A stretch of DNA of 64,000 nucleotides, taken from positions 7,071 through 71,070 of the forward strand of contig JBKJHW010000046.1 in the NCBI GenBank assembly GCA_046598935.1, written 5' to 3'. The DNA comes from Vicinamibacterales bacterium (GTDB taxonomy: Bacteria > Acidobacteriota > Vicinamibacteria > Vicinamibacterales > SCN-69-37). Each line of letters starts with the position of its first letter. Position 1 is the stretch's first letter. Both the position numbers and the translations under genes were made by a program. Below the pieces are notes generated by a model. It was not told where the DNA came from, did no database searches, and saw only the letters and a program-made list of their open reading frames with translations. Positions 1 to 64,000 of this stretch are shown piece after piece.

Positions 1-1
1 C

Positions 2-835
2 GAGCCGCCGCCCAATCGCGACCTCTTTTACGGCGTCGGTGGCGCGAAGCTCGCGCCCGATCCGCGCAAAGACTACAAAGTGACCGAGATCAAGGCCGGT
101 GGGTTCAGCGACGGCTACTCGGTCGTCGACAGCGACAAGCGGAAGTGGAGCGTCAAGTTTCCGCCCGAGGGGCATTCCGAGATCGTGGCTTCGCGGCTGC
201 TGTGGGCCATCGGGTATCACCAGCCGCCGATTTACTTCGTCGAACGCTGGACCGCGGTTGGCGCCACGGGCACGAATCCCCAGCCCGGCGCTCGCTTCCG
301 CGAGAAGAAGCCGGACTTTCACGACCTCGACGACAAGGACACCTGGTCGTATTACGACAATCCGTTCGAGGACACCGTTCAAATGCGCGCGCTGCTCGTC
401 TTCCACGCGATGCTTGGCAATTCCGATCTGAAGGAAAAACAAAACGCGCTCTACGAGCTCAAAGATCCGGTGGAGGGCGCGAAGCGCTGGTATGTCGCGC
501 GCGACCTCGGGCAGACGTTCGGGCGAACGGGATTGCTGAATCCGCCGCGCGCGGACATCGAGGCCTTCGAAGAGTCGGGCTTCATTCTTGGCACGAGCGG
601 CGATCGCGTGACGTTCGATTACCGCGGGCGCCACAAGAAACTCTTCGAGAACATTCGCAAGGCCGACGTCATCTGGCTGTGCGACCGTCTTTCAAAGCTC
701 AGTGACAAGCAGTTGTTTGACGCATTTCGCGCCGGCGGGTATGACGCCCCGATGGCTGCGCCCTTCATCACGAAGTTGAAAGCCAAGATCGGTGAAGGCC
801 GTGCGCTCGCGTCGATGGAGAATAGAACGCCATGA
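2..835 (+). CDS. hypothetical protein, 5'-partial, with weak protein-kinase-like motifs
   Basis: ORF track 80..835. The same frame stays open upstream to the window edge (EPPPNRDLFYGVGGAKL...). Motifs GNSDLKEKQN and ARDLGQTFG are present. The stop overlaps the next start (ATGA at 832). Confidence 0.55.
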   Translation, partial: EPPPNRDLFYGVGGAKLAPDPRKDYKVTEIKAGGFSDGYSVVDSDKRKWSVKFPPEGHSEIVASRLLWAIGYHQPPIYFVERWTAVGATGTNPQPGARFREKKPDFHDLDDKDTWSYYDNPFEDTVQMRALLVFHAMLGNSDLKEKQNALYELKDPVEGAKRWYVARDLGQTFGRTGLLNPPRADIEAFEESGFILGTSGDRVTFDYRGRHKKLFENIRKADVIWLCDRLSKLSDKQLFDAFRAGGYDAPMAAPFITKLKAKIGEGRALASMENRTP

Positions 836-1416
836 AGTCTGTTGCCCTGGTACTGGTGCTTTTGTGCGGTGTCGCCGCGTGCGATCGTCGTCAGCCTTCG
901 GTCAAGCAGGGTCCCACCCCTGACAACAGCGGCGAGCAGGTGACGCTCGACGAGTTCAAGGCGCGGATTACTCAGTACCACGAGCTTCACACGCAGGCCG
1001 AAGCGAAACTTCCGAAGCTTTCGACTGAGGCGACGCCGACGCAGATCGACACGAACCAGCGTGAGCTGGGTCGCTTGCTGGCCGAAATGCGTCCAGGCGC
1101 CAAGCAGGGCGACTTGTTCACGCCGGCAATGGAGACGCTCCTGCGTAAGCACCTCGCGCGAATCTTCAACAATCCGACAGACGGCGCGGCGGTCAAAGGC
1201 TCGGTCATGGACGAAAACCCGACCGGTGTCACGCTTGTCGTGAACGCTCGCTACCCGGACAACGTGCCGATCTCGACGATGCCACCCGATCTGCTGCAGC
1301 TTCTGCCGAAGATGCCTGAGGAGTTCGAGTACCGATTCGTTGGACGTCACCTTGCGATCCTCGACGTTCATGCGCATCTGATCGCCGACTTCGTCACGAA
1401 CGCCATTCCGCAGTAG
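832..1416 (+). CDS. putative lipoprotein, function unknown
   Basis: The N-terminus MKSVALVLVLLCGVAAC has a signal peptide plus a lipobox-like VAAC. The start is translationally coupled to the upstream ORF. Confidence 0.6.
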   Translation: MKSVALVLVLLCGVAACDRRQPSVKQGPTPDNSGEQVTLDEFKARITQYHELHTQAEAKLPKLSTEATPTQIDTNQRELGRLLAEMRPGAKQGDLFTPAMETLLRKHLARIFNNPTDGAAVKGSVMDENPTGVTLVVNARYPDNVPISTMPPDLLQLLPKMPEEFEYRFVGRHLAILDVHAHLIADFVTNAIPQ

Positions 1417-1425
1417 GAGATCAGG

Positions 1426-2349
1426 ATGACGCTCGTGTTCAGAGGACTTGTCCTTCTCGCGCTCGCCGGCCTCTCGCTGGCGCCGCCAACCACGCCGGCA
1501 ATGGCGCGGCAGTCGATCTCGCCGCCGCCGGCGCCGGCCGGGCAGTCGACCCCCGCGCAGTCAACGCAGCTGCCGAATACGAAGGACTCGCTCAAGTTCG
1601 GCGTGCTCGGCGACTTCGGCAGCGGTTCCGCCCGCCAGTACGAGCTCGGCCGCCAGATGTACAAAACGTACGGCGCGTTTCCGTACGAGCTGGTCGTGCT
1701 CGTCGGCGACAACCTGTACGGCTCTGATCGGCCGCAGGACTACCGGAGCAAGTTCGAGCTGCCGTACAAGTCATTGCTCGACAAGGGCGTGAAGTTCTAC
1801 GCGTCGCTCGGCAATCACGACTCGCGCGAGCAGCGGAACTACAAGCTCTTCAATATGGACGGCAAGTTGTACTACACGCTGCGGGCGCCAAAGCAGAACG
1901 TGCGTTTCTTCTTCTTCGAAAGCACGTACCCGGATCCCGACCAGATTGCGTGGCTCGAAAAGGAGCTGAAAGACTCGAAGGAAGACTGGAAGATTGCTGT
2001 GTTTCACCATCCGCTCTACTCGTCAGGTGAGAGGCACGGCTCCGACACGCAGCTGCGCGACAAGCTCGAGCCCCTCTTCGTGAAGTACGGCGTCAGCGCA
2101 GTGCTCACGGGGCACGACCATTTTTACGAGCGCACGAAGCCGCAAAAGGGCATCGTCTATTTCGTCACCGGCTCGGGCGGACAGCTCCGCGCCGGCAACA
2201 TCGATCGCCGCTCCGGCATCACCGCCGCCGGTAACGACACCGACAACGTGTTTATGGTCGCGGAGATTGTCGGCGACAAGATGTTCTTCCAGGCGATCTC
2301 ACGCACCGGCAGGATCGTTGACGCCGGCAGCTTCGACCGCCGGAAGTAG
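1426..2349 (+). CDS. calcineurin-like metallophosphoesterase (purple-acid-phosphatase-like), secreted
   Basis: Motifs GDFG, GDNLY, GNHD and GHDHFYER are present, with a signal peptide. An AGGAG Shine-Dalgarno lies 6 nt upstream of the ATG. Confidence 0.8.
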   Translation: MTLVFRGLVLLALAGLSLAPPTTPAMARQSISPPPAPAGQSTPAQSTQLPNTKDSLKFGVLGDFGSGSARQYELGRQMYKTYGAFPYELVVLVGDNLYGSDRPQDYRSKFELPYKSLLDKGVKFYASLGNHDSREQRNYKLFNMDGKLYYTLRAPKQNVRFFFFESTYPDPDQIAWLEKELKDSKEDWKIAVFHHPLYSSGERHGSDTQLRDKLEPLFVKYGVSAVLTGHDHFYERTKPQKGIVYFVTGSGGQLRAGNIDRRSGITAAGNDTDNVFMVAEIVGDKMFFQAISRTGRIVDAGSFDRRK

Positions 2350-2363
2350 AAATGTGATGGCAG

Positions 2364-3332
2364 CTACTTGGGGGTACCGGGCGGCGATGGTGCCCGTCCG
2401 GCAGATACTCGCGCCCGCTCCTCGACACGCCGCTCGAGTGTTGCCGACAAGACGTTGAGGTCATCCTCGGCGGCCTCACGTTTGTCGTCGGCCGCCATCA
2501 CTGACCGTGTCGTGAGGAGGATGAGGGCCGTCATCGCCATCATCATGGTCACCACAAGAAGGGCGAGGCCGAACTCCGTGCCAAACCAACCCGCTCGCTG
2601 GCCGGCGAGCCGAAGCGACCCGGCGACCATCGGCACTGCCAGCGCCGCCGGGACGAGTCGGCGCGCCATCGACGGACCGGCGCCATCTGCAAGCAGGCTG
2701 ACCATCAGGGGCGTCTTGGGCTGCAGCAAAAGCACACCGCTTGCCAACACGGCAAACAGGATGGCGGTGTGAATCGCCATCGTTGTGTATGGCCCGATCC
2801 CGTAGAAGGCGCGAGCGTCAAAGAGATATCCGACAATCGCGACAGCTGCGAGCGCACCCACAAAAATCGCCAGCCACTCCGTCAAGCGTGACGATCGCCT
2901 TCGCGACGCCCGAGCGAGTGCGATACCGATGGCCATGAAACATACGGCCGTTGCGGGGGCCATTCGGCCGGGGGCAGACGTCCCGCCAGTCTGGCCGTCG
3001 CGCACGAGTGCCTCGTCGATCCCCAGGTTCCAACCGAACAAATCCTGGCTGAGCGTCACTCCTGCGATCGCGGCGACGATCGTCCCCAGTGCCGCCGCGG
3101 CGGATGGCCCGGTCACACCGGGCCGGACCGAGGCGAGCAAAGCCCCGACCAACACGAATGTGAATGCCGTGTTGGCCTTCATGCTTGCCAGAGTTTCAAT
3201 AGGCTGGACAAGGATCCGCGTGTCCGTGAACCAGCCAACCAAGACCAGCAGACCGCCAGTTGCGACCGAAAGTCCGCAACCTCGTGCAATCGAACGCGCT
3301 CGCTGGAGGCGGTGAAACGGGATGTGAGTCAT
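2364..3332 (-). CDS. polytopic membrane protein resembling the N-terminal sensor module of a histidine kinase, with no kinase core
   Basis: There are about 8 hydrophobic segments. The protein ends in a coiled-coil linker, LSATLERRVEERA, and then stops. No HisKA or HATPase sequence follows. Confidence 0.55.
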   Translation of the reverse strand: MTHIPFHRLQRARSIARGCGLSVATGGLLVLVGWFTDTRILVQPIETLASMKANTAFTFVLVGALLASVRPGVTGPSAAAALGTIVAAIAGVTLSQDLFGWNLGIDEALVRDGQTGGTSAPGRMAPATAVCFMAIGIALARASRRRSSRLTEWLAIFVGALAAVAIVGYLFDARAFYGIGPYTTMAIHTAILFAVLASGVLLLQPKTPLMVSLLADGAGPSMARRLVPAALAVPMVAGSLRLAGQRAGWFGTEFGLALLVVTMMMAMTALILLTTRSVMAADDKREAAEDDLNVLSATLERRVEERARVSAGRAPSPPGTPK

Positions 3333-3390
3333 GCGTTGACCACGGACGGCGGCAATGATACTCCCGTCGAGCCGAGGGGCTACAAACGGC

Positions 3391-3396
3391 TATAAT
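3391..3396 (+). promoter_or_regulatory. candidate -10 box (GCTATAAT context) for tmRNA
   Basis: TATAAT lies 27 nt upstream of the mature tmRNA 5' end, which fits a short RNase P-processed leader. No convincing -35 was found. Confidence 0.4.
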
Positions 3397-3422
3397 GAGG
3401 TGTTCGATCTTTCGGTCTTTGT

Positions 3423-3767
3423 GGGGGCGACTTGGCTTCGACGGGGGCAAGGGATCGTTGGATGCATGCCGAGCTCCATTGACTCGTTAAACCGATGGAA
3501 AAACCACTAACTGCGAACACGCAGCTAGCCCTCGCGGCCTAACGGCACGCGACGTTCACCCTGACCAGCCTGCGGGTCGGGACTGAATGTCATTTCAGCA
3601 GGCTGGCCCCGGCTCGAGTCCGTGTTGTCGGGGCGAGATTCAGCGGACTAGCGGTCGGCGCTTTCGCCGCACTTATACGTCGATCGCGAAATTTGAAGCA
3701 CGGCTACGCATGTAGATTCTGACGACGACAGGCCTTTCGGACGCGGGTTCGACTCCCGCCGCCTCCA
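3423..3767 (+). ncRNA. ssrA: tmRNA (SsrA)
   Basis: The 5' GGGGGCG pairs with the 3' CGCCTCC, including the G3:U alanine identity pair. The T-arm GGGTTCGACTCCCGC is present. The tag reading frame GCG AAC ACG CAG CTA GCC CTC GCG GCC TAA (3513..3542) encodes ANTQLALAA. CCA is not encoded. Confidence 0.9.
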
Positions 3768-3783
3768 CTTTCTTCTCACTTCG

Positions 3784-3841
3784 TTCGCCGCAATGTCGGC
3801 GGCGAAGTCAGGCTTCGCGCGACATCCGTTGGATGTCGCGC
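3784..3841. other. two GC-rich hairpins between tmRNA and the convergent CPBP gene (possible U-tract-less terminators)
   Basis: Hairpin 1 is TTCGCCGC-N7-GCGGCGAA (3784..3806). Hairpin 2 is GCGCGACATCC-GTT-GGATGTCGCGC (3817..3841). Neither strand has a T-run after them. Confidence 0.4.
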
Positions 3842-3878
3842 TCGGCACGACTCCCGCCATCAATCGAGATTGCTACCG

Positions 3879-4625
3879 CTAGCGTACGAATAGCTGCGCC
3901 GAATCGCCGCCCAGTATCGCGAAATACGCGAACGCGAGATCGCCCGCGAAGTGCAACGCCATGCCGGGGAGGATCGAACCGGATCTCTGAGCCAGGTACC
4001 CGTAGACCACCGACGCGAGGAAGAATCCTGGCGCAACGGTGACGAGATACGCGAGACCGTGCGAGATGTGAAGCAGCGTGAAAACGGCACTCGTTGCGAC
4101 AATGGCGAATGTGGGGCCGATGCGTTCGAGATGGCTCTGCATATATCCACGAAACGCCATCTCTTCGACAACACCGGCGACCAGCGGTCCCATCAGCAGG
4201 ACGGAGAGACGAATTGCCGTCGTCGGATAGACACTGATGTCTTGGGGCGCGCTACTGGCTCCCATGAGCACGTACACCACCGAGAGCCCGACCATCGCGG
4301 CGATCAAGCCCAGAATCGTGGCCAGGTTGTCTCCAGACCATGCGCCCGGCTCCGGCCGCCAGAGCCGCAGATGAAACCGTCGAGACGCTGATGTGCTTCG
4401 CGGCCACCCCCGGCCGCTGAGCCATACGAGCATCAGGATCAACAGGCACCCGGTCGCCGCAGCTGCCCATGGCACTTCCGGATGCTCGCGCACGTTCCTC
4501 CTGATCAAAGCGACCCATGACAGCGTCCCCACGAACTGAATCGGGAGGGCCATCAGAAGCGCGACGACGACGGTCTTGCCGACCGTGGGTATCGCTGTCT
4601 TCGGCGTGACGACGGAATCGGTCAT
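3879..4625 (-). CDS. CPBP family (CAAX/Abi-like) intramembrane metalloprotease
   Basis: Motifs EEMAFRGY and FTLLHISHG are present, with multiple transmembrane segments. The start overlaps the upstream stop (ATGA). Confidence 0.8.
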   Translation of the reverse strand: MTDSVVTPKTAIPTVGKTVVVALLMALPIQFVGTLSWVALIRRNVREHPEVPWAAAATGCLLILMLVWLSGRGWPRSTSASRRFHLRLWRPEPGAWSGDNLATILGLIAAMVGLSVVYVLMGASSAPQDISVYPTTAIRLSVLLMGPLVAGVVEEMAFRGYMQSHLERIGPTFAIVATSAVFTLLHISHGLAYLVTVAPGFFLASVVYGYLAQRSGSILPGMALHFAGDLAFAYFAILGGDSAQLFVR

Positions 4626-4858
4626 GGTGCTTCCTCTCGTGAAGATGGTGCGGGATCCTGGGTCTCGCGATCAAAAAGTCCGAACACCCAGCACATGGGA
4701 CAGCCGCGAAACGCGACGAGCGCCAATAGAACCGTGGGGATCGCGACAAACAGCTGTCGCGTCGACATCGCGACAGCCAGCAGCGCGAAGCCAGCGGCAC
4801 CGCGCACGAGCCAGATGTAGCGCGCGCGACGCCCGGTCGGGCAAATCGACGCCCTCAT
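4622..4858 (-). CDS. DUF2892 (YgaP-like) small membrane protein with a CPMC motif
   Basis: 78 aa with two hydrophobic helices and the pattern R..R...G...L....FRGCPMCWVFG, typical of DUF2892. It has ATGA overlaps with both neighbouring genes. Confidence 0.65.
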   Translation of the reverse strand: MRASICPTGRRARYIWLVRGAAGFALLAVAMSTRQLFVAIPTVLLALVAFRGCPMCWVFGLFDRETQDPAPSSREEAP

Positions 4859-5418
4859 GTCCCGCTCCCCGTTAACTGGCTCCGAGCCGCTGCGCGCGCG
4901 CGACGCAGAAGACTCTTCGTGGCCTCTCCTGAGATGGCCAGGCGCCGCGAGATCTCGCGGATCTTTAACTCTTCAAAATCGCGCAGCAGGATGATCTGAC
5001 GGTATTTTTCGGGCAGGGCCGCCAACATTCGCGCTACGTCGATGCGGAGCTGATCGGCGGGCGCGTGCGCGAAGCGCGCTGAGTTCTCGATGGTCTTTAG
5101 CTCCTCGACGCTGCGCATGAACATCAACACAGGGAGGGCGCAGAGCCGTGCCACGATTCTCACGAGCCAGGCGCCCAGCGCGGCGGGGTTACGAACGTCG
5201 CCGACGCGCCGGTAGACGACGATCAGCGCTTCCTGCACGACGTCCTCGATGGATGACGACGCATAGCACTGGAAACGGGCATAGCGCTGAATGTCGGGTC
5301 GCAGCTGCGACAGCAGCCGCTCAAGCGCTGCGCGGTCGCCCGCTTGCGCCGCCGCGAAAAGGTCCTTGTCAACGCGCAACATCAGGTTTCTACCCGATAA
5401 GAGGGGGCGCCGAGGCAA
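4855..5418 (-). CDS. ECF-type RNA polymerase sigma-70 family factor
   Basis: Region 2 (DVVQEALIVVYRR) and region 4 (LPEKYRQIILLRDFEELKIREISRRLAISGEATKSLLRRAR) are recognisable. An alternative start is M13 at 5382. Confidence 0.8.
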   Translation of the reverse strand: MPRRPLLSGRNLMLRVDKDLFAAAQAGDRAALERLLSQLRPDIQRYARFQCYASSSIEDVVQEALIVVYRRVGDVRNPAALGAWLVRIVARLCALPVLMFMRSVEELKTIENSARFAHAPADQLRIDVARMLAALPEKYRQIILLRDFEELKIREISRRLAISGEATKSLLRRARAAARSQLTGSGT

Positions 5419-5454
5419 AACGGGTCGCGCGCGCGAAGTTTTTCTGCGATATGG

Positions 5455-6231
5455 CTAACGCGTGTGCCCGTAGATCACGTAGTTGATCATCAGCTTGAAC
5501 GCCTCGTTTGACGGATCGACGAGATAGAAGCCGCTGCCCGAGTACTCCATGTAGTTGCCGAGGTCCATGTTGTAGTTGATGACGACCTGCAGTGGCTTGT
5601 TCGGATCGTTGTCCTGATAGATCCCGTAAAACTCTCCGAAAAGCCCGCCTTGCCCGCGGTTGCCGCGACCCCCAGGGTAGGGGATGCGCAGCGACGGGAC
5701 CTGGAAGAACGTGTTGTAGATCGGATGCTTCGCATCGAGCGGGACGATCTTCCCCTCAGGGAGCACGCGCTTCATCGCCGCTTCGAAGACCGCCCACTCG
5801 TTGTCGAAGTGGAAGTCGTCGATGATCAGGAACCCGCCCTTGTGGATGTAGTCGCGAAGGTTCTTGACGTGGTGGTCGGTCGGAAACCAATAGCCGGGTT
5901 CGGAGATGTAGGCGATCGGGTACTTGAAGATTGCCGGATCATCCATGTGGAGGATGTTCCGCCCTTCGGGCGTCGCCTGCGCGTTGCTGATCCTGGTCAG
6001 GATCGACATCATGTTCAGTTCCATGTCGGGGTAGTCGAACGACCAGCCGGGATAACGATCGTAGTGGAGGCGCACCATCGCGAATCTCCCGTCGTACGGC
6101 GCCTCGTAGTGTGACGGCGCGTTTCGCCCGTTGTCGTAATAGCGCTGGGCGCCGGCCGGGAGTGTTGTCAGGCCCAGCAGGGCCACGGCCAACGCGAGGC
6201 GTCGAAATGTCATGCGGCGCCCTGAGAGCAT
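5455..6231 (-). CDS. DUF4159 domain-containing secreted protein
   Basis: Contains the signal MTFRRLALAVALLGLTTLPAGAQ, the IAYISEPGYW and GGFLIIDDFH motifs, and the C-terminus NYVIYGHTR. The track ORF extends to 6474, but that extension is Arg/Ala junk overlapping the divergent gene. The start is 6231 or 6213. Confidence 0.7.
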   Translation of the reverse strand: MLSGRRMTFRRLALAVALLGLTTLPAGAQRYYDNGRNAPSHYEAPYDGRFAMVRLHYDRYPGWSFDYPDMELNMMSILTRISNAQATPEGRNILHMDDPAIFKYPIAYISEPGYWFPTDHHVKNLRDYIHKGGFLIIDDFHFDNEWAVFEAAMKRVLPEGKIVPLDAKHPIYNTFFQVPSLRIPYPGGRGNRGQGGLFGEFYGIYQDNDPNKPLQVVINYNMDLGNYMEYSGSGFYLVDPSNEAFKLMINYVIYGHTR

Positions 6232-6254
6232 AATCCTTCCGTGCCGCGCGTCGA

Positions 6255-6260
6255 TAGAAT
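6255..6260 (+). promoter_or_regulatory. candidate -10 box TAGAAT, 10 nt upstream of the GIY-YIG gene ATG
   Basis: The sequence reads cgaTAGAATgactgcggctATG. The -35 is weak. Confidence 0.35.
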
Positions 6261-6270
6261 GACTGCGGCT

Positions 6271-6519
6271 ATGCCGCATTGGGTCTACATCGTCCGCTGC
6301 AACGACGGCTCGCTTTATACCGGCTACGCCAAGGACCCGTCCGCGCGCCTTCTGCGTCATAACAGTGGGAAAGGCGCGAAGTACACCGCCGGCCGCCGGC
6401 CGGTGACGCTCGTGTTCACCCAGAAATTTCGCTCGCTCAGCCGGGCCCTGAAGCGGGAACATGAGCTGAAGCAATGGACTCGCGCCAAAAAAGAAGCCTT
6501 GGTCTCCGCGTCGCGCTGA
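6271..6519 (+). CDS. GIY-YIG nuclease family protein (UPF0213/YhbQ-like)
   Basis: Sequence MPHWVYIVRCNDGSLYTGYAKDPSARLLRHNSG...REHELKQW matches the family. The internal ATG at 6271 is preferred over the GTG at 6241. Confidence 0.8.
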   Translation: MPHWVYIVRCNDGSLYTGYAKDPSARLLRHNSGKGAKYTAGRRPVTLVFTQKFRSLSRALKREHELKQWTRAKKEALVSASR

Positions 6520-6974
6520 TCGCCCTCACGCTGGTGTGGCTGGCGTCCAATCGCTTTGGGTTACCGACGCGAACCGGCGACGCCGGAGCCGACGGCCAGC
6601 CGGTGACGCTCGAGATCCTCGCGCCGTACAAAGGCAAAGTCATTCTCGTGAACCTCTTCGCCACCTGGTGCGGGCCATGTATCGCCGAGATCCCGGACCT
6701 GGTGAAGCTCCAGGCGGCCCATCCCGGCCTTGCGGTCATCGGCCTGCAGGTCATGGACATCGGTGGCGAGCCGCTCGACACATTTCGAGGGCGACTCGGC
6801 ATTACGTACCCGCTGATCGACGCGAATGATAATCCTGAGATCGACCAGGCGTTCGGCTCGCCCGACGTCCTGCCGATGTCGTACATCATCGACAAAGACG
6901 GCCACATCGTCGCGATTTTGACCGGCCGGACCCGGCTGGAAGAATTCGAAAGACGGCTGGCGCCTTACTTCTGA
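6474..6974 (+). CDS. TlpA/ResA-like thiol:disulfide oxidoreductase (thioredoxin fold)
   Basis: Contains a signal anchor and the WCGPC active site in VNLFATWCGPCIAEIP. It overlaps the upstream gene by 46 nt if the ATG at 6474 is used. Confidence 0.8.
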   Translation: MDSRQKRSLGLRVALIALTLVWLASNRFGLPTRTGDAGADGQPVTLEILAPYKGKVILVNLFATWCGPCIAEIPDLVKLQAAHPGLAVIGLQVMDIGGEPLDTFRGRLGITYPLIDANDNPEIDQAFGSPDVLPMSYIIDKDGHIVAILTGRTRLEEFERRLAPYF

Positions 6975-6976
6975 GC

Positions 6977-7006
6977 TTGTACTTCGGAGAGACCCGTCCT
7001 TATAAT
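6977..7006 (+). promoter_or_regulatory. sigma-70-type promoter TTGTAC-N18-TATAAT
   Basis: TTGTAC is at 6977..6982 and TATAAT at 7001..7006. The ATG of the next gene is at 7016, 9 nt after the -10, which implies a near-leaderless mRNA. Confidence 0.55.
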
Positions 7007-7015
7007 GTGGCGTCC

Positions 7016-7963
7016 ATGTCTCTGGACCACCGGTTTCGCGAGATCGTCGAAGCCTTTGTCGCCCGCGTTCGTCGGGATATGGACTCACATGTCCAGGGCC
7101 TGACGAGCGACCTGCTTCGAATGGGCTCGGAGAACCAGGAATACTGGCGCTCAACGCTCGAGCGCGCGGTGACCGACGCGCGGCAGGACGCCGAGCGCGG
7201 CTTCAAGGCCCGGCTCGAAGCCCTGAGAAATGAGCTGACCCGCGAAATGGAGCAGCGCCTCTCGACCGAGCGCCAGCAGCTTCAAGCCGCGACGCTCGCG
7301 GCGACGCAAGCCGCGGCTGAAGCGGCCAACGCCGTGAGCGCAGCCCACGTGGCCAGCGCGCAATCGGCGGCGCACGCCGCGACAGTCGTCACCGCTGCTG
7401 CGCCCCGTGCCGCTGTTCCGGAAACCGGCGTTCGCGAAGCCCGGCGCGAAGCCCGGATCGATACCCTCGAACGCTTGCTCGGCGCGGTTCGACGACTCGA
7501 TGAAGCGAATTCGCTGACAGCCATCCTCGACACACTGGCCAAAGGGGCGTCCGAAGAGACCTCCCGCGTGACGATCCTCCTCGTGGACGGCGATCTGTTG
7601 AAGCCGTGGTCATCCCACGGATTCGCTCCGGGCCACGCCCCGACGGTCATTCCGATCGGCTCAGCGGGTGTGCTGACCGCGACAGTCGCGCTGAAGCAAA
7701 CGTCGTACGTTAAACCGATGATTGCTCGCGATCTGACGACCCCGACCTTCATGCAGGTGCCCGTCGGCCACACGGGCCTCATCGTCCCGCTTGTCGTCGG
7801 CGGGGAGGTTGTGGCGGTCCTTTACGCTGACGATGTCGGCCAGAAGGAAGAGCACGTGGATTCGCCGATCTGGACCGAGGAACTTGATCTGCTGGTCCGG
7901 CACGCGGCGCTGCGCCTCGAAAATCTCACGTCCGTGAGGACGACCGAGGCTCTGGGCTCATGA
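7016..7963 (+). CDS. coiled-coil/Ala-rich protein with a C-terminal GAF-like domain
   Basis: The C-terminal part (RVTILLVDGDLLKPWSSHGF...LIVPLVVGGEVVAVLYADD) is GAF-like. The ATG at 7016 is chosen because the TTG at 6977 coincides with the -35 box. Confidence 0.6.
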   Translation: MSLDHRFREIVEAFVARVRRDMDSHVQGLTSDLLRMGSENQEYWRSTLERAVTDARQDAERGFKARLEALRNELTREMEQRLSTERQQLQAATLAATQAAAEAANAVSAAHVASAQSAAHAATVVTAAAPRAAVPETGVREARREARIDTLERLLGAVRRLDEANSLTAILDTLAKGASEETSRVTILLVDGDLLKPWSSHGFAPGHAPTVIPIGSAGVLTATVALKQTSYVKPMIARDLTTPTFMQVPVGHTGLIVPLVVGGEVVAVLYADDVGQKEEHVDSPIWTEELDLLVRHAALRLENLTSVRTTEALGS

Positions 7964-10071
7964 CAGAGCGGCGCGCCACCGTTATTGGTGTGGCGCTGCT
8001 GGCAACCTTGTACCCGGCGGCCGTCACCACACAAAACACTTCACCCGCGCTTTGGCTGGTCCCCGCCTTCGCCAGCGCGCCTGGCGGCGCGGCTTCGGCG
8101 GGCAGGCCCGGTGGCGCGTTCGCGACGGCCGTTCAGCATTTCGACGACGGAAAGCCGGACTTGGCGCTGCCAGTGTTTTCAAAATCAGTCAGCGATCCGA
8201 TCCTGGGCGGCTACGCGCTGTTGATGCAGGGCCGCGCGCAGCTGGCGTTACGGCAGACCCGTGACGCGCGGTTCAGCGCCGAGCAACTCGCGAAGGTGCA
8301 GCCGCGCGATTATTTGCGCGAGGCCGCGCTGATCCTCTCGGCGGACGTCGCGGAATCCGACGGCGACGCGGCAGCCGAGATGCGCGCGCTGCAGTCGGCG
8401 GCCGAGATGAAACCGGTGACCGGCGCGCCGCTCTTCCTGCGGCTCGGCCGCGCGGCGAAGGAGGCGGGCGATCCGGCCGTCGCGCGCGGCGCCTTCAACA
8501 AAGTCATCTACGAATACGCGCTCTCTCCAGAAGCCAACGAAGCCCTGGATGAAATCGACGACCTCGACGCCGCAGCGGTGCCGAACCGCGACACCGCCGC
8601 CGCAAACCTTGGCCGCGGCGAGCAGCTGTTCGTGTCCAGGCGATTCGCCGATGCGAGGAGAGCCTTCGAAGCCGTCCGTCCCGTCGCTGTGGGCGCTGAA
8701 AAAGATCTTGTCGCGCTGCGCATCGCGCAATGCGATGCGGGCCTGAAGAAGTTCCCCGCGGCGCGCGACGCGCTGCTCCCGCTCATTGGCAAAGACGGTC
8801 CGCGGCAGCCCGACGCGCGACTCGCGATGCTCGGCGTGTTGCGCGGCCTCGAAAAGAAGACCGAGTTTGTCGCCGAAACGCGCGGGTTTGTCGCATCGGG
8901 CGCGCCCGACATCCTCGCCGAAGCCGCGCTCAACGAGCTTGCGACGTTCTACATTCTCGAAGACGACGATCAGGCCGCTGCCGACACCTTCGCCGAGATG
9001 AATCGCCGCTATCCGTCCGGCGTGAACGGCGAGCGCGCTGCATGGCGCTGGGGCTGGTGGTCCTACACGAAGGGCAACTACGCCGAGACGATCCGCGTGT
9101 TCGACGACGCGTTCGTGCGCTTCGGGCGATCCGATCACCGTTCGGCCTGGATCTACTGGTCAGCGCGCGCGCGCCAGAAGTCCGGCCAGCGCGAGGCCGC
9201 GATCGATACGTACCGGCGCGCCATCGGGCTGTACCGTAATTCGTATTACGGCCGCGAAGCGGATCGGAACCTCCGGGCGATGCTCAGCCAATCGGCCGGC
9301 CGCGTCTCGCTCGCAAGCCGCGAGACGCCCGTGGCGTTCGTCCCCGGCGAATCTCCCGCGAACGCGCGGCTCATCGCGCGGCTGCTCGAGGTCGGGCTCT
9401 ACGACGACGCGCTTGGTGAATTGAAGCGGACGGAGATCGACAACGGGGCCACGCCGCTGCTCACCGCGACGCAGGCGTACGCTTGGAACCGCAAAGGCGA
9501 ACTGCGAATCGGTATCACGCTGATGAAGCGCGCGTACCCGCAGTTTCTGGCCGCCGGCGGAGAAGCGCTGCCCGTCGAAATCCGTCGTGTGATGTTTCCG
9601 GTGGCCTACTGGGACATGATCCAGAAGTACGCCAACGCCCGCGGCCTCGACCCGCATCTCATGGCGGCGCTCATGATGCAGGAGTCCACGTTCGACAAGG
9701 ACATCACGTCGAGCGCCAACGCGCGGGGCCTGATGCAGATCCTGCCGTCGACGGGCCGCAGTTACGCATCCAAACTCGGCATCACGCCGTGGCGCGTCAC
9801 CAGGCTGACCGACGCCGAGATCAACATCCGCATCGGCATGGCGTATTTCGCGGATATGAAGGCGAAGTACAACGGCATCGTCGGTGCGCTTGTCGCCTAC
9901 AACGCGGGCGGCAGCCGGTACACGCGGTGGGTCGCGGAGTACCCGGACGCCGATCGCGACGAGTTCATCGACAACATTCCGTTCTTCGAGACGCAGAACT
10001 ATCTGAAGCGCATTCTCGGCATCGCGGAAGACCTCCGGACGCTCTACCCGACGTCGGCGGCAAAAAGGTAG
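7960..10071 (+). CDS. soluble lytic murein transglycosylase (Slt70-like; TPR/superhelical N-domain plus SLT domain)
   Basis: SLT catalytic region LMMQESTFDKDITSSANARGLMQILPSTG...AYNAG is present. The start overlaps the upstream stop (ATGA). Confidence 0.8.
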   Translation: MTERRATVIGVALLATLYPAAVTTQNTSPALWLVPAFASAPGGAASAGRPGGAFATAVQHFDDGKPDLALPVFSKSVSDPILGGYALLMQGRAQLALRQTRDARFSAEQLAKVQPRDYLREAALILSADVAESDGDAAAEMRALQSAAEMKPVTGAPLFLRLGRAAKEAGDPAVARGAFNKVIYEYALSPEANEALDEIDDLDAAAVPNRDTAAANLGRGEQLFVSRRFADARRAFEAVRPVAVGAEKDLVALRIAQCDAGLKKFPAARDALLPLIGKDGPRQPDARLAMLGVLRGLEKKTEFVAETRGFVASGAPDILAEAALNELATFYILEDDDQAAADTFAEMNRRYPSGVNGERAAWRWGWWSYTKGNYAETIRVFDDAFVRFGRSDHRSAWIYWSARARQKSGQREAAIDTYRRAIGLYRNSYYGREADRNLRAMLSQSAGRVSLASRETPVAFVPGESPANARLIARLLEVGLYDDALGELKRTEIDNGATPLLTATQAYAWNRKGELRIGITLMKRAYPQFLAAGGEALPVEIRRVMFPVAYWDMIQKYANARGLDPHLMAALMMQESTFDKDITSSANARGLMQILPSTGRSYASKLGITPWRVTRLTDAEINIRIGMAYFADMKAKYNGIVGALVAYNAGGSRYTRWVAEYPDADRDEFIDNIPFFETQNYLKRILGIAEDLRTLYPTSAAKR

Positions 10072-10074
10072 TGG

Positions 10075-11256
10075 ATGAGATCGCGAACGTCTGAGAAAGC
10101 CTCGCGCTTCACCGAGTCGGTCATCCGCGAGATGACGCGCCTCGCGCACAAGCACAATGCGGTGAACCTCTCGCAGGGGTTCCCCGATTTCCCTGCGCCG
10201 GCAGAAGTGAAGGCCGCCGCGTGCGAAGCCATCAACGCCGACATCAATCAGTACGCAGTCACCTGGGGTGCCAAACCGCTGCGCGACGCAATCGCGAAGG
10301 ACTTCTCGAAGCGTTACAACGTCGCGGTCGACCCGGACGCGAACCTGACGGTGTGCTGCGGCTCAACCGAAGCGATGATGTCGACGATGATGGCCATCGT
10401 CAATCCGGGCGACGAGGTCATCGTGTTCGAGCCGTTCTACGAAAACTACGGCCCGGACGCGATCCTGTCTGGAGCCACGCCGCGGTTCGTGACGTTGCGG
10501 GAACCCGTGAATGCCGGAACAGACTGGACGTTCGATCCGGTTGAACTGGCGCGCGCGTTCAACGACAAGACCCGCGCGATTATCGTGAACACGCCGAACA
10601 ACCCGACAGGCAAAGTGTTCACGCGCGACGAACTGCAGCAGATCGCGGCGCTTTGCCAGAAGTGGGATGTGCTCGCCGTCACCGACGAAATCTACGAGCA
10701 CATCATCTATGAAGGCGCGACGCACGTGCCGATGGCGACGCTCGACGGCATGCTCGATCGCACCATCACGATCAACAGTTTGTCGAAGACATTCAGTGTG
10801 ACGGGCTGGCGCGTGGGCTGGACGATCGCGCCGGCCGACATCTCAGGCGCCATTCGGAAGGTTCACGATTTCCTCACCGTCGGCGCCGCGGCGCCGCTCC
10901 AGGCCGCCGGCGCAGCCGCGCTCAGCTTGCCCGAGAGTTATTTCAAAGGCCTTTCAGCAACCTACCAGCACAAGCGCGAGCGATTGCTGGGGATTCTCGA
11001 ACAAGCCGGCTTCGTCTGCTACGCGCCGCGCGGCGCGTATTACATCATGACCGACATCACGGCGTTCGGCTTTCCGGACGACGTCGCGTTTGCGCGGCAC
11101 CTGGTAGCCGACGTCGGCGTCGCGTGCGTGCCGGGCAGCAGTTTCTATCGCGATCCGTCCTCGAGCCGGAACAAAGTCCGGTTCTGCTTCTGCAAACAGG
11201 AAGCGACGTTTGCTGCCGCCGAGCAGCGTCTTGCCAAACTTGCTGCGCGCGTCTAG
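10075..11256 (+). CDS. class I/II PLP-dependent aminotransferase (methionine/kynurenine aminotransferase-like)
   Basis: Contains NLSQGFPDFP, NTPNNPTGKVF and the PLP-lysine motif SLSKTFSVTGWRVGW. Confidence 0.85.
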   Translation: MRSRTSEKASRFTESVIREMTRLAHKHNAVNLSQGFPDFPAPAEVKAAACEAINADINQYAVTWGAKPLRDAIAKDFSKRYNVAVDPDANLTVCCGSTEAMMSTMMAIVNPGDEVIVFEPFYENYGPDAILSGATPRFVTLREPVNAGTDWTFDPVELARAFNDKTRAIIVNTPNNPTGKVFTRDELQQIAALCQKWDVLAVTDEIYEHIIYEGATHVPMATLDGMLDRTITINSLSKTFSVTGWRVGWTIAPADISGAIRKVHDFLTVGAAAPLQAAGAAALSLPESYFKGLSATYQHKRERLLGILEQAGFVCYAPRGAYYIMTDITAFGFPDDVAFARHLVADVGVACVPGSSFYRDPSSSRNKVRFCFCKQEATFAAAEQRLAKLAARV

Positions 11257-13909
11257 CGGCCCATTCATCATCGGCGTCGCGGCGTGGTGCGCAGCCGGCA
11301 CGCTAGCAGTCGCATCGGCTGATTCCGCCAGCGCCCGCATCGCGGCACCGGCGCCGTTGTGGGTGTTCGCGCTCGCCTTCGTCGCCGCCTTCGCCGTTCG
11401 CCCGTGGCGGCAATCCACGTGGACGGCCGCGCCGGCCCTGCTCGCCGTCATCCCGTGGCTTCCGGTGCCGATGGCGCCGCTCCTCCTTATCTGGACCGGA
11501 CCGATGGCGTGGGCGCCGGTCATCCTCGCGCTTGCGCTGGCCGTCGGTCTCGCGCCGATTCGCCGCGTGTTCTCGTTGTTCAATCTGTTCGACCCAGACG
11601 ACGCGGCCGTCGCGGCGCTTGTGCTGGCGGGCGCGCTCGCCGGTGGGGCAGCGTGGGCCGCTGACCCGCGCACGCCGGGCGGCGACGAGCCGCATTATCT
11701 GGTGATCACGCAGAGCCTCCTCTACGACCGCGATCTGAACATCGATAACCAGCACGCGCGCCGCGAGTACTCGTCGTTCTATGGCGGAAACATCAATCCC
11801 GATCTGCGCAAGCGCGGGATCAACGGCGAGGCGTATTCGATTCACGCGCCAGGCGTATCAGTGCTTGTCGCGCCGATGTTCCAGTTCTTCAGTTACACCG
11901 GCGCGCGGGTGATGATCATTCTGCTGACGGCGATCGGCGCCATGCTGATCTGGCGTATCGCGTGGCGCGCCACCGATTCGGCTGAGGCCGCATGGTTTGC
12001 GTGGGCGGCCGTCGTCATGACGCCGACCTTCGCTGTCCACAGTTTCATGGTGTTTCCGGACGGGCCGGGGTTGCTCGCGGTCGCGGCTGGGGTGCTGCTG
12101 CTGGTGCAGCTCGCACGCGGCGACACGCCGGGGCTGTTACCCGTCACGCTGACCGGGATCGCCCTCGCGGCTTTGCCGTGGCTGCACACGCGCTTTGCAC
12201 TCCTGGCCGGCGGCCTCGGGCTTGTGATCGCGCTGCGAATGGCAGTGATAGACGCGCCGGCGAAAGTGCGCGCGAGCCGCGTGGCCGCGCTGCTGGCGGT
12301 GCCGCTCGTGAGCGCGGTGCTCTGGTTCTATTTCTTCAAAGTCCTCTACGGCACGTTCGATCCGCGCGCGCCGTATCCGCCGGAGGCGCAGGAGCTCCGG
12401 TGGATCGTGCCCGCGATTCTCGGCCTGTTCTTCGACGGGCAGTTTGGCGCCGCCGCGTATGCGCCGGCCGTGGCGCTGGTGTTTGCCGGCTGGATGATGT
12501 CGCCGATGAAAGCATCGCGGCGGCTGGCCATCGAGCTCGGCGTCATTGTGCTTGTGTATCTTGCGGCGATCACGACGATCCGGATGTGGCAGGCCGGCCG
12601 GCCGGCGCCCCCGGCGCGATTCCTCATGGCGCTGCTGCCGCTCTTCGCCGTGCCGCTCGCGATCGCGTGGACACGCGCGTCGCAGGCGACGCGCGCGCTT
12701 TATGCCGGCCTCGCCGGCTGCGGTGCGGTCGTCACGGCGGTTGTGCTGTCGGCGGATCGGGCCGGGCTCGCGTTGCTCAACGATCGAACTGGACAACCGC
12801 TGTGGCTCGAGTGGCTGTCGCCGGCCGCGAATCTGTCGCGCGTCTGGCCGTCGTTCTACTGGCAGGAGGCGCGCTTTCCCTGGCATGTGCTGCTCGTGGT
12901 GGGAATCGCCGCCGGGCTGTGGATGTTGATCAAACGCCAGGCGCTTCAGCCGCGTGTCGCGGCCTCACTCTGGGCGGTCGCGACGGTGACCGTTCTCGCG
13001 CCCGTCGGCTGGGTGTTCACCGGCGCGAATGCGCTCGATCCCGCGCCGGGGCAGCTCGCGGTGGTCCGCGCTGCGGGCGCAGGGCGTCCAACGCTTGCGA
13101 TTGGCAGCGGCCGGGCGGCGTCGCTCGGCGGTGAACTGAAGGATGCAATGTGGATTCGGCCGACCGAGCCCGGCGTCATCGCGGCGCCGCCGCTGTTGTC
13201 GCTGCCGGCCGTGCCCGCCGCCCGCTACATCGTGCGCGTTCGGTCGTCGAGCGCATTTGCGGCCAAGGTCCGGCTGTGGCTCGGACGGCCGTCGGGCGCC
13301 GCGTGGCGCGAGTTCGACATTCCCGGCGCAGGCGAGTTCCAGTTTCCTGTTCTCGTTCCAGCCGGAATCGGCAGCCTTGTCATCGACGCCGACGAACGGG
13401 CGCGCCGGTCGCTCAGCGTCGAGCTCGGCGTTGACGCGAAAGTGCCGGATTCCGGGCTCGCGATTCGCGCGGCGGTGCAGTACCCCGCGGGCGGCGTGCT
13501 TTTTCTCGACGACATGGCGTTTCCGGAAGAAACGGGTTTCTGGGTCCGCGGCAAAGAGGCCGCCCAGTTCGTCGTTGTGCCCGCCGCGGCCGCGGCCGCG
13601 ACGGCAGGACCGGCGACGATCAGGATCCTCGTACGAAACGGCGCGTCGCCGAATCAGGTCTCGGTCGACTCCGGCACTTATCAACGGCTGCTCGTGATGA
13701 CGCCGGGACAGGAGCAGGAGCTGGACATTCCCGCCGTCGGCAGCGACGGCATCAACATCCGCGTCGCGTCAGGCGACGGTTTCGTGCCGGCTGAAAAAAC
13801 CCCCGGCAGCGCGGATCGGCGCCTCCTCGGGGTGTGGGTAGAAATCAGGTCAGCGGGAACGGGGACGTACCCCTTAAGGGGTCGTACCCCCGGGGTCGTA
13901 CCCCGCTAG
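11210..13909 (+). CDS. large polytopic membrane protein, possibly a GT-C/ArnT-like glycosyltransferase
   Basis: More than 12 hydrophobic segments. A loop motif GGDEPHYLVITQSLLYDRDLNIDN (DE-type, as in GT-C enzymes) is present, and there is a long soluble C-terminal region. The start is uncertain because the ATG at 11210 overlaps the upstream gene by 47 nt. Confidence 0.5.
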   Translation: MLPPSSVLPNLLRASSGPFIIGVAAWCAAGTLAVASADSASARIAAPAPLWVFALAFVAAFAVRPWRQSTWTAAPALLAVIPWLPVPMAPLLLIWTGPMAWAPVILALALAVGLAPIRRVFSLFNLFDPDDAAVAALVLAGALAGGAAWAADPRTPGGDEPHYLVITQSLLYDRDLNIDNQHARREYSSFYGGNINPDLRKRGINGEAYSIHAPGVSVLVAPMFQFFSYTGARVMIILLTAIGAMLIWRIAWRATDSAEAAWFAWAAVVMTPTFAVHSFMVFPDGPGLLAVAAGVLLLVQLARGDTPGLLPVTLTGIALAALPWLHTRFALLAGGLGLVIALRMAVIDAPAKVRASRVAALLAVPLVSAVLWFYFFKVLYGTFDPRAPYPPEAQELRWIVPAILGLFFDGQFGAAAYAPAVALVFAGWMMSPMKASRRLAIELGVIVLVYLAAITTIRMWQAGRPAPPARFLMALLPLFAVPLAIAWTRASQATRALYAGLAGCGAVVTAVVLSADRAGLALLNDRTGQPLWLEWLSPAANLSRVWPSFYWQEARFPWHVLLVVGIAAGLWMLIKRQALQPRVAASLWAVATVTVLAPVGWVFTGANALDPAPGQLAVVRAAGAGRPTLAIGSGRAASLGGELKDAMWIRPTEPGVIAAPPLLSLPAVPAARYIVRVRSSSAFAAKVRLWLGRPSGAAWREFDIPGAGEFQFPVLVPAGIGSLVIDADERARRSLSVELGVDAKVPDSGLAIRAAVQYPAGGVLFLDDMAFPEETGFWVRGKEAAQFVVVPAAAAAATAGPATIRILVRNGASPNQVSVDSGTYQRLLVMTPGQEQELDIPAVGSDGINIRVASGDGFVPAEKTPGSADRRLLGVWVEIRSAGTGTYPLRGRTPGVVPR

Positions 13910-14739
13910 TAACGAACGACCGCGCCGAACCAGATTCCCTTGAACGCCGTATCGCCGGAATCCTTCTTGATCACGACGTTGGTCGTGACGCGTTTCCAGC
14001 CGGCCTGCACGCCGGCGTACCGGTTGATGTTGTACGTGCCGTAGACGTTTATGTCGGAGTAGCTGCCCTGATAGTCGGGGCTCACGTCGGGGAACTTGAT
14101 ACCGGAAATCTGCGCGGTGATCGACGCGTTCTTGAGGGGGTACGCGCGGCCGATGATGCCGAGCGCCGGCAGCGGCCCTTTGGCCTGCGTGAACTCCGGG
14201 TCCCGGCCGGGCGCCCGGATGCTGGCGCCGAAATCGGTCATGCGCGCCTCGAACATCAGTCCGACGAACCCGCGCGGGAGCGCGATGACGTCGATCTCGT
14301 AGCCGACGCGCCAGACTTTCCAGTCGTACGTCGCCTGGACAGGAAGGTTGATCGAAAACTTCTGCCCATTGAAGATGATCTCGCGCGAGAGCGTCGTATC
14401 CGACGAGTAGGACAGCGGCGTGTACTGCGCGTAGAACTTGTTACGGCGCGTCACCCGAAGCTCGACGCCAAACTCCTTAAAGCGAGTCTGCGGAAACTTC
14501 AAGTCCGACTTAAAGCTGATCTGCGTGCCGGCGAGGCCAAACTGCGAGCTGGCAATGATGCCGTGCACCGTCGGATTCCACAGGCCGCCGTTGACCTGGA
14601 TGTGGTATTTCTCGCCGACCGCGACGTTGGACTGGCCTTCCTGCGATCCGAGTTTTGGAGCAGAGTACTGCGCCGCCGCCGGGGCGGCCATCGCCGCGAC
14701 CACCACGAGCGCGCTAAGAGCAATCTTTAGAGTTTTCAC
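13906..14739 (-). CDS. outer-membrane beta-barrel protein (putative)
   Basis: Signal VKTLKIALSALVVVAAMAAPAAAQ from a GTG start at 14739. Alternating beta-strand pattern and an aromatic C-terminus ...FGAVVRY. Confidence 0.6.
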   Translation of the reverse strand: MKTLKIALSALVVVAAMAAPAAAQYSAPKLGSQEGQSNVAVGEKYHIQVNGGLWNPTVHGIIASSQFGLAGTQISFKSDLKFPQTRFKEFGVELRVTRRNKFYAQYTPLSYSSDTTLSREIIFNGQKFSINLPVQATYDWKVWRVGYEIDVIALPRGFVGLMFEARMTDFGASIRAPGRDPEFTQAKGPLPALGIIGRAYPLKNASITAQISGIKFPDVSPDYQGSYSDINVYGTYNINRYAGVQAGWKRVTTNVVIKKDSGDTAFKGIWFGAVVRY

Positions 14740-14816
14740 AATCTGCGTATCGGCCCATAGCGGATGGCCCAATAGCCGATAGCAGATCCTTCAATGACCG
14801 ATAGCCGGTGACCCGA

Positions 14817-15314
14817 TCAGCGCGTGTTCTTGGGGTTCCACCCCAAGCGGAGGACCGTCACCATCGTGTCGCGGCGCCCCAGTTTCAGGGCTTCGCCGCA
14901 GCTCCACAGGTAGATGTCGATCTGACGGCCGTTGACCGCCGGGCCGGTGTCCATGACGGTGTAAATGCCCCGGTATTGGTCCGGAAGGGCGTTTGAGGAC
15001 TTGGGCGCCCCGTCGATTTCAATTACAGATCCCTCGGGCAGAATCGCCGGGTCGGCGGCGACGATCCCCGTCGTCACACCCACGCCCGAAGCCGTCGTCA
15101 GACCCTTGCAATACGCCGTTGCTTTGAACCGAAGGCGGGCTCCGGCCGTGGCGGGGGCTTTGTCGCTTGAAATAGCGGCCCCGTGGGACTTGCGGGAGTC
15201 GATGACCGTCGCCTCGTAGGCGAGCACAAAGACGCCCGCCGCGACCGCGGTGGTCACGACTTTCCGCCAGAAGGACTGTGACAGGAACATAAGGTCACGG
15301 GTGCACGGGTGCAC
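14817..15314 (-). CDS. 3D domain-containing protein (MltA/RlpA-like double-psi beta-barrel)
   Basis: Contains ATAYCKGLTTASG...IVAADPAILPEGSVIEIDG...YTVMDTGPAVNGRQIDIY. Confidence 0.7.
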   Translation of the reverse strand: MHPCTRDLMFLSQSFWRKVVTTAVAAGVFVLAYEATVIDSRKSHGAAISSDKAPATAGARLRFKATAYCKGLTTASGVGVTTGIVAADPAILPEGSVIEIDGAPKSSNALPDQYRGIYTVMDTGPAVNGRQIDIYLWSCGEALKLGRRDTMVTVLRLGWNPKNTR

Positions 15315-15320
15315 CGGTCC

Positions 15321-15827
15321 TTAGGGTAACTCGGGATGCCTCGAATGGAGGATCTTCTGACGGGTTCGGATGAACCACAGGCACGCGTAGTACCCGATCC
15401 CGGCAAGAATCGCCGCAAGTATCGAAGAACCAAGGAGATACGCCGGCAGAAGTGGCTGGAGAAACTCGCCGAACGCCTTGAGCCTGTCAAACCAGCCGGG
15501 GATCTCCCAGATTCGCTCGAGATGGGGAACGAAGTCGGCCGGCATCTGGGTGCCGAGGATCCAGGCACCGAACGCGGTCGCCAGCGCGTAAAACGGCGCG
15601 ACGAACCAGGGCAGGTTGCTGATGACGCCGAGTATCACCGCGACACGGTTCAGGTTGAAAGCGAAGGCTACGGCCAGGCCCATCCCGGTGTGGAGACCGA
15701 GTGGGGGAGAGAACCCGATCGCGACGCCGACCGCGAACGCCCGCGCGGTGCGCTCAGGCGTGTCGTGAATATGCAGCAGGCGCTCGGCCCACCCGCGGCC
15801 CGTCGATTTTGTGAGATGCCCGACCAC
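15321..15827 (-). CDS. DUF2062 domain-containing membrane protein
   Basis: Contains HDTPERTARAFAVGVAIGFSPPLGLHT...NLPWFVAPFY. Confidence 0.7.
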   Translation of the reverse strand: MVGHLTKSTGRGWAERLLHIHDTPERTARAFAVGVAIGFSPPLGLHTGMGLAVAFAFNLNRVAVILGVISNLPWFVAPFYALATAFGAWILGTQMPADFVPHLERIWEIPGWFDRLKAFGEFLQPLLPAYLLGSSILAAILAGIGYYACLWFIRTRQKILHSRHPELP

Positions 15828-15841
15828 GATCGGCGCGTGTC

Positions 15842-16864
15842 CTATTCGGCGCGAAGCGCCGCATCCCCAGGCACGAAGTGCGTGAACCCGCCGCCGAGCG
15901 GGCCCTCATCAAGCGTGAGAGGCGGCGCTTTGGTCAGCTCGCCGATGCAGGAGACCGGCGTATGGCGCGCGGCGATCCGCTCGAATCCGCGGCGCCGACG
16001 GGGCGGAACTGCGAACAGCAATTCGTAATCTTCGCCGCCCCGAAGGGCCTGTTCGAGCGTGGCTTCCGGATGCACCGGTACCTTAGAAGAGATGACCGTC
16101 GCGCCAGTGCGCGAGGCTTCTGCTATCTGCGTGACACCGTCAGCCAAACCGTCGGAAAGGTCCATACAGGCCGACGCTAACCGATTCGAGGCAACTTCTC
16201 TCGAGACGTTCAGAAGCAACACAGAGCGTTCGTACGACTTCGCAGGGTGTTCGTACGAGGGTTCGGACGAACCCTCAGAGTGTTCGTACGAACGCTCTGA
16301 TTCGTACGAACCCCCTGGCTCGTACGCACGTCGACGTTCGAGCTCTGCAGCGGCTCGCCCGAGCATCCCTGTGACGTACAGGAGGTGGCCCGCGGATCCT
16401 CCGCTTCTGGTGAGAATGCGGCGCCGGCGCGCGGTGCCGATGAGCGTGATGTCGATGATGATCGGTCCCGGCGAACTCGAGATGTTGCCGCCGATGATCG
16501 TGAGCTTCGCCGATTTCGCCAACGTCAAGAAGCCATCGATGAGCGCGTCGAAATCGTCGAGCGCCAATGCGCCCGGCAGGGCGAGGCTTAACGTCGCCGC
16601 GCGCGGCGACGCGCCCATCGCCGCGAGATCACTGAGGTTGACGGCGAGCGATTTCGCGCCGATCTCGCGCATCGAGTTCCAACGGCGATCAAAGTGCACG
16701 CCTTCGATCTGACAGTCGGTCGTGACGACATCGAGCTCGCCCCGTTCAGGTTCGATCACCGCGGCATCGTCGCCGATGCCGATGTGCACCCATGCGGGCG
16801 CATCGCCGGCGCGTTCGCGGATGCGCTCAATGAGGCCGTGCTCGCCGATGTGGGAGATTTTCAC
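15842..16864 (-). CDS. thiL: thiamine-monophosphate kinase
   Basis: Contains KISHIGEHGLIERIR, IGDDAAVIEP, DLAAMGA and MDLSDGLADG. GTG start. It carries a repeat-derived (S/A)YE-rich insertion, described under the repeats. Confidence 0.85.
   Translation of the reverse strand: MKISHIGEHGLIERIRERAGDAPAWVHIGIGDDAAVIEPERGELDVVTTDCQIEGVHFDRRWNSMREIGAKSLAVNLSDLAAMGASPRAATLSLALPGALALDDFDALIDGFLTLAKSAKLTIIGGNISSSPGPIIIDITLIGTARRRRILTRSGGSAGHLLYVTGMLGRAAAELERRRAYEPGGSYESERSYEHSEGSSEPSYEHPAKSYERSVLLLNVSREVASNRLASACMDLSDGLADGVTQIAEASRTGATVISSKVPVHPEATLEQALRGGEDYELLFAVPPRRRRGFERIAARHTPVSCIGELTKAPPLTLDEGPLGGGFTHFVPGDAALRAE
16222..16327. repeat. nested palindromic repeat inside thiL (five copies of the self-complementary octamer TCGTACGA or a near-copy)
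   Basis: A perfect 16-bp inverted repeat, CAGAGCGTTCGTACGA (16222..16237) with TCGTACGAACGCTCTG (16284..16299). An inner hairpin GAGGGTTC-GGAC-GAACCCTC (16257..16276). TCGTACGA occurs at 16230, 16251, 16284 and 16302, with a degenerate TCGTACGC copy at 16320. Confidence 0.85.
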
Positions 16865-16904
16865 TGGGAGGAATGGTACTGCACCGATTCACGATGATTC
16901 ACTG

Positions 16905-17121
16905 CGATTCACCGTGAATTGAGTGAATGCGGCACTATCGAAGAATCCCGCTTTGCCGTGTGGGGAGGTCGAACGGACCTGTTAGACAGGTGGAACCGCT
17001 ATAAAGACTGCGCTTTAGGCTTCCTCACCACGGAGGCATGCTCACCACGCAGCGTCGCAGCTCGCTTGGTATTAAAAAACATCGGCCCAAGCGACACTCC
17101 AACCATCACGAACAAAGCAGG
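16905..17121 (-). ncRNA. ssrS: 6S RNA (SsrS); ends approximate (+/-15 nt)
   Basis: The minus strand reads ...GGGCCGATGTTTTTTAATACCAAGCGAGCTGCGACGCTGCGTGGTGAGCATGCCTCCGTGGTGAGGAAGCCTAAAGCGCAG.... This parallels E. coli 6S (GAGCCGAUAUUUCAUACCACAAG...GGUGAGCAUGCUCGGUCCGUCCGAGAAGCCUUAAAACUGCG). A closing stem TTCGTGAtggTTGgAGTG / CACTCAAtTCACGg is possible. It lies immediately downstream of zapA, as in E. coli. Confidence 0.7.
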
Positions 17122-17127
17122 AAGACA

Positions 17128-17155
17128 AGTATAGCGGCTATCGGCTATTCGCCAA
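17128..17155 (-). promoter_or_regulatory. candidate 6S RNA promoter TTGGCG-N16-TATACT
   Basis: On the minus strand, TATACT is at 17133..17128 and TTGGCG at 17155..17150. The -10 context GCTATACTTGTC is identical to the one upstream of tRNA-Val. Confidence 0.5.
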
Positions 17156-17459
17156 TTGCGATCGGCAGCTCAGATTTTCCGAGCGCGGCGTCGACCATGC
17201 GTTCGATGGCGGCGGCGCGGTTGAGCATCTGCTCCTCAACGCCGGCGCCGGCGGCGCGGGCGCGGAACAGCTCGTCGGCCAGATTGAGCGCGGCGATCAC
17301 CGCGACGCGCGTGGCGTCGGCCGTCGTGAGCTGGCTCGCGGCCAGTTGCATTTTTTGATCCACGTAGTTGGCGATCTCGGCGATGTAGGCCGGCTCGAGC
17401 TCGCTGCGGACAGAATATTTCTGCCCCTGGACGTCGACCTGAACGACCCGACCCTTCAA
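17145..17459 (-). CDS. zapA: cell division protein ZapA
   Basis: Sequence MKGRVVQVDVQGQKYSVRSELEPAYIAEIANYVDQKM...RVAVIAALNLADEL matches ZapA. Confidence 0.8.
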   Translation of the reverse strand: MKGRVVQVDVQGQKYSVRSELEPAYIAEIANYVDQKMQLAASQLTTADATRVAVIAALNLADELFRARAAGAGVEEQMLNRAAAIERMVDAALGKSELPIAIGE

Positions 17460-17487
17460 ACTGTTCCGCCTCTGCTGAACATCGGCG

Positions 17488-17763
17488 TTAGATTCCGAGC
17501 TTCTCGATCTGCGAAATCATCTGCGCGACGCGGCCCTTGATGAGCTCACGTTCTTCGCGGAGCGTGCTGACCTCGACACCGGCGCCTTCGGCGTCGCCGA
17601 GCCGCGCGCGCGTCGCGTCGAGCTCGCGCTGGAGTCGCGCGACTTCATCGACAGCGCTGGCGCGTTCGCCGCGAAGCTGATCGACCATGTTGACTAGCTG
17701 TTTGATTTTTTCTTCGAGACGGTCGATCGGTTGAAGATCGACGCTGACTGCAGTCTTCGTCAT
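17488..17763 (-). CDS. small coiled-coil protein (ZapB-like)
   Basis: Heptad-rich sequence IDRLEEKIKQLVNMVDQLRGERASAVDEVARLQRELD, located upstream of zapA. The ATG at 17763 is preferred. Confidence 0.5.
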   Translation of the reverse strand: MTKTAVSVDLQPIDRLEEKIKQLVNMVDQLRGERASAVDEVARLQRELDATRARLGDAEGAGVEVSTLREERELIKGRVAQMISQIEKLGI

Positions 17764-17814
17764 GAATCGAAATGGTGGCACAACGCGGCAGAGTCCGCCA
17801 GTAGTTTTCCGGGC

Positions 17815-19875
17815 TTACCTGCTTACCGCACCAAGCTTCTCCGCCAGAACCTTCCGAATATCGTTCGCGATCGCCGTCGCTTCTTCCGACGTCAGCGTCT
17901 GCTCGGTCGGCTGCATGCGCGCGCGCAAGGTGATCGACCGCGAACCTTCCGGTATGCCCTTGCCCCGGTACTGATCGACGAACTCGACGGCCGAAATGAC
18001 CGGGCTGACGAGGCGGGCTGACTCGGCGATATCCGTCCAGGCCACCGCGTCGGCATACGTCATCGAGACGTCCACGTCGACGGACGGCAACTCCGGCATC
18101 GCCGCATACTTGTTCTCGCGCGACGGCGACGATGAGAGACCGTCGAGCTCGAATTCGAAGATCACGGCAAACGCGTGCTTGAGGCCCGCTGCGCGAGTCC
18201 CGCGGCGGGCGAGCACGCCGAGCGAGCCGATCTTCTGCCCACCGGTCGTGATCGACACGCAGGCGCCGGAATCGGCCCACGCCGCGGTGCCGGCGGTTGC
18301 GGCCGCCAGCGGCGACACATGCGCCCGGACACCCAACCCCTCGATCGCGCCCTTCGCCTCACGGAACAGCGTTTCTGCCTCATCGCCGACAAAGGCGCCG
18401 GCGATCCGCTTGGTCTGCGGCGGCAGCGCCTCCCGGTCGTCGTCCAACCGCACATTGGCGCCGGCGGTGAAGACGGTGCCGGATTCAAAGACACGAAACG
18501 CAGGCCGCCAGCGAATGTTTGATTCAATCGCGCGCAGCAGACCCGGGACAAGCGACGTCCGGAGAGTGGCCTGGTCCGGCGCCGGCGGTGCGCTCAACCG
18601 CAGGTTCGCGGCCTCGACGCTGAGGCCGGCGGCGGTCACGAACCGGTCTTCCGTCCACGGGTAGTTGATGACTTCCTGCATGCCGCAGGCAAAGGCGAAG
18701 TACTCCTTTAGACGACGTTCGGCGCCGCGTCCGTAATCGCGCGCGGATTTTTCGAGGCGGACCGCCGGTGCGCTGAACTCGAAGTTCTCGTAGCCGTGCA
18801 TCCGCGCGATTTCCTCGACGAGATCGTGCGCGCCGGACACGTCGCCGGTGTTGCGCCATTCGGGTACCGTCACCGCGAGCGAATCGCCGTCGACCCGGAC
18901 GCGGAACCCGAGCCGCTCAAGCGGGGTCTTGAGCTCGGCGGTCGAAAGCGGCTTGCCGATGCGATCGCAGAGATACTTGGCGCTGGCCAGGACCTCGCCG
19001 GTGGACGTCTCCGAGTTTTTCTGATCGCTGACGCCCGTCACGCGCGCGCCCGGATCGATCGTCTTCAGGAGATGGAAGAACAGCCGCCGCGCGTCGTCAA
19101 TCCGGTGCGTGGAGAGCGACTTCTCAAAACGAGTCGACGCTTCCGTGCGAATGCCGTGCGCGGCCGCCGTGCGGCGCACCGCGAGCGGATCGAAGTTCGC
19201 CGCCTCGAACACCACGTTCTTCGTGTCGGCCTGAATCGCCGAGTCCATTCCGCCGATGACGCCGGCCAGACCCACCGGTCCGTTCTGGTCGGCGACGACG
19301 AAGTCGGCGGCGGTGAGTGTGAGCTGGGTGCCGTCGAGGGCGGAGAAGGGCTCGTTGCCGTTCGCGCGGCGCACCGACAACGGCAGCGACAGGCGATCGG
19401 CGTCGAACGCGTGCGTCGGCTGGCCGGTCGTCATCATCACGTAGTTGGTGAGATCGGCGTAGAGACTCTTTGAGCGCTGGCCGATCGCGATGAGCCGCTG
19501 CTTCATCCACGCCGGAGTGTCGCGCACCGTAACGTTCTCAATTCGCGTCGCGGTGAACCGGCGGCACACGGCCGGATCGATGCTGCCCACCATCTGCGCG
19601 GCTGTGAGCGCGGGCTCTTCAGCCGGCCGCGGCGTCAGCGGCGTCAGCGGCACTTTGAAGATGGCCGCCAACTCCCTCGCGACGCCGTAGTGGCCCCAGA
19701 GATCCGGCCGGTTCGTCAGCGACTTATTGTCGACTTCGAGAATGGCATCGCCGTCCGCTTCATGGACGCCCTCCACTTCGACCGTCGACATCGTGAGCTG
19801 ATGAGCGATGTCTTTTGGCGTGAGGCCCGCCGGGAGCGTGACGTAGTCCGCGATCCAGTTCAGTGAGATTTTCAT
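17815..19875 (-). CDS. pheT: phenylalanine--tRNA ligase beta subunit
   Basis: Starts MKISLNWIADYV. B3/4, B5 and FDX-ACB-like regions are present. The start overlaps the pheS stop. Confidence 0.9.
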   Translation of the reverse strand: MKISLNWIADYVTLPAGLTPKDIAHQLTMSTVEVEGVHEADGDAILEVDNKSLTNRPDLWGHYGVARELAAIFKVPLTPLTPRPAEEPALTAAQMVGSIDPAVCRRFTATRIENVTVRDTPAWMKQRLIAIGQRSKSLYADLTNYVMMTTGQPTHAFDADRLSLPLSVRRANGNEPFSALDGTQLTLTAADFVVADQNGPVGLAGVIGGMDSAIQADTKNVVFEAANFDPLAVRRTAAAHGIRTEASTRFEKSLSTHRIDDARRLFFHLLKTIDPGARVTGVSDQKNSETSTGEVLASAKYLCDRIGKPLSTAELKTPLERLGFRVRVDGDSLAVTVPEWRNTGDVSGAHDLVEEIARMHGYENFEFSAPAVRLEKSARDYGRGAERRLKEYFAFACGMQEVINYPWTEDRFVTAAGLSVEAANLRLSAPPAPDQATLRTSLVPGLLRAIESNIRWRPAFRVFESGTVFTAGANVRLDDDREALPPQTKRIAGAFVGDEAETLFREAKGAIEGLGVRAHVSPLAAATAGTAAWADSGACVSITTGGQKIGSLGVLARRGTRAAGLKHAFAVIFEFELDGLSSSPSRENKYAAMPELPSVDVDVSMTYADAVAWTDIAESARLVSPVISAVEFVDQYRGKGIPEGSRSITLRARMQPTEQTLTSEEATAIANDIRKVLAEKLGAVSR

Positions 19876-20909
19876 CGGAACTGGCTCAGGAATCGGAGAT
19901 CCGCAGAATGGAACAATCGCACGTCATCGATTCCGTACCGCATCATCACCAGCCGGTCCAGACCGACGTTCACGTAGAAGCCCATCCACTCGTTGTGATC
20001 GAGGCCGCCGGCTTTGAACACGTTCGGATGCGGCATCCCGCCCGGCATCACCTCGATCCAGCCGACCTGCTTGCACACCTTGCAGCCCGCGCCGTTGCAG
20101 ATGACGCACTCCATGTCGATTTCGAATCCCGGTTCGACGAATGGAAAGAATCCTGCGCGCATTCGCGTCTTGACGGGCCTGCCAAAGACCGTGCTCAACA
20201 CCGTTCGGATGAGGAGCTGTCCGGCGCTCCATGGCAGGTTCTTTTCGACGATGAGGGCTTCGTATTGGAAGAAGGCGCGCTCGTGCCGCGCGTCGGTGGT
20301 TTCGTTGCGGAAGACGCGGCCGGGATAGACGAACCGGAAGGGCGGTTTATGCCGCTGCATGTAACGCACGCTCGCGCCGGTAAGGTGCGGGCGGATGCAG
20401 AGGCGGTCGGCGCCGCGCGCCGAGGTATCGCCGTCGAGCCAGTACGTATCCATGCTTTCGCGCGCCGGGTGGTCCGGTGGGAAGTTCATGTGATCGAACT
20501 CGTAGAGTTCGCTCGTGACCTCGGGACCTTCGAAGACCTCGAAGTTGAGGGCCGCGAAGGCGTCGTTGAGGTCGTACATCATCTGAATGGTCGGGTGGAG
20601 GCCGCCGTTCTGCGGCCGGATGCCCGGCATCGTCGTGTCGATCGGCCGCGAGAGCACCGACGCGGTGTCCATGAGCTCGGCGCGGCGCGCGTCGATTGCT
20701 GCGGTTGCGTCGGTCTTTAGCGCATTGATCAGAGCGCCGACGGTCTTGCGCTCCGCGATATCGACCGCGCCGAGGCCCTTGAGCATCTCGGTGATCGTCC
20801 CTTTGCGGCCGAGCAGCGACACGCGCAGCTCTTCGATGCGCTCGAGCGTCGAGGCGGCCTGGATGTCGGCAAGCGACTCGCGCCGCAGGGCGTCAATACG
20901 ATCGTTCAT
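19872..20909 (-). CDS. pheS: phenylalanine--tRNA ligase alpha subunit
   Basis: Class II motifs are present: HPARESMDTYW, FRFVYPGRVFRNE and GWIEVMPGGMPHPNV. Confidence 0.9.
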   Translation of the reverse strand: MNDRIDALRRESLADIQAASTLERIEELRVSLLGRKGTITEMLKGLGAVDIAERKTVGALINALKTDATAAIDARRAELMDTASVLSRPIDTTMPGIRPQNGGLHPTIQMMYDLNDAFAALNFEVFEGPEVTSELYEFDHMNFPPDHPARESMDTYWLDGDTSARGADRLCIRPHLTGASVRYMQRHKPPFRFVYPGRVFRNETTDARHERAFFQYEALIVEKNLPWSAGQLLIRTVLSTVFGRPVKTRMRAGFFPFVEPGFEIDMECVICNGAGCKVCKQVGWIEVMPGGMPHPNVFKAGGLDHNEWMGFYVNVGLDRLVMMRYGIDDVRLFHSADLRFLSQFR

Positions 20910-20921
20910 GCGGGGTTGATT

Positions 20922-21000
20922 GTACGAAAGAAAACGACATCGGGTGTCGTTTCCGCCGTGCGGACCAACGGAAACGACACCCGATGTCGTTTTCTTCTAC
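20922..21000. repeat. family-A composite palindromic element (two inverted AAACGACA-YCGGG-TGTCGTTT hairpins)
   Basis: The sequence is GAAAACGACATCGGGTGTCGTTTCC..N16..GGAAACGACACCCGATGTCGTTTTC. It lies between the pheS start and the DUF4242 stop codon, and the stop codon sits inside the element. Confidence 0.85.
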
Positions 21001-21269
21001 TCGGCCGTCGTCGGATCGATGATCGCGTGCACGCGTGCGACTGAATTGGCGGGGAAGCCGCCTTGCTTCGCGTGCTCGCGGACGGCCTGCTCGTTCGGCG
21101 CGTTGTAGACGCAGTAGATCTTGTTGTCGGTGACGTAGCTGTGCACCCACTGAATCGACGGCCCCATGCCGCTCAGGACGCCGCATGATTTCTGGGAGAT
21201 GCCTTTCAAGTCGGCCGCAGAGAGATTACCGGCACCAGGGATTTCGCGTTCGATGACGTACTTCGGCAT
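20997..21269 (-). CDS. DUF4242 domain-containing protein
   Basis: Sequence MPKYVIEREIPGAGNLSAADLKGISQKSCGVL...IYCVYNAPNEQAVREHA matches the family. Confidence 0.7.
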   Translation of the reverse strand: MPKYVIEREIPGAGNLSAADLKGISQKSCGVLSGMGPSIQWVHSYVTDNKIYCVYNAPNEQAVREHAKQGGFPANSVARVHAIIDPTTAE

Positions 21270-21313
21270 GGCGGTGCTCCTAAGGGGAACGCTGCGATCT
21301 TAACCGCACCCTG

Positions 21314-21350
21314 ACAAAAAAAGAAGGCGCCCACCGAAGTAGGCGCCCTC
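21314..21350 (-). terminator. Rho-independent terminator of the infC-rpmI-rplT operon
   Basis: The minus strand reads AGGGCGCCTAC-TTCG-GTGGGCGCCTT followed by CTTTTTTTG. This is an 11-bp stem, a TTCG tetraloop and a U-tract. Confidence 0.75.
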
Positions 21351-21357
21351 AAGACTT

Positions 21358-21384
21358 CTGCCTTCTGCCCTTTGCCTTCTGCCC
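21358..21384. repeat. family-D G-rich repeat copy (GGGCAGAAGGCAAAGGGCAGAAGGCAG on the minus strand)
   Basis: It directly follows the rplT stop codon. It matches the arms of the 24645..24819 element at 24 of 27 positions. Confidence 0.7.
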
Positions 21385-21747
21385 TTACTTGGTCGCGACC
21401 GCCGCCTTGGCCTGCTCGGCGACCTTCGCGAACGCGGTCGAGTGACGCGCGGCCAATTCTGCAAGGCTCTTGCGGTCTAACCCGATCCCGGCCTGTTTGA
21501 GGCCGCGGATGAGCTGGCCGTAGGTGAGGCCATTCTGGCGCGCGGCTGCGTTGATGCGGACGACCCAGAGCCTGCGGAAGTCGCGCTTTTTGCGGCGGCG
21601 TCCCGAAAACGCGTAGTTGTCGGCCTTCGCAACGGCTTCCTGAGCGGCCTGGTACAGCTTGCTCTTGGTGGCGTAAAAGCCCTTCGCGCGCTTCAGCAGC
21701 TTCTTGCGCTTCGCGCGGCGGACTGTTCCTCGTTTAACTCGCGGCAT
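21385..21747 (-). CDS. rplT: 50S ribosomal protein L20
   Basis: Sequence [32 protein letters not shown]... matches L20. Confidence 0.95.
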
Positions 21748-21762
21748 TGGTCTAAATCCTTC

Positions 21763-21960
21763 TTAGGCGTACGGCAGCATGCGCTTGACGCGCCGCTGAT
21801 CCGATTCGTGAACCACCACCGACCCGCGGGCGTTGCGCTTGCGGTTGGTCGGCTTGCTGGTGAGAATGTGGCGCTTGAACGCCTGGGCTCGCGTGAACTT
21901 GCCCGTCGCGGTCTTCTTGAAGCGCTTGGCCGCGCCCCGATGTGTTTTCAGTTTCGGCAT
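21763..21960 (-). CDS. rpmI: 50S ribosomal protein L35
   Basis: Sequence [33 protein letters not shown]... matches L35. Confidence 0.95.
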
Positions 21961-21980
21961 GGTCGTTCTCTCTCGTCCTT

Positions 21981-22586
21981 CTAGTCGTTCTGTTCGGTCG
22001 TCTTTGATGACTGCTCGGCTTCCTGCTGCCGTGCCGCCACCCGTTTCGCCGCGCCGGGTCTCGGCGCGAAAATCGTGTGCAGCTGATTGCCTTCCTGTCG
22101 CGGTGTCGATTCAATCACCGCGATGTCGTCCACTTCGTACATCAACCGCTCCAGGATCTTCATGCCGATTTCCGGGTGAGCGTTTTCCCGCCCGCGGAAG
22201 AAGATCGTGGCCTTCACTTTGTCGCCGTCAGCCAGGAAGCGCTCGATGTGCTTCTTCTTGAACTGATAGTCGTGCTCGTCCACCTTCGGCCGGAACTTGA
22301 TCTCCTTGACCAGGATGACCTTCTGGTGCTTCTTGGCCGAGCGGGCCTTCTTCTGCTGCTCGTACTGAAACTTCCCGAAGTCCATGATCCGGCAGACCGG
22401 CGGAACGGCCGATGCCGAGATCTCAACGAGATCGAGGCCTTTGGCTTTGGCTATCGCCAGCGCTGCCGGCGGGGCCATGATGCCCAGCTGCTCGCCGTCG
22501 TCGTCGATCACGCGAATTTCGCGTACCCGAATGCGTTCGTTGATCCGCGTGCGATCGTCCCTACGCGGCGTGCGATCAAAAGCGAT
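21981..22586 (-). CDS. infC: translation initiation factor IF-3, non-canonical ATC start
   Basis: The track ORF starts at a GTG inside the conserved N-domain (…[13 protein letters not shown]|IDDDGEQLG). The frame is open up to a TGA at 22601..22599. The only plausible start upstream of RINERIR is ATC at 22586, preceded by GAGGGGG 7 nt upstream. Confidence 0.8.
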
Positions 22587-22611
22587 AAGGCAACCCCCTC
22601 AAAAAAACCTG

Positions 22612-24630
22612 TTACGACCGCTCGGCGTTTTCACGCCGCGCGGCTTCGACAAACGCGCCGACCGGGGACCCGCCCTGATCGCCGCCCGCCCGAGTTCTGA
22701 CAGACACCGTCCCCTCCGCTACTTCGCGGTCGCCGATGACCAGCATGTAGGGGACCTTCTGTAACTGGGCCTCTCGAATCTTATAACCAATCTTCTCGTT
22801 GCGCCCGTCCACAGTGGCCCGGAGGCCGGCGGCCTCGAGCTGGGCCAGGACCTGGTGCCCATATTCCGCCTGCCGGTCGGCCATGGGCATGACCCGGACC
22901 TGCTCGGGGGCCAGCCATAGGGGGAATGCCCCCGCGAAGTGCTCGATCAGGATGGCAATAAACCGCTCAAAACTGCCAAAAATCGCCCGGTGGATGACCA
23001 CAGGCTGGTGCTCGGTGTTGTCGGCCCCGACGTATTTGAGGCCGAATCGGGCCGGCATCTGGTAGTCGAGCTGGATCGTGCCGCACTGCCATTTCCGGCC
23101 GATCGCGTCCGTAATGTCGAAGTCGATCTTGGGCCCGTAGAAGGCGCCGTCGCCTTCATTGATGACGTAGCTCACGCCGGCCGCCTCGAGCGCGCGCTTC
23201 AGCTCGGCTTCGGCGTGATCCCAGGTCGCGCGCTCGCCCAGAAACTCCACCGGCCGCGTCGACAATTTCACTTCGTACGGCAGCTTGAAGTCGCCGTAGA
23301 CGCGCTTGACGAGGCCCAGTAACGCTTCAACCTCAGCGCCGATCTGCGACTCCATCACGAAGCAATGCGCGTCGTCCTGCGAGAACTGGCGGACGCGCGT
23401 GAGGCCGCCGAGCACGCCGGATGCCTCGTTGCGATGGAGCGCGGTCTGCTCGTGAAGACGCAACGGCAGATCGCGATAGCTCCGCGTCTCGCTGCCGAAC
23501 ACCAGCATATGGCCCGGGCAGTTCATGGCCTTCGTCGCCATATCGTGTGCGTCAGTGCCCGCCTGCCTACCAGCTTCACCAGTGCCCGCCTGCTGAGGAA
23601 CTCCACCAGCTTTGGCGGCGTCCGCAAGATCACGCGATTGCACCAGGAACATGTTCTCGCGGTAGTGCGCCCAATGGCCTGACGTTTCCCACAGCGCTTT
23701 GTTGAAGATGATCGGTGTCTTCACCTCGGCGTAGCCGGCGGGGAAGAGCACTTCGCGCATGTAGTTGGCGAGCAGGTTATAGACGAGCGTGCCCTTGCCC
23801 AGCCAGAACGCCGCGCCGGGCGCCCACTGGTGGAACATGAACAGGCCGAGGTCCTTGCCGATCTTGCGATGGTCGCGCTTCTTCGCTTCCTCGACCTGCG
23901 TGAGGTGCGCTTTCAGCTCGTCTTGGTTGAAGAAGGCCGTGCCGTAGATGCGCTGCATCGGGGCATTTTTCGCATCGCCCTTCCAGTACGCGTTCGACGT
24001 GTTGAGCAGCTTGAACGCCTTGAGGCTTCCTGTCGAGGGCACGTGCGGGCCGACGCAAAAGTCGACGAAGGTGTCGCGGTCCTTGATCGTGTAGCAGGAC
24101 ACGTCTTTCTGTCCGGCCGTCTTCTCTTCGATCAGTTGCACCTTGAGCGGCTCGCCGCGCTGCCTGAAAAACTCGATCGCGTCCTCGCGCGGCCAGCTCT
24201 GGCGTTCGTACACCAGGCCCTGCTTGGCGAGTTCCAGCATCTTCTTTTCGATCTTCTCGATGTCTTCCGGCACGAACGGGCGCGGGACGACGAAGTCGTA
24301 GAAGAAGCCTTCGTCGGTGGCCGGACCAATGCCGCACTGCACGCCGGGGAAGAGTTGGGTGACGGCCGCCGCGAGCAGATGCGCCGTCGAATGACGGACC
24401 ATCATCAGCGCGTCTTTGCCGGTGTCGCCGTCGGCACTTCCCGGAATGACGAGCTTGAGGCTCACGTCTTCGTTGAGGGGATAGCTGAGATCGACCAGCC
24501 TGCCGTCGACCGACGCGCCGATGGCCTTCTTCAACACGCTCATGGGGAGAGCGGAGCTCGCGAATTCACGAACCGTCGTCCCAGGAGCGATGCTCCTCTG
24601 TGATCCGTCAGGCAGAGTGATGGTTACCAT
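22612..24630 (-). CDS. thrS: threonine--tRNA ligase
   Basis: Contains the TGS domain (MVTITLPDGS), the editing domain (HSTAHLLA) and class II motifs (MNCPGH, RVRQFSQDDAHCF). The ATG at 24630 is preferred over 24657. Confidence 0.9.
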   Translation of the reverse strand: MVTITLPDGSQRSIAPGTTVREFASSALPMSVLKKAIGASVDGRLVDLSYPLNEDVSLKLVIPGSADGDTGKDALMMVRHSTAHLLAAAVTQLFPGVQCGIGPATDEGFFYDFVVPRPFVPEDIEKIEKKMLELAKQGLVYERQSWPREDAIEFFRQRGEPLKVQLIEEKTAGQKDVSCYTIKDRDTFVDFCVGPHVPSTGSLKAFKLLNTSNAYWKGDAKNAPMQRIYGTAFFNQDELKAHLTQVEEAKKRDHRKIGKDLGLFMFHQWAPGAAFWLGKGTLVYNLLANYMREVLFPAGYAEVKTPIIFNKALWETSGHWAHYRENMFLVQSRDLADAAKAGGVPQQAGTGEAGRQAGTDAHDMATKAMNCPGHMLVFGSETRSYRDLPLRLHEQTALHRNEASGVLGGLTRVRQFSQDDAHCFVMESQIGAEVEALLGLVKRVYGDFKLPYEVKLSTRPVEFLGERATWDHAEAELKRALEAAGVSYVINEGDGAFYGPKIDFDITDAIGRKWQCGTIQLDYQMPARFGLKYVGADNTEHQPVVIHRAIFGSFERFIAILIEHFAGAFPLWLAPEQVRVMPMADRQAEYGHQVLAQLEAAGLRATVDGRNEKIGYKIREAQLQKVPYMLVIGDREVAEGTVSVRTRAGGDQGGSPVGAFVEAARRENAERS
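23553..23612. repeat. imperfect 27-nt tandem repeat inside thrS
   Basis: CAGTGCCCGCCTGC occurs at 23553 and 23580, giving a 27-nt (9-codon) period. ACCAGCTT is also repeated. The region encodes ...QQAGTGEAGRQAGTD... just before the MNCPGH motif. Confidence 0.7.
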
Positions 24631-24644
24631 GAGCGTGCCTGATA

Positions 24645-24819
24645 GGGCAGAGGGCAAAGGGCAGAGGGCATAGGTAGAGGAAACAGGAAAGAGGCCAGGT
24701 CAGAGGTCATAGATGAATCGTTGAGGGAACAGGGAGCCATAGAAGCCAAGCCTTTGACCTTTTTCCTATGACCTGGCCTTTGTCCTCAGTCCTCTACCTC
24801 TGATCTTTGCCCTCTGCCC
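24645..24819. repeat. family-D long imperfect inverted repeat (about 175 nt) in the thrS 5' region
   Basis: Four arm pairs are visible: GGGCAGAGGGCAAAG (24645) with CTTTGCCCTCTGCCC (24805); AGGTAGAGGA (24672) with TCCTCTACCT (24790); GGCCAGGTCA (24693) with TGACCTGGCC (24769); GGTCATAG with CTATGACC. Confidence 0.8.
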
Positions 24820-24848
24820 TTGGCCCTTTCAAGCGAGAGGTCAAAGGT

Positions 24849-24925
24849 TGGTAGGCACGCACGGACTCGAACCGTGGACCTCCTGCATGTCAAGCAGGCG
24901 CTCTAACCAGCTGAGCTACGCGCCT
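24849..24925 (-). tRNA. tRNA-Val (anticodon GAC), CCA encoded
   Basis: The minus strand folds as AGGCGCG-TA-GCTC-AGCTGGTTA-GAGC-G-CCTGC-TTGACAT-GCAGG-AGGTC-CACGG-TTCGAGT-CCGTG-CGTGCCT-A-CCA. All four stems pair. Confidence 0.9.
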
Positions 24926-24960
24926 ATCTGTCGCGAATTCCGCGTCAAATACGAACGACA

Positions 24961-24966
24961 AGTATA
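24961..24966 (-). promoter_or_regulatory. candidate -10 box TATACT for tRNA-Val
   Basis: The minus strand reads GGGCTATACTTGTC, about 35 nt upstream of the tRNA 5' end. It shares the 12-mer GCTATACTTGTC with the 6S promoter. Confidence 0.45.
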
Positions 24967-25065
24967 GCCCAATCGCCCGATATCAAATAGCAAAGGGCCG
25001 CCCCGGTGAACCCGAGACGGCCCCAATAACCAGCTAACCAGATGGTCAGCTAACCAGATTCACGC

Positions 25066-25341
25066 CTATTTATTCACTGCCACCTTCAACGCTTTGCCCG
25101 CCGTGAACCGGGCCACCCGGCGCTTCGGAATCTTGACCGTTTTCCCGTTCTGCGGGTTGCGGCCCAGACGCGCCTTGCGGTTCGACGTCTTGAACGTGCC
25201 AAAGCCGACGAACGTAACGGGCTGACCCTTCTTCAGCGACTTGACGATCCCGTCAATCAGGGAATCAACGGTGGCTGCCGCCGCCGTCTTCGACAATCCG
25301 CAATCCTTGGCAATCTTCGCGACAATTTCCTGCTTGTTCAT
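25066..25341 (-). CDS. hup: HU family DNA-binding protein
   Basis: Sequence MNKQEIVAKIAKDCGLSKTAAAATVDSLIDGIVKSLKKGQPVTFVGFGTFKTSNRKARLGRNPQNG matches HU. Confidence 0.9.
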   Translation of the reverse strand: MNKQEIVAKIAKDCGLSKTAAAATVDSLIDGIVKSLKKGQPVTFVGFGTFKTSNRKARLGRNPQNGKTVKIPKRRVARFTAGKALKVAVNK

Positions 25342-25347
25342 CCGGGT

Positions 25348-25376
25348 ATTCTAGCCCGGCGATAATTTTCGTACAA
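25348..25376 (-). promoter_or_regulatory. sigma-70-type promoter TTGTAC-N17-TAGAAT giving a leaderless hup mRNA
   Basis: The minus strand reads TTGTACgaaaattatcgccgggcTAGAATacccggATG. The A of the ATG is the 7th nt after the -10 box. Confidence 0.65.
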
Positions 25377-25528
25377 CCATCCGCGCGCGGCTACTTGGCC
25401 AGGCACGTCCCCGGAACAGTGCGCACCGTCTTCACGTGCAGGTCGTACACCACCGCCGCCGGCGTCGTGACCTTTGATGTCTGAGCACCCTCGGCGGCTT
25501 TTGAGCACACGGTGCGCAGTGGCGCGCC

Positions 25529-26701
25529 CTATGAGCCGGATTTGGCGCGTTCGATCGCCTTCAGCAACATGTCGTCTCGGGCCGGGGCCGGCTCGCCAAA
25601 TTCGATCGCGGGCTCTTCGACGTTCACATCGGGCTTCACGCCGCGCTCGAGGATCGGCGTGGGCTCCGCGTTGATGCTGTAGTAACGGCGATACGTCATC
25701 CACAGACCGTGGTTTTCGGGAAGCCGAACGAGGCGCTGTTCGGCGGCGAGCCCGGCCGTGCGTTCGCCGACCAGTTCCGCGCGCTTGTTGCCCGACAGCG
25801 CCGCCGCAAACACTTCTGCGGGTCCGGCGGTGCCGAAATCCTGCAAAACGACCACGCGCATCTTCAACGCGGAGGCTCCCGACATCGAGCCGATGTTTTC
25901 CTTCGCCGTGGCGTCCCGCCCGGCGCGCGTTGCGACCGTGCCCATGCCGATAAATACCTGTGCCGCTTTGATCGCTTCCTCGTACGCGCCGTCGGCGACG
26001 CCGCGGATGTCGATCACGAGCGCCTTCGCGCCGGCCTTCTGCATCGCCTCGGCCTGGCTGCGAAGCGCAGTCGAGGTGGCGCCTGCCGTCGAGAACGTCT
26101 GGAGGCGCACGACGCCGACCTGGTCGCGGATCTCGGCCTTCACCGCATCGGTGAGCTTCTCGCGCACGAGCGAAACTTCGTGCGGCTCGGCCGCGTTCCC
26201 GCGAATGATCAGCACGCGAACGCTCGAGCCGACGGCGCCGCGCAGGAGCCGCGTGCCCGTAAACGCCGACATGTCGCGCGTCGGCGTGTTGTCGATCGCG
26301 CGCACGAAATCGCCGCTGCGGATGCCCGCGCGAGCCGCCGGCGAGCCGTCGCGAACGCCGAGCACGCGCAGGTAGAACTGCCGCGTCACCACGAGCCCCG
26401 TGTCGCCGTCGCCAAGCGGCGTCTTGTTGTCGATGAGCGCCACTTCCGCCGGCGGGAGATACGCGCTCGACGCGTCGAGGCCTTCCGCCAGCCCCCGCAT
26501 CGCGCCGTCAAACACCTTGTCCGGATCGACGTCCTCGACATACGCGCCGTTGACGAGCGACACGACATCTTCGAACACGCGAAGATGCTCGAACCCTTTT
26601 TGAGGAACCGCCGGCGACGCACCGATCAGGCCGCCGACCGCAGCCACGATGACGAGCGGGGTCGAGAGGGCGACAAGGAACCAGCGCGCTTTTGAGCTCA
26701 T
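25529..26701 (-). CDS. S41 (C-terminal processing peptidase) family homolog with a PDZ domain; catalytic residues apparently substituted
   Basis: Signal anchor MSSKARWFLVALSTPLVIV, a PDZ-like middle region and an S41 core. The GSASASE motif reads GTAGPAE, and TFGKG reads TAGLA. Confidence 0.7.
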   Translation of the reverse strand: MSSKARWFLVALSTPLVIVAAVGGLIGASPAVPQKGFEHLRVFEDVVSLVNGAYVEDVDPDKVFDGAMRGLAEGLDASSAYLPPAEVALIDNKTPLGDGDTGLVVTRQFYLRVLGVRDGSPAARAGIRSGDFVRAIDNTPTRDMSAFTGTRLLRGAVGSSVRVLIIRGNAAEPHEVSLVREKLTDAVKAEIRDQVGVVRLQTFSTAGATSTALRSQAEAMQKAGAKALVIDIRGVADGAYEEAIKAAQVFIGMGTVATRAGRDATAKENIGSMSGASALKMRVVVLQDFGTAGPAEVFAAALSGNKRAELVGERTAGLAAEQRLVRLPENHGLWMTYRRYYSINAEPTPILERGVKPDVNVEEPAIEFGEPAPARDDMLLKAIERAKSGS

Positions 26702-26714
26702 GCCTGCTCCGATT

Positions 26715-28823
26715 CTACTGTTTCCACAAGGGCTTGCCGTCGATCGTCTTCGGAATCGGGACGCCGAAGTGCTGAAGGACAGTCGGGGCAATATCAATGA
26801 TGTTGGGCGTGCTGGTTAGAATCGGGCGATTTGTGATCAAGACACCGGCTGTCGTGGCGAAGTCATACCCGCCGTGGTCGCCCGACCACTTCTGGGTGTT
26901 GTTGTAGACGATCCCCTTTGGCGTGCCGCCCTGGGCGGTCTGCCACGACACGCGGTAGCCGTCCTCGAATCCCAACTGCAGGTCCGGCGCGTTGCCGATG
27001 TACTCGCCCGCATAGATATCGTCTCGCTTGTAGACGTTGCGGACGATGTGCTGCCTGGTGTCCGGATCGATAAGCCCGGCCTTCAGCGTGTTGACCATTT
27101 CATCGGCCAGCGCGACGTATTCGGCGCCGGGACTGACGATGCCCTCGCCCTCGCGCCCGCGCACGTTGAAATAGATCTGGCCGAGGCCCATCGCGTACGC
27201 GCGCGTCTTCGACCAGTCGACATTCTCCCAGAACGTGCCGCCGCCGAACAGGTCATCGAGCTTTCTGTCGCGCGATTCACCCTGGCCCTTGAGGACCATG
27301 TAGCCCTGCTCGACGAGCCAGGTGTTCACATTCACGGCCTTGTTCCAGGAATGAAAGCCGTGGTCCGAGACGATCATGATTTCGGTGTCGGGGTCGAGAT
27401 GCTCTCGGACCTCGGCGATGAAGTTGTCGGCGCGCCGATAAATTCTCAGGATCGAATCGCCATACTTCGCCGCGTCGGCGGCGTTGTAGAGCGGCGACGT
27501 CGTGTCGCGGTAGCGCCACATCATGTGCTGCACGCGATCGGTGGACTCGATCACGCCAACGAGCACGTCCCAGTTGCCTGCGGTGAGCCGGTTGAGAATG
27601 ACCTGCGCGCGGTCGTCGAATGCCTTGTAGAGGTCGTCCATGAACGTCTTCTCGTCCATGCGCCCTTCGTTGAGCGGCCACGTGGCTTCGGCCCAGCCAA
27701 GCGTGCGGAACGGGCCGATCTTCTTGTAAATCTTCTCGGCGAAGTCTTCGGGGTACGAGATCGGCGTCGGCGCGGCGTCCGGCCGGAAGTTCACCGGCGA
27801 CACATACAGCTGGAGTTCGTTGCCCGCGTTCATGACGAGCAGCTGCACCATGCCGTGCACCCGCATCATGAAGTTGATGTCGAACCGCACGTTGACCCAC
27901 TGGCTCCACTCCCCGGCCTTGAGCGTCATCTTCTCGCCGTTGAGATTGATGAGCGCCTGGTTCGTGCCGCGCGTCCACGTGATCGCGAGCGGCAGCGACG
28001 TGTGCTCCCTGGCTTTCAGCTCGCCGATGGCCGTGCGGTCCGCGTCCGAGAGCGAACTGCCTTTGTCATAGAGCGCGTCGATCTTTTTCTTGATGAGCGG
28101 ATTCGGCGGGCCCTGCAGCTCGGTCTTCGCCGTTGTGCCGTCGAACGACAGACGCTTCAGAATGCCGCCGAATTCCGTGTCGCCTTCTTCGTAGCGGCTG
28201 AGGTCGGTCGCGAAGTAATAAAAGGTGCCCATCGTGCCGCGAATGTCCGGCAGTGGGAGGCCTGACAACAGCTCGCCATTCGGCACCGTCTCCGGCGGAA
28301 AGGTCACCGGCACTGTGAGTATGCTCGCCGGCACTCCAGCCTTGCCCGCCGTGACCCAGAAACTCTCGCCGCCGCGGATCGACTCGACGCGCGGTCGCGC
28401 CACGGGAATGCCGTCGAGCCACGAGCTGCCGGGCAGGCTGCGGATAAATCGCACCTCAGCGAGCGATCGCGCGGGGATGCGGCGCACCATGCCGAGATCG
28501 AGCACGTAGTTCGATGTGTCGCGAATCAGAAAATCGTAGATGTTGTGTTTGCCCGGGTTGACGCCAGTGGCAAACGAGGCCCACGCTGTCGGCGACTCGG
28601 CCGACACCGTCGTCCCGAGATCATAGAGCCCGCCGCGCTCGGCGAGCTTCTTCATGTTGGGCAACTGGCCTTGCGCCATGAACTCGCGGACCAGATCCGG
28701 GTCCATGCCGTCGAATCCGAGAATAACGAGCTTGTTCTTACCCGTGTGCGCGGGAACTTTGTTCCCGCCGCATGCGGCCAGCGCCGCGGCTGCCAGCGCG
28801 ATGAAAACGAACGCCCTTTTCAT
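26715..28823 (-). CDS. alkaline-phosphatase-superfamily protein (type I phosphodiesterase/nucleotide pyrophosphatase family), lipoprotein
   Basis: Signal MKRAFVFIALAAAALAACGG. Contains ILGFDGMDPDL, ESPTAWASFATGVNPGKHNIYDF and VSDHGFHSW. The ATG at 28823 is preferred; the track N-extension runs through the family-A repeat. Confidence 0.75.
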   Translation of the reverse strand: MKRAFVFIALAAAALAACGGNKVPAHTGKNKLVILGFDGMDPDLVREFMAQGQLPNMKKLAERGGLYDLGTTVSAESPTAWASFATGVNPGKHNIYDFLIRDTSNYVLDLGMVRRIPARSLAEVRFIRSLPGSSWLDGIPVARPRVESIRGGESFWVTAGKAGVPASILTVPVTFPPETVPNGELLSGLPLPDIRGTMGTFYYFATDLSRYEEGDTEFGGILKRLSFDGTTAKTELQGPPNPLIKKKIDALYDKGSSLSDADRTAIGELKAREHTSLPLAITWTRGTNQALINLNGEKMTLKAGEWSQWVNVRFDINFMMRVHGMVQLLVMNAGNELQLYVSPVNFRPDAAPTPISYPEDFAEKIYKKIGPFRTLGWAEATWPLNEGRMDEKTFMDDLYKAFDDRAQVILNRLTAGNWDVLVGVIESTDRVQHMMWRYRDTTSPLYNAADAAKYGDSILRIYRRADNFIAEVREHLDPDTEIMIVSDHGFHSWNKAVNVNTWLVEQGYMVLKGQGESRDRKLDDLFGGGTFWENVDWSKTRAYAMGLGQIYFNVRGREGEGIVSPGAEYVALADEMVNTLKAGLIDPDTRQHIVRNVYKRDDIYAGEYIGNAPDLQLGFEDGYRVSWQTAQGGTPKGIVYNNTQKWSGDHGGYDFATTAGVLITNRPILTSTPNIIDIAPTVLQHFGVPIPKTIDGKPLWKQ

Positions 28824-28828
28824 GGAGG

Positions 28829-28898
28829 AAGAATAAACGACATCGGGTGTCGTTTTCGCCCGCATTCCTCGAAAACGACACCCGATGTCGTTTATTCT
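28829..28898. repeat. family-A composite palindromic element
   Basis: The sequence is AAGAATAAACGACATCGGGTGTCGTTTTC..N13..GAAAACGACACCCGATGTCGTTTATTCTT. The outer 14-bp arms are perfect. It lies in the divergent region between the phosphodiesterase gene and ruvX. Confidence 0.85.
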
Positions 28899-28905
28899 TT
28901 TCGCT

Positions 28906-29343
28906 GTGAGATTTGTCGGCATTGATTACGGCAATCGGCGTGTCGGGCTCGCGATTTCGGACGCGACCGCCATGCTCGCGCGGCCCTGGCAGGTCGTCAC
29001 AACCGACGAGCCCGACCCTGCGAATTCCGCCGCGATGATCGCCGACCTGATGCCGCGCCTTGTGATCGACGATGACGGCCTCGACGGGATCGTCGTCGGG
29101 CTGCCGCGCCGGCTGGACGGCAGCGACAACGCGCAGACGCCGAACGCGCGGCTCTTTGGCGAGGCGTTGGAAGTCATCACGGGGATTCCGGTGACGTTTC
29201 AGGACGAGCGGCTCACGAGCGTCGAGGCCGAGGCGCAGCTGGCCACGCGCGAGAAGGACTGGAAGAAGCGCAAGCTGCAGATCGACGCGGTCGCCGCGGC
29301 CATCATGCTGCAGGATTTTCTCGACGCGCGAGTCCGCGGCTGA
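28906..29343 (+). CDS. ruvX: Holliday junction resolvase-like protein RuvX (YqgF)
   Basis: Sequence VRFVGIDYGNRRVGLAISD... matches YqgF. The GTG at 28906 is preferred because the ATG at 28885 lies inside the repeat. Confidence 0.8.
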   Translation: MRFVGIDYGNRRVGLAISDATAMLARPWQVVTTDEPDPANSAAMIADLMPRLVIDDDGLDGIVVGLPRRLDGSDNAQTPNARLFGEALEVITGIPVTFQDERLTSVEAEAQLATREKDWKKRKLQIDAVAAAIMLQDFLDARVRG

Positions 29344-30344
29344 TGCTGCGCAGACTCACACTGCTCGCCGTCGTGCTGTGTGTGTGCGGCGCCGGCGGCG
29401 CGTGGTGGGCGTGGAGTCAGTTCGACACGCCGTACCGCGGTTATTCCGATCCTGAAGTGTTTGTCGACCTGCCCACGGGCTCGTCAACGGCGGATATCGC
29501 CGGACGGCTTTCGGCGATGGGCGTCGTTCGCGATCCGCTGATGTTCCGGCTCGCGGTTCGGGCGGCGAAGGCCGACCGGCACTTACAGGCCGGCGAGTAC
29601 CGCTTCTTCGACGCGTCGTCGCCGAATCAAATCATCTCGCGGCTTCGTCGGGGCGACACGTTCAGCCACACCGTCACATTCCCGGAGGGTCTGACGATTC
29701 GCGAGATGGGCGCGATTTTTGAGCGCGAAGGGCTCGGCACCGCGCAGGAGTTCATACGCGCGGCGGCGGATCGAGCGTTGATCGCCGATCTGGATCCGGC
29801 CGCGAAGAACCTCGAAGGCTTTCTTTTTCCGAGCACATATTCGCTGCCGCGCCGCGCAGGCGCCGCCGGCTTCGTGCGCGCGATGGTCAAGGAATTCAGA
29901 AACAATATTTCGGCCGAGCCTCTGCCCGACGGCATCGCATCGTTGCGCGATCTCGTCACGCTCGCGTCGATCATCGAGAAGGAAACTGGAAACTCCGCGG
30001 AACGCGCGACCGTTGCCGCCGTGTACCACAATCGCCTGAGGATCGGCATGCCGCTGCAGTGCGATCCGACGGTGATCTACGCGATGATGCTGCGCGGGCG
30101 CTGGGACGGCAATATCCGCAAGCGCGATCTGCAGATCGATTCGCCGTACAACACCTACAGGTACCCGGGGCTGCCGCCGGGCCCGATCGCCTCACCGGGC
30201 CGCGCGACGCTCGATGCCGCGCGACGTCCGGCCGACGTGAACTATCTCTATTTCGTCAGCCGCAACGACGGCACGCATGTGTTCGCGCGGACGCTCGACG
30301 AACACAATCGAAACGTCCGCGCTTTCCAGAGATTAAGGAATTAA
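29343..30344 (+). CDS. mltG: endolytic murein transglycosylase MltG (YceG-like)
   Basis: Contains a transmembrane anchor, TFPEGLTIREM, ASIIEKETG and QCDPTVIY...YNTYRYPGLPPGPIASPG. Confidence 0.85.
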   Translation: MLRRLTLLAVVLCVCGAGGAWWAWSQFDTPYRGYSDPEVFVDLPTGSSTADIAGRLSAMGVVRDPLMFRLAVRAAKADRHLQAGEYRFFDASSPNQIISRLRRGDTFSHTVTFPEGLTIREMGAIFEREGLGTAQEFIRAAADRALIADLDPAAKNLEGFLFPSTYSLPRRAGAAGFVRAMVKEFRNNISAEPLPDGIASLRDLVTLASIIEKETGNSAERATVAAVYHNRLRIGMPLQCDPTVIYAMMLRGRWDGNIRKRDLQIDSPYNTYRYPGLPPGPIASPGRATLDAARRPADVNYLYFVSRNDGTHVFARTLDEHNRNVRAFQRLRN

Positions 30345-30383
30345 AGTCGGGAGTTAATTTGTAATTAACTCCCGACTTTAATT
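30339..30383. repeat. family-B palindromic element (perfect 21-bp arms)
   Basis: The sequence is AATTAAAGTCGGGAGTTAATT-tgt-AATTAACTCCCGACTTTAATT. It begins at the mltG stop codon. Confidence 0.9.
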
Positions 30384-30452
30384 GTTTCCAGTACGCTCGC
30401 CGCGCCAGCCGGATGGCTGGAAAAGACCAAGAAAGAGCAATTAGCGGCAATT

Positions 30453-30489
30453 AATGTCGGGAGTTAATTGGCAATCAACTCCCGACTTT
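30453..30489. repeat. family-B palindromic element (18-bp arms, 2 mismatches)
   Basis: The sequence is AATGTCGGGAGTTAATTG-g-CAATCAACTCCCGACTTT, about 22 nt beyond the nadK stop. Confidence 0.85.
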
Positions 30490-30511
30490 CTCTTCCTGGG
30501 TTAACCGGCGG

Positions 30512-31333
30512 CTAGCCCCAGTGCAGCTTTTCGCGAAGCATGTCGAAGTGGCTCCGGGCCGACACCCGCACGAGCCTGAGCGCGCGCGGCGCCCGCGCCA
30601 CCGTCACGACGTCCCCGTCCTCGAGCTCGACGCCGAACTGGCCGTCGAAGGTCGCGACGATGTCGGACTGCGGATCGATCTCCGGCGTGAGCGAAACCGT
30701 CGCCGTCGCCGGCAGCACGACCGGCCGATGACTGAGCGCGTGCGGAGCGATCGGCGTCAGCAACATCGCGTCCACCGTCGGCATCACGATCGGGCCGCCG
30801 GCCGAGAGGTTGTACGCTGTCGAGCCGGTCGCCGTGGCGATGATCACGCCGTCCGCTTTGATGTGCGTCACCGGCTGCGCGTCCACCGCGACGTCCACTT
30901 CGATCATGCGCGACAGTTTGCCGCGCGTGACGACGATGTCGTTGAGAGCGAGACGGTCGGCGATCGCGCGTCCGCCGCGAATCACCTTGCCCTGAAGCAT
31001 CAGCCGCTCTTCGGTGCGCGACTTGCCGTCGAGCACCGCTTCGAGGGCGCCGAGCATGTCGGCCCTGCCGACTTCGGTGAGAAAACCGAGCCGGCCGAGG
31101 TTCACGCCGAGCACGGGAATGTCGAGGCCGGCGGCGGCGATCGACTGCGCGGCGCCGAGCAGCGTGCCGTCGCCGCCGAACGCGACGATCAGCTCGAGAT
31201 CGGGCGTGAGCGTGCTGGTGCGTTCAAGCAACTCGACCGGGCGGCCGCGCTTCGTCAGCCACAATGCGGCTTCGCGCTGCGCGTCGGCAGCGTCTTGTGA
31301 TTCTTCGCGAGCGATCAGGCCAATGCCAGGCAC
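30512..31333 (-). CDS. nadK: NAD(+) kinase
   Basis: Contains GGDGTLLGAA, NLGRLGFLTE and TGSTAYNLSAGGPIV. Confidence 0.85.
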   Translation of the reverse strand: MPGIGLIAREESQDAADAQREAALWLTKRGRPVELLERTSTLTPDLELIVAFGGDGTLLGAAQSIAAAGLDIPVLGVNLGRLGFLTEVGRADMLGALEAVLDGKSRTEERLMLQGKVIRGGRAIADRLALNDIVVTRGKLSRMIEVDVAVDAQPVTHIKADGVIIATATGSTAYNLSAGGPIVMPTVDAMLLTPIAPHALSHRPVVLPATATVSLTPEIDPQSDIVATFDGQFGVELEDGDVVTVARAPRALRLVRVSARSHFDMLREKLHWG

Positions 31334-32067
31334 AGTAGGAATTCCTTGTTGCCCTCGGCGCCTTCGATCGGCGAGGGCGCCAGGCCAACGCGTTTCAATC
31401 CTACCGCAGCGGCCGCGCGCGTCACGTCCTCAACGACACGCGTGTGCACAGCCGGATCCCGCACGATCCCGCCCTTGCCGACGTCGTCTCTGCCGGCCTC
31501 GAACTGCGGCTTGACCAGCGCGACCACCCGGCCTCCGGGCGCCAGCAGCGCCGGCACGACCGGAAGAATGTGGGCGAGCGAGATGAACGACACGTCGATC
31601 GTCACGATGTTGAACTCGCGCGCGTCGTCCGGCAGCTGCGCGGGCCCGAGGTAGCGCGCGTTGACGTGCTCGAGCACGATGACGCGCGCATCGGTGCGCA
31701 GCTTCCAGTCGATCTGGTTGTGGCCGACGTCGAGCGCGACGACCCGCGACGCGCCGTGATGGAGGAGCACATCGGTGAAGCCGCCGGTCGAGGCGCCGAT
31801 ATCGAGCGCCACGGCGCCCGTCACATCGACGCCGAACGTCTCGAGCGCGTGCGCGAGCTTCAAGCCGCCGCGGCTGACCCATGGGTGATCCGGCGCCTTG
31901 AGCTGAATCTCATCGGCATCATCAACGGGCGTGCCGGCTTTCGAGGACGGCTTACCGTTGACGGTGACTTGATTCGCGAGAATCAATGCCTGCGCGCGCT
32001 CGCGCGACATGGCCAGACCGCGAGCGACAAGCGCGACGTCGAGACGGTTACGTGCCAAGAGCTTCAA
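31315..32067 (-). CDS. tlyA: TlyA family rRNA (cytidine-2'-O)-methyltransferase
   Basis: Contains an S4-like N-terminus (RLDVALVARGLAMSRERAQALI), VSRGGLKL and DIGASTGGFTDVLL. Confidence 0.8.
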   Translation of the reverse strand: MKLLARNRLDVALVARGLAMSRERAQALILANQVTVNGKPSSKAGTPVDDADEIQLKAPDHPWVSRGGLKLAHALETFGVDVTGAVALDIGASTGGFTDVLLHHGASRVVALDVGHNQIDWKLRTDARVIVLEHVNARYLGPAQLPDDAREFNIVTIDVSFISLAHILPVVPALLAPGGRVVALVKPQFEAGRDDVGKGGIVRDPAVHTRVVEDVTRAAAAVGLKRVGLAPSPIEGAEGNKEFLLCLALA

Positions 32068-32105
32068 CCTTGGAGGGCCATGGAGGGCCGTGGAGACTCA
32101 AGTGA

Positions 32106-33017
32106 TTAGCTCTTGCGTGCAATCGTCCACTCGGCGATCTCCGGCAAGCGCCCGTCGAGTTTGGCTTCAGCCAGGATCTGTTTCGCGCGATCGATGCATG
32201 CGACGGCCTGTCCGCGGGCACCGTCGACGCCGAAGCGCGACACGAACGTCGGCTTGTCGCCGGCCGCGTCTTTCCCGGCCGTCTTGCCGAGGTCTTCGCT
32301 CGACCCTTCGACGTCGAGCACGTCATCCATGATCTGAAATGCGAGGCCGACATTGGTCGCGTAGCGGACAACAGCTTTCTCGGTGGCCTCGTCTCCGCCT
32401 GAGAGAATTGCGCCGATCTGCGCGGCTGCGCGGATGAGCGCGGCGGTTTTACGGTCGTGCATGAGGTTGAGTTCTTTGTCGGTCAGCGGCGTGGCCGGGA
32501 AACTCGGCACGCGGCCCGCAGCCACCAGATCGACCGCCTGCCCGCCGACCATGCCGTCGGCGCCCGCGGCATGCGCGAGTACGCGCGTGGCTCTAAGCGC
32601 GGCTTCGGCCGGCTGCGCCGAAGCGATCAGGAAAAACGCCTGCGTGAGAAGGCCGTCGCCGGCCAGCACGGCAAGGCCGTCGCCATGGATGACATGCGTC
32701 GTCGGCCGGCCGCGGCGAAGGATGTCGTCGTCCATCGCCGGCAGGTCGTCGTGCACGAGTGAATAGGTGTGGACGTATTCGAGCGCGCACGCGCCAGGCA
32801 GCGTATTGGTGATCGCGTCGTCGAGCGAGCCGCCGTCGCGGGCGGTGACGGCTTCAGCGGTTGCCAGCGCGAGCACGGGGCGGAATCGCTTGCCGCCCGC
32901 CAGCAGGGCGTACTTCATGGCGGCGATGATCGGGAGCGGCGCGCTTTCGGGGAGCCGCTGCTCGAGTGTCGCGTTGACGCTGGTGCGCAACGCATCCAGT
33001 GTCCGGAACATCGTCAC
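32106..33017 (-). CDS. ispA: polyprenyl (farnesyl/geranyl) diphosphate synthase
   Basis: Asp-rich motifs LVHDDLPAMDDD and FQIMDDVLD are present. Confidence 0.85.
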   Translation of the reverse strand: MTMFRTLDALRTSVNATLEQRLPESAPLPIIAAMKYALLAGGKRFRPVLALATAEAVTARDGGSLDDAITNTLPGACALEYVHTYSLVHDDLPAMDDDILRRGRPTTHVIHGDGLAVLAGDGLLTQAFFLIASAQPAEAALRATRVLAHAAGADGMVGGQAVDLVAAGRVPSFPATPLTDKELNLMHDRKTAALIRAAAQIGAILSGGDEATEKAVVRYATNVGLAFQIMDDVLDVEGSSEDLGKTAGKDAAGDKPTFVSRFGVDGARGQAVACIDRAKQILAEAKLDGRLPEIAEWTIARKS

Positions 33018-33259
33018 TCTTTGTCGGCGAGCGTGGCGGCGTTCTTGAGCTCGCCGCGGTCGGTCAGCACTTCGATGCGGCGCTGCGCCTCGCCGAGTTG
33101 CGCGTGGCAGAAGCGGGATAGCTCGACGCCGCGCTCGAAGAGGGCGAGGGATTTGTCGAGCGCGAGGTCGCCGTCCTCGAGCTGTTTGACGATTTTCTCC
33201 AGCTCGGCGATTGCGCTTTCGAAATCCTTGATTCTGGGTGGTGTTGGGGTCTCAGCCAT
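33014..33259 (-). CDS. xseB: exodeoxyribonuclease VII small subunit
   Basis: Contains FESAIAELEKIVKQLEDGDLALDKSLALFERGVELSRFC. Confidence 0.85.
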   Translation of the reverse strand: MAETPTPPRIKDFESAIAELEKIVKQLEDGDLALDKSLALFERGVELSRFCHAQLGEAQRRIEVLTDRGELKNAATLADKE

Positions 33260-34637
33260 TGTCTTCTACCCGGCAGCGCAGTTCGCCGTCGTTGAGCGTG
33301 ACGCGCACAGTGTCGCCGGGCGTGGTCGCCGCGGCGCTTCGAATGATACTCGTCCGCGATTCGTTCCAGCACACGGCGTAGCCGCGGCCGAGGACCGCGA
33401 GCGGGCTCAGCGAATCGAGCCGGGCGGCCAGCGTGCCCGTGCGCGCGGACCGCGTGTCGGTGGTTCGCCGTCCGAGCGCGAGGAGCCGCCCGTCGGCGCG
33501 CACGACGCGCGTCCGCAGGTCGCTTGTGATCCGGCGCAGGTCGCGCTGTTCCAGCCGCCGCCGCAGCGATTCGAACCGCGCGCCATGTGCCGCTACGCGT
33601 TCGAGTGCGGCCGACTCGAGCCGCAGCGACAGGCGTTCGTGCTCGTTGTCGAGCATGACAACGCGCGTCGGCCAGTTCTCGAGCCGGAGATCGGCGGCAT
33701 CCGCGCGCCGCCACAGCCGCTCGACGGCGGCGTTGGCGCACGACTTCAGCCGGTGCTCGGCGTTTCGAATGCGCCCGCGAAAGTTGTCCGCGCGATCGAC
33801 GACGATCTCGGCGGCATTTGACGGCGTCGCCGCGCGGACGTCAGCGACGAAATCAGCGATCGTGAAGTCGACCTCATGCCCCACCGCCGAGATGACGGGC
33901 ACGGGGCAGGCCGCAATCGCGCGGGCCAGCTGCTCGTCGTTGAATGCCCAGAGGTCTTCGGCCGAGCCGCCGCCGCGACCGATGATCACGACGTCGATCT
34001 CCGGCACCGCGACAATGGCGCGTAACGCGCGGACGAGATCCGCGGCCGCGCCCTCGCCCTGCACCCGCGCCGGACGGATGACGATCCGCGCATCGGGGTG
34101 CCGTTGTGTGAGCACGCGCACGATGTCGCGAACGGCTGCGCCGTCGAGCGATGTCACAACGCCGATCCGTCGGGGGAGCACCGGCAGCGGTCGCTTGCGC
34201 GCGGCGTCGAAGAGTCCCTCGGACTGCAACAGTTTTTTGAGCTGCTCGAAAGCCAGCTGCAACGCGCCGGCGCCCGACGGTTCGAACTGGTCGGCGACGA
34301 TCTGGTATTCGCCTTTCTGCTCGTACACGCTCAGCCGGCCGCGCGCGATCACGCGCATGCCGTCTTCAGGCTTGAACTTGAGCCGCAGTACCGTCGTGCG
34401 GAACATCACCCCGCGCAGCTGCGCCCGGTCATCCTTGAGGGTGAAGTAGAGATGCCCGGAGCTCCACTGCTTGCAGTTTGAAAGCTCGCCCTCGACGGCC
34501 ACGCCGTTGAATTCGGATTCGACCCGGTTCTTGAGCCGGGCCGTGAGCTCGCTGACCGAGACGGGGCCCGCCTTTGCTCTGCGAGCGTCCGACTGCGCCT
34601 CGGGTTCAAACGGCAGGATGTGCCAGTCGTCGTTCAC
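33252..34637 (-). CDS. xseA: exodeoxyribonuclease VII large subunit
   Basis: Contains an OB-fold N-terminus (VSELTARLKNRVE...VAVEGELSN...SGHLYFTLKD), IIGRGGGSAEDLWAFN and ISAVGHEVDFT. Confidence 0.9.
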   Translation of the reverse strand: MNDDWHILPFEPEAQSDARRAKAGPVSVSELTARLKNRVESEFNGVAVEGELSNCKQWSSGHLYFTLKDDRAQLRGVMFRTTVLRLKFKPEDGMRVIARGRLSVYEQKGEYQIVADQFEPSGAGALQLAFEQLKKLLQSEGLFDAARKRPLPVLPRRIGVVTSLDGAAVRDIVRVLTQRHPDARIVIRPARVQGEGAAADLVRALRAIVAVPEIDVVIIGRGGGSAEDLWAFNDEQLARAIAACPVPVISAVGHEVDFTIADFVADVRAATPSNAAEIVVDRADNFRGRIRNAEHRLKSCANAAVERLWRRADAADLRLENWPTRVVMLDNEHERLSLRLESAALERVAAHGARFESLRRRLEQRDLRRITSDLRTRVVRADGRLLALGRRTTDTRSARTGTLAARLDSLSPLAVLGRGYAVCWNESRTSIIRSAAATTPGDTVRVTLNDGELRCRVEDNG

Positions 34638-34647
34638 GCCGGCCAGT

Positions 34648-35457
34648 CTATCCCGCGACGAGCGCGTCCACGTCCTTGAGGGAAAGGCTCAGCCGCTTGA
34701 TCGACACGGCCTTACCGGTCTTTTCGTCGGCTTCGACGATGACCCCGTTCATGCGCGGGTTGTCGCGGGCCGGTTCAAATCGCTGCGGCATGCCGGAGAG
34801 GAATTTGGCCACGATCGCGTGGCGGTCGACGCCGATGACGCCGTCGTGCGGACCCGTCATGCCGGCATCGGTGATGTACGCCGTGCCCTGCGGCAGCACG
34901 CGTTCGTCGGCGGTCTGCACGTGTGTGTGCGTGCCGACCATGACCGTGGCCTTGCCGTCGAGATGCCAGCCCATCGCCACTTTCTCGGATGTGGCTTCAG
35001 CGTGAAAATCGACGAAAACAATTGCCGCGTCCTTCTTGACCTTTTCAATCTCCGTCAGGACGACGCGGAACGGATCGTCGATCGGCGTCATGAACACGCG
35101 GCCCATGATGTTGACGACGCCGACGTTGACGCCGTTTGACGCGCGCGTGACGTAATGTCCGCCGCCCGGTGCGCCGGCCGGCAGGTTCGCGGGCCGCAGG
35201 AGCCGCGACTCCTGGGCGAAAAACGGCATGATCTCTTTCTTGTCGAACGTGTGATTGCCGCCCGTCATGACATGCACGCCAAGATCGAGGATCTCGTTCG
35301 CGATTTCCGGCGTGACGCCGAAGCCGGCCGCCGCGTTTTCCACATTCACGATCACGCAGTGAATGTCGTGAGCGCTCACGATCGCGCCGAGCCCGCGCTG
35401 GAGGATGTCGCGGCCGGGACGGCCGAAGATGTCGCCAATAAACAGGATGCGCGTCAC
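34648..35457 (-). CDS. YmdB-like (TIGR00282) metallophosphoesterase
   Basis: Contains ILFIGDIFGRPGR, VIVNVENAAAGFG, TGGNHTFDK and DFHAEATSEK. Confidence 0.85.
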   Translation of the reverse strand: MTRILFIGDIFGRPGRDILQRGLGAIVSAHDIHCVIVNVENAAAGFGVTPEIANEILDLGVHVMTGGNHTFDKKEIMPFFAQESRLLRPANLPAGAPGGGHYVTRASNGVNVGVVNIMGRVFMTPIDDPFRVVLTEIEKVKKDAAIVFVDFHAEATSEKVAMGWHLDGKATVMVGTHTHVQTADERVLPQGTAYITDAGMTGPHDGVIGVDRHAIVAKFLSGMPQRFEPARDNPRMNGVIVEADEKTGKAVSIKRLSLSLKDVDALVAG

Positions 35458-35888
35458 GGCTGCTCGACCGTTTCGATCGTGACCTGCACGAGCTTGCCGC
35501 GCCGATCGTCGATCGGCGGCAGCACGACGCGGAGCAGGCCGTTCTCGAGAATCGCCCTCGCGCGTTTGCCGTCGAACGCGCCGGCGATACGCACCGCGCG
35601 CGCAAACCGTCCGTAGGTGCGCTCGGCGAGATGGAAGCGCGCGTTCGCCGGCGCGGCCGGCACGAGCTTGACCCCGACGATCATCACGGTGTTTGCGCGG
35701 ATGGCGACGCGCAGCGAATCGGGCCGCACGCCGGGAACGTCGACGACCACTTCAGTCGCCTCCGTGGTTTCCATGATGTCGAGTGCCGGGCGACATTCAC
35801 CGGAGAGATGCGACGCGCCGGTAACGTCGAGGTCGAGCTCGTCCAGGAGTTGGCGGGCGTCGGCGGCGATCACAGCAGCGTCATTCAT
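35454..35888 (-). CDS. Hsp20/alpha-crystallin family small heat-shock protein
   Basis: The alpha-crystallin domain pattern VVVDVPGVRPDSLRVAIRANTVMIVG...FDGKRARAILENGLLRVVLP is present. Confidence 0.8.
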   Translation of the reverse strand: MNDAAVIAADARQLLDELDLDVTGASHLSGECRPALDIMETTEATEVVVDVPGVRPDSLRVAIRANTVMIVGVKLVPAAPANARFHLAERTYGRFARAVRIAGAFDGKRARAILENGLLRVVLPPIDDRRGKLVQVTIETVEQP

Positions 35889-35961
35889 TGGTGGTTACAA
35901 ACAATGTTAATCCCCCAAAGTGCGCCGAAATATGAGTTTCTCAAGGCGCGGGAAGTCGCGA

Positions 35962-37404
35962 TTAACTAAACCGCTCGTAGGCGTCGGCGCAACGCAGGAT
36001 CATCGCCTCGTCCCACGGTTTTCCGAGAAACTGCATCCCGATCGGCAGGCCAGGCTGGCCTGCCGTTTTGCCGCACGGCACGCTGATCCCGGGAATGCCG
36101 GCAAGATTCGCGCTCACCGTGAACACATCAGCCAGATACATCTGCAGCGGATCGTCAACGCGCTCGCCGAACTTGAACGCCGGCACAGGGCTTGTCGGCA
36201 TCAGGACCGTGTCGACCGTGCGGAATGCCTCATCGAAATCCCGCCGGATCAGCGTCCGCACCTGCTGCGCCTTCAAATAGTACGCATCGTAGTAGCCGGC
36301 GCTGAGCGCATACGTGCCGAGCATGATGCGCCGCTTGACCTCGGCGCCAAATCCCGCCGCGCGCGTCGCTTCATACATGGAGCCGAGCGACGATCCCGGA
36401 ACCCGCAACCCGTACCGCACGCCGTCGAACCGCGCCAGGTTCGAGCTCGCTTCAGCCGTCGCAACGAGGTAGTAAACCGGGATCGCGTGGCGACTGTGCG
36501 GCAAATCAATATTGACGATGGCGGCGCCGCGCGACGCCAGCAGCTTCACCGCGGTTGCGAACGCCGCGCCCACTTCCGGATCCACGCCGTCGTCGAGCAG
36601 GCTCCACGGCACGCCGATGCGCACGCCGTCGACCGCACCGTCGAGCGCCGGCACGAGCGCGGGCGCCGGCGCATCCGCACTCGTCGCATCGCGGCCGTCG
36701 CGCCCCGAGATCACCTCCAGCGCGAGCGCCGCATCGCGGACTGTTGTCGCGAACGGCCCGATCTGATCGAGCGACGACGCAAACGCGATCAGCCCGTACC
36801 GTGAGACGCGGCCGTAGGTCGGCTTGAGACCGACGACTCCGCACATCGCGGCAGGCTGGCGGATCGATCCGCCGGTGTCCGATCCGAGCGACAGCGGCGT
36901 CATGCCGGCCGCGACGGCGACGGCCGAGCCGCCGCTCGATCCGCCGGGCGTGCGCGAAGGATCGGCGGGATTTCTCGACGGGCCGAACGCGGAGTTTTCC
37001 GTCGACGACCCCATCGCAAACTCGTCGCACGTGGTTTTGCCGATGATGACGGCGCCCGCCGCTTCGAGTTTCTCGATGACCGTCGCGTCGTACGGCGACA
37101 CGAAATGCTCGAGCATCTTCGAGCCCGCCGTCGTGACGCTGCCGCGCATCACGATGTTGTCTTTGATCGCGATCGGCACGCCGTGGAGGGGGCCCGCCGG
37201 CGCGGTCTGCTTGTCGAGCGTTGCGGCGCGGGCGCGCGCGCGATCGGCGAGCACGAGCTGAAAAGCGTGAAGGGCCGGAGCGGCATCGGAGCGGCTGGTG
37301 TCGAGCGCCTCGATCCGTGCGAGCGCGTCTTCGCAAACGCCCGCCGCGGTCTGGTCTTTATTGAGAATAGATTCGCGAATCGAGATCGCCGTGGCAGCAT
37401 GCAT
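35962..37404 (-). CDS. gatA: Asp-tRNA(Asn)/Glu-tRNA(Gln) amidotransferase subunit A
   Basis: The amidase signature GGSSGGSAVAVAAGM...GSDTGGSIRQPA is present. The ATG at 37404 overlaps the gatC stop (TGATG). Confidence 0.9.
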   Translation of the reverse strand: MHAATAISIRESILNKDQTAAGVCEDALARIEALDTSRSDAAPALHAFQLVLADRARARAATLDKQTAPAGPLHGVPIAIKDNIVMRGSVTTAGSKMLEHFVSPYDATVIEKLEAAGAVIIGKTTCDEFAMGSSTENSAFGPSRNPADPSRTPGGSSGGSAVAVAAGMTPLSLGSDTGGSIRQPAAMCGVVGLKPTYGRVSRYGLIAFASSLDQIGPFATTVRDAALALEVISGRDGRDATSADAPAPALVPALDGAVDGVRIGVPWSLLDDGVDPEVGAAFATAVKLLASRGAAIVNIDLPHSRHAIPVYYLVATAEASSNLARFDGVRYGLRVPGSSLGSMYEATRAAGFGAEVKRRIMLGTYALSAGYYDAYYLKAQQVRTLIRRDFDEAFRTVDTVLMPTSPVPAFKFGERVDDPLQMYLADVFTVSANLAGIPGISVPCGKTAGQPGLPIGMQFLGKPWDEAMILRCADAYERFS

Positions 37405-37697
37405 CAGCCGACGACCTTCGGGACGACGAACGTGCCCGTCGCCGTGTCGCCGCCGGGCGCGTTCGAGAGCGCATCGCCGCTCGAGAGCGATGCCCCGGGC
37501 GAGTCTTCGCGCCATTCGCCCTGCCGGGCGGTGCCGTCATAGGGTGGCACGCCGGAGGTGTCGACAGACTGCAGGCTGTCGGCGTAGTCGAGAATGCTGG
37601 TCAGCTGGCGAGTGTAAAGATCGAGTTCGGAATCGGTGAGCTCGAGCCGGGCCAGCGTGGCGATGCGCTGCGCCGCGGCGCGCGTCAACGTGGACAT
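37404..37697 (-). CDS. gatC: Asp-tRNA(Asn)/Glu-tRNA(Gln) amidotransferase subunit C
   Basis: Contains IATLARLELTDSELDLYTRQLTSILDYADSLQSVDTSGV. Confidence 0.85.
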   Translation of the reverse strand: MSTLTRAAAQRIATLARLELTDSELDLYTRQLTSILDYADSLQSVDTSGVPPYDGTARQGEWREDSPGASLSSGDALSNAPGGDTATGTFVVPKVVG

Positions 37698-37730
37698 TCG
37701 AGGATGCTAGCATGTGCCTATGGAGCAACC

Positions 37731-38648
37731 ATGACGCGTGCAACGGGCAATAAGCTGACGGCAGTCCTCCTCGGAGCGGCGTGCGCCGCGCTCGGATTCC
37801 AGGCGTCGGTGTCGGCCTGGGGCATGGACGTGCATCGCATGATCACGCGGCGCGCCATCGAAGGATTGCCGGCCGATGTGAAGCCGTTCTTCATGGCGAA
37901 AGCCGACTTCATCGCCGAGCGTTCGGTTGATCCCGACCTCTGGATCACGGCGGATCTTCAAGGCAAACTCGGCAACGAAGCGCCGAATCACTTTCTCGAC
38001 TACGACGGCTTCAAAGATCCATTCCCGTTCAAGAATGTCCCGCGCGATTGGGACGCGGTCGTGCAGAAGTACGGCGCCGAGCTGGCGAACAAAAACGGCC
38101 GCGTGCCGTGGCGCGCCGAAGAGATCTTCAACAAAATGGTGGAGCAGTTCACCAACATGGCGCGCCCGAACCCGGGCCGCGCCGGCGAGAATGTCCGGTA
38201 CCTCGCGGCGGTCCTCGCGCACTACGTCGAGGATTCGCACCAGCCGTTTCACGCCGTCGAGGCCTACGATGGCCAGCCGAATCAGCGCGGCATCCACGCG
38301 CGTTTCGAGACGGAGCTCGTGCTGAGAAACAAGGCTCGATTCAGCGCCGTGCCCGTGGTGATCACGCCGGTGACAGACATCAAGACGTTCATCTTCGACG
38401 CGTTGCTCGACGACCAGCAGTACGTGCCGCAGATTCTTGACGCCGACAAACGCGCGATCGTGGGCAAGGAGTTCTATGACGACGCCTATTTCGCAGACTT
38501 CGCGAAGAACGGCGCGCTCGACATTGCGGTCAAGCGCTACGGCGATTCGGCAAGCGCCATCGCCAGCGTCTGGGTGGCTGCCTGGCAGAAAGCCGGCAAA
38601 CCCAAACTCGACGATCCGGCACGCACGCCATCCAGGATCCGCCGGTAG
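37731..38648 (+). CDS. zinc-dependent phospholipase C / S1-P1 nuclease superfamily protein, secreted
   Basis: A signal peptide is followed by AWGMDVHRMITRRAI, NHFLDYD and LAHYVEDSHQPFHAV. Confidence 0.6.
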   Translation: MTRATGNKLTAVLLGAACAALGFQASVSAWGMDVHRMITRRAIEGLPADVKPFFMAKADFIAERSVDPDLWITADLQGKLGNEAPNHFLDYDGFKDPFPFKNVPRDWDAVVQKYGAELANKNGRVPWRAEEIFNKMVEQFTNMARPNPGRAGENVRYLAAVLAHYVEDSHQPFHAVEAYDGQPNQRGIHARFETELVLRNKARFSAVPVVITPVTDIKTFIFDALLDDQQYVPQILDADKRAIVGKEFYDDAYFADFAKNGALDIAVKRYGDSASAIASVWVAAWQKAGKPKLDDPARTPSRIRR

Positions 38649-38657
38649 ATCGCACCG

Positions 38658-39641
38658 ATGCGATTGTCTGAACTTGCAAAGGCGCTCGGCTGCACGCTCG
38701 AAGAGTACGCGCGTGCCGGCGAGAGCGCCGACGTCACGCGCGTCGCCGGTCTCGAAGAGGCTGGCCCCGGTGATGTGACGTTTCTCTCGAATCCGAAATA
38801 CGCCAGGCACGTCGCGAACACGCGGGCGGCGGCCATCATCGCCGACGCGACGCTCACCTCGGCGCCCTGTCCGATCATCCGCAGCAAGCAGCCGTACGTG
38901 ACGTTTGCTGAAACCCTCGCGCTGTTGAGTCCGCGGCGGACGCCGGCGGCAGGCATTCATGCGACGGCGGTCGTCGAGACGGGCGCGGTCGTGGCGTCAT
39001 CGGCATCCATCGGCGCGTTCGTGTTCGTCGGCGCCGGCTCAACCATCGGCGACCGCACCATCGTCATGCCGCACGCCGTCATCGGACCCGGCGTGACGAT
39101 TGGCGCCGACTGCCTGATTCATGCGCATGTGTCGGTTCGAGAGGATGTGAGTATCGGCGACCGCGTGATCCTCCAGGACTCGGTCGTGGTCGGCAGCGAT
39201 GGATTCGGATTTGCGAAGCGCGCCGACGGCACGCACCACAAGATCCCGCAGGTCGGCCGCGTCGTGATCGAAGACGACGTCGAGATCGGCGCGCATTCGG
39301 CGGTGGACCGTCCGGCGGTGGGCGAGACGCGCATCGCGGCCGGCAGCAAAATCGACAATCTCGTGCAGATCGCGCACGGCGTGAAGATCGGGCAGCGCGT
39401 GCTGCTGGCCGCGCAGGTCGGCATCGCCGGCAGCACTACCATCGAAGATGACGTGGTGTTTGCGGGCCAGTCCGGGGCGGTTGGACATGTGCGCGTGGGG
39501 AAGGGCTCGATCGTCACGGCGAAGTCCGGCGTCACGCACAATCTTCCGCCCGGTTCCGCGGTGTCCGGCTTCCCGGCGTTCGACCTGAAAGAATGGAAGA
39601 AGGCGTCGGTCGCGTTCCGCAAGCTCGGCCGGAAGCGGTGA
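38658..39641 (+). CDS. lpxD: UDP-3-O-(3-hydroxyacyl)glucosamine N-acyltransferase
   Basis: The N-terminus MRLSELAKALGC... and the long hexapeptide-repeat LbH region are present. Confidence 0.85.
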   Translation: MRLSELAKALGCTLEEYARAGESADVTRVAGLEEAGPGDVTFLSNPKYARHVANTRAAAIIADATLTSAPCPIIRSKQPYVTFAETLALLSPRRTPAAGIHATAVVETGAVVASSASIGAFVFVGAGSTIGDRTIVMPHAVIGPGVTIGADCLIHAHVSVREDVSIGDRVILQDSVVVGSDGFGFAKRADGTHHKIPQVGRVVIEDDVEIGAHSAVDRPAVGETRIAAGSKIDNLVQIAHGVKIGQRVLLAAQVGIAGSTTIEDDVVFAGQSGAVGHVRVGKGSIVTAKSGVTHNLPPGSAVSGFPAFDLKEWKKASVAFRKLGRKR

Positions 39642-39654
39642 CATAATCCGGACA

Positions 39655-41010
39655 ATGGTCCGCAAATTGATCGTGCGCGCGCTGGCGGCCGCCGGCGCGC
39701 TGGTGCTGTTGTTGCCGCTGGTCGCCGCCGCTCCCGCTGAGGTCATTCCCCGGCCGCCGAAATTCAACTACACGATGGACACGCTGCCCAACGGGCTGCA
39801 GGTCGTCTATCTCGAAGATCACTCCACGCCGATCGTGCATCTGTCGGTGTCGTACCACGTCGGCTCCAAAGACGAGAAGGTCGGGCGCACGGGATTCGCG
39901 CATCTGTTCGAGCACCTGATGTTCAAGGGATCGAAGAACGTCGGCCCCGATGAGCATCCCTCGTCGATCACCGGCATCGGCGGGCAGAGCAACGCGTTCA
40001 CGACCGAAGACGAGACGGTGTACTGGGAGACGGTGCCGTCGCAATACCTGCCGTTCGTGCTGTGGCTCGAAGCCGACCGCATGGCGTCGCTGCAGATCGA
40101 CGAGACGAAATTCAAGAACGAGCGCGAGGTCGTGAAGGAAGAGCGCCGCATGCGCTTCGACAATCAGCCGTTCGGCAATCTGTCGGAAGTCCTGAATGAC
40201 AAGGCGTTCACGGTGAGCGGCTACAAGCACGAGACGATCGGCAGCATGAAGGATCTCGAAGCCGCGACGATTCGCGACGTCATCGACTTTCACGACACGT
40301 ACTACGTTCCGAGCAACGCTGTCGTGGCGATTGTGGGCGACTTCGATACGGCGATGGCCAAGCAGCTCGTGCAGCAGTACATGGCGCGCGTGCCGAAAGG
40401 CAAGCCCGTCGTCCGCGACCTGGCGAAGGAACCGCCGCAGACCGCGGAGCGCCGTTTCAATCTTCAGGAGAACTGGCCGCTGCCGGCGGTGATTGTGGCG
40501 TATCACACTGCAGCAGACGCCACGCCCGACGCGTATCCGACGCATGTGCTCGACAAGATCATGACCGACGGCGACAGCTCGCGGATCTATCGCAGCCTGG
40601 TCTACGAGAAGCGGCTCGCGCTCGCGGCGTTCGGCACGGCAAAGATCATCGAGCAGCCGAATCTGATGTACGCGGTGGCGATCGTCCAGCCCGGCAACAA
40701 GCCCGAGGACGTGCTCAAAGAATTGATCGCGCAGTTTGACCGGCTGAAGACGGAGCCTGTGAGCGACGCCGAGCTCAATCGCGCCAAGCGGCAGTGGGCG
40801 CGCGATTACATCCTGGGCCGCGAGACGATTCAGCAAAAGGCCCTGCACCTCTCGCACGCGATCGTCATTCACAACGACATCAAAAGCGCAGACGGCGAGT
40901 TCGATCTGTTCCAGAACGTCACGGCCGGCGACATCATGCGAGTCGCGCAGACCTACTTCAAGCCGGAGAACCGCACCGTGATGACCATCATGCCGAGGGG
41001 TGGACGATGA
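39655..41010 (+). CDS. M16 family (pitrilysin-like) zinc peptidase, active-type subunit
   Basis: The inverted zinc motif HxxEH is present in GFAHLFEHLMFKGS, with a signal peptide. Confidence 0.85.
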   Translation: MVRKLIVRALAAAGALVLLLPLVAAAPAEVIPRPPKFNYTMDTLPNGLQVVYLEDHSTPIVHLSVSYHVGSKDEKVGRTGFAHLFEHLMFKGSKNVGPDEHPSSITGIGGQSNAFTTEDETVYWETVPSQYLPFVLWLEADRMASLQIDETKFKNEREVVKEERRMRFDNQPFGNLSEVLNDKAFTVSGYKHETIGSMKDLEAATIRDVIDFHDTYYVPSNAVVAIVGDFDTAMAKQLVQQYMARVPKGKPVVRDLAKEPPQTAERRFNLQENWPLPAVIVAYHTAADATPDAYPTHVLDKIMTDGDSSRIYRSLVYEKRLALAAFGTAKIIEQPNLMYAVAIVQPGNKPEDVLKELIAQFDRLKTEPVSDAELNRAKRQWARDYILGRETIQQKALHLSHAIVIHNDIKSADGEFDLFQNVTAGDIMRVAQTYFKPENRTVMTIMPRGGR

Positions 41011-43190
41011 AGTTCGTGTCCAGAATCTTGGCAATGGCCGCGTGCGCTGTACTCGTCGCCGCCCCGGTTGCCGCGCAGACGATTGGCGCCGCCAACTGGC
41101 CGGCCGAGCGCCCACCCCGGCCGCTGCCGGCGCGCACGCTGGCATTCCCGCCCTACGAGCTCAAGACACTGGCCAACGGCCTGCAGGTGCTTGTGATTCC
41201 GCATCACGAGCAGCCGTCGGTCAGCATGCGGCTCATCATCAAGGCCGGCGCTTCGCAGGATCCCGCGGAGAAGCCGGGCGTCGCCCAGATGGTCGCGTCG
41301 CTGCTCGATCAGGGCACGGCGACGAAGTCGTCGGAAGACGTCGCGAATCTGGTCGAATCATCCGGCGGACTCCTCGGCGTCGGCGCCGGCAACGAGCTCA
41401 GCTTCGTCAACTCCGGCGTCGTCAAAGACAAGTTCGTCGAGCTGATGGCGGTGATGGCGGAGATGGTGGCGCAACCCGCTTTCTCGCAGGCCGAGCTCGA
41501 CCGGCAGAAGCAGCAGGCTGTGTCGGGCATGCGGGTGCGCTACGAAGATCCAGGCTTCGTCGCCGACGTTGTCTACGACCGGCTGATCTACGGATTCCAT
41601 CCGTACGGGCGCCCGCCCGGCGGTACGCCGGAGTCGCTCGCGAAGATCACGCGGAACGACCTCGCGGCATTCCATCGCACGTGGTTCGTGCCGAACAACT
41701 CGATTCTGGCGATCGTCGGCGACCTGACGTCGGCGGAAATGTTCGCCGGCGCCGAGAAGGCGTTCGGCGGCTGGGCAAAGAAGGACGTGCCCGGGCAGAC
41801 GCAGGCCGATCCGCCGCCGGCGACGCGCCGCGTGGTGGTTGTCGACAAGCCCGGAGCCGTGCAGACCGAGATCCGCGCCGGGCATCTCACGCTGCCGCGC
41901 ACGTCGCCGGATTGGCTGAATCTCGAGCTGCTCATCCGCGTGCTTGGCGGCGAGGGCGCGAACCGGTTGTTCAACGAGCTGCGCACGGATCGCGGCCTGA
42001 CGTATGGCGCATCAGCGGATCTGCAGACGTTCAAGTTTTCCGGCGGCTTCGTCGCGTCGACCAGCACGCGCACGGAAGCGACAGGCGAGGCGCTGCGCGT
42101 GCTGGTCGATCAGATGTGGCGGCTTCAACGCGAACCTGTCCGCCAGGGCGAGCTGGGCGGCGTGAAGGATTACTACTCCGGCAGCTTTCCGCTGACGGTC
42201 GAAACGCCGAGCGCGATCGCGTTGCAGGTTCTGAACCAGATCTTCTACGGTCTCGATCTGAAGGACCTTGAACGGCTCCGCGAACGCGTCGACGGTGTGT
42301 CTGTACAGGACCTGCAGGCCACCGCGCGCAAGTGGATGTTTCCGGATCGCCTGTCGATCGTGCTCGTGGGCGACGCGTCGAAGTTCGTCGATCAGCTGAA
42401 GGCGCAGGGATTCGACAACTTCGAACGCATCCCGATCGCCGAGCTCGACCTGACGTCGCCGACGCTCCGCAAAGGTGGACGCGCCGCCGCGCCGCCGGCC
42501 GCCGCGCCCGCCGTCGCGCCGACATCGACGGCGGTGCTCGATATCGTGAAGAAGATTGCCGACGCGAAGGGCGGCCTCGCCGCCTTGAAGGCGGTGTCGA
42601 GCGTCGACGTCTCGGCTCACGTCACGATCTTGGGCCAGGGCGCGCCTGTGAAGATGGCCACGCGCAATCTGATTTCATACCCCGGCAAGTTCCGCGTCGA
42701 AGCGGAGACGCCGAGCGGCAAGATGATCCAGGTCTTTACCGAGGGGCAGGCGTGGGTGGAAACACCGGCCGGCACCGTTGACGCGGATCCGGAATCGCGA
42801 GCCGACTACAAAGCCTCGGCCGCGCGCGATTTGATTCCGCTGTTGATTGCGGCCGCCGAGGGCAGAGTCGGCGTCACGCAACTGCCGGCCGAAACAGTCA
42901 ACGGCGCCCCCGCCGTGGCGCTCCGGTTCGCCGTCGACAGCGGCGGTCCGCTGATCCTTGTCGCCGACGCGAACACGTTTGAGGTGCGCGAGCTTCGGTA
43001 TCCCACGGAAGCGGCGCCCGATGCGCCGCAGGCGATCGAACGCTTCGATGACTACCGCGAGGTTGGCGGGGTGCGCGTCGCCTTTCACGCCCGCGTTGAA
43101 CGCGAAGGCCTTTCGATCGACCGCACCGTGACCAACGCCCAATTCAACGTGCCGCTGGCAGCCTCTCTGTTCGTCAAAAAACCGGCGTGA
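41007..43190 (+). CDS. M16 family peptidase, non-catalytic-type subunit, fused to a C-terminal LolA-like domain
   Basis: Signal MKFVSRILAMAACAVLVAAPVAAQ. The M16 fold lacks HxxEH (it reads GVAQMVASLL). The ATGA overlaps the upstream gene. The C-terminal roughly 220 aa resemble the stand-alone protein at 49333..50112. Confidence 0.75.
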   Translation: MKFVSRILAMAACAVLVAAPVAAQTIGAANWPAERPPRPLPARTLAFPPYELKTLANGLQVLVIPHHEQPSVSMRLIIKAGASQDPAEKPGVAQMVASLLDQGTATKSSEDVANLVESSGGLLGVGAGNELSFVNSGVVKDKFVELMAVMAEMVAQPAFSQAELDRQKQQAVSGMRVRYEDPGFVADVVYDRLIYGFHPYGRPPGGTPESLAKITRNDLAAFHRTWFVPNNSILAIVGDLTSAEMFAGAEKAFGGWAKKDVPGQTQADPPPATRRVVVVDKPGAVQTEIRAGHLTLPRTSPDWLNLELLIRVLGGEGANRLFNELRTDRGLTYGASADLQTFKFSGGFVASTSTRTEATGEALRVLVDQMWRLQREPVRQGELGGVKDYYSGSFPLTVETPSAIALQVLNQIFYGLDLKDLERLRERVDGVSVQDLQATARKWMFPDRLSIVLVGDASKFVDQLKAQGFDNFERIPIAELDLTSPTLRKGGRAAAPPAAAPAVAPTSTAVLDIVKKIADAKGGLAALKAVSSVDVSAHVTILGQGAPVKMATRNLISYPGKFRVEAETPSGKMIQVFTEGQAWVETPAGTVDADPESRADYKASAARDLIPLLIAAAEGRVGVTQLPAETVNGAPAVALRFAVDSGGPLILVADANTFEVRELRYPTEAAPDAPQAIERFDDYREVGGVRVAFHARVEREGLSIDRTVTNAQFNVPLAASLFVKKPA

Positions 43191-44368
43191 CGCCAGCTCC
43201 TGCCCGCCGCAGCTTCAGCGAAGGCGGGGGGCCGCGCGTTTTCCTTTCATGCGGCGAGGCTTCAGGGGACCTCTACGCGGCGGCGCTCGTTCGCGAATTA
43301 AGAGCGCGCGCGCCCGGTGTTCAGGTCACAGGCTTCGGCGGTCCGCGCCTGGCAGCGGAAGGCGCGACGCTGGCCGGCACGTACGAGGGTCTGACCGTCA
43401 CCGGCCTCACCGAGGCGCTTTTCGTTCTCCGCCGCTCGTTTCAGATGCTGAACAGGCTCGAGGCCGCCGCGCGAAGAGACATGCCAGACGTGTTCGTGGC
43501 GATCGATTTTCCCGATTTCAACTTCCGCCTGCTGCCGCGCATGCGCGCGCTCGGCGTGCCCATCGTTTACTACATCAGCCCGCAGCTCTGGGCCTGGCGG
43601 CCCAAGCGGATTCGGACGATCAAGCGCTACGTCGACAAGATGCTTGTCATCTTCCCGTTCGAAGAAGACATTTACGCGCGCGCATCGGTGCCTGTGCAGT
43701 TTGTCGGCCATCCGTTGATCGAGTTGGCGCACGCCAACGAATCCCGCGATGCCGTGTTGCGGGCTCATGGCCTCGATCCCGCCAAGCCGGTCGTCGCGCT
43801 CTTGCCGGGAAGCCGGCCGAACGAGATTCGTCACGTGCTGCCGACCATCCACGCGTCACTGCCGAAAATCGCCGCCGCCGTTCCGGGAGTGCAGTTTCTC
43901 GTCGCGCGCGCTCCGGGGCTCGCGGACTCCCTCTTCCCGGCGGCGGACTTGGGAACCAGTCCGCCCTACACACTCAAGACCGTCACCGGCGCCGCCGACG
44001 AAGTGCTGAATGCCGCCGACATCGTGATCACGGCATCAGGCACCGCCACCGTGCAGGCTGCCCTTCACGGGAAACCGATGGTGATCGTCTACCGCCTGTC
44101 GCCATTGACCTACGCCATCGGCAAGCGCCTCGTCGGCGTGACGACGTTCGGGATGGTCAACCTGGTGGCGGGACGCAAGATTGTCGCCGAGCTTATTCAG
44201 GATGAATTCACGCCGGATGCTGTCGCGAGTGAAACGATCGCCCTGCTGACTTCGCCTGAGCGCGCCGATGCGATGCGAAAAGATCTGGCCGAAGTCAAAG
44301 CCCGCCTCGGTGGCACCGGCGCGACAGGCCGCGCCGCCGACGCGATTCTGGCCGCCGCGCGTAGGTAG
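43187..44368 (+). CDS. lpxB: lipid-A-disaccharide synthase
   Basis: Contains SCGEASGDLYAA, IDFPDFNFRL, YYISPQLWAWR and FPFEEDIY. Confidence 0.85.
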   Translation: MTPAPARRSFSEGGGPRVFLSCGEASGDLYAAALVRELRARAPGVQVTGFGGPRLAAEGATLAGTYEGLTVTGLTEALFVLRRSFQMLNRLEAAARRDMPDVFVAIDFPDFNFRLLPRMRALGVPIVYYISPQLWAWRPKRIRTIKRYVDKMLVIFPFEEDIYARASVPVQFVGHPLIELAHANESRDAVLRAHGLDPAKPVVALLPGSRPNEIRHVLPTIHASLPKIAAAVPGVQFLVARAPGLADSLFPAADLGTSPPYTLKTVTGAADEVLNAADIVITASGTATVQAALHGKPMVIVYRLSPLTYAIGKRLVGVTTFGMVNLVAGRKIVAELIQDEFTPDAVASETIALLTSPERADAMRKDLAEVKARLGGTGATGRAADAILAAARR

Positions 44369-44377
44369 ACTGTAGGC

Positions 44378-45013
44378 GTGACCAGCGTGACAAACCCCCC
44401 GAGCAACACCAACATGACGCGTCTGGTTGCCGCCTGCGCGTTCGCGGCGCTCCTCGTGATTCCCCTCCGCGCGACCATCACGATTCCCACTGACCTGCCG
44501 GATGTGGTCTCGAGCGCGACCCTCATCGTGCGCGGGCGCGTCGTCGATACGCGGTCGTTTGCGGAGATCGCCAACGGCCCGGTCATGACAGCCGTCACGA
44601 TCACGGCAGACGAGGTGCTCAAAGGCAGCGCCGGCACGTCGCTGACATTTCGCGTTCACGGCGGCGAGATCGGACGTTATCGCTACACGGTGATCGGGTC
44701 GCCGGCGTTCGCAGTCGGCGAGCAGGCGTATTTCTTCCTGAAGCGATCGGCCGCCGGCGCGCTTTGGCCTGTGGGGATGAGCGCAGGCGTGTATCGCGTC
44801 AAGATGCAAGCGCCTTCCGGCGCGATGCAAGCGCCTTCCGGCGCGGGCACAGTGAACGCGCCCGTTGTTTCGGGCGTGACTGCGACGACGGGCGCCAACG
44901 TGCAACGCGGCGATGTCCGCAGAAAGCCGATGGCGCCCGGCGAGTTTTCCAGCCTCGTGCGGATGCTGATGAACTCCCGGACGACGGCGTCGATCGCGCG
45001 GGGGCGGAGGTGA
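44378..45013 (+). CDS. hypothetical secreted protein
   Basis: A signal-like N-terminus, no recognisable motif, and a perfect 7-aa tandem duplication MQAPSGA x2. Confidence 0.5.
   Translation: MTSVTNPPSNTNMTRLVAACAFAALLVIPLRATITIPTDLPDVVSSATLIVRGRVVDTRSFAEIANGPVMTAVTITADEVLKGSAGTSLTFRVHGGEIGRYRYTVIGSPAFAVGEQAYFFLKRSAAGALWPVGMSAGVYRVKMQAPSGAMQAPSGAGTVNAPVVSGVTATTGANVQRGDVRRKPMAPGEFSSLVRMLMNSRTTASIARGRR
44803..44844. repeat. perfect 21-bp tandem duplication (x2)
   Basis: GATGCAAGCGCCTTCCGGCGC occurs at 44803..44823 and again at 44824..44844. It is in-frame. Confidence 0.9.
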
Positions 45014-46011
45014 TCGCGCCGGCGCGCGTCGCCCTCGTGTGTGTGGCGGTTCTCGCGGCGGGGCCGGCGCTGTCGGCGTACCTCCCGCTCGGCACCAGCG
45101 TCAACGGCGTCAGCGTGACGACGCGCTGGACGTCGATGCCGATCCGATATTTCGTGACGAACCGCGCAGCGGCCGGTGTGTCGTCCGCGCAGCTGCAGGC
45201 CGCAACGGCGGCGTCATTCTCGAGCTGGTCGAACGCGTCGACGGGATCTCTCTCGGCGTCGTTCGCGGGTTTCACGAGCGCAGAGCCGGTTCGTGACGAC
45301 GGCGCGACCGTGATCGGGTTCCAGCAGCACGACGAACTTGAGCGCACGCTCGGCGTCACGTCTTTTACGATCGACCGCACGACCGGCGCTCTCGTCGAGG
45401 CCGACATCTTCCTGAACAGCGCATTCGCGTGGTCGGTGGCGGCCGCAGGCGAATCGAACAAGTTCGACGCGCAGTCGATCCTGACGCATGAGGTCGGCCA
45501 TCTGATTGGGCTCGGCCATTCGCTGCTCGGCGAAACCGTGCTGCGCCCGGAGGGCGGGCGCCGCGTGGTCGCCAAGCGGTCGGTGATGTTTCCGATCGCA
45601 TATGTTGTCGGCACGATCCTCGATCGCACGCTGCAGGACGACGACACGGCCGGCGTATCGGCGACGTACCCGACCGGCAAGTTTCTCAACTCCACAGGCA
45701 GCATCGCGGGCAAAGTGACCCTCGGCGGCGCCGGCGTGTTCGGCGCACACGTGGTCGCCGTGAACACCAAGACGGGCCAGACCGTGGGGTCATTCACACT
45801 GAACTCGCAGGGGCAGTTCTCGATGGACGGGCTCGAGCCCGGCGTGTACGTCGTGCGCGTGGAGCCGCTGGACGATGCGGATGTCGGTAGCTTCTTCAGC
45901 GACGAGGGCAGGGTCGACACCAATTTCAAGGCGGCGTTTCATCCCAAGCTGGTGGCGGCGCCCGTGGGCGGATCCGGCGCCTTGATTGAGATCAAGGTCG
46001 TGCGGAAATGA
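45010..46011 (+). CDS. matrixin-like (M10) zinc metalloprotease with a C-terminal carboxypeptidase-regulatory-like beta-sandwich
   Basis: Zinc motif HEVGHLIGLGHS. The GTG start overlaps the upstream stop (GTGA). The C-terminal region reads GSIAGKVTLGG...GVYVVRVEPLDD. Confidence 0.7.
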   Translation: MIAPARVALVCVAVLAAGPALSAYLPLGTSVNGVSVTTRWTSMPIRYFVTNRAAAGVSSAQLQAATAASFSSWSNASTGSLSASFAGFTSAEPVRDDGATVIGFQQHDELERTLGVTSFTIDRTTGALVEADIFLNSAFAWSVAAAGESNKFDAQSILTHEVGHLIGLGHSLLGETVLRPEGGRRVVAKRSVMFPIAYVVGTILDRTLQDDDTAGVSATYPTGKFLNSTGSIAGKVTLGGAGVFGAHVVAVNTKTGQTVGSFTLNSQGQFSMDGLEPGVYVVRVEPLDDADVGSFFSDEGRVDTNFKAAFHPKLVAAPVGGSGALIEIKVVRK

Positions 46012-46649
46012 AGCGCGCGACGCTGGCCGCGCTCGCCATGCTCGCGTTTGCGAGCGCCGCACCGGCGCAGGTGTTATTCGATGTCGGCGCGGTTGTGATG
46101 GGCGGCGCGAATGCCGGGACCTCGACGGCTACGTATATCGCGCCGGACGGTTCTCTCGTGCCGCAGTTCACGCTCGATAAATCGATCGGCGCGGCTGCCG
46201 GCGTGAACGGGCATCTGTCGTTCAGGTTTACATCGCGCGCGGCGCTCGAACTCTCGGCTCGGTGGGCGAGAGCGGAGTTTCGAACGAAGCTCGGCGGTGA
46301 TACCGACAGCGCCGAGAGCACCACGGCGACGCAGTCGGTCGACCGGTTCGTTGTTGGCGGCGGCGCCCTGGTGGACCTGAAGCAGTTTGGCCGGTGGCAC
46401 ACGTTCGCGCGCGCGAGCGTTGGCTGGCTGCGCGAGCTCTCCGACGACCGGTCGCTCTACGAGGATGGCTGGGTTGCCGAGATTGGCGGCGGCGCGAATT
46501 TCCGTTGGAAAGAAAAGCGCGGGCACTTCCGCCCGTATGGCATCCGCACGGACGTCTGGCTCGAGACACGGCAGGGCGGTCTGTCGTTTACCGGGAAGTC
46601 ACGCTTGTGGTCGCCCGCTCTCGCGGTCGCCATGATCTTCAAACTATAG
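46008..46649 (+). CDS. putative outer-membrane beta-barrel/secreted protein
   Basis: Signal MKRATLAALAMLAFASAAPAQ and an alternating amphipathic pattern. The ATGA overlaps the upstream gene. Confidence 0.5.
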   Translation: MKRATLAALAMLAFASAAPAQVLFDVGAVVMGGANAGTSTATYIAPDGSLVPQFTLDKSIGAAAGVNGHLSFRFTSRAALELSARWARAEFRTKLGGDTDSAESTTATQSVDRFVVGGGALVDLKQFGRWHTFARASVGWLRELSDDRSLYEDGWVAEIGGGANFRWKEKRGHFRPYGIRTDVWLETRQGGLSFTGKSRLWSPALAVAMIFKL

Positions 46650-46652
46650 AAT
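46647..46652 (+). promoter_or_regulatory. candidate -10 box TAGAAT, 6 nt upstream of the acnA ATG
   Basis: The sequence reads cTATAGAATaaggatATG, the same geometry as the hup promoter. There is no good -35, and read-through from upstream is not excluded. Confidence 0.35.
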
Positions 46653-46658
46653 AAGGAT

Positions 46659-49325
46659 ATGGATAGTTTTCGCACCCGCCGTCAGCTGACCGTCGGTTCA
46701 AACAGCCACGACTACTTCAGCCTCCCGGAGCTCGCCAGAACGTTCCCCTCGGTTTCCGCGCTGCCGTACTCGATGAAGATCCTCCTCGAGAATCTGCTGC
46801 GCCGCGAGGACGGCGGGTTCGTGAAGAAGGCGGACATCGAGGCCGTTGCGACGTCCAAGCTGGGGGATCACGAAATTTCGTTCATGCCGGCGCGAGTCAT
46901 CCTGCAGGACTTTACCGGCGTGCCCTGCATCGCGGACCTCGCGGCGATGCGTGACGGGATCAAGGATCTCGGCGGCGATCCCGAAAAAGTGAATCCGCTG
47001 CAGCCGGTCGAGCTCGTCATCGACCACTCCGTGCAGGTCGATCATTTTGCAACGGCCAACGCGCTGCAGCTGAACGGTGAGCTGGAGTACTACCGCAATC
47101 GTGAGCGCTACGTGTTTCTGCGCTGGGGCCAGATCGCCTTCGACAACTTCCGCGTCGTCCCGCCCGAGACCGGCATCGTCCATCAGGTCAACATCGAGTA
47201 CCTCGCACGCGTCGTCTGTAACGACAACGGTGTTGTGTATCCAGACACGGTGTTCGGTACTGACTCGCATACGACGATGGTGAACGGGCTCGGGGTGCTG
47301 GGATGGGGTGTCGGCGGAATCGAAGCCGAGGCCGCGATGCTCGGCCAGCCGAGCTCCATGCTGATTCCGCAGGTGCTCGGCTACCGTTTGAAGGGCCAGA
47401 GGCCCGAGGGCGCGACCGCGACGGATCTTGTGCTGACGATTACCGAAGCGCTGCGTAAGAAAGGTGTTGTTGGCAAGTTCGTCGAGTTTTTCGGGCCGGG
47501 TCTGAAGCACCTCACGATCGCCGACCGCGTTGTGCTCGGCAACATGTGCCCGGAATACGGCGCGACGGTGGCGATTTTCCCGATCGACGAGATGACGCTC
47601 GAGTATTTGCGGTTCACCGGCCGCGACGAGTCGCAGGTCGAGCTGGTCGAGGCGTACGCGCGCGCGCAGGAGTTGTTTCAGACTGCGGATTCTCCGGAGG
47701 CGCACTACGCCGATATCGTCGAGCTGGATCTTTCGACTGTTGAGCCGAGCCTCGCCGGACCGCGGCGGCCGCAGGATCGGGTCGCTCTCAGGAACGCCAA
47801 AGTATCGTTCGGCGCTGCGCTGCCGGACCTCGAGAAGGGCGTGAAGCCGGTGGCTTCGACAGTCGGCGGCACGGCGGTTGCGACCAAGACGCAGCTCGAG
47901 CATGGCGCAGTGGTGATCGCGGCCATCACGTCGTGCACCAATACCTCGAATCCGAGCGTCATGATCGGCGCCGGCCTTGTTGCGAAGAAAGCCGTCGAGC
48001 TCGGGCTGAGGCAGAAGCCGTGGGTGAAGACGTCGCTCGCGCCGGGGTCGAAAGTCGTGACGGAGTACTTGAACAAGAGCGGTTTGACGCCGTACTTGAA
48101 CGAGCTCGGTTTCAACCTCGTCGGCTACGGCTGCACGACGTGCATCGGCAACAGCGGTCCGCTGCCTGAAGAGATCTCCGCGGAGATCCGCGAGCGCGGC
48201 CTGGTTGTCTGTTCGGTGCTGTCGGGTAATCGCAATTTTGAAGGCCGCATTCAGCAGGATGTGCGCGCGAACTACCTCGCGTCGCCGCCGCTCGTTGTCG
48301 CCTACGCGATCGCGGGCTCGCTCAACGTCGACATCACGACCGAGCCGCTCGGGATGAGCAAGGCCGGCACGCCGGTGTATCTGAAGGATATCTGGCCGAC
48401 CGAGGCCGAGATCCAGTCGACGCTGTTGTCGTCGCTCTCGGCGGATATGTATCGCGAGCAATACTCGAGCGTGTTCGCGGGTGACACCCGCTGGCAACAG
48501 CTCCCGGTACCGACCGGTGAGACCTTCGCGTGGGAGCCGGATTCCACCTACATTCGCCGGCCGCCGTTCGTCGAAAATCTCTCGGTCGAGCCGGCGGCGC
48601 CGCGAGAGATCATCGGCGCCCGCGTGCTCGCCCTTCTGGGCGACAGCATCACCACTGATCACATTTCGCCGGCCGGTTCGATCAGGGCCGACAGCCCGGC
48701 CGGGAAGTACCTCCAGGCGCACGGCGTTGGGCCGAAGGATTTCAACTCCTACGGCGCGCGCCGCGGCAATCACGAAGTGATGGTGCGGGGCACATTCGCC
48801 AACGTGCGGCTCAAGAACCAGCTCGCGCCGGGAACCGAGGGCGGATGGACGACCTACATGGCCGGCACCACCGACGCGTCGGTGATGTCGATCTACGACG
48901 CGTCGGTGAAGTATCTTGCCGGCGGTGTGCCGCTCGTCGTGATCGCGGGCACGGAATACGGATCAGGCTCATCGCGCGACTGGGCGGCGAAGGGCGTCCT
49001 CTTATTGGGAGTGAAAGTCGTTGTTGCGGAGAGTTACGAACGTATCCATCGCAGCAATCTCGTCAACATGGGCGTGCTGCCGCTGCAGTTCATGCCGGGC
49101 GATTCGGCTGCGCTCCTCGGGCTCAACGGGCACGAGGTTTTCGATTTTGAGGGCTCCGGCGAAGGCCTGCACCCGCGCGGCACACTGACGGTCATCGCCA
49201 TGTCGCCCGACGGCACCCGCCGGGCGTTCAAAGTGATCGTGCGCGTCGATACGCCGGAGGAGCTGACGTCGTTTCGTCACGGCGGAATTCTGCCGTATGT
49301 TCTGCGGCGTCTCGCGAAGTCGTAA
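46659..49325 (+). CDS. acnA: aconitate hydratase A
   Basis: 888 aa. Contains [53 protein letters not shown] and [13 protein letters not shown]. Confidence 0.9.
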
Positions 49326-49341
49326 GCCCGCCTTACTTTTT
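49322..49341 (+). terminator. weak hairpin plus T-run between convergent genes
   Basis: GTAAG-cccgc-CTTAC followed by TTTTT. The stem is only 5 bp and it overlaps both stop codons. Confidence 0.3.
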
Positions 49342-50112
49342 CTTGAACATCGCGTCGTCCATCGCGACGTTGTGCTCGACCTTCGTGAGCTTCATGGTGA
49401 TGGTCTGCAGTTCGCTGGAATTGATGATGGTGAACGGGACCTTGATGCCGTCAACGGTGCGGTAGTCCTGGGACTCGCCGGACTGCTGCATCATGCCGCC
49501 GCCCATCGGGTTCTCGACCATCGTCACGGCGCGCGCAAGCAGGTAGGTGGCGGGGTCGAAGTACATCGTCACGAAATTGCCCGACGCGTGCGTCACCTTC
49601 ATGAGAATCCAGGACGTGCCGGCGACGGTCTCGCGCGGCAGCAGCTCGAGTTTGGCCGCGCCGCCGTTCTTGTCGAGGAATGGCGACGGGAAGAAGCTGT
49701 ATTTCATGTTCTCGAGCTGCGCGCCGGTGATTTCCTTGTCGCCCTGCATCGGGTCGATCGACCAGCCGACGACGCCGTCGAAGATCTGTTCGATGGTGAG
49801 CGTGCCCGGGCCGCCGACCGCCGCGAGATCGATTGAGAGGACGGCGCGGCTCTTGTTCGGGGCCTTGGAATACAACTCCACCGGACCGGCGAGTTCGATG
49901 CCCTGCATGCCGATGGCGATCGTGCCGGTGGACTTGCGCGAGGTGAGCTTCATCAGCGCTTCGCGTCCGCCCATGGCAGCGATGTGCTTGTCGATGACGG
50001 ACTGAACCGTGTCGGCCGCCTGTGCCGCCTGGACGGGCTGGGTGGAGAAGCTGGTGGTGGCAGCGGCGACGAGGAACAAGGCAGCGGCGAGCAAGAGGGT
50101 GGACTTCTTCAT
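49333..50112 (-). CDS. LolA-like / outer-membrane-lipoprotein-sorting-fold secreted protein
   Basis: Signal MKKSTLLLAAALFLVAAATTSFS. The pattern VIDKHIAAMGGREALMKL...YRTVDGIKVPF is similar to the C-terminal domain of the M16 protein at 41007..43190. Confidence 0.6.
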   Translation of the reverse strand: MKKSTLLLAAALFLVAAATTSFSTQPVQAAQAADTVQSVIDKHIAAMGGREALMKLTSRKSTGTIAIGMQGIELAGPVELYSKAPNKSRAVLSIDLAAVGGPGTLTIEQIFDGVVGWSIDPMQGDKEITGAQLENMKYSFFPSPFLDKNGGAAKLELLPRETVAGTSWILMKVTHASGNFVTMYFDPATYLLARAVTMVENPMGGGMMQQSGESQDYRTVDGIKVPFTIINSSELQTITMKLTKVEHNVAMDDAMFKKK

Positions 50113-50171
50113 ATGTTTATTGTGAACGGATACGGCCAAACCCCAGTGGAAGTTTCTTCGTCCAAGAGCCC

Positions 50172-50327
50172 ATGACCTTCTTGAAGAAGCTGTTTGGCAA
50201 GGCCGAACCTCCGAAAACACGGGTCCGCGTCTGCGTGGAATGCGGGATGCCCGTCGCGGAACACAAAGATTGGTGTTCAATTAAGCGGGGCCAGCTCGAA
50301 ATGGAGGGCGCCAGACCCAACCGGTGA
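50172..50327 (+). CDS. small hypothetical protein with a CxxC...C motif
   Basis: 51 aa, MTFLKKLFGKAEPPKTRVRVCVECGMPVAEHKDWC.... The stop overlaps the rsmE GTG start. Support is weak. Confidence 0.35.
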   Translation: MTFLKKLFGKAEPPKTRVRVCVECGMPVAEHKDWCSIKRGQLEMEGARPNR

Positions 50328-51097
50328 ATCTGATTCTTATAGAGCCTGCAGAAGTCAGATCTGACGGGACCGCGCGCATAGCCGGTCCGCAGGCCGATCA
50401 CATCCGGAGAGTCCTCAGGAGTTCTCCCGGCCACGAGCTCCGCGTCGGCGTGATTGATGGTCCCGCCGGGACCGCCACCATCACCGCCGTGACCGACAGT
50501 TTTGTTGAGCTGGCCTGCCGGCTCGATGCTGAACCGCCGCCCCGCCCGGAAGTCGATCTCCTCCTCGCATTGCCTCGACCCAAAGTGATGCGCCGCCTCT
50601 GGGCGCAACTGGCCGCGCTGGGCGTCGGCCGGATCATCCTCACAAACGCAGAACGCGTCGAGCGCGATTACTTCGATACCCACATCCTCGAGCCCGAAAC
50701 CTATCGCTCGCTCCTGATCGAGGGCCTGCAACAGGCGCGCGACACGCGTCTCCCAGTTGTCACCATCCACAAACGGTTCAAAGTGCTGATTGAAGACGAG
50801 TTGGACGCGATGTGCCCTCAGCGCAGGCGCCTCGTCGCCCACCCCGGGAGCCAGCCAGAAATAGGGGTCGGGTGTTATTTCGAAATAACACCCGACCCCT
50901 ATTTCCCCTATTTCCCCGACCCCTATTTCCGCGATTCGCGTACGCTTCTCGCGGTTGGGCCCGAGGGCGGATGGAACGCGTTCGAGTTAGGGATGCTCGA
51001 GGCGCGCGGATTTCGGCCGATCAGCCTCGGTCCCCGATCACTACGGACCGACACGGCGTGTATTGCATTGCTCACGCTCGTTCACACGCGCCCGTAG
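50324..51097 (+). CDS. rsmE: 16S rRNA (uracil1498-N3)-methyltransferase
   Basis: Contains a PUA-like N-terminus (ADHIRRVLRSSPGHELRVGVIDG), LLLALPRPKVMRR and LLAVGPEGGW...LGPRSLRTDTA. It carries a repeat-derived insertion. Confidence 0.8.
   Translation: MNLILIEPAEVRSDGTARIAGPQADHIRRVLRSSPGHELRVGVIDGPAGTATITAVTDSFVELACRLDAEPPPRPEVDLLLALPRPKVMRRLWAQLAALGVGRIILTNAERVERDYFDTHILEPETYRSLLIEGLQQARDTRLPVVTIHKRFKVLIEDELDAMCPQRRRLVAHPGSQPEIGVGCYFEITPDPYFPYFPDPYFRDSRTLLAVGPEGGWNAFELGMLEARGFRPISLGPRSLRTDTACIALLTLVHTRP
50858..50929. repeat. family-C palindromic element inside rsmE (48-nt perfect palindrome plus reiterated arm end)
   Basis: GAAATAGGGGTCGGGTGTTATTTC|GAAATAACACCCGACCCCTATTTC spans 50858..50905. 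It is followed by CCCTATTTC and CCCGACCCCTATTTC. Confidence 0.9.
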
Positions 51098-51105
51098 AAT
51101 GGGGC

Positions 51106-52467
51106 GTGCCCGTTCGTGACGCCATTACTACCGAAACCAGACAGGCGCTGACCGACCGGTATCAGCGCAACCGCCAGCGATCCGCCCAACTCTTCGACCT
51201 CGTCGACGAAGCCTCCTACTATTCCAAGCCCATCGATCTGCGTCACCCCATCGTGTTTTACGAGGGCCATCTGCCGGCGTTCAGCTTCAACACGCTCGTG
51301 AAGCGCGGCCTCGGCGGCCAGGGCATCGATCCGAAGCTCGAGACGTTGTTCGCCCGCGGCATCGATCCGCATGAAGCGGACGCAAATTCTCCGGACGATG
51401 CGCGCGCCGGCTGGCCTTCGCGCGCTGAAGTGCAGGCCTTCGCCGCCGAAGCCGACAGTTACGTGATCGCCGCGCTGCAGCACGGCGACATCGAGCAGCC
51501 TGGCCACCCCATGCTCGACGGCGCCGAGGCGGCCTATGCCATCCTCGAGCACGAGGCGATGCATCAGGAAACACTGCTGTACATGTGGCACCGCCTGCCC
51601 CTCGATGCGAAGCGCGCGCCCGCAGGCTACGCGCCGCCCACCGATGGCGCGGTCCCGCATCAGTTCGACATCACTGTCCCCGCCGGCCGCGCAACGCTCG
51701 GCGTCAGCGCCGACGACGTCGAGTTCTCGTGGGACAACGAGCGGCCGCGCACCGCCGTCGATGTCGATGAGTTCGCGATCGACGCGCACAACGTGACGAA
51801 CGAAGCGTTTCTGGAATTTGTCCAGGCGGGCGGCTATCGTGAACCGCAGTTCTGGCGGCCCGAAGATTTCGCCTGGATCACCGAGCGCGGTATCGAGCAT
51901 CCACTGTTCTGGGAACGTCAGGGCGACAACTCGTCGGACGCCGGGGCAATCATGTGGCGCGGGATGTTCGAGATGCTGCCGCTGCGGATGAGCTGGCCGG
52001 TGTATGTCAGCCAGGCGGAAGCGTCGGCATTTGCGCGCTGGCGCGGGCGCCGGCTGCCGACGGAAGCCGAGTTCCAGCGGGCCGCCTACGGCTCGCCGTC
52101 GGGCGAGGAGCGGAAGTTCCCCTGGGGCGACGCCGCGCCAGACGCGTCGCGCGGCGTTTTTGATTTTGAATCGTGGGATCCGGCTCCGGCCGGGAGCCGC
52201 CCAGCCGGCGCGAGCGGGTGGGCGATCCACGACCTGGCCGGCAACGGCTGGGAGTGGACAGGCACCGTGTTCGCCCCGTTCGAGGGTTTCCAGCCGCTGC
52301 CGTCGTATCCGGAATACTCGGCCGATTTTTTCGACGGCGAGCATTTCGTCATCAAGGGCGCATCGCCCGCAACGGCGCGCGAGCTTCTGCGGCCGACGTT
52401 TCGCAACTGGTTCCGTCCGCGGTATCCGTACGTCTATGCCGGCTTCCGTACAGTCGCCAACCGCTGA
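51106..52467 (+). CDS. egtB: ergothioneine biosynthesis sulfoxide synthase EgtB-like (DinB_2 plus FGE-sulfatase domains)
   Basis: Contains HPIVFYEGHLPAF, ILEHEAMHQETLLYM, a C-terminal FGE-like region GNGWEWT and RGASPAT. An in-frame GTG at 51106 follows the rsmE stop. Confidence 0.75.
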   Translation: MPVRDAITTETRQALTDRYQRNRQRSAQLFDLVDEASYYSKPIDLRHPIVFYEGHLPAFSFNTLVKRGLGGQGIDPKLETLFARGIDPHEADANSPDDARAGWPSRAEVQAFAAEADSYVIAALQHGDIEQPGHPMLDGAEAAYAILEHEAMHQETLLYMWHRLPLDAKRAPAGYAPPTDGAVPHQFDITVPAGRATLGVSADDVEFSWDNERPRTAVDVDEFAIDAHNVTNEAFLEFVQAGGYREPQFWRPEDFAWITERGIEHPLFWERQGDNSSDAGAIMWRGMFEMLPLRMSWPVYVSQAEASAFARWRGRRLPTEAEFQRAAYGSPSGEERKFPWGDAAPDASRGVFDFESWDPAPAGSRPAGASGWAIHDLAGNGWEWTGTVFAPFEGFQPLPSYPEYSADFFDGEHFVIKGASPATARELLRPTFRNWFRPRYPYVYAGFRTVANR

Positions 52468-53458
52468 CGTCGGCGTCGCGCAGTTTGCGGCCGACGCGCG
52501 CCACTACCTGACGCAAACCCCGCGTCAGATGGCGTCGCGCTATTTCTACGACGCGCCCGGATCCCGATTGTTCGACGCGATCTGCGAACTGCCGTGGTAT
52601 CGCGTGACGCGCGCCGAGACGGCGCTGCTGCGGCGCCATAATGCCGAGATCCTCCAGCGCGCCGGCTCGCCGTCGCGCATCGTCGAACTCGGCTCAGGCA
52701 GCGGCGCCAAACTCGCTGTGCTCGCCGAAGGAATCCAGTCGACGACGGCGCCGATTGAGTTACATCTGATCGATGTCTCGTCGGCGGCGCTGGCGGCTGC
52801 CGCACGCGCGCTCGATGCGGTGCCGAATGTGGAGATCATCACGCATCACGCGACCTACGAATCCGGGCTCGACGCTGTCAGGGCGAAAAGTCGGGAGTTA
52901 ATTCAATTAACTCCCGACCTTAATTGGCCCTCACAGTCGGCCGGTCTGACGCTGGCGTTGTTTCTCGGGTCCAATATCGGCAACTTCGATCGCGACGCCG
53001 CCGACGCGCTGCTCGTGCGATTGCGCGCCGCGCTCACGCCCGGCGATTCGCTGCTGCTCGGCACGGATCTCGTGAAGCCGGAAGCCGACCTGCTGCTCGC
53101 GTACGACGACCCGCTGGGCGTCACGGCGGCTTTTAATCTGAATCTTTTCGCACGGATGAATCGAGAGCTCGGCGCGACCTTTGCGCTCGACCTTCTCAGG
53201 CACGTCGCTGTCTGGAACGCCGCCGAATCGCGCGTCGAGATGCACGTCGAGGCACGCGCCGAGCACCGCGTGACGGTGCCGGCGGCGGGTCTTGATTTTG
53301 TCCTTGAAGCCGGCGAGCGCATCTGGACAGAGAACTCGCACAAATACACGTCTGTCGACGTTGATCGCATGCTCGATCGCGCGGGCTTTGCCGTGGCTGA
53401 GCGGTGGACCGACGTTGATGCGGGGTTTGCGCTGACGCTGGCGTCGGCGCGGGCCTAG
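52436..53458 (+). CDS. egtD: L-histidine N(alpha)-methyltransferase EgtD-like
   Basis: Contains RYFYDAPGSRLFDAICELPWYRVTRAETALL, VELGSGSGAK and FLGSNIGNF. The ATG at 52436 overlaps the egtB end by 32 nt. Confidence 0.75.
   Translation: MPASVQSPTADVGVAQFAADARHYLTQTPRQMASRYFYDAPGSRLFDAICELPWYRVTRAETALLRRHNAEILQRAGSPSRIVELGSGSGAKLAVLAEGIQSTTAPIELHLIDVSSAALAAAARALDAVPNVEIITHHATYESGLDAVRAKSRELIQLTPDLNWPSQSAGLTLALFLGSNIGNFDRDAADALLVRLRAALTPGDSLLLGTDLVKPEADLLLAYDDPLGVTAAFNLNLFARMNRELGATFALDLLRHVAVWNAAESRVEMHVEARAEHRVTVPAAGLDFVLEAGERIWTENSHKYTSVDVDRMLDRAGFAVAERWTDVDAGFALTLASARA
52886..52925. repeat. family-B palindromic element inside egtD
   Basis: AAGTCGGGAGTTAATT-c-AATTAACTCCCGACCT followed by TAATT. 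It is translated in-frame as KSRELIQLTPDLNW. Confidence 0.9.
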
Positions 53459-53525
53459 CCAGCCGCAAGCCGGACACGCGCTCGGCCACATTGAGTTGCC
53501 CGTCCGCATATAATCCCCGAACTCC

Positions 53526-56198
53526 CTGGCGGCTCTCACTCCCGGCACACGTCTCGGCTCCTACGAAATCATCGCCCCGCTCGGCGCAGGCGGGATGGGC
53601 GAGGTCTATCGCGCGAAGGATGCGCGGCTCGGTCGTGACGTCGCGCTGAAAGTCCTCCCGCCAGCGCTCGCCAAGGATCCCGAACACCGGGCCCGTTTCG
53701 AGCGCGAGGCGCGAGCGGCCTCCTCGCTGAACCATCCGCACATCTGCGTGATCTACGACGTTGGATCCCAGGATGGCGTCGATTTTCTCGTCATGGAATT
53801 GCTCGAAGGTGAGACGGCCGCTGATGCGGCGGCGCGCGGCCCGATGCTTCTCGCCGACGTGATGCGCACGGGCGCGCAAATGGCCGATGCGCTCGATCGC
53901 GCGCACAAGAAGAACCTGATCCACCGCGACGTGAAGCCCGCCAACATCATGCTGGTCAGGCCCTCGTCGAAGAGCGGTCCTCTCCACGCGAAGCTGCTCG
54001 ACTTTGGCCTCGCACGTCCGACCACGTCAACGGTTACTGATCAGACGATGACCAAAGCGCTGACGGCCGCGGGGACGATCGTCGGCACGTTTCAGTACAT
54101 GTCGCCGGAACAGGTCGAAGGCCGCGATGTCGACGCGCGTACGGACATCTGGTCGCTCGGCGCGACCTTGTATGAGATGGCGACCGGCGTGCGCGCATTC
54201 GAGGGCTCGAGCACCGCGAGCCTGATCAGCGCCGTGTTGCGTGATGAACCGAAGCCGATGTCCGGACGCGTGCCGCTCACGCCGCCCGCTTTCCAGCGCG
54301 TCGTGTCGCAGTGTCTCGCGAAGGATCCCGAGGATCGCTGGCAGAGCGCCGGCGATGTGAAACGCGAGCTTGACTGGATCGCGAGCGGTGGAGGATCGGG
54401 CTTTGCCACCGCTTCGATCCCGAACTCGGGCGTGCGATCGAACGCCAACACCTGGATCACGAGACTGATAGTGGCCGCCGCGCTCGTGTTGACGGCCGCC
54501 ACGGCGTGGTGGTTCGGCCGGAGCGCTACGAGCGCTCCGGCGCTCTGGTCGAACTTCGCGCAGCTCACCGATGCGTCCGGGGTCGAGACGGCGCCGAGCC
54601 TTTCTCCTGACGGCAGCTCGATCGCGTATTCGAGCGCGGCGAACGGCAGCAGCGACATCTACGTGCAACGGGTCGGCGGCCGCAACCCGGTGCTTGTCGC
54701 CGGCGATCCAGGTCGCGACGAAGACTGGCCAGCGTACTCACCGGACGGAAAACAGATCGCGTTCAACATCAGCAGCGGCAGTGGCGGCATTTTCGTTGTC
54801 GGCGCCACCGGCGAATCGGTACGACGGCTGACCGACGCCGGATCGAATCCCGCCTGGTCCCCGAACAGCCTGCGCATCGTTTACGCCTCCGAGCAGGTGC
54901 TGGATCCGTATCAACGATTTGGTGTCAGCACGTTGTGGACCGTGGGCGTCGATGGCGGCACTCCGATCAGGATCGACGATGGGGACGCGGTTCAGCCGGC
55001 GTGGTCGCCATCGGGAAAGCGGATCGCGTTCTGGCAGAACGTGAACGGCCAGCGCGACATCGCGACGATTCCCGAGGCCGGCGGTCCGCATGTGCTGGTA
55101 ACGAACGACGCGGCCGTCGATTGGGCGCCCGTGTGGTCTCCGGACGGCAAGTGTCTGTATTTTGCGAGCGACCGCGGCGGATCGATGGGGATCTGGCGGA
55201 TCGGGATCGACGAGGGCACAGGCAAACCGATGAGCGCGCCTGAGCCGATCGCGGCCGGTGTGGACATTCAGATGGACCTGCCGCACGTGTCGTTCGACGG
55301 CACGTCAATCGTGTTTCGATCGAAGATCGAGTCGGTGAATCCGGCGGCGATCGCGTTCGATCCCATCACTGAGCGCGCCGGCGCGGTCACGCTCCTTCAA
55401 CATCGCACCGGCAAGTTGATGCCGACCGACGTCTCGCCGGACGGCAAGTGGATCGCGCTCAACAATACCTATGAGCGCCAGCAAGACATCTTCATCATGC
55501 GTCCTGACGGAAGCGGACTCTCACGCGTGACCGACGACGACGCGCGCGACTGGATCGGAAAATTCACGCCGGACAGCGCGGCGCTGACATTTCAGTCGAA
55601 CAAGGCCGGTAAGTACGATGGGTGGCTCGTGCGCCTCGATGGCAGCGGCCGAACCAGGCTGACCTCAGGATTTGCGTACGATACCGGCACGCCTTTGTTT
55701 TCGGCGGACATGCGTCGCCTGATGGTCGCGCTCGACCCTGAGGTCTGGATCGGCAGTCCGCCCTGGCCGATGACCAGCACTACGGCAAAGCGGATCACGA
55801 TTCCCGCGCTGACCACCGGACGGCTCCTTCCGACGACCTGGTCGCGCGACGGCCGATGGCTCGGTGGCACGATCGCGGGTCCCGCCGGCAACGCGGTCGG
55901 CATCGCGCTCTTCGACGTTGCGACCTCTACCATCCGCCAGCTCAACGCTGACGGGGTCACCGATCCGCTTGAATTGCCGGGTGGCACGCGCGTGATTTTT
56001 CTCACGGCCGCTGGTGCGCTGGTCGTGCAGGACATTCACTCGCTGAAGCGGCGAGAAATACCGGTGGCGTGGCCGTTGCCGTCGAGCAGCAGTAACTCGC
56101 TCGCCGTCTCGCCGGACGGTACAACGATTTACTACGCCGCGGCGCAGACGGAAGCCAACATCTGGAAGGTCTCGCAGCCCAAAGTGGTGAAGAAGTAG
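53526..56198 (+). CDS. Ser/Thr protein kinase with a transmembrane segment and C-terminal TolB-like (PD40) beta-propeller repeats; start codon unresolved
   Basis: The kinase domain includes GAGGMGEVYRAKD, HRDVKPANIM and DFGLA, followed by repeated SPDG..IAF/Y units. The first ATG (53595) lies inside the Gly-loop. Upstream in frame, after the TAA at 53511, the only start-like codon is CTG at 53526. Confidence 0.7.
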   Translation: MAALTPGTRLGSYEIIAPLGAGGMGEVYRAKDARLGRDVALKVLPPALAKDPEHRARFEREARAASSLNHPHICVIYDVGSQDGVDFLVMELLEGETAADAAARGPMLLADVMRTGAQMADALDRAHKKNLIHRDVKPANIMLVRPSSKSGPLHAKLLDFGLARPTTSTVTDQTMTKALTAAGTIVGTFQYMSPEQVEGRDVDARTDIWSLGATLYEMATGVRAFEGSSTASLISAVLRDEPKPMSGRVPLTPPAFQRVVSQCLAKDPEDRWQSAGDVKRELDWIASGGGSGFATASIPNSGVRSNANTWITRLIVAAALVLTAATAWWFGRSATSAPALWSNFAQLTDASGVETAPSLSPDGSSIAYSSAANGSSDIYVQRVGGRNPVLVAGDPGRDEDWPAYSPDGKQIAFNISSGSGGIFVVGATGESVRRLTDAGSNPAWSPNSLRIVYASEQVLDPYQRFGVSTLWTVGVDGGTPIRIDDGDAVQPAWSPSGKRIAFWQNVNGQRDIATIPEAGGPHVLVTNDAAVDWAPVWSPDGKCLYFASDRGGSMGIWRIGIDEGTGKPMSAPEPIAAGVDIQMDLPHVSFDGTSIVFRSKIESVNPAAIAFDPITERAGAVTLLQHRTGKLMPTDVSPDGKWIALNNTYERQQDIFIMRPDGSGLSRVTDDDARDWIGKFTPDSAALTFQSNKAGKYDGWLVRLDGSGRTRLTSGFAYDTGTPLFSADMRRLMVALDPEVWIGSPPWPMTSTTAKRITIPALTTGRLLPTTWSRDGRWLGGTIAGPAGNAVGIALFDVATSTIRQLNADGVTDPLELPGGTRVIFLTAAGALVVQDIHSLKRREIPVAWPLPSSSSNSLAVSPDGTTIYYAAAQTEANIWKVSQPKVVKK

Positions 56199-56224
56199 AT
56201 GTCGCTGACCCGACAGGTTGTCCC

Positions 56225-56572
56225 CTACGCGACGGCCAGCACGAACTCGACCTTCACCGCCTCGTACGGAAACACGATGCGGCCATCGTCGGTGCGATCA
56301 AGCACGCCGGCCGTGAGTAACGCGGAGACGTCGCCATGCACGGCTTTGACATCGCGATCGAGCCGGCGCGCGGCTTCTCGAATGGACACCGGCCCCGCAC
56401 CACTCAACGCCTTGAGCAGGTCCAGGCGTTTCGCAGTCAGAACCCGCCACAGCAACTCTGGCGACGCAAAACTGATGCGCGCGGATTTGCCGGCCTTGCC
56501 GCTCTTCCACACGCGGACGAAGTCCCGCATCGCAGTGCCTGGCGTTTGGACGTCAAGGGTGACGGTTTTCAC
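56225..56572 (-). CDS. HTH DNA-binding protein, putative antitoxin partner of the DUF6516/TumE-like toxin
   Basis: The winged-helix-like segment LTAKRLDLLKALSGAGPVSIREAARRLDRDVKAVHGDVSALLTAGVL is present. It overlaps the upstream gene by 20 nt. Confidence 0.6.
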   Translation of the reverse strand: MKTVTLDVQTPGTAMRDFVRVWKSGKAGKSARISFASPELLWRVLTAKRLDLLKALSGAGPVSIREAARRLDRDVKAVHGDVSALLTAGVLDRTDDGRIVFPYEAVKVEFVLAVA

Positions 56573-56849
56573 GGTTCCACCTCGCTATGTCGGCCTGAAA
56601 GTCGGCGACCAACTTCTCCGGGGTATCGAATATGTAGCGACGTTCCCTGGCGTTGAAGTGCCGGTGGTCGCCCTTGCCCGCTTCGTTGTCATAGCGAACG
56701 ACGCACGTGCCGTTGACGACATAGGCGAGGCGATATTTGAACGGGTGGATCGATCCTGGAACCGGCTTCGGGACGCGCCACAGCACCAACTCCGCGAACG
56801 CGACTTCCGACAACGCCAGCCTCGTGTGAAGCAGCGTTGTCGCCCTCAT
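56553..56849 (-). CDS. DUF6516 (TumE-like) toxin-antitoxin system protein
   Basis: Contains KYRLAYVVNGTCVVRYDNEAGKGDHRHFNARERRYIF. The track start is 56861. The ATG at 56849 is preferred because 56861 lies inside the predicted -10 box. Confidence 0.6.
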   Translation of the reverse strand: MRATTLLHTRLALSEVAFAELVLWRVPKPVPGSIHPFKYRLAYVVNGTCVVRYDNEAGKGDHRHFNARERRYIFDTPEKLVADFQADIARWNRENRHP

Positions 56850-56856
56850 GTTGGAG

Positions 56857-56886
56857 ATCATGCCAACAGTGAGCCTGTGTTGTCAA
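56857..56886 (-). promoter_or_regulatory. candidate promoter TTGACA-N18-CATGAT giving a leaderless TumE-like mRNA
   Basis: The minus strand reads TTGACAacacaggctcactgttggCATGATctccaacATG. The -35 is perfect, and there are 7 nt between the -10 and the ATG at 56849. Confidence 0.45.
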
Positions 56887-56914
56887 CTGGTCCATCACTC
56901 GGAGCGTTGTCGTC

Positions 56915-57019
56915 TTGGCGCTGAGTCCCGGCACCCGTCTCGGTCCCTATGAAATCGTCTCCGCCCTCGGCGCTGGCGTCGAAGCGGCCGTGGCCGAGTT
57001 GATGAAGTCGATCAGGTAA
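56915..57019 (+). pseudogene. remnant of a Ser/Thr kinase gene (first ~20 codons only)
   Basis: TTG-ALSPGTRLGPYEIVSALGAG matches the N-termini of the kinases at 53526 and 63723 at both DNA and protein level. It then diverges (VEAAVAELMKSIR*) and runs into the 3' end of the convergent SDR gene. Confidence 0.7.
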
Positions 57020-58496
57020 GGCCCGGCGGCGTGGTTCCGCGTTCCGCGCGCGCGCGGATCTGATCGATCAACCCACTGAAGATCAGCGCGTGGATCGGGT
57101 AGAGCAAGTACCAGTACGCCCACCCAGCCAAGCCCGTGGGTGCGAAAAACGCCGTTTGGGACAGCAACGTCTTGCCGTCATCTCTCGGCATGACCTGCAG
57201 TTGGAGCCAGGCCTTGCCGGGCACCAACATCTCCGCGCGAAGACGCAACAGTTGGCCAGGCTCGACCGCTTCCACGCGCCAGAAATCGAGCGCGTCGCCC
57301 ATCCTGAGTTTGTCTGGATCGCGCCGGCCTCGGCGCAGGCCGACACCGCCGAGCAGGCGATCGAGGAACCCGCGGATCTGCCACGCCCACGTCATGTAGA
57401 ACCAGCCGCGCGCGGCGCCGATGCCGGCAAAAATCTCGTAGACGCGTTCGGGCGTGGCTGACACGATGCGCTCGCGTCGTTCGAGAATCATGCCTTCGTT
57501 GGTCGTCAGCCGCACGGGTGTGGCCGCGCCCTGGCTCGTGCTGAGCGCGTCGCTCCATGCCGATTCGATGTCGCTTGCGACCAGTCGCGCCAGCGCGCGC
57601 TCGACAGCGACCCGGTAGCCCACGGGATGAATCTCCGGGAACAACACCGCGGCCGCCCGGTCGCGCACGACGTTCTCGTTGCGTAGTCCTTCGATGAGCG
57701 GGCGCGCGATCACTGCGGGAATGGGCGTGACGATGTTGACCCAGTAGGAGGAGAGGCGCGGCGTGAGCACCGGCACCGAGATCAGCCAACGCCGGAGGCC
57801 GCGCACCTCGCCGTAGATGCGCATCATGTCGCCGTAGGTCACGACTTCAGCGCCGCCGATCTCGATGATGCGATCGCGGCTCTCGGGCGCCGCGAGCGAG
57901 GCGGCGAGATACTCGATCACCTCGCGGATGCCGATCGGCTGCGTGCGCGTGGACACCCAGCGCGGGCAGATCATCACCGGCAGGCGTTCGGTGAGGTAGC
58001 GGATCATCTCGAACGACAGACTGCCGGAACCGACGATGACGCCGGCGCGCAGTTCCGTGACGGCGACGCCCGTAGCCCGCAACGCGTCGCCTGTTTGCTG
58101 CCGCGAGCGGAGGTGTTCCGAGAGATCAGGTGAACTCTCGGCGAGTCCGCCGAGGTAGATCACGCGATCGACGCCGGCACGGTGCGCGGCGGCGCCGAAG
58201 TTGGTGGCGGCGGTCATGTCGCGCGCGTGGAAATCCGCGCCGCCCGCCATGCTGTGCACGAGGTAGTACGCGGCCGACACACCTGCCATCGCGTCGGTGA
58301 GGCTCTCGGGTTCGAGCACGTCGCCCGCGACAATTTCCACAGCCGAATGCCACGGCCGTCCCTGGAGTCGAGCCGGATCGCGCGCGAGACACCGCACCCG
58401 GTACCCCAACTCGAGGAGGCGCGGAACCAGGCGACCACCGATGTATCCGGTGGCGCCGCTGACGAGGACGAGTGGGGCGGTGGGCACAGCCGTCAA
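57012..58496 (-). CDS. SDR-family NAD(P)-binding protein fused to a DUF2867 domain
   Basis: Contains the Rossmann motif LVSGATGYIGGRLVPRLLELGYRVRCLARDP. The C-terminal half resembles DUF2867 (WRVEAVEPGQLLRLRAEM). Confidence 0.75.
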   Translation of the reverse strand: MTAVPTAPLVLVSGATGYIGGRLVPRLLELGYRVRCLARDPARLQGRPWHSAVEIVAGDVLEPESLTDAMAGVSAAYYLVHSMAGGADFHARDMTAATNFGAAAHRAGVDRVIYLGGLAESSPDLSEHLRSRQQTGDALRATGVAVTELRAGVIVGSGSLSFEMIRYLTERLPVMICPRWVSTRTQPIGIREVIEYLAASLAAPESRDRIIEIGGAEVVTYGDMMRIYGEVRGLRRWLISVPVLTPRLSSYWVNIVTPIPAVIARPLIEGLRNENVVRDRAAAVLFPEIHPVGYRVAVERALARLVASDIESAWSDALSTSQGAATPVRLTTNEGMILERRERIVSATPERVYEIFAGIGAARGWFYMTWAWQIRGFLDRLLGGVGLRRGRRDPDKLRMGDALDFWRVEAVEPGQLLRLRAEMLVPGKAWLQLQVMPRDDGKTLLSQTAFFAPTGLAGWAYWYLLYPIHALIFSGLIDQIRARAERGTTPPGLT

Positions 58497-58552
58497 CTAT
58501 GACGTCTTCTTGCGGCCTGCGATCCCGGATTCTGGCATCATCCTCCGACCAG

Positions 58553-61231
58553 ATGACTCTTCATTATTATTGGCGCACCCGACTCATCATGTTGGCGATC
58601 GGCGTTGCCGGCATCCGCCTTGTCGCCCTCCAGCAGCCGGCGTCGTCGCCCGGCACGACGACGGCAACCACGGCGGAAGCTCGCGCCGCCGCGTGGCGAA
58701 GCCATCAGCGGCTCGCAGCCGAATCGCCGTTTGCCGCGCTGCCGTGGCGCGCGCTCGGGCCGTCGCATCAGTCCGCGCGGATTGAGGCGATTGCGGTGCC
58801 CGCCGGCAGCCGCAACACGATCTACGTGGGCCCGAGCGCCGGCAACGTGTGGAAAACGACGAACAACGGGCTGACATGGAAACCGATCTTTGACCACGAG
58901 TCGGCGTTTGCCGTCGGTGACATCGCTGTCGCGCCCTCAAATCCCGACATCGTGTGGGTCGGCACCGGCGAAGTGCAGCCGCGATTTGCGGGGTACGCGT
59001 TCGCGGGGAGCGGCGTCTTCAAGTCAACGGATGCGGGGCGGACGTGGACCAACATGGGTCTTGCCGACAGCCATCACATCGGCAAGGTCCTCATCGACGC
59101 GAACAATCCGAACATCGTCTACGTCGCCGCAATGGGGCATCAGTGGACGCCCAACCGCGAGCGCGGCGTGTTCAAGACAACGGATGGCGGCCGCACGTGG
59201 ACGCATGCGCTGGGCGTAGACGACGTCACAGGTGCCATTGATCTGGCGATGGATCCAACGAACCACAACGTGCTCTACGCGTCGATGTGGCAGATCGAGA
59301 CCGGCCCGCGCAGCGGCATCTATCGCTCGACCGATGCGGGCGCCACGTGGAAGAAACTCGGCAACGGGCTGCCGACCGGACTGATCGGCCGCAGCAACAT
59401 CGACATCGCGCCATCGCGAACCGAGACCGTGTACGTCTATCTCGACAACCGGTCGCCGGTGACTGGCGGCACGGCAGATCGCCCCTACGTGGGCGGCGAG
59501 GTGTATCGCTCGGACAACGGCGGCGACACGTGGCGCAAGGCCAACACCGACGACCTCTATCCGGTGTTCAGTGTGTACGGCTGGAAGTTCTGCGACGTCC
59601 GCGTCTCGCCCGACAATGCGGAAGAAATCTACATTCTCGGCAATCGCGCATTTCATTCGACCGATGGGGGGCGCACCTACGCGCGAATCGGCGAGACGAT
59701 TCGGCGTCTGCGCCAGACAGAAGGCCTCGTGATGCATCTTGATCATCACGAAATCTGGATCGATCCCGCGGACCCGAATCACATCCTGCTTGGCAACGAC
59801 GGCGGCGTCATGTCGTCGTACGACCGCGGCCGGTCGTGGCTGCACATGAACACGATTCCGGTCGGGCAGTTCTATAGCGTGGCGGTTGACATGGCCGAGC
59901 CGTACAACATCTACGGCGGCACGCAGGATAATGCGGCGCTGTACGGGCCGAGCACGTACACGGTCGACGACACGCGCAACGAAAACGAGCCGTGGAAGCA
60001 CGTGTATCTCGACCAGTGGACCGGCGGCGATTCGTTCGTCACGCTGCCGGACCCGGCCGATCCGCGGTACGTCTACTACGAACATCAGAACGGCGAGCTC
60101 AGGCGCATGGACACCGAAGGCCCGTCGATCCAGACCGGCAGCCCCTCGTCGCAACGCATCACGCCGCGCGCGCCGCGCGGCGAGACGCCGTGGCGCATCG
60201 GCTGGTACATGCCGTACCTGATTTCCGCGTTTGATCCAGCGACGATCTACGCGGGCACCAATCGGCTTGTGAAGAGCAGCAATCGTGGCCTCGCGTGGTC
60301 GGCGGTGAGCCCGGATGTCTCGGATCCCGCAGGCGGGGACCGCGCGACGGTGCCGTACGGCACGATCACGATGATCGCGGAGTCGCCGACGACCCGCGGC
60401 CTCATTTACCTCGGTACTGAAAGCGGGCGGGTGCATGTCACCCGAGACGAGGGCGCGCATTGGACGGCGATTGACGCCGGTCTGCCGAAAAAATGGGTGA
60501 GCCGGGTGATCGCGTCGCAGCATGCGGTCGGTACCGCCTACGTCTCATTCACCGGCTACCGCGAGGACGACACCCGTCCCTATCTCTACCACTCGACTGA
60601 CTTCGGCGCGCACTGGACGTCGATTGCCGCCAACCTTCCGGCCGAGTCGATCAATGTGATTCGCGAGGATCCACGCAATGCGGACGTGCTCTACGTGGGC
60701 ACGGACGCCGGCGTGTACGTGTCGATCGATCGCGGCGCGACGTGGCTGTCGCTGTCGGCCACGCTGCCGACCACGCCCGTGCACGATCTGGTGGTTCATC
60801 CGAGAGACGACGAGATCGTGATCGGCACGCATGGGCGAGGCGTGTTCGTGCTCGACGCGCGGCCGATTCAGCAGTGGGTCAGAGCGACCGGGGTCTCGGC
60901 CGGGCCGCGGCTGTTCTCGCCGCATCCGGCGCTCGTGCGTATCGCCGACGAGATGGAGCCGGCGGGCACGCCCGGGTCGGCGACGATTGCTTTTTCGACG
61001 GATGCGGCGGGGCCCGCCACGCTGACGATTCGTGCCGCCGGCGGGGCGGTCGCGAAGACAATCGAGGTGCAGGCCGTGCGCGGTCTCAACATCGTTCGCT
61101 GGAATCTGCTGATGAGCGGCGCAAACCCGCGCCCCGCGGCGCCAGGCGAATATCGTGTCGAGTTGTCCGCCGCCAGCCGCACTGTAGATGCCACGCTGCG
61201 GCTCGATCGGTTCGTGCGTTGGACGCGTTGA
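58553..61231 (+). CDS. BNR/Asp-box repeat, sortilin/VPS10-like beta-propeller protein (secreted)
   Basis: There are many S-x-D-x-G-x-T-W Asp-boxes (KSTDAGRTWT, KTTDGGRTWT, RSTDAGATWK, RSDNGGDTWR, HSTDGGRTY, SYDRGRSW, TRDEGAHWT, STDFGAHWT, SIDRGATWL). The ATG at 58553 comes before the signal-like helix. Confidence 0.75.
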   Translation: MTLHYYWRTRLIMLAIGVAGIRLVALQQPASSPGTTTATTAEARAAAWRSHQRLAAESPFAALPWRALGPSHQSARIEAIAVPAGSRNTIYVGPSAGNVWKTTNNGLTWKPIFDHESAFAVGDIAVAPSNPDIVWVGTGEVQPRFAGYAFAGSGVFKSTDAGRTWTNMGLADSHHIGKVLIDANNPNIVYVAAMGHQWTPNRERGVFKTTDGGRTWTHALGVDDVTGAIDLAMDPTNHNVLYASMWQIETGPRSGIYRSTDAGATWKKLGNGLPTGLIGRSNIDIAPSRTETVYVYLDNRSPVTGGTADRPYVGGEVYRSDNGGDTWRKANTDDLYPVFSVYGWKFCDVRVSPDNAEEIYILGNRAFHSTDGGRTYARIGETIRRLRQTEGLVMHLDHHEIWIDPADPNHILLGNDGGVMSSYDRGRSWLHMNTIPVGQFYSVAVDMAEPYNIYGGTQDNAALYGPSTYTVDDTRNENEPWKHVYLDQWTGGDSFVTLPDPADPRYVYYEHQNGELRRMDTEGPSIQTGSPSSQRITPRAPRGETPWRIGWYMPYLISAFDPATIYAGTNRLVKSSNRGLAWSAVSPDVSDPAGGDRATVPYGTITMIAESPTTRGLIYLGTESGRVHVTRDEGAHWTAIDAGLPKKWVSRVIASQHAVGTAYVSFTGYREDDTRPYLYHSTDFGAHWTSIAANLPAESINVIREDPRNADVLYVGTDAGVYVSIDRGATWLSLSATLPTTPVHDLVVHPRDDEIVIGTHGRGVFVLDARPIQQWVRATGVSAGPRLFSPHPALVRIADEMEPAGTPGSATIAFSTDAAGPATLTIRAAGGAVAKTIEVQAVRGLNIVRWNLLMSGANPRPAAPGEYRVELSAASRTVDATLRLDRFVRWTR

Positions 61232-61235
61232 CGCG

Positions 61236-61652
61236 TTACGCGGCCGCGTCGCTCACGCGAACGAGTCTGCTGCGGCTGGCGTAGTCGATGATCTGGCGAT
61301 CGCGCGTGACGAGCGGCACGTCGTACGCGCGCGCGCTGGCGACGAGCATCCGATCAACCGGATCACCGAGCGCGGACGAGGGAATCTGGCCGGCGTCGAT
61401 CGCGATATCCATGTCGATGCCGACGACACGCAGGCTGCCGCGGGTCACGGAGTCGCGAATCCATTTTTCCGCTGATTGATTCAGGCGGAGCCGGCCCGCA
61501 GTGGCGAGCGCCGTGATCTCAAATACCGAGGCCGTCGTGACGAGCAGGGTGCCTGCAGCGGCAGCGCGCGCGATGAGGCGGCGAGTCTTGGGCCCCAGTT
61601 TTCCCGGCTCGTCAGCTGCGGCCCAGATCCAAGCGTGCGTGTCGAGCAACAT
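61236..61652 (-). CDS. vapC: type II toxin-antitoxin system VapC family toxin (PIN domain)
   Basis: Contains MLLDTHAWIW (N-terminal Asp), FEITALA, DPVDRMLVASA and LVTRD. Confidence 0.85.
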   Translation of the reverse strand: MLLDTHAWIWAAADEPGKLGPKTRRLIARAAAAGTLLVTTASVFEITALATAGRLRLNQSAEKWIRDSVTRGSLRVVGIDMDIAIDAGQIPSSALGDPVDRMLVASARAYDVPLVTRDRQIIDYASRSRLVRVSDAAA

Positions 61653-61658
61653 GGCGCG

Positions 61659-61931
61659 TCAGTCGGTCTCGCCGGCGGACGCGTTCACGTGCCACGCGCC
61701 GGGCACCGGCTCAAACGGCGCGTCGTACCCGAGCACCGATCCCGTCATCGATCCGATGAACGTCGTCGAAGCCTTCCGCTCGACCGGCACCAGTCGCGCC
61801 ATAGGCCGGCCATGCCGCGTGACGACGTATTCGGCTCGTGCCTCGCTGACGTGATCGATCAGCTCGAGGCACCGGGCCTTGAAATCCGCCGAGCCGACGT
61901 CGCCCCGTGGCGTATCCCGTTTCTTTGACAT
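61659..61931 (-). CDS. Phd/YefM-type antitoxin
   Basis: Contains DFKARCLELIDHVSEARAEYVVTRHGRPMARLVPV. The ATG at 61931 is preferred. A -10 TATAAT (minus strand, 61946..61941) lies 9 nt upstream. Confidence 0.7.
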   Translation of the reverse strand: MSKKRDTPRGDVGSADFKARCLELIDHVSEARAEYVVTRHGRPMARLVPVERKASTTFIGSMTGSVLGYDAPFEPVPGAWHVNASAGETD

Positions 61932-61940
61932 GACTAGAAT

Positions 61941-61946
61941 ATTATA
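61941..61946 (-). promoter_or_regulatory. candidate -10 box (GCTATAAT) for the phd-vapC operon
   Basis: The minus strand reads ttGCTATAATattctagtcATG. Confidence 0.45.
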
Positions 61947-62115
61947 GCAATAAATGGCTGTCGGGATCAGTTCGCGCGATCTTAGTAGTTGGCAGGCAAG
62001 TTGGCGGTCATTTCCATCACGCTCGTCATGGAACCGGTCGAAGGCGAAGACGTGTCCGCGCACATCGAGCGCGGCGCGGGGCTGCGTTTGTCACTGACGC
62101 CCGACGGCAAGAGCC

Positions 62116-63660
62116 TTATTGTTTTCTCGGGACTTTGGCGTCAGCCATGGCCGCGTTGTAGGCAAACGCGGCGACGATGGTGGCGTTCTTCTTCATGTCT
62201 TCCGCCGGAATCGTCTCGATGAAATCGAGATTCGTGTGGCCGCCGGTGCCGCCGACGCGGTCCTGCAGGAACTGGAAGCCCGGCAGCCCCACCCGGTCGA
62301 ACGCGATGTGATCGGTGCTGCCGACGCCGAGGATCGACACCGCCGTCATGCCGAGGTCCCTGAATGGCGCGGTCCAGGCGGTCATCATCGCGCGCGCGGC
62401 GTCGTTGCCCTGCAAGTAGATGCCGCGGTACTGGCCCGGACCGTAGTCCTGATTGAAGTACGCCGACAGCTTGCCGTACTCCGGCGCGACGCCTTGCGGG
62501 CTTTTCGGATCGCCGAAGTGCTTCAGCACATACTGCGTGGAGCCATGCAGGCCCTGCTCTTCGCCGGCCCACAGCGCGATCCGAATCGTGCGGCGCGGCT
62601 TTGCGCCGACCGCCTTCAGTATGCGCATCGCCTCGAGCATCACCGCCGTCCCTGACGTGTTGTCGCTCGCGTTCGGGCTTGCGTGCCACGTGTCGAAGTG
62701 CGCGCCGATCATGACGACTTCGTCCTTGAGGTCGCTGCCGGGAATCTCGCCGATGACGTTGTTCGCCTTCTCGACGGTCGGGCCGATCTGGTTGCGCACC
62801 TCCACTTCCACCCTCACCGGAATGCCGCGCTTGAGAATGCGATACATCCGGTTGTAGTGCTCGGGGGTGATCGCCACGATTGGGGGCGACGCCAGCGTCT
62901 CGTCGCGGCTCCACTTGTCCGCGCCTGATCCCGGGCGCGAGAACCCGCGCACCGCGCCCATCCACCCGCTGTCGCACTGCAGCACCACGGCCACGCCTTC
63001 CGACTTGTAGAACCGCATCCGCTCGAGCGCCGTGACGGCGTTCGGATTCGGCGCGGCGGGAGGCGCCGGCGCTGCGGGGGCGGGCGGCACTGCGTCGTTG
63101 ATCTTCTTCACTTCGTCGTCGGTGTATCGCGGCGTGCCGGTCTCGATCTTCTTCAGGTCCACGGTCGCCGGCGCGCTCATCAGCACCGCCATGCCCGCGA
63201 GCTTTCCCCGAAACGCGTCGAGGTCGGCCTTCGTCTTGATCTCGGCCACGACGGCATTCAGCGTCTGCTTGCCATTTGTGCCCGGTGTATGCGCAATCGG
63301 GTAGCCCACCATCGGCTGATAGTCGGGCGTGAGCATGTGCAGCGACGTGTACTCGTTATCCCACGTCGTCCCAAAATCCATGAACGGCTCGATCGCGACG
63401 TTGACGAGCCCCATGCGCGCCATCTCGGTCTTCGCCCACGCCTGCGCCCGCTTCATGTCGTCCGAGAGCGTGAGCCGCGCGCCGAGCACATCAGCGATGT
63501 ACGACTCGGTCTCCATCACGCGTGATCGCTGCAGGCCTTCGTCGCGGATCTTCGCGACCATGGCCATGTCGACCGGCGTCACGGCGCTTTGCGCGAACAG
63601 GGCAAGAGAAAGAATGGGAAGGGCCAGAAGAGTGAGGCGCAGGCGGGCGGCTGAACGCAT
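62116..63660 (-). CDS. M28 family metallopeptidase (aminopeptidase) with a PA-like insert, secreted
   Basis: Signal MRSAARLRLTLLALPILSLALFAQS. Contains IGAHFDTWH, WAGEEQGLHGS and GSTDHIAF. A minus-strand TAGTAT (63673..63668) lies 7 nt upstream of the ATG. Confidence 0.8.
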   Translation of the reverse strand: MRSAARLRLTLLALPILSLALFAQSAVTPVDMAMVAKIRDEGLQRSRVMETESYIADVLGARLTLSDDMKRAQAWAKTEMARMGLVNVAIEPFMDFGTTWDNEYTSLHMLTPDYQPMVGYPIAHTPGTNGKQTLNAVVAEIKTKADLDAFRGKLAGMAVLMSAPATVDLKKIETGTPRYTDDEVKKINDAVPPAPAAPAPPAAPNPNAVTALERMRFYKSEGVAVVLQCDSGWMGAVRGFSRPGSGADKWSRDETLASPPIVAITPEHYNRMYRILKRGIPVRVEVEVRNQIGPTVEKANNVIGEIPGSDLKDEVVMIGAHFDTWHASPNASDNTSGTAVMLEAMRILKAVGAKPRRTIRIALWAGEEQGLHGSTQYVLKHFGDPKSPQGVAPEYGKLSAYFNQDYGPGQYRGIYLQGNDAARAMMTAWTAPFRDLGMTAVSILGVGSTDHIAFDRVGLPGFQFLQDRVGGTGGHTNLDFIETIPAEDMKKNATIVAAFAYNAAMADAKVPRKQ

Positions 63661-63722
63661 GGGCGCAATACTACGCCGGAGCGCGGCAGTTCTTTATCCT
63701 CGTCGCTATACTAGCGCCACCC

Positions 63723-64000
63723 ATGAGCCTGGCCCCCGGCATCCGCCTCGGTCCCTACGAAATCGTCGCGCCCATCGGCGCGGGCGGGATGGGCGAGGTC
63801 TATCGCGCGAAAGACACAAACCTCAACCGCGACGTCGCGCTGAAAATTCTGCCGGAGTCGTTCGCGCTTGATGCCGATCGTGTCGCGCGGTTCAAACGCG
63901 AAGCGCAGGTGCTCGCGTCGCTGAATCATCCGAACATCGCCGCGATCTACGCGGTGGAAACGACACCCGATGTCGTTTCCACCGCCCTCGTCATGGAACT
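63723..64000 (+). CDS. Ser/Thr protein kinase, 3'-partial (continues beyond the window)
   Basis: Sequence MSLAPGIRLGPYEIVAPIGAGGMGEVYRAKDTNLNRDVALKILP...LNHPNIAAIY.... A GCTATACT -10 box at 63707..63712 lies 10 nt upstream of the ATG. Confidence 0.8.
   Translation, partial: MSLAPGIRLGPYEIVAPIGAGGMGEVYRAKDTNLNRDVALKILPESFALDADRVARFKREAQVLASLNHPNIAAIYAVETTPDVVSTALVME
63956..63980. repeat. family-A single hairpin inside the kinase CDS
   Basis: GGAAACGACA-CCCGA-TGTCGTTTCC forms a 10-bp stem. It is translated in-frame as (V)ETTPDVVS. Confidence 0.85.

Follow-up and report, generated by a model that had tools for sequence, protein, structure and literature searches.

Carboxyl-terminal processing proteases (CTPs) such as Prc, CtpA and CtpB regulate cell-wall hydrolases and signalling, and they work as dimers, rings or hexamers. 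To our knowledge, every characterised bacterial CTP is an active Ser-Lys protease. Vertebrate IRBP is a known non-catalytic S41 homolog, and in the S41 relatives tricorn and CPAF catalysis relies on other residues. Known targets of CtpA include cell-wall hydrolases of the LytM/M23 and NlpC/P60 types (PMC6050968), and the S302A and K327A substitutions abolish CtpA activity in vivo (PMC11021448). Literature searches for bacterial S41/CTP pseudoproteases and for a link between EnvC and CTPs returned nothing specific.

A homolog of these proteases is encoded within a stretch of 64,000 nucleotides from a Vicinamibacterales genome (referred to as the window). The gene occupies positions 25529 to 26701 on the minus strand and encodes a protein of 390 aa (TAG stop codon at 25529-25531), confirming the coordinates and the frame of the original prediction based on the ORF listing, Pfam matches to the S41 and PDZ families, and a codon check. 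Inspection of the sequence identified a GGAG ribosome-binding site (26707-26710, minus strand) 6 nt upstream of the ATG start codon at 26701. A longer ORF that starts with TTG and extends to 26797 was rejected as the gene because all orthologs open with M-S/T-S-K-S-R-W, and because of the position of the ribosome-binding site. The upstream, co-oriented gene (26715-28823, minus strand) encodes an AlkP-superfamily type I phosphodiesterase lipoprotein (Pfam PF01663, 2.9e-36); its longest ORF extends to 28922, but the probable start is M34 (MKRAFVF...LAAC), and the protein is called as 702 aa in L004. The ATG of the S41 homolog lies 13 nt past the TAG stop codon (26715-26717) of the phosphodiesterase gene. 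This spacing and the ribosome-binding site imply that the two genes would be co-transcribed, and the S41 homolog may possibly be translationally coupled to the phosphodiesterase gene. A gene for an HU-family DNA-binding protein (25066-25341, minus strand; identified from the ORF listing and related loci) is located downstream of the S41 homolog and is followed by a terminator-like hairpin (24994-25024).

The entire CTP architecture is kept in the window protein: an N-terminal helical domain, a PDZ domain, an S41 core and a C-terminal helix. The protein opens with a hydrophobic helix (aa 3-27, 26621-26695, minus strand; helix 3-27 in the AlphaFold model) that is a probable signal-anchor, contains the clade-invariant residues S13, P15, G23, G24 and G27 (201 orthologs), and would anchor the protein in the inner membrane facing the periplasm. 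The following helical, CtpB_N-like domain (aa 35-91, 26429-26599, minus strand) is indicated by a weak match to Pfam PF22694 and by AlphaFold helices at residues 35-53, 60-75 and 84-91. The PDZ domain (aa 100-180, 26162-26404, minus strand) is supported by conservation, by secondary structure and by Pfam matches across residues 110-177 (PDZ_6, 1.3e-11; PDZ_2, 3.2e-8), and thus precedes the core as in other CTPs. The S41 core itself, with a ClpP/crotonase-like fold (aa 195-361, 25619-26119, minus strand), matches Peptidase_S41 (PF03572) with an E-value of 3.5e-27 and a score of 95.4 bits (cut-off 24). The AlphaFold2 model of the full protein is confident and CtpA-like (pLDDT 94.7, pTM 0.88), and the best Foldseek matches to the model are the CtpA structures of Helicobacter pylori and Pseudomonas aeruginosa (E about 1e-34, TM 0.75-0.83).

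CtpA of P. aeruginosa and H. pylori (7rpq, 8sxe-h, 9jr1) resembles the window protein in domain order, length class and the N-terminal hydrophobic targeting segment, and the two share about 26-30% identity (phmmer E 1e-38). The window protein differs from CtpA in having substitutions for the Ser302/Lys327 dyad, for His84 and Asp313 and for the NPGG loop; no LbcA-type TPR adaptor gene adjoins its locus, and the residues of the transmembrane helix and the PDZ domain are clade-specific. The S41 core is also homologous to that of Escherichia coli Prc/Tsp, but Prc is a protein of ~680 aa with extra domains and the partner NlpI, whereas the window protein is by its sequence of the short CtpA/CtpB type in MEROPS family S41A and is predicted to be catalytically dead. 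It scores 153.8 bits against the NCBIfam model TIGR00225 (prc), which is under the cut-off of 218.6, and 65.9 bits against NF008388, and it falls far under each cut-off of the exception models for CtpA, CtpB, CtpC and CtpZ.

The catalytic columns were assigned from phmmer alignments, gap-free over the core, with CtpA of H. pylori and of P. aeruginosa, the latter as 7rpq and as the S302A mutant 7rqh. The segment GTAGPAE of the window protein is placed opposite GSASAAE, and TAGLAAEQ opposite SFGKGSVQ; the single residue that distinguishes 7rpq from 7rqh falls in the column of Gly293. The three catalytic residues are lost: Gly293 (GGA, 25823-25825, minus strand) is found at the column of the Ser nucleophile (CtpA S302, Prc S430), Gly304 (GGC, 25790-25792, minus strand) at the column of Prc D441 and CtpA D313, and Leu318 (CTC, 25748-25750, minus strand) at the column of the Lys general base (CtpA K327, Prc K455), each supported by alignment, column counts and a codon check. 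The original prediction had reached the same substitutions from an alignment to E. coli Prc made by eye, and the HMM-guided alignments leave its register unshifted. To turn the Leu codon CTC into a Lys codon takes at least two nucleotide changes, and a single base-calling error therefore does not explain Leu318. The loss extends to the supporting residues, with the alignment placing VADG (aa 235-238, 25988-25999, minus strand) where active CTPs carry the NPGG loop after DLR, and the column counts placing Ser78 (26468-26470, minus strand) at the position of CtpA His84; the equivalent of CtpA Gln331 is retained as Gln322. The window protein thus lacks the Ser nucleophile, the Lys base, the NPGG loop, and the supporting His84 and Asp313 of CTPs, and it would be expected to be catalytically inactive.

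The substitutions are shared by the relatives of the window protein. Among 201 Vicinamibacterales orthologs, the nucleophile column contains G174/N24/D1/S1/H1, with Ser in a single ortholog, and the base column contains L127/R57/I15/M1/V1, with Lys in none (0/201); Ser and Lys are present at the dyad columns in all active proteins used for comparison (31/31). In the columns of the NPGG loop the active proteins have N31/P27/G31/G31, and the clade that lacks the dyad (the dead clade) has T/V, A, D/E and G. This pattern is far beyond chance. All of 120 homologs with 55-92% identity lack the Ser/Lys dyad, and the dead-type gene is present in at least 503 species-level genomes of one order. Dead forms are also found in other Acidobacteriota classes, where the genes lie in unrelated contexts. 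The least saturated comparisons give a dN/dS of 0.20-0.25 for the gene. S41 homology, loss of essential residues and purifying selection are thereby found together, as in a pseudoenzyme, and by its sequence the dead CTP is a pseudoprotease of the S41A family; the suggestion that a pseudo-protease has been retained holds up, with 201 orthologs, the predicted fold and an intact PDZ residue (Gly102) in its favour. A single origin with a clean split between active and dead forms was only partly supported in a neighbour-joining analysis (a quick distance tree), which grouped the canonical active proteins in one clade and showed a varied set of dead forms, interspersed with intermediates (GKQ, SIQ) and a small number of Ser/Lys-bearing members.

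Clade-specific constraint is strongest in the PDZ domain, not in the S41 core. Gly102, which belongs to the carboxylate-binding loop, is invariant in active and dead forms. The clade-specific invariant residues, which in this domain are R107, Q108, Y110, R112, D118, S120, R134, R142, S145 and R151, cluster mainly in four places: the PDZ strand 103-108, the strand 110-116, the helix 146-153 and the transmembrane helix.

The organization of the locus was compared across 84 related loci. What stays constant is the position of the dead S41 gene between mltG-ruvX and thrS-infC, and the flanking mltG and zapA/zapB genes are cell-wall and division genes. The original prediction had pointed to the position directly downstream of the phosphodiesterase lipoprotein gene, which is correct for the window but describes a link that is only partly conserved: a phosphodiesterase homolog is found nearby in 51 of the 84 loci, and an EnvC-like gene intervenes before the S41 gene in most of these. 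The phosphodiesterase was therefore rejected as an obligatory partner, the remaining loci having unrelated genes or none at this position. The EnvC-like gene, which encodes a coiled-coil protein with a degenerate LytM domain (Pfam M23, 5e-24; best NCBIfam match EnvC), immediately precedes the dead S41 gene on the same strand in 57 of the 84 loci, and in 19 of these 57 the start of the S41 gene overlaps it by 4 bp. The LytM metal-binding histidines are missing from all copies, and the C-termini that were seen (-WLKQR, -WLKRR) are basic, unlike the non-polar tails that are typical of CTP substrates. The envC-ctp arrangement is shared by P0324, a relative that retains Ser and Lys, and this indicates that the pairing is older than the loss of catalysis. 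Searches of the 64-kb window (tblastn and profile hmmsearch against six-frame ORFs) found neither an EnvC-like gene nor an active S41 gene, and the EnvC-like gene is missing from the locus in about 27 close relatives. In most Vicinamibacterales the two genes are translationally coupled, but the locus lacks the EnvC-like gene in the sub-lineage of the window, and the partner hypothesis therefore rests on distant orthologs (about 51% identity or less).

A large family (dead-type forms across one order and other Acidobacteriota classes) has thus kept the CTP scaffold under purifying selection while the chemistry is gone, which implies that the scaffold has a job independent of proteolysis, most likely the binding of protein tails, scaffolding or gating. 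The window protein is probably a pseudo-CTP without proteolytic function, serving in cell-wall remodelling as a periplasmic subunit that binds or regulates, together with an EnvC-type factor, an active CTP or both. A protein tail or a partner would still be captured by the PDZ domain and by the substrate cleft, crippled as it is, but not cleaved; the dead CTP would therefore belong to the remodelling machinery as a subunit that binds, scaffolds or regulates and does not degrade. The EnvC-like coiled-coil homolog of amidase activators with the degenerate LytM domain may have been its ancestral partner. For the window protein, ligand binding and a cell-wall role are suggested, and its most likely action on cell-envelope proteins is binding or regulation, not degradation, in agreement with the binding or regulatory function that had been surmised for it. 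EnvC/NlpD-type factors offer a parallel, as they are hydrolase homologs without catalytic residues that bind and regulate cell-wall enzymes, which is what we propose for the dead CTP, but their M23 fold is unrelated to S41. The coupling with the EnvC-like gene and the fusions of active and dead modules described below provide concrete, testable partners. A broader scenario is put forward tentatively: CTP pseudoproteases may be ancient and phylum-wide, forming a translationally coupled “two-pseudoenzyme” module with the EnvC-like dead LytM factor in the Vicinamibacterales and an active-dead fusion in some lineages, and acting without proteolysis as tail-binding regulators of amidases or endopeptidases or as gates of active CTPs. 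If this scenario is true, the linkage of envC and ctp genes would have a non-proteolytic function behind it.

A rather unlikely alternative is that an active CTP paralog and the dead CTP assemble into a hetero-oligomer, in which the dead CTP is non-catalytic, recruits substrate or gates the enzyme and has no link to EnvC. Five independent metagenomic protein clusters (P0133 and P0476-P0479, 921-937 aa) are fusions of two S41 modules. The N-terminal module is of the active type (NNGGG / GTASASE / WGKGLVQ), and the C-terminal module is dead (GTLGAAE / FG[YH]AG) with 32% identity to the window protein; P0133 is the best full-length match outside the Vicinamibacterales. The fusion gene adjoins one for a TPR protein, a layout reminiscent of LbcA-CtpA and NlpI-Prc, and the stand-alone relatives of its active module are active CTPs of ~540 aa that are named Thermoanaerobaculia or Acidobacteriota, none of them carrying a Vicinamibacterales name. 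A precedent for a fusion of an active protease with a pseudoprotease exists in CspBA of Clostridioides difficile (PMC7200643), which parallels the P0133-type proteins. The inactive subtilisin-family homologs CspA and CspC of C. difficile, kept as regulators or receptors, share the concept with the dead CTP but belong to another protease clan and another biology, spore germination. However, searches for an active S41 gene came up empty both in the window and in the 10 kb on either side of the dead gene in the 84 related loci, the dead module of the fusion is no nearer to the window protein than other members of the dead clade, and the AlphaFold model of the 925-aa fusion is poor (pLDDT 59, pTM 0.40). 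The active protein P0209, which is similar to the window protein, belongs to other phyla.

It is very unlikely that the protein is still a hydrolase with a non-canonical active site built on Thr291 or another nucleophile. The precedent of tricorn and CPAF would allow it, Thr291, Glu296 and Gln322 are invariant in the dead clade, and the former active-site motifs are among the best-conserved segments of the core. However, Thr or Ser at position 291 is standard, and Glu296 and Gln322 are invariant in the active enzymes too, which argues that these residues are structural. Furthermore, Leu, Ile, Met, Val or Arg takes the place of the base, Gly or Asn occupies the nucleophile elbow, the NPGG loop has changed, and no Ser, Cys or His of the core is a clade-specific invariant according to the conservation table of the 201 orthologs. 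An equally improbable reading is that the S41 core was repurposed as a module that binds small hydrophobic ligands, as in IRBP, whose modules have an S41 fold without the Ser/Lys dyad. The Lys column is now occupied by hydrophobic Leu, Ile or Met, there is a weak match to retinol-binding protein 3 (9frx, E 2.3e-6, 76 residues, 255-330), and the neighbouring AlkP-type phosphodiesterase lipoprotein could, speculatively, act on lipid-linked substrates. IRBP is, however, a distantly related eukaryotic protein of tandem modules with lipophilic ligands and no PDZ domain, and the closest similarity of the window protein is to CtpA (1e-38 against 2e-6 for IRBP); many orthologs have Arg at the base column, and the clade-specific constraint on the PDZ domain exceeds that on the core. 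A sequencing artefact or a decaying, functionless pseudogene, for which the missing catalytic residues and nothing else would speak, is effectively already refuted by the intact frame with its ribosome-binding site, the identical protein (P0001) in public assemblies including an independent one, the 201 intact orthologs that share its substitutions, the dN/dS of about 0.2 and the pLDDT of 94.7.

Automatic annotation names the dead proteins “carboxyl-terminal processing protease” or “S41 family peptidase”, and a dominant soil phylum is thereby probably credited with more proteolytic enzymes than it has.

Based on its sequence and predicted structure, the product of the gene at 25529–26701 (minus strand, an ORF of 390 aa) is best read as a putative pseudoprotease of the C-terminal processing peptidase (CTP) type. 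The coordinates of the original prediction are right and a longer TTG ORF reaching to 26797 is not the gene, because a GGAG box precedes the ATG at 26701 by 6 nt, and that ATG, 13 nt past the stop codon (TAG) of the gene before it, gives the start (M-S/T-S-K-S-R-W) that is common to the orthologs in related contigs. The GC content of the window is 61–69%, and an identical protein (P0001) is present in public assemblies. Pfam searches identified Peptidase_S41 (PF03572, 3.5e-27, residues 195–361), PDZ domains (residues 110–177) and a weak CtpB_N-like N-terminal match. The general NCBIfam "prc" model (TIGR00225) scored 153.8 bits, below its cut-off of 218.6, and none of the NCBIfam CtpA, CtpB, CtpC, CtpZ, and Prc models was reached.

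A gap-free phmmer alignment of the core with the solved structures of Pseudomonas aeruginosa CtpA (7rpq), its S302A mutant (7rqh) and Helicobacter pylori CtpA pairs GTAGPAE with GSASAAE and TAGLAAEQ with SFGKGSVQ. The sole difference between 7rpq and 7rqh (S302A) falls in the column of Gly293, which fixes the nucleophile column without a by-eye register. Leu318 occupies the column of CtpA K327 and Gly304 that of CtpA D313 (Prc D441), so that the three changes read by eye against Escherichia coli Prc (Ser to Gly, Asp to Gly, and Lys to Leu) hold. Two further losses were identified, VADG (235–238) at the NPGG loop and Ser78 in the column of CtpA His84, and Gln322 (CtpA Q331) is kept. CtpA activity in vivo is abolished by S302A and by K327A and lowered by H84A (PMC11021448). 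Gly293 and Leu318 are encoded by GGA and CTC, and at least two substitutions separate CTC from any Lys codon.

The relatives share these substitutions. The catalytic dyad is absent from all 120 closest database homologs (55–92% identity), and the columns of 201 Vicinamibacterales orthologs (database proteins and translated fetched loci) were compared with those of 31 canonical active CTPs. The nucleophile column contains Gly in 174 orthologs, Asn in 24, and Asp, Ser, and His in one each (Ser in all 31 active proteins), and the base column contains Leu in 127, Arg in 57, Ile in 15, Met and Val in one each and Lys in none (Lys in all 31). The Asp313 column holds Gly in 174 orthologs, Asp in 21 and other residues in the remainder (Asp in 30 active proteins), and the His84 column varies among Ser, Asp, Met, Leu, and Ala (His in 25 and Tyr in six active proteins). 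The sole Ser at the nucleophile column belongs to P0107, an ortholog with ~56% identity (GTASAAE) whose base column is still Leu; it is a reversion or polymorphism that does not restore the dyad. Pairwise dN/dS (Nei–Gojobori) against orthologs was 0.20–0.25 where dS was unsaturated, deeper comparisons being partly dS-saturated. The AlphaFold2 model (129-sequence alignment) reached a mean pLDDT of 94.7 and a pTM of 0.88, and its best PDB matches in Foldseek were H. pylori CtpA (E = 4e-34) and P. aeruginosa CtpA, with TM scores of 0.75–0.83. The conserved loss of the dyad, the dN/dS values and the structural comparison together show a well-folded CTP scaffold that selection has preserved although its catalytic residues are gone.

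An exhaustive representative search with the window protein returned 541 clusters at E ≤ 1e-30. Among the best 150 of these, roughly half lack the Ser and/or the Lys, down to ~30% identity, and canonical active proteins (NPGG/GSASASE/FGKGSVQ) lie at ~30–35% identity. The named dead members belong to the Vicinamibacterales, Bryobacterales, Thermoanaerobaculia, and "uncultured Acidobacteriota". In a quick neighbor-joining distance tree the canonical active proteins form one clade. The dead forms make up a diverse set that includes intermediates with just one of the two residues (Ser or Lys) and a few members with both. A genome-collection scan identified the dead-type motif in at least 503 species-level genomes; all the matches listed are in MAGs labelled Vicinamibacterales or Acidobacteriota. 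By fold and architecture the window protein is a CtpA/CtpB-type S41A protein but it lacks the Ser–Lys dyad, the defining chemistry of that family, and should therefore be filed as a non-peptidase homolog; database labels for the dead proteins are "carboxyl-terminal processing protease", "S41 family peptidase", and "PDZ domain-containing protein". Pseudoproteases are common in other protease clans (iRhoms, Csp). Full-text literature searches turned up no paper that describes bacterial S41 pseudoproteases or the present Acidobacteriota family.

P0133, the top-scoring full-length match outside the Vicinamibacterales, is a 925-aa protein that joins two CTP modules, an active-type N-terminal module (NNGGG, GTASASE, WGKGLVQ) and a dead C-terminal module (GTLGAAE, FGYAG) with 32% identity to the window protein. 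Four more clusters (P0476–P0479; 66–69% identity at full coverage) have this architecture with an identical active/dead split, giving fusions of 921–937 aa with the active-module motifs GTASASE and WGKG and the dead-module motifs GTLGAAE and FG[YH]AG. Stand-alone relatives of the N-terminal module (~540 aa, annotated Thermoanaerobaculia or Acidobacteriota) all carry Ser and Lys. The fusion gene at locus L091 (5134–7911) is divergent from a gene for a 306-aa TPR protein, recalling the TPR adaptors LbcA and NlpI. The fusions and this neighbor suggest that a dead CTP module can cooperate with an active one; the AlphaFold model of the fusion is poor (pLDDT 59).

The minus strand of the window runs from an AlkP-type phosphodiesterase (PDE) lipoprotein gene through the dead S41 gene and HU to a terminator-like hairpin, thrS and infC, with ruvX and mltG divergent upstream. 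Over 84 related loci the frame is constant (mltG-ruvX on one side, thrS-infC-rpmI-rplT-pheST-zapB-zapA on the other). The position directly after the PDE gene, as originally described, is correct for the window but a PDE homolog is present in only 51 of the 84 loci. One sub-lineage (L002/L003) carries a gene for a 1024-aa protein (4853–7927; Tricorn_N-like, PD40, and amidohydrolase domains) and other genes in its place between ruvX and dead S41, and the upstream slot is therefore variable. In 57 of the 84 loci, essentially all those with orthologs of at most ~51% identity to the window protein, an EnvC-like gene of ~380–420 aa lies directly upstream (e.g., L080 8725–9984, L081 8829–9980). In its product, a signal sequence and a long coiled coil precede an M23/LytM domain (Pfam 5e-24) at the C-terminus, and the top NCBIfam match is murein hydrolase activator EnvC. 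All 54 aligned copies lack the metal-ligand histidines of the HxxxD and HxH motifs, as do EnvC and NlpD. In 19 loci its stop and the dead-S41 start share 4 bp, and in most loci the two are ≤40 nt apart. One protein that keeps Ser and Lys (P0324, P0157 cluster) is encoded in the same overlapping position, and the pairing is therefore older than the catalytic loss. The EnvC-like gene was lost from this position in the sub-lineage of the window; remnants are found in L055 (115 aa) and L075 (23 aa), and the 64-kb window holds no copy. In other Acidobacteriota classes the dead S41 genes lie in unrelated contexts.

Judged by its sequence, predicted structure and genomic context, the protein is most likely anchored in the membrane on the periplasmic side, where it would still capture a partner or protein tail and could not cut it. 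The partner may be an EnvC-type amidase-activator system or other cell-wall hydrolases, because the pair is ancient and translationally coupled, mltG and zapAB are nearby and hydrolases of the LytM/M23 and NlpC/P60 types are among the targets of active CtpA (PMC6050968), although the EnvC link is absent from the window itself. Because of the active–dead fusions, the protein might also act as a non-catalytic subunit with an active CTP; the two models are compatible, and interest in the family would grow if an EnvC-coupled or CTP-gating role were demonstrated. Positions that are ≥95% conserved in the dead clade and not in active proteins group at three sites: the TM helix (S13, P15, G23, G24, G27), the PDZ (R107, Q108, Y110, R112, D118, S120, R134, R142, S145, R151, on or beside strands 103–108 and 110–116 and helix 146–153 of the model) and the linker (RGNAAEPH). 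The ligand groove of PDZ domains generally lies between the second helix and the strand after the carboxylate-binding loop, and its elements here would be strand 103–108 and helix 146–153. Such invariants are scarce in the core (T291, F298, E313, T315, A319, P328) and include no new Ser, Cys, or His, a pattern that argues for a specific PDZ ligand and a specific intramembrane contact and against a relocated active site, leaving a non-canonical hydrolase as a minor, disfavoured reading. A ligand binder resembling IRBP, a known eukaryotic non-catalytic S41 homolog, is likewise minor and disfavoured, as is a pseudogene.

A 21-nt palindromic unit, AAACGACACCCGATGTCGTTT, occurs in five copies in the window (20932–20992, 28835–28893, and 63958–63978, two of these occurrences being inverted pairs) where none is expected by chance; of the 91 fetched loci only L004, from the same organism, has it, and the unit resembles a lineage-specific REP-like element or operator. 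The pair at 28835–28893 nearly fills the divergent PDE/ruvX intergenic region of ~85 nt. The PDE ORF (26715–28922, minus strand; PF01663 the sole Pfam match) probably starts at M34 (28823, MKRAFVFIALAAAALAAC lipobox), which has no SD-like box ahead of it, and not at the first ATG (28922), and in L004 the gene call has a length of 702 aa. As listed, the ruvX ORF (28885–29343, plus strand) begins inside the repeat; judged by VGIDYG, the conserved N-terminus of RuvX, a GTG near 28909 is a likelier start.

Follow-up and report, generated by a model that had tools for sequence, protein, structure and literature searches.

The perfect palindrome within the rsmE gene is best explained as a REPIN, a pair of short REP-like hairpin units in inverted orientation, from a family that is probably spread by a RAYT transposase. 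This element would have landed in a variable rsmE loop in the clade's ancestor, and we put the probability of this reading at roughly 0.8. In the window, by which we mean the whole 64-kb stretch of DNA that was analyzed, we found seven sites of the same hairpin family, and three of them (in rsmE, egtD and a kinase gene) were in frame inside genes. The features are listed in Table 1.

The host ORF of the palindrome was found to match PF04452 (E=1.3e-30) and PUA_4 (PF20260), as well as the solved RsmE proteins of the PDB by sequence, and the encoded protein retained 65 of the 65 invariant columns of the family alignment. The two arms of the palindrome were 100% complementary over 24 + 24 nt with a spacer of 0 nt. 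The left arm, GAAATA-GGGGTCGGGTGT-TATTTC, can form a 6-bp stem on its own, and the CCC GAC of the right arm encodes Pro-Asp. The complete 72-nt block was in frame from codon 179 and encoded the peptide EIGVGCYFEITPDPYFPYFPDPYF; the LLAVGPEGGW knot motif followed 8 codons past its end. By our own arithmetic, only ~1e-9 perfect 24-bp palindromes are expected in 64 kb at 64.5% GC, and therefore the palindrome is not a product of chance. As RNA, the hairpin showed a folding energy of -39.2 kcal/mol (z=-7.5), and as DNA it showed -26.7 kcal/mol (z=-9.2); none of the 200 shuffles was as stable in either case, and the minimum-free-energy structure was one single hairpin for both. The two partial reiterations that follow the right arm comprise 24 nt, or 8 codons (50906..50929), and Tandem Repeats Finder reported them as arrays of 9 nt x2.4 and 15 nt x2.0. 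These reiterations were most likely added by slippage at the hairpin.

Table 1. Hairpin-family sites and the rsmE features in the window.
Feature	Position	Strand	Description
Family-A doublet	20928..20996		28-nt perfect arms, 13-nt spacer; intergenic; AAACGACA-TCGGG-TGTCGTTT; directly past the stop codon of the minus-strand gene 20997-21299 and upstream of pheS
Family-A doublet	28829..28899		30-nt perfect arms, 11-nt spacer; intergenic, between two divergent genes, ruvX and one of the phosphodiesterase family; the RBS of the minus-strand gene is just downstream of it
Family-B doublet	30339..30383		AATTAAAGTCGGGAGTTAATT tgt AATTAACTCCCGACTTTAATT; 21-nt arms, 3-nt spacer; intergenic; AATTAA-AGTCGGGAG-TTAATT
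Family-B single unit	30448..30470		CAATTAA-TGTCGGGAG-TTAATTG; same intergenic region as 30339..30383
rsmE ORF	50324..51097	+	257 aa, intact; 16S rRNA m3U1498 methyltransferase family; hosts the palindrome
Family-C doublet	50858-50929	+	24-nt arms, no spacer; in rsmE
rsmE left arm	50858..50881	+	GAAATAGGGGTCGGGTGTTATTTC; REP unit with TCGGG core
rsmE right arm	50882..50905	+	GAAATAACACCCGACCCCTATTTC; REP unit with CCCGA core
rsmE partial reiteration 1	50906..50914	+	CCCTATTTC; repeats the right-arm end
rsmE partial reiteration 2	50915..50929	+	CCCGACCCCTATTTC; repeats the right-arm end
Family-B doublet	52886..52930	+	AAAAGTCGGGAGTTAATT C AATTAACTCCCGACCTTAATTGGCCC; 17-nt arms (94% complementary), 1-nt spacer; in egtD
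Family-A single unit	63951..63985	+	GCGGTGGAAACGACA CCCGA TGTCGTTTCCACCGC; 15-bp stem; within a Ser/Thr protein kinase ORF, where it is in frame and encodes AVETTPDVVSTA

The AlphaFold2 model of RsmE, which was built from 38 sequences, showed an overall pLDDT of 87.8 and a pTM of 0.84. Residues ~179-202 were modeled without secondary structure at a pLDDT of ~49, with strands 168-172 and 207-211 on either side, and the rest of the model was a confident SPOUT fold. Foldseek superposed the model on solved RsmE structures with a TM of ~0.7. The insert is thus predicted to add 24 residues as a low-confidence surface coil ahead of the SAM-binding knot. The enzyme probably tolerates these residues because the element lies in frame within a floppy surface loop, and the insert is presumably both translated and harmless. 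An earlier note on this DNA had described the palindrome and its two reiterations in frame in an intact rsmE and had placed them just before the SAM-binding knot as an extra loop; the results above agree with it on each of these points.

The earlier note did not recognize the element, which we found to be a member of a RAYT-associated family of REP doublets. The elements of this family have a common build, in which an AT-rich self-complementary stem surrounds TCGGG and is followed by a short spacer and then by the reverse complement with CCCGA. The units of families A and B have their own stems of 6-15 bp. The window contained 10 AT-rich-stem hairpins with a TCGGG or CCCGA loop, versus 4 for ten control pentamers summed, and ~370 kb from distant relatives contained none. 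A second exact copy of the family-C arm was absent from the rest of the window and from the 80 fetched loci, and the relatives differ in the stem. The rsmE copy is assigned to the family through its shared core, its shared architecture and its positional homology with the orthologous inserts. We also considered two conventional roles for hairpins of this type. An operator site for a regulator was ruled out, as the stems vary and copies have been gained inside ORFs, and an intrinsic terminator was ruled out, as the stems are AT-rich, a T tract is lacking and copies occur within genes.

The egtD gene (PF10017) provided a direct comparison between a filled and an empty site. The 45-nt insert of the window gene was in frame and encoded the peptide KSRELIQLTPDLNWP, and it was missing from all five syntenic orthologues, the sites of which are therefore empty. 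By our own reading of the sequence, only one of the three forward frames of family B is free of stop codons, which explains the frame that is used by the egtD insert. We found no target-site duplication at the egtD copy, although the empty-site flanks have diverged too far for certainty, and no direct repeats were seen flanking the egtD copy or the intergenic copies of the window. The evidence for mobility consists of this absence from five egtD orthologues and the absence of the rsmE insert from orthologues at ≤66% identity.

The family was also found outside the window. A metagenome scan with the family-A unit revealed 48 further loci from soil and rhizosphere. In the window, the orthologous loci and these 48 scan loci together, and before four contigs with RAYT genes were added, we counted 45 doublets, in which the arms were perfect and 14-30 nt long and the spacers measured 0-25 nt. 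The positions that varied between copies were always mirrored in the partner arm. After the four RAYT contigs had been added, the polarity was TCGGG→CCCGA in 58 doublets versus 3 that were reversed. Most copies were intergenic, and a minority was in frame in ORFs; these coding contexts are rough GC3-based calls, of which the key cases were confirmed by Pfam. In related contigs, Pfam verified three hosts of in-frame copies, namely FdhD/NarQ, a PMT_2 glycosyltransferase and a MeaB-glyoxalase ORF, the linker of which is formed by the element; the kinase host in the window was verified in the same way.

We screened all fetched ORFs for the HUH…Y signature and obtained exactly two candidates (L063 and L048), both of which adjoin family-A doublets. 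The two ORFs contained AYC(L/V)MPNHFH and matched PF01797 Y1_Tnp with E=6e-10 and 1e-9 (39-40 bits versus a cut-off of 23 bits). The HFH motif and the conserved Tyr in CRYVEAN were present in these RAYT-like ORFs. The best NCBIfam match was NF047646, 'REP-associated tyrosine transposase', with 71-75 bits, which is under the equivalog cut-off of 80 bits. A homology search with the transposase revealed 699 relatives, and the few named ones came from Acidobacteria MAGs or were labeled as RAYT by JGI. We then compared the L048 and L063 loci with those of four further contigs (L077-L080). In all six loci, TCGGG…CCCGA doublets directly flanked the transposase gene, on both sides wherever both flanks were visible; in L063, for example, the gene lay between two doublets. 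The sequence of the flanking arm varied with the RAYT lineage: it was of family A in L077, L078, L063 and L048, AAAACGAGATCGGGACTCATTTC (right arm GAAATGAGTCCCGATCTCGTTTT) in L079, where the unit stem was only partial, and AAAGGACATCGGGAGTCGTTT in L080. RAYT-like genes that are flanked by doublets, the arms of which change with the lineage, correspond to a REPIN-RAYT layout. The RAYT was ~225 aa long, and in four of the five genes the doublet downstream supplied the end of the reading frame: its left arm encoded the C-terminus of the transposase (…GRPKKTTSGVVS/F*), and its spacer contained the stop codon. The synteny of the L077 and L078 loci suggests vertical, single-copy inheritance of the gene. 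In the 64-kb window itself, Pfam analysis of ~50 ORFs identified neither a RAYT nor any other transposase.

We compared the site of the rsmE insertion among relatives. The closest RsmE proteins (67-80% identical) all had a variable segment at this site with the pattern ..G..F-x-E..PD.., and among them the peptide of P0005 was the nearest to the rsmE insert of the window. Orthologues at ≤66% identity had a short unrelated loop without the insert, and a scan of genome contigs with RsmE returned only relatives of ≤61% identity, none of which had the element. At the DNA level, five syntenic loci with the gene order rsmE-egtB-egtD were available. In all five, this codon position was occupied by a hairpin element with the TCGGG…CCCGA core; the stems differed, and the reading frame was intact. 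The L028 element consisted of CAGAAACGACGTCGGGTGTCGTTTT tcgc and its reverse complement (25/25), and the L026 element was of the same type (18/18); both belong to family A, which is also the type around the RAYT genes of L077, L078, L063 and L048. The L022 element had an intact right unit, GAAATGAG-TCCCGAT-CTCATTTC, and its insert GAAATGAGTCCCGATCTCATTTC matched the right arm of the L079 REPtron given above. The L027 element read GGAAAAGAG-ATCGGGA-CTCTTTTCC … GGAAAAGAG-TCCCGAT-CTCTTTTC with a 25-nt spacer between the two parts, and L024 had a rearranged version.

This comparison indicates that occupation of the rsmE site dates back to the clade's ancestor and that the insertion is old. The earlier note was correct in calling the segment an insertion relative to RsmE in general. 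It had also asked whether distant orthologues carry a homologous segment of the same length without palindromic DNA; they have the short unrelated loop instead. Its proposal of a recent insertion was not upheld, because the close syntenic orthologues share a homologous palindromic element at the site, and only the perfect symmetry appears young. An old insert that is nevertheless 24/24 perfect implies that its symmetry must be renewed, and a plain history of insertion followed by drift is incomplete. We also asked whether the stem type has been strictly inherited along the RsmE tree. This was unsupported, since the TSGVV/KTTPDVV type of insert appeared in two separate places of a neighbor-joining tree that is itself weakly resolved. 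In addition, the insert peptide of P0017, NEIGTRFSETSPDLV, was identical to the insert in the unrelated FdhD gene of L064. Stem types that depart from the RsmE tree, together with this identity, are explained more readily by turnover, or by replacement with dispersed variants, than by slow divergence on its own.

The same loci bear on two other explanations. Palindromes can arise from some amplification or long-read artefacts, and the window is a metagenome-assembled contig, such that a fold-back chimera might hide a real gene that is disrupted or has no palindrome. This concern, which had been raised before, is excluded for practical purposes: five independent assemblies from other samples and pipelines (ENA, JGI and Logan) contained related in-frame palindromes at the same codon position, the frame was preserved, and the other copies in the window were equally regular. 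Selection of the hairpin in rsmE as a functional cis-element is also very improbable; in that reading, it would act at the RNA or DNA level, for example through a translational pause, mRNA stability or processing, or a protein-binding cruciform, and its likeness to dispersed repeats would be secondary. Occupation of the site throughout the clade, the high stability of the RNA hairpin (z=-7.5) and the perfect or near-perfect symmetry of differing stems (24/24 in the window, 25/25 in L028 and 18/18 in L026) are what such an element would show. However, the left arm was degraded or rearranged in L022, L024 and L027 while rsmE remained intact, P0011 and P0012 had truncated versions of the insert, and neither the peptide nor the stem sequence was conserved. 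Moreover, intergenic DNA, unrelated genes and the flanks of RAYT genes all contained the same elements, and a search of the whole window against Rfam at gathering thresholds returned only tmRNA, 6S RNA and a tRNA, with no match on the hairpins.

A third explanation dispenses with transposition and derives the palindrome locally, from template switching or fold-back synthesis at a quasi-palindrome already present in the DNA that encodes the loop, with subsequent slippage. We consider this very improbable as an origin, since it accounts neither for the recurrence of the same core (TCGGG/CCCGA) and the same polarity at dozens of unrelated loci and in the RAYT flanks nor for the clean 45-nt gain in egtD. 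Several observations do have the marks of such local events, namely the perfect arms of copies that differ from one another, the mirroring of every variable position in the partner arm, the partial tandem reiterations that abut the right arm, and the L022 form, which by our own reading can be derived from the L027 form through a deletion between TCGGGACTC direct repeats. Template switching is better viewed as a process that keeps the arms symmetric after insertion, and as such it is part of the REPIN explanation.

In the mechanism that we propose by analogy with known systems, the units would fold in single-stranded DNA, and a single-copy RAYT of the Y1/HUH type would cut and rejoin them, so that copies spread. 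The cut-and-rejoin chemistry that we infer for the hairpins has an established basis in the IS200/IS605-type Y1 enzymes and the RAYTs. One copy would have entered the variable rsmE loop in the ancestor of an uncultured, probably acidobacterial soil clade, and it would have stayed there since and would still be evolving. Intragenic copies may persist only when they keep the frame, contain no stop codon and sit in tolerant loops. We propose that the rsmE copy survived because its length is a multiple of three, because it is stop-free in the frame that is used and because it lies in a surface loop. Candidate processes for the renewal of arm symmetry are template switching from arm to arm, fold-back repair, conversion from other copies and re-insertion. 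A further-reaching version of this history is possible, although we regard it as doubtful: the rsmE REPIN may have been held at one codon position through the history of the clade and repeatedly rewritten as a perfect palindrome that tracks the current REPIN variant of each genome, via RAYT-dependent conversion or re-insertion or via arm-to-arm correction.

The findings extend 'selfish DNA inside protein-coding genes', which is best known from Rickettsia, to high-GC free-living soil bacteria with an identifiable tyrosine transposase. Through these elements, RsmE and EgtD have gained loops of 15-24 residues and a protein kinase has gained an apparent loop segment, and FdhD and a glycosyltransferase in related contigs have been affected in the same way. 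For genome annotation, they explain odd low-complexity loops and perfect palindromes in otherwise conserved genes of this clade. The rsmE site is, in addition, a dated natural experiment for REPIN biology: because one site is common to many lineages and both arms are visible, arm symmetry, decay and replacement could be measured directly. If the rsmE REPIN has indeed been maintained in the manner of the further-reaching version, free-living soil bacteria would have, in their intragenic REPINs, a source of variation in protein loops that is long-lived and actively maintained. This version would further define a group of RAYTs that recognize an internal TCGGG core in place of a GTAG tag and have their own C-terminus encoded by a REPIN.

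We compared the family with known systems, of which REPINs and RAYT transposases (Bertels & Rainey 2011, PMC3116915; Bertels et al. 2017, PMC5581495) were the closest. Both consist of dispersed, multi-copy inverted doublets of short hairpin REP units with a short spacer, and in both a Y1/HUH transposase gene is flanked by cognate doublets (the REPtron of PMC3116915), which was observed here in related contigs. For REPINs, two folds, a long hairpin and a 'clover', and compensatory changes have been described (Bertels & Rainey 2011, PMC3116915); likewise, the present doublets can adopt either one long hairpin or a 'clover' of two hairpins, and their changes are compensatory across the hairpin. 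There were also differences. A GTAG tag was absent from both ends of every listed arm, and the conserved part was instead the internal polar TCGGG/CCCGA core. The spacers were very short (0-25 nt) and the arms usually perfect. The RAYT, at ~225 aa, with a REPIN-encoded C-terminus and a score below the NCBIfam equivalog cut-off, also differed, as did the sizeable in-frame share (3/7 sites in the window) and the host, which is a probable acidobacterium and not a gamma-proteobacterium.

According to PMC3733652, CGTC REPs have an unpaired terminal CGTC (or TGTC/CCTC), an 8-9-bp stem starting with A/T, a 4-5-nt loop and a CCA tail. The family-A units had an 8-bp stem opening with A/T pairs and a 5-nt loop. 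Neither an unpaired terminal CGTC tag nor a CCA tail was present in the family units, including the rsmE copy, and the only occurrences of CGTC were internal ones in family-A 'G' variants, in which the doublet pairs it. Membership in the GTAG or CGTC REP superfamilies was thus ruled out by the absence of the terminal tags. A classical MITE has terminal inverted repeats derived from an IS element as well as target-site duplications. Here, the whole element is an inverted repeat, and direct repeats were not seen beside the egtD copy or the intergenic copies, with the reservation that the empty-site flanks are diverged. The Rickettsia palindromic elements (Ogata et al. 2000, 2002, as summarized in PMC10969869) are ~100-150 bp long and lie in frame in ORFs of obligate intracellular alpha-proteobacteria with reduced genomes. 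They resemble the present elements as palindromic mobile repeats in frame in housekeeping genes, with a peptide that is tolerated by the fold. They are set apart in that the present elements measure 45-72 nt, occur in another host lineage and have a cognate transposase in related contigs.

PMC3733652 also describes tyrosine transposases of Acidobacteria (TIRYT/TIRtrons), which are flanked by self-complementary repeats that form small dimer families. The RAYT and doublet layout found here is close to these TIRtrons, as compared through that description. The same source (Di Nocera et al. 2013, PMC3733652) reports that intragenic REP dimers encode 20-30 aa and sometimes occupy the same site in related species. 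Taken together, the element works like a REPIN and has most of the features by which REPIN-RAYT systems are recognized. In-frame REP dimers of 20-30 aa are already known, and here they occur in a little-studied, probably acidobacterial soil group. The less common features of the present family are the internal polar core, the REPIN-encoded C-terminus of the transposase and the high share of in-frame copies.

In the related metagenome locus L044, the C-terminal part of the GTPase MeaB and a glyoxalase/epimerase domain were found in a single open frame (28-927), in which the peptide MTSGVVFRSAEGARKTTPDVV, encoded by a REPIN (two inverted hairpin units with TCGGG and CCCGA cores), formed the linker between the two parts. 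This position as a linker indicates that the element may have fused two neighbouring genes. Single family-A units, which consist of one hairpin, were also observed. The copy in the kinase domain encoded by the window would code for AVETTPDVVSTA in the loop following HPNIAAIY, and an extended unit, identical between the large contigs L036 and L065, showed the perfect stem ATGGCAGAAACTGCAAAACGACA TCGGG TGTCGTTTTGCAGTTTCTGCCAT.

Comparison of the doublets in the rsmE locus L027 and in L049 revealed unlike stems but a near-identical spacer, gttcgccct(t/c)cgggactcacgggca (the L049 copy being reverse-complemented), which points to a full-length, longer version of this element. The rsmE insert of L022, as judged from its sequence, appears to have arisen by deletion between direct repeats of TCGGGACTC. 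The small ORF that precedes rsmE in the window overlaps this gene, ending 4 nt inside it; the syntenic loci L022, L023 and L026, as well as the contig of P0005, the relative with the closest RsmE insert peptide, each have a 51-aa gene call at the equivalent position. No Pfam family was on record for the ORF.

A further palindromic repeat, TTCGTACGAA, distinct from the TCGGG/CCCGA elements, was present in approximately six in-frame copies in the thiamine-monophosphate kinase gene, whose product is ThiL-like with AIRS domains. The array, which separates the N-terminal from the C-terminal domain, reads as six consecutive SYE units (…GGSYESERSYEHSEGSSEPSYEHPAKSYERS…), and a solved ThiL structure could be aligned on either side of this segment, with no alignment across it.

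Coordinates of features in the window and in related loci
Feature	Location	Strand	Remarks
tmRNA gene	window 3423-3770		tag ANTQLALAA
SYE-coding repeat	window 16200-16330		in-frame array within minus-strand ORF 15845-16888
6S RNA gene	window 16941-17126
tRNA-Val(GAC) gene	window 24849-24925
51-aa ORF	window 50175-50327	+	MTFLKKLFGKAEPPKTRVRVCVECGMPVAEHKDWCSIKRGQLEMEGARPNR
Toxin-antitoxin-like pair	window 56228-56882		TumE toxin, HVO_A0114-family partner
Toxin-antitoxin-like pair	window 61239-62090		PIN-domain toxin, Phd/YefM antitoxin
Single family-A hairpin	window 63951-63985		15-bp stem; in frame in Ser/Thr kinase domain
Single family-A unit	L036 1538-1588; L065 6544-6594		23-bp stem
Doublet spacer	L027 658-682; L049 12074-12098		25 nt
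TGGCAR-N5-TTGWA motif	L077 9917-9947; L063 545-566; L079 5252-5280; L080 9971-10000; L048 5266-5290
REPIN-encoded RAYT C-terminus	L077 10590-10631; L078 2660-2698; L080 10645-10681; L063 1225-1259

The RAYT (Y1/HUH tyrosine transposase) genes were flanked by doublets. In L077, L078, L080 and L063, the REPIN downstream of the gene encoded, in its left arm, the RAYT C-terminus, …GRP(K/R)KTTSGVV(S/F), and the stop codon was located inside the spacer of the same REPIN. At five loci, the motif TGGCAR-N5-TTGWA was conserved in the stretch that separates the RAYT start codon from the upstream doublet; this motif is a candidate promoter of the RAYT gene and resembles the -24/-12 promoter of sigma-54.

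Follow-up and report, generated by a model that had tools for sequence, protein, structure and literature searches.

Positions 56225..56898 of the 64,000-nucleotide stretch analysed here (the window) probably hold a compact, self-contained type II toxin–antitoxin (TA) cassette of the TumE–TumA superfamily, in which the toxin gene comes first, and beside which stands the 5' end of a kinase gene lost from codon 22 onwards. This reading is founded on the family membership and order of the two genes, the conservation of their control region, purifying selection, the intact state seen in a relative, and the breakpoint in the kinase gene. The genes and gene fragments concerned are:

53526..56198 (+), kinase 1, an intact Ser/Thr kinase with a PD40/TolB-type beta-propeller (Pfam Pkinase and PD40)
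56200..56215 (-), weak terminator-like hairpin from a consensus scan, in the 26-nt gap past the antitoxin stop codon
56225..56572 (-), antitoxin candidate, a TumA-like winged-helix protein of 115 aa with a GTG start (Pfam HVO_A0114)
56225..56898 (-), core of the TumE/HTH cassette, shared with homologous cassettes in unrelated genomic contexts
56553..56849 (-), tumE, the putative toxin gene, 98 aa from ATG 56849 (PF20126 profile match)
56576..56583 (-), Shine–Dalgarno-like GAGGTGGA, 3 nt ahead of the GTG that starts the antitoxin gene (direct sequence reading)
56915..56978 (+), kinase 5' relic of 21 codons (LALSPGTRLGPYEIVSALGAG), in which TTG replaces the ATG, cut in the codons of the glycine-rich loop
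56979..57019 (+), unrelated sequence into which the relic ORF reads through (VEAAVAELMKSIR, then stop) and which overlaps the SDR stop codon
57012..58496 (-), NAD(P)-binding SDR/DUF2867 gene (Pfam NAD_binding_10 and DUF2867), convergent with the relic
61236..61931, VapC/Phd, a second TA pair (VapC PIN E 8e-15; Phd E 6.5e-7, narrowly below the Pfam threshold)
from 63723, kinase 3, a paralogue from the family of the relic, cut by the window end

An initial annotation of this DNA had recognized a TumE-like DUF6516 protein and an HTH partner encoded by overlapping ORFs, and this is indeed what occupies the cassette, the two products matching PF20126 and PF25212, respectively; the VapC/Phd pair that it placed further along was likewise recovered. 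The longest tumE ORF (56553..56861(-), 102 aa, start ATG 56861) scored 54.3 bits against PF20126 'Toxin TumE' (DUF6516) (E 1.4e-14; profile positions 5–80 of 81), the curated cut-off being 23.4 bits, so the family assignment withstood the HMM search that had been named as its check. TumE homologues number 6233, mostly of 98 aa, and form 1309 clusters at 50% identity; each of the best 120 carries PF20126 as its precomputed Pfam label. The window copy keeps all 19 of 19 nearly invariant residues (including H35, K38, Y39, D54, N55, E56, K59, D61, H62 and H64), and its AF2 model (pLDDT 95.1) has six strands and a C-terminal helix. One protein, P0509 (1012 aa, with seven weak TumE-like stretches by phmmer), was discarded as a TumE relative: it is a DUF642 protein with no TumE Pfam match, and the resemblance is probably spurious.

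The partner ORF matched PF25212 (HVO_A0114) at 99.4 bits (E 1e-28), with weak HTH_20 and MarR matches besides, and with PADLOC gave no more than weak wHTH-type matches. Its AF2 model (pLDDT 81) begins with a beta-alpha-beta element, followed by a winged helix-turn-helix (wHTH) and one beta strand, and the wHTH superposes on those of IclR, MarR and CggR (rmsd 1.2–1.4 Å, prob 1.0). For both genes the start codon in the source record is probably wrong. In tumE, ATG 56849 (98 aa, not the 102 aa of the record) is the most likely start, since ATG 56861 falls within the -10 hexamer, and in the partner the GTG (115 aa) is to be preferred to the annotated 101-aa form, because T3, L6 and V8 of the longer protein are invariant in 37 paired homologues.

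Both genes of the pair are intact and under purifying selection (dN/dS 0.07–0.3 for tumE, 0.09–0.13 for the partner). Their ORFs share 20 nt (56553..56572), and wherever a homologous locus extends far enough downstream (c. 80 of 89), the HVO_A0114 gene overlaps and trails tumE. The Shine–Dalgarno-like GAGGTGGA falls inside the tumE 3' end (translational coupling). Kinase 1 converges on the antitoxin gene, the two stop codons being 26 nt apart, and terminator-like hairpins such as the one in this gap were no more numerous in the consensus scan than in shuffled sequence.

The conservation extends upstream of tumE, into a control region made up of the following elements:

56850..56898 (-), promoter and probable operator (promoter scan; consensus over 78 distinct upstream regions)
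56850-56856 (-), CTCCAAC box abutting the tumE ATG
56857-56862 (-), -10 CATGAT (promoter scan)
56877-56882 and 56863-56868 (-), inverted arms CAACAC and TGTTGG, respectively (control-region repeats)
56881-56886 (-), -35 TTGACA (promoter scan)
56890-56898 (-), GTGATGGAC, upstream element of the tumE control region

No promoter-like site other than TTGACA/CATGAT was detected in 56100..57200 (0.2 in shuffled sequence), and its -35 hexamer, which the initial annotation had put about 30 nt from the TTG of the kinase remnant, is separated from it by a measured 29 nt. Over 78 distinct upstream regions the consensus is tgTTGGagt.aTTGACAAC-N9-TGTTGg.AT.aTcTCCAAC-ATG, with TTGACAAC present in 71, CAAC ahead of the start codon in 68, and a gap between -10 and ATG that is fixed at 7 nt. 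GTTG/CAAC tetramers number five in 71 nt, where 0.5 would be expected. No Shine–Dalgarno-like motif precedes tumE in any of the 78 regions, which suggests that the tumE mRNA is probably leaderless: a sigma-70-type promoter would fire a transcript beginning at, or next to, ATG 56849. By homology, TumE would be a translation inhibitor, possibly a nuclease making use of the conserved H/K/D-N-E/K-G-D-H-x-H residues, and the 115-aa wHTH protein, translated from GTG with the aid of its own Shine–Dalgarno sequence inside the end of tumE, would be expected both to bind and neutralise it and to repress the promoter via the nested GTTG/CAAC repeats that extend over the -35, spacer, -10 and start codon (and are probably the operator that it binds).

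The TumE/HTH family spreads horizontally, and many homologues are integron gene cassettes. In blastn comparisons with the window, the lower limit of the shared core is always the antitoxin stop codon (56224/56225; 56217 for locus L068) and the upper limit is 56887 (L066) or 56898 (L057 and L061), and this core recurs at 76–88% nucleotide identity in unrelated contexts, which differ among L057, L060, L061, L068 and L150. Sites resembling attC (taken as an R''/L''...L'/R' imperfect palindrome, RYYYAAC...GTTRRRY, downstream of the final gene) border roughly one in four of these homologous cassettes: an R'' box lies about 18 nt past the stop codon in 21 of 68 downstream flanks, and an R' box some 74 nt ahead of the ATG in 19 of 76 upstream flanks. 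Within 50000..64000 of the window no attC-like pair was found, so by this definition the window copy is not itself an integron cassette. The GC content over the pair (0.61, compared with c. 0.65–0.68 around it) dips too little to delimit a clear genomic island, and neither a tRNA nor an Rfam family was detected in the region.

On the other side of the control region, the ORF at 56915..57019(+) comprises 34 codons and reads (L)ALSPGTRLGPYEIVSALGAGVEAAVAELMKSIR up to its stop. It is a genuine relic of the 5' end of a kinase gene. Over 21 codons from its start it can be aligned to the N-terminal ends of the kinases encoded from 53526 and 63723; a tblastn search of the whole window with kinase 1 picked out 56918..56977 (75% identity, E 0.001), and a blastp search of 240 kinases with the relic 21-mer gave E of about 1e-7, in agreement with the homology over some 20 codons claimed in the initial annotation. 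The match ends after G-A-G and the ORF stops 13 codons later, sharing 8 nt with the convergent SDR gene, so that it is a gene fragment and lacks the complete Hanks-type catalytic domain (glycine loop, VAIK lysine, HRD and DFG). Similarity both to L068 and to the window's own kinases stops at 56978, placing the breakpoint at 56978/56979, and the body of the kinase is missing from 56979 onwards. The gene had been called 'decapitated', which inverts the situation: the head is the part that remains. The junction is reproduced in a second, independent assembly, 99.95% identical and from the same strain (L152). The right-hand neighbour of the breakpoint, the SDR gene, has an intact C-terminus.

The intact state is represented by one relative, the metagenomic locus L068 (on a 3.4-kb contig), which is colinear with 56217..56978 of the window (82.8% over 763 nt) and has a full-length kinase, of at least 862 aa, starting at the position of the relic. 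The relic and the start of this kinase are identical at 52 of 64 nt (81%), and in both sequences 65 nt separate the kinase start from the tumE ATG. That a short ORF conserved as an independent gene might be found in relatives had been named as the observation that would overturn the remnant interpretation; what L068 has there is the complete kinase. The search for homologues of the L068 kinase, which reached 65% amino acid identity at best, did not yield a longer contig carrying the intact locus. In another relative, L060, the upstream region is common with that of the window up to 56937 and diverges after about eight codons, which suggests that L060 carries a second, shorter kinase relic. In all three members of this closest subclade (the window, L060 and L068), the antitoxin gene faces a convergent gene of PD40 type. 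Relatives of kinase 1 (68–69% amino acid identity) lie in tandem arrays of kinase paralogues, without the TA pair, making it plausible that a paralogue has been lost from the position of the relic.

The SDR/DUF2867 gene was also tried as a synteny anchor, but since none of 56 SDR loci had a kinase, the TA pair or a BNR gene adjacent, it is uninformative about the ancestral state; its C-terminus matches those in L001 and L002, both of which lack a downstream kinase or TA pair. The segment 56979..63722 holds the SDR gene, a BNR/sortilin-type hydrolase, VapBC and an M28 peptidase. The M28 peptidase encoded beside the L060 cassette was rejected as an orthologue of the last of these (only 31% identity over 124 aa).

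From these comparisons it may be envisaged that in an ancestor the cassette stood head-to-head with a kinase–PD40 gene, with 65 nt between the start codons, as in L068, and that in the window lineage the kinase was lost in situ from codon 22 onwards, leaving a 64-nt relic whose ATG then decayed to TTG and whose ORF would now read through junk to the SDR stop. It is hardly credible that the 34-codon ORF is instead a functional small gene or leader peptide under selection. An SD-like GGAG does lie 9 nt upstream of the TTG, and the second assembly (though of the same strain) has the identical ORF, but the ATG has been replaced, conserved kinase residues have been altered (VAP(I/L) to VSAL), nothing in L060 or L068 corresponds to the tail past 56978, and the end of the ORF is set merely by its running into the SDR stop region. 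We also regard as very unlikely the idea that the TumE-like and wHTH proteins are a transcription factor and a small accessory or effector protein (e.g. a sensor or co-repressor) with no function in growth arrest. In its favour, TumE matches none of the PADLOC defence-system profiles and has neither a solved structure nor a known catalytic fold, and the toxic mechanism is unproven even in validated TumE proteins (Durairaj et al., Nature 2023, PMC10584680); toxicity in the present toxin-first, wHTH-partner subfamily would be argued by analogy with a different TumE subcluster. Against this, TumE scores above the Pfam cut-off for a family whose tested members are all toxic (PMC10584680), and the overlapping two-gene layout strictly kept across loci, the palindrome-rich promoter, and the occurrence of the pair as integron cassettes carrying their own promoter are all typical of TA modules.

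How the kinase sequence came to end at 56978 bears on the proposal in the initial annotation that the locus is the scar of a removed third kinase: the body of the kinase is indeed missing here, as it would be after deletion in situ, after import of the stub with the cassette, or after an insertion. The tblastn search with kinase 1 revealed no further kinase fragment anywhere in the window, which argues against simple splitting of the gene by an insertion. The stub might never have been resident, the TA cassette having been imported between kinase 1 and the SDR gene together with the first 64 nt of a donor kinase. The mobility of the cassette, the abundance of integron cassettes among its homologues, and the failure to find synteny kept anywhere around the SDR gene are all in keeping with this, as is the completely different context of the L150 and L153 cassettes (at least 90% TumE identity), which indicates that the cassette moves and that a stub could have travelled along with it. 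Import nevertheless seems unlikely: in relatives of kinase 1 another kinase follows directly, and the window, L060 and L068 share not only the convergent PD40-type gene but also kinase-derived sequence upstream of tumE, with differing end points, a pattern that fits vertical inheritance and independent erosion of one locus. Alternatively, there may have been no deletion at all, c. 6.7 kb (56979..63722) having been inserted and the first 64 nt of the kinase duplicated in the process, so that kinase 3 would be the original neighbour. The 5' end of kinase 3 (the part available, the gene being cut by the window end) is indeed closest to the L068 kinase (87.3% over 252 nt, and 57 of 64 nt in the stub region compared with the stub's own 52 of 64). 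However, the N-lobe is highly conserved in this kinase family, many unrelated kinases being 75–79% identical to kinase 3 over the first 92 residues, and distances among three sequences cannot root a tree; moreover, there is no trace of the TA control region upstream of kinase 3, nor is any repeat or duplication mechanism visible at the junctions. This too we consider improbable, and loss of the kinase body beside a resident cassette is the reading that we prefer.

Taken alone, the locus is unremarkable, a gene fragment next to a member of a known TA family, and a case of ordinary genome wear. What is new concerns a large TumE subfamily, with its toxin-first order and winged-helix HVO_A0114 partner, its strikingly conserved promoter/operator and probable leaderless toxin mRNA, and its frequent occurrence as an integron gene cassette, details that provide concrete constructs and candidate binding sites. 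The relic, set beside its intact counterpart in L068, neatly illustrates on a small scale how a gene bordering an addiction module is lost. In the intact state the L068 kinase starts 65 nt from tumE, within the control region that the two genes share, and the wHTH antitoxin might conceivably have co-regulated this neighbour. A more adventurous thought, distinctly unlikely as it stands, is that the TA cassette forms a barrier to deletions, with independent end points piling up just outside it, since any deletion extending into the promoter would silence the antitoxin and so be lethal. If true, it would explain the 64-nt stub of the window and the shorter stub of L060 at the same place, and why L150, the sole cassette seen with a damaged 5' end, has lost the toxin start.

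Hanks-type Ser/Thr kinases fused to PD40/TolB beta-propellers form abundant tandem arrays in Acidobacteriota. The relic encodes the conserved N-terminus of this family, L-x-P-G-T-R-L-G-P-Y-E-I-V-x-x-L-G-A-G, but, unlike its members, is only 21 codons long, with its glycine loop cut, no catalytic domain and a decayed start codon. Type II TA modules that place the toxin first and use an HTH antitoxin are also familiar, in HigBA, MqsRA and HicAB, and the cassette resembles these in its gene order, in the DNA-binding domain of the downstream antitoxin and in the palindromic sites over its promoter. TumE, however, has no known sequence or fold relation to HigB, MqsR or HicA, the antitoxin is of the wHTH rather than the Xre-type HTH class, and the toxin mRNA would be leaderless. 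Chromosomal integrons are known to contain TA cassettes (PMC13108822), and the homologous modules resemble these, about one in four being attC-flanked in arrays and having their own promoter; the window copy differs in sitting in a kinase array, with no attC-like site in 50–64 kb.

The nearest comparison is with TumE–TumA itself, a validated family of translation-targeting TA systems, of which six gammaproteobacterial pairs, from subcluster 1a, have been tested, all proving toxic, with growth arrest and inhibition of translation (PMC10584680). Like these, the window pair includes a small protein that scores above the PF20126 cut-off and is encoded bicistronically with a DNA-binding partner, itself small; the toxin is modelled as an alpha+beta protein, probably without a PDB relative, and its family is large and environmental. 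In most published clusters TumE lies downstream of its partner, whereas here it comes first; the partners in subcluster 1a are RelB-like or of unknown type, whereas here the partner is an HVO_A0114 winged-helix protein; and the published TumE fold has seven strands and two helices, whereas the window toxin is shorter, at 98 aa, and is modelled with six strands and one helix (PMC10584680).

Pfam and the ORF list of the raw sequence place the following features around the short open reading frame that the initial annotation took for the remains of a kinase gene:

ending at 56198: kinase 1, Pkinase + PD40 (Pfam)
56225..56572, minus strand: 115-codon ORF, PF25212 HVO_A0114, 99.4 bits, with weak HTH_20/MarR matches (Pfam)
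56553..56861, minus strand: 102-codon ORF, PF20126 'Toxin TumE', 54.3 bits against a cut-off of 23.4, E 1.4e-14 (Pfam)
56915..57019, plus strand: 34-codon ORF, kinase relic and tail (ORF list, raw sequence)
57012..58496, minus strand: 494-codon convergent gene, NAD_binding_10 + DUF2867 (Pfam)
61236..61931: second pair, PIN + Phd (Pfam)

The HMM scores thus bear out the claimed DUF6516 (TumE-like) toxin gene with its HTH partner, the two ORFs overlapping by 20 nt and the partner's stop lying 26 nt from the end of kinase 1; the second pair is VapC/Phd, as had been proposed. NCBIfam holds no model for either small protein of the TumE pair.

The relic translates as ALSPGTRLGPYEIVSALGAG followed by unrelated residues, where the intact kinases of the window have LTPGTRLGSYEIIAPLGAGGMGEVY and LAPGIRLGPYEIVAPIGAGGMGEVY. 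With kinase 1 as the tblastn query against the window, 56918..56977 was recovered (75%, E 0.001) and no further kinase pieces were found; the relic 21-mer matches the N-termini of many kinases (E ~1e-7). The strongest evidence for a kinase relic comes from L068, a metagenomic relative with an intact kinase gene beside the same pair. It aligns with 56217..56978 of the window (82.8% over 763 nt), a span covering both toxin–antitoxin (TA) genes, the intergenic DNA and the first part of the relic; the kinase start of L068, an ATG at the position of the window's TTG, is likewise 65 nt from the tumE ATG. Because this alignment ends at exactly 56978 while the L068 frame stays open and encodes a kinase-PD40 protein of 862 residues or more, the breakpoint can be set at 56978/56979, inside the glycine-loop codons. 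The initial annotation's view of the first c. 20 codons as kinase-homologous, and of the ORF as the scar of a lost kinase paralogue, is therefore supported. The relic is altered where intact kinases are conserved (ATG to TTG; VAP(I/L) to VSAL), as expected of a dead fragment, and what remains of the kinase reflects ordinary gene decay. The same junction is present in L152, a contig from another sequencing run that is 99.95% identical to 54657..63757, so it is not an assembly error. A further locus, L060, shares the window's upstream DNA to 56937 (about eight codons, LALNPGAR) before diverging towards an M28 peptidase gene, and looks like an independent, shorter kinase relic. Past this stub (L060 1486-1661), another frame of the spacer reads AAGGMG; this may be one more decayed remnant of that kinase's glycine loop, set apart by an internal deletion.

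How was the body of the kinase lost? Loss in situ ranks first, as the probable course. Relatives of kinase 1 (68–69% amino acid identity) lie in tandem arrays of paralogues with the next kinase directly downstream, an arrangement that favours a lost resident paralogue; L146 (5377-14374) and L149 (1-16956) are dense one-strand arrays of three to six kinase-PD40 paralogues. To judge by the names of the nearest kinase homologues, the window probably comes from an uncultured, Vicinamibacterales-like member of the Acidobacteriota. Insertion of about 6.7 kb between the TA cassette and kinase 3 is a less likely course, suggested by the L068 kinase, which matches the beginning of kinase 3 (87.3% over 252 nt; 57/64 in the stub region) better than it matches the relic (52/64). 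Kinases of this kind, however, generally share a well-conserved N-lobe, kinase 3 is truncated at the edge of the window, and a tree cannot be rooted from three pairwise distances; it is for these reasons that in-situ loss is put first. Kinase 3 itself begins only 62 nt from the start of a divergent M28 peptidase gene (63661-63722), with a TATACT box about 10 nt before its ATG and no Shine–Dalgarno (SD) sequence, and may be another leaderless gene.

Mobility of the cassette also keeps alternatives to in-situ loss open. Matches between other cassettes and the window break off without exception at the antitoxin stop codon (56224/56225, or 56217 in L068) on the lower side and at 56887-56898 on the upper, which defines a core of 674 bp. 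Cassettes with at least 90% TumE identity (L150, L153) lie in an unrelated context and have lost the promoter and first eight codons. At L150 7255-7435 (also L151 and L153-L157), a cassette 88% identical to that of the window lacks the promoter/operator and first eight tumE codons, homology beginning at window 56825; the TumE annotated there, 86 aa long and encoded beside a gene for a TonB-dependent-type outer membrane protein, may represent a toxin that has been disarmed. On the other side of the relic, the SDR/DUF2867 gene is useless as a synteny anchor, since its neighbours differed in all 56 loci fetched. Its relatives (72–85% amino acid identity; loci L001-L031), always among different neighbours, occur in MAGs labelled Acidobacteriota, Chloroflexota, Bacteroidota, Gemmatimonadota, Verrucomicrobiota and Eisenbacteria, which suggests frequent horizontal transfer.

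Alignment of 78 distinct upstream regions by their tumE start codon gave the consensus tgTTGGagt.aTTGACAAC-N9-TGTTGg.AT.aTcTCCAAC-ATG: TTGACAAC was present in 71, GTTG followed by the -10 in 70, and CAAC abutting the start codon in 68, with the -35 placed 36 +/- 1 nt from the ATG. None has an SD-like motif before tumE, and 7 nt separate the end of the -10 from the ATG, suggesting a leaderless mRNA. The window's own -10 reads CATGAT, so ATG 56861 falls within the promoter; this favours ATG 56849 as the probable start of a protein of 98 aa (the length most often seen among TumE homologues) rather than the source-annotated 102. The GTTG/CAAC boxes, five tetramers in 71 nt where 0.5 would be expected, form nested inverted repeats across -35, spacer, -10 and start codon, and are likely to be the operator of the winged-helix protein. 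Three copies of the 9-mer CGACAACGC or its complement GCGTTGTCG, sharing the GTTG/CAAC core, lie just before the relic TTG (56904-56912) and within the first tumE codons (56808-56816, 56834-56842); they could be extra antitoxin-binding sites, or chance. The antitoxin gene has an SD sequence, GAGGTGGA, 3 nt before GTG 56572, and conservation of the N-terminal residues favours a predicted 115 aa over the annotated 101.

Unexpectedly, about a quarter of the TumE/HVO_A0114 homologues are apparently integron gene cassettes. Of 68 flanks past the antitoxin stop, 21 have an RYYYAAC-like box c. 18 nt from it (1.3 expected); of 76 flanks before the toxin ATG, 19 have a GTTRRRY-like box c. 74 nt away (2.4 expected), so that both boxes are locked in position. 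Full attC-like sites (GCC[GT]AAC ... GTT[AC]GGC) fold as long imperfect palindromes and form arrays on several homologous contigs; none was found between 50 and 64 kb of the window. Examples from loci L069-L145 are:

L113 1298-1423
L070 2593-2672
L109 1825-3441
L110 6943-9945

TA cassettes are well known from chromosomal integrons (PMC13108822); the literature searched gave no link between DUF6516/TumE and integrons.

The TumE family of the window is very large (6233 matches in 90% clusters; 1309 clusters at 50% identity), and all the nearly invariant residues are kept, notably H35, K38, Y39, Y72, F74, L80 and F84, as is the D-N-E-x-G-K-G-D-H-x-H block at 54-64. Its AlphaFold model (pLDDT 95.1) has six strands and a C-terminal helix, with no relative in the PDB by sequence or Foldseek. 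The partner model (pLDDT 81) runs from a beta-alpha-beta element through a winged helix-turn-helix and wing to a last strand, and the winged helix-turn-helix superposes on the DNA-binding domains of IclR, MarR and CggR at 1.2–1.4 Å. In every homologous locus with enough downstream sequence (about 80 of 89), the HVO_A0114 gene overlaps the end of tumE. Low dN/dS against five relatives (toxin 0.07–0.29; partner 0.09–0.13) indicates that both genes are maintained. The pair is a new member of the known TumE–TumA superfamily, defined in 2023 (PMC10584680), and is predicted to act as toxin and antitoxin. In that study, TumE was mostly downstream of its partner, DUF6516 proteins of six Gammaproteobacteria stopped growth of E. 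coli and were neutralised by their neighbours, and the Allochromatium toxin lowered 35S-methionine incorporation, an RNase activity being proposed without demonstration (PMC10584680).
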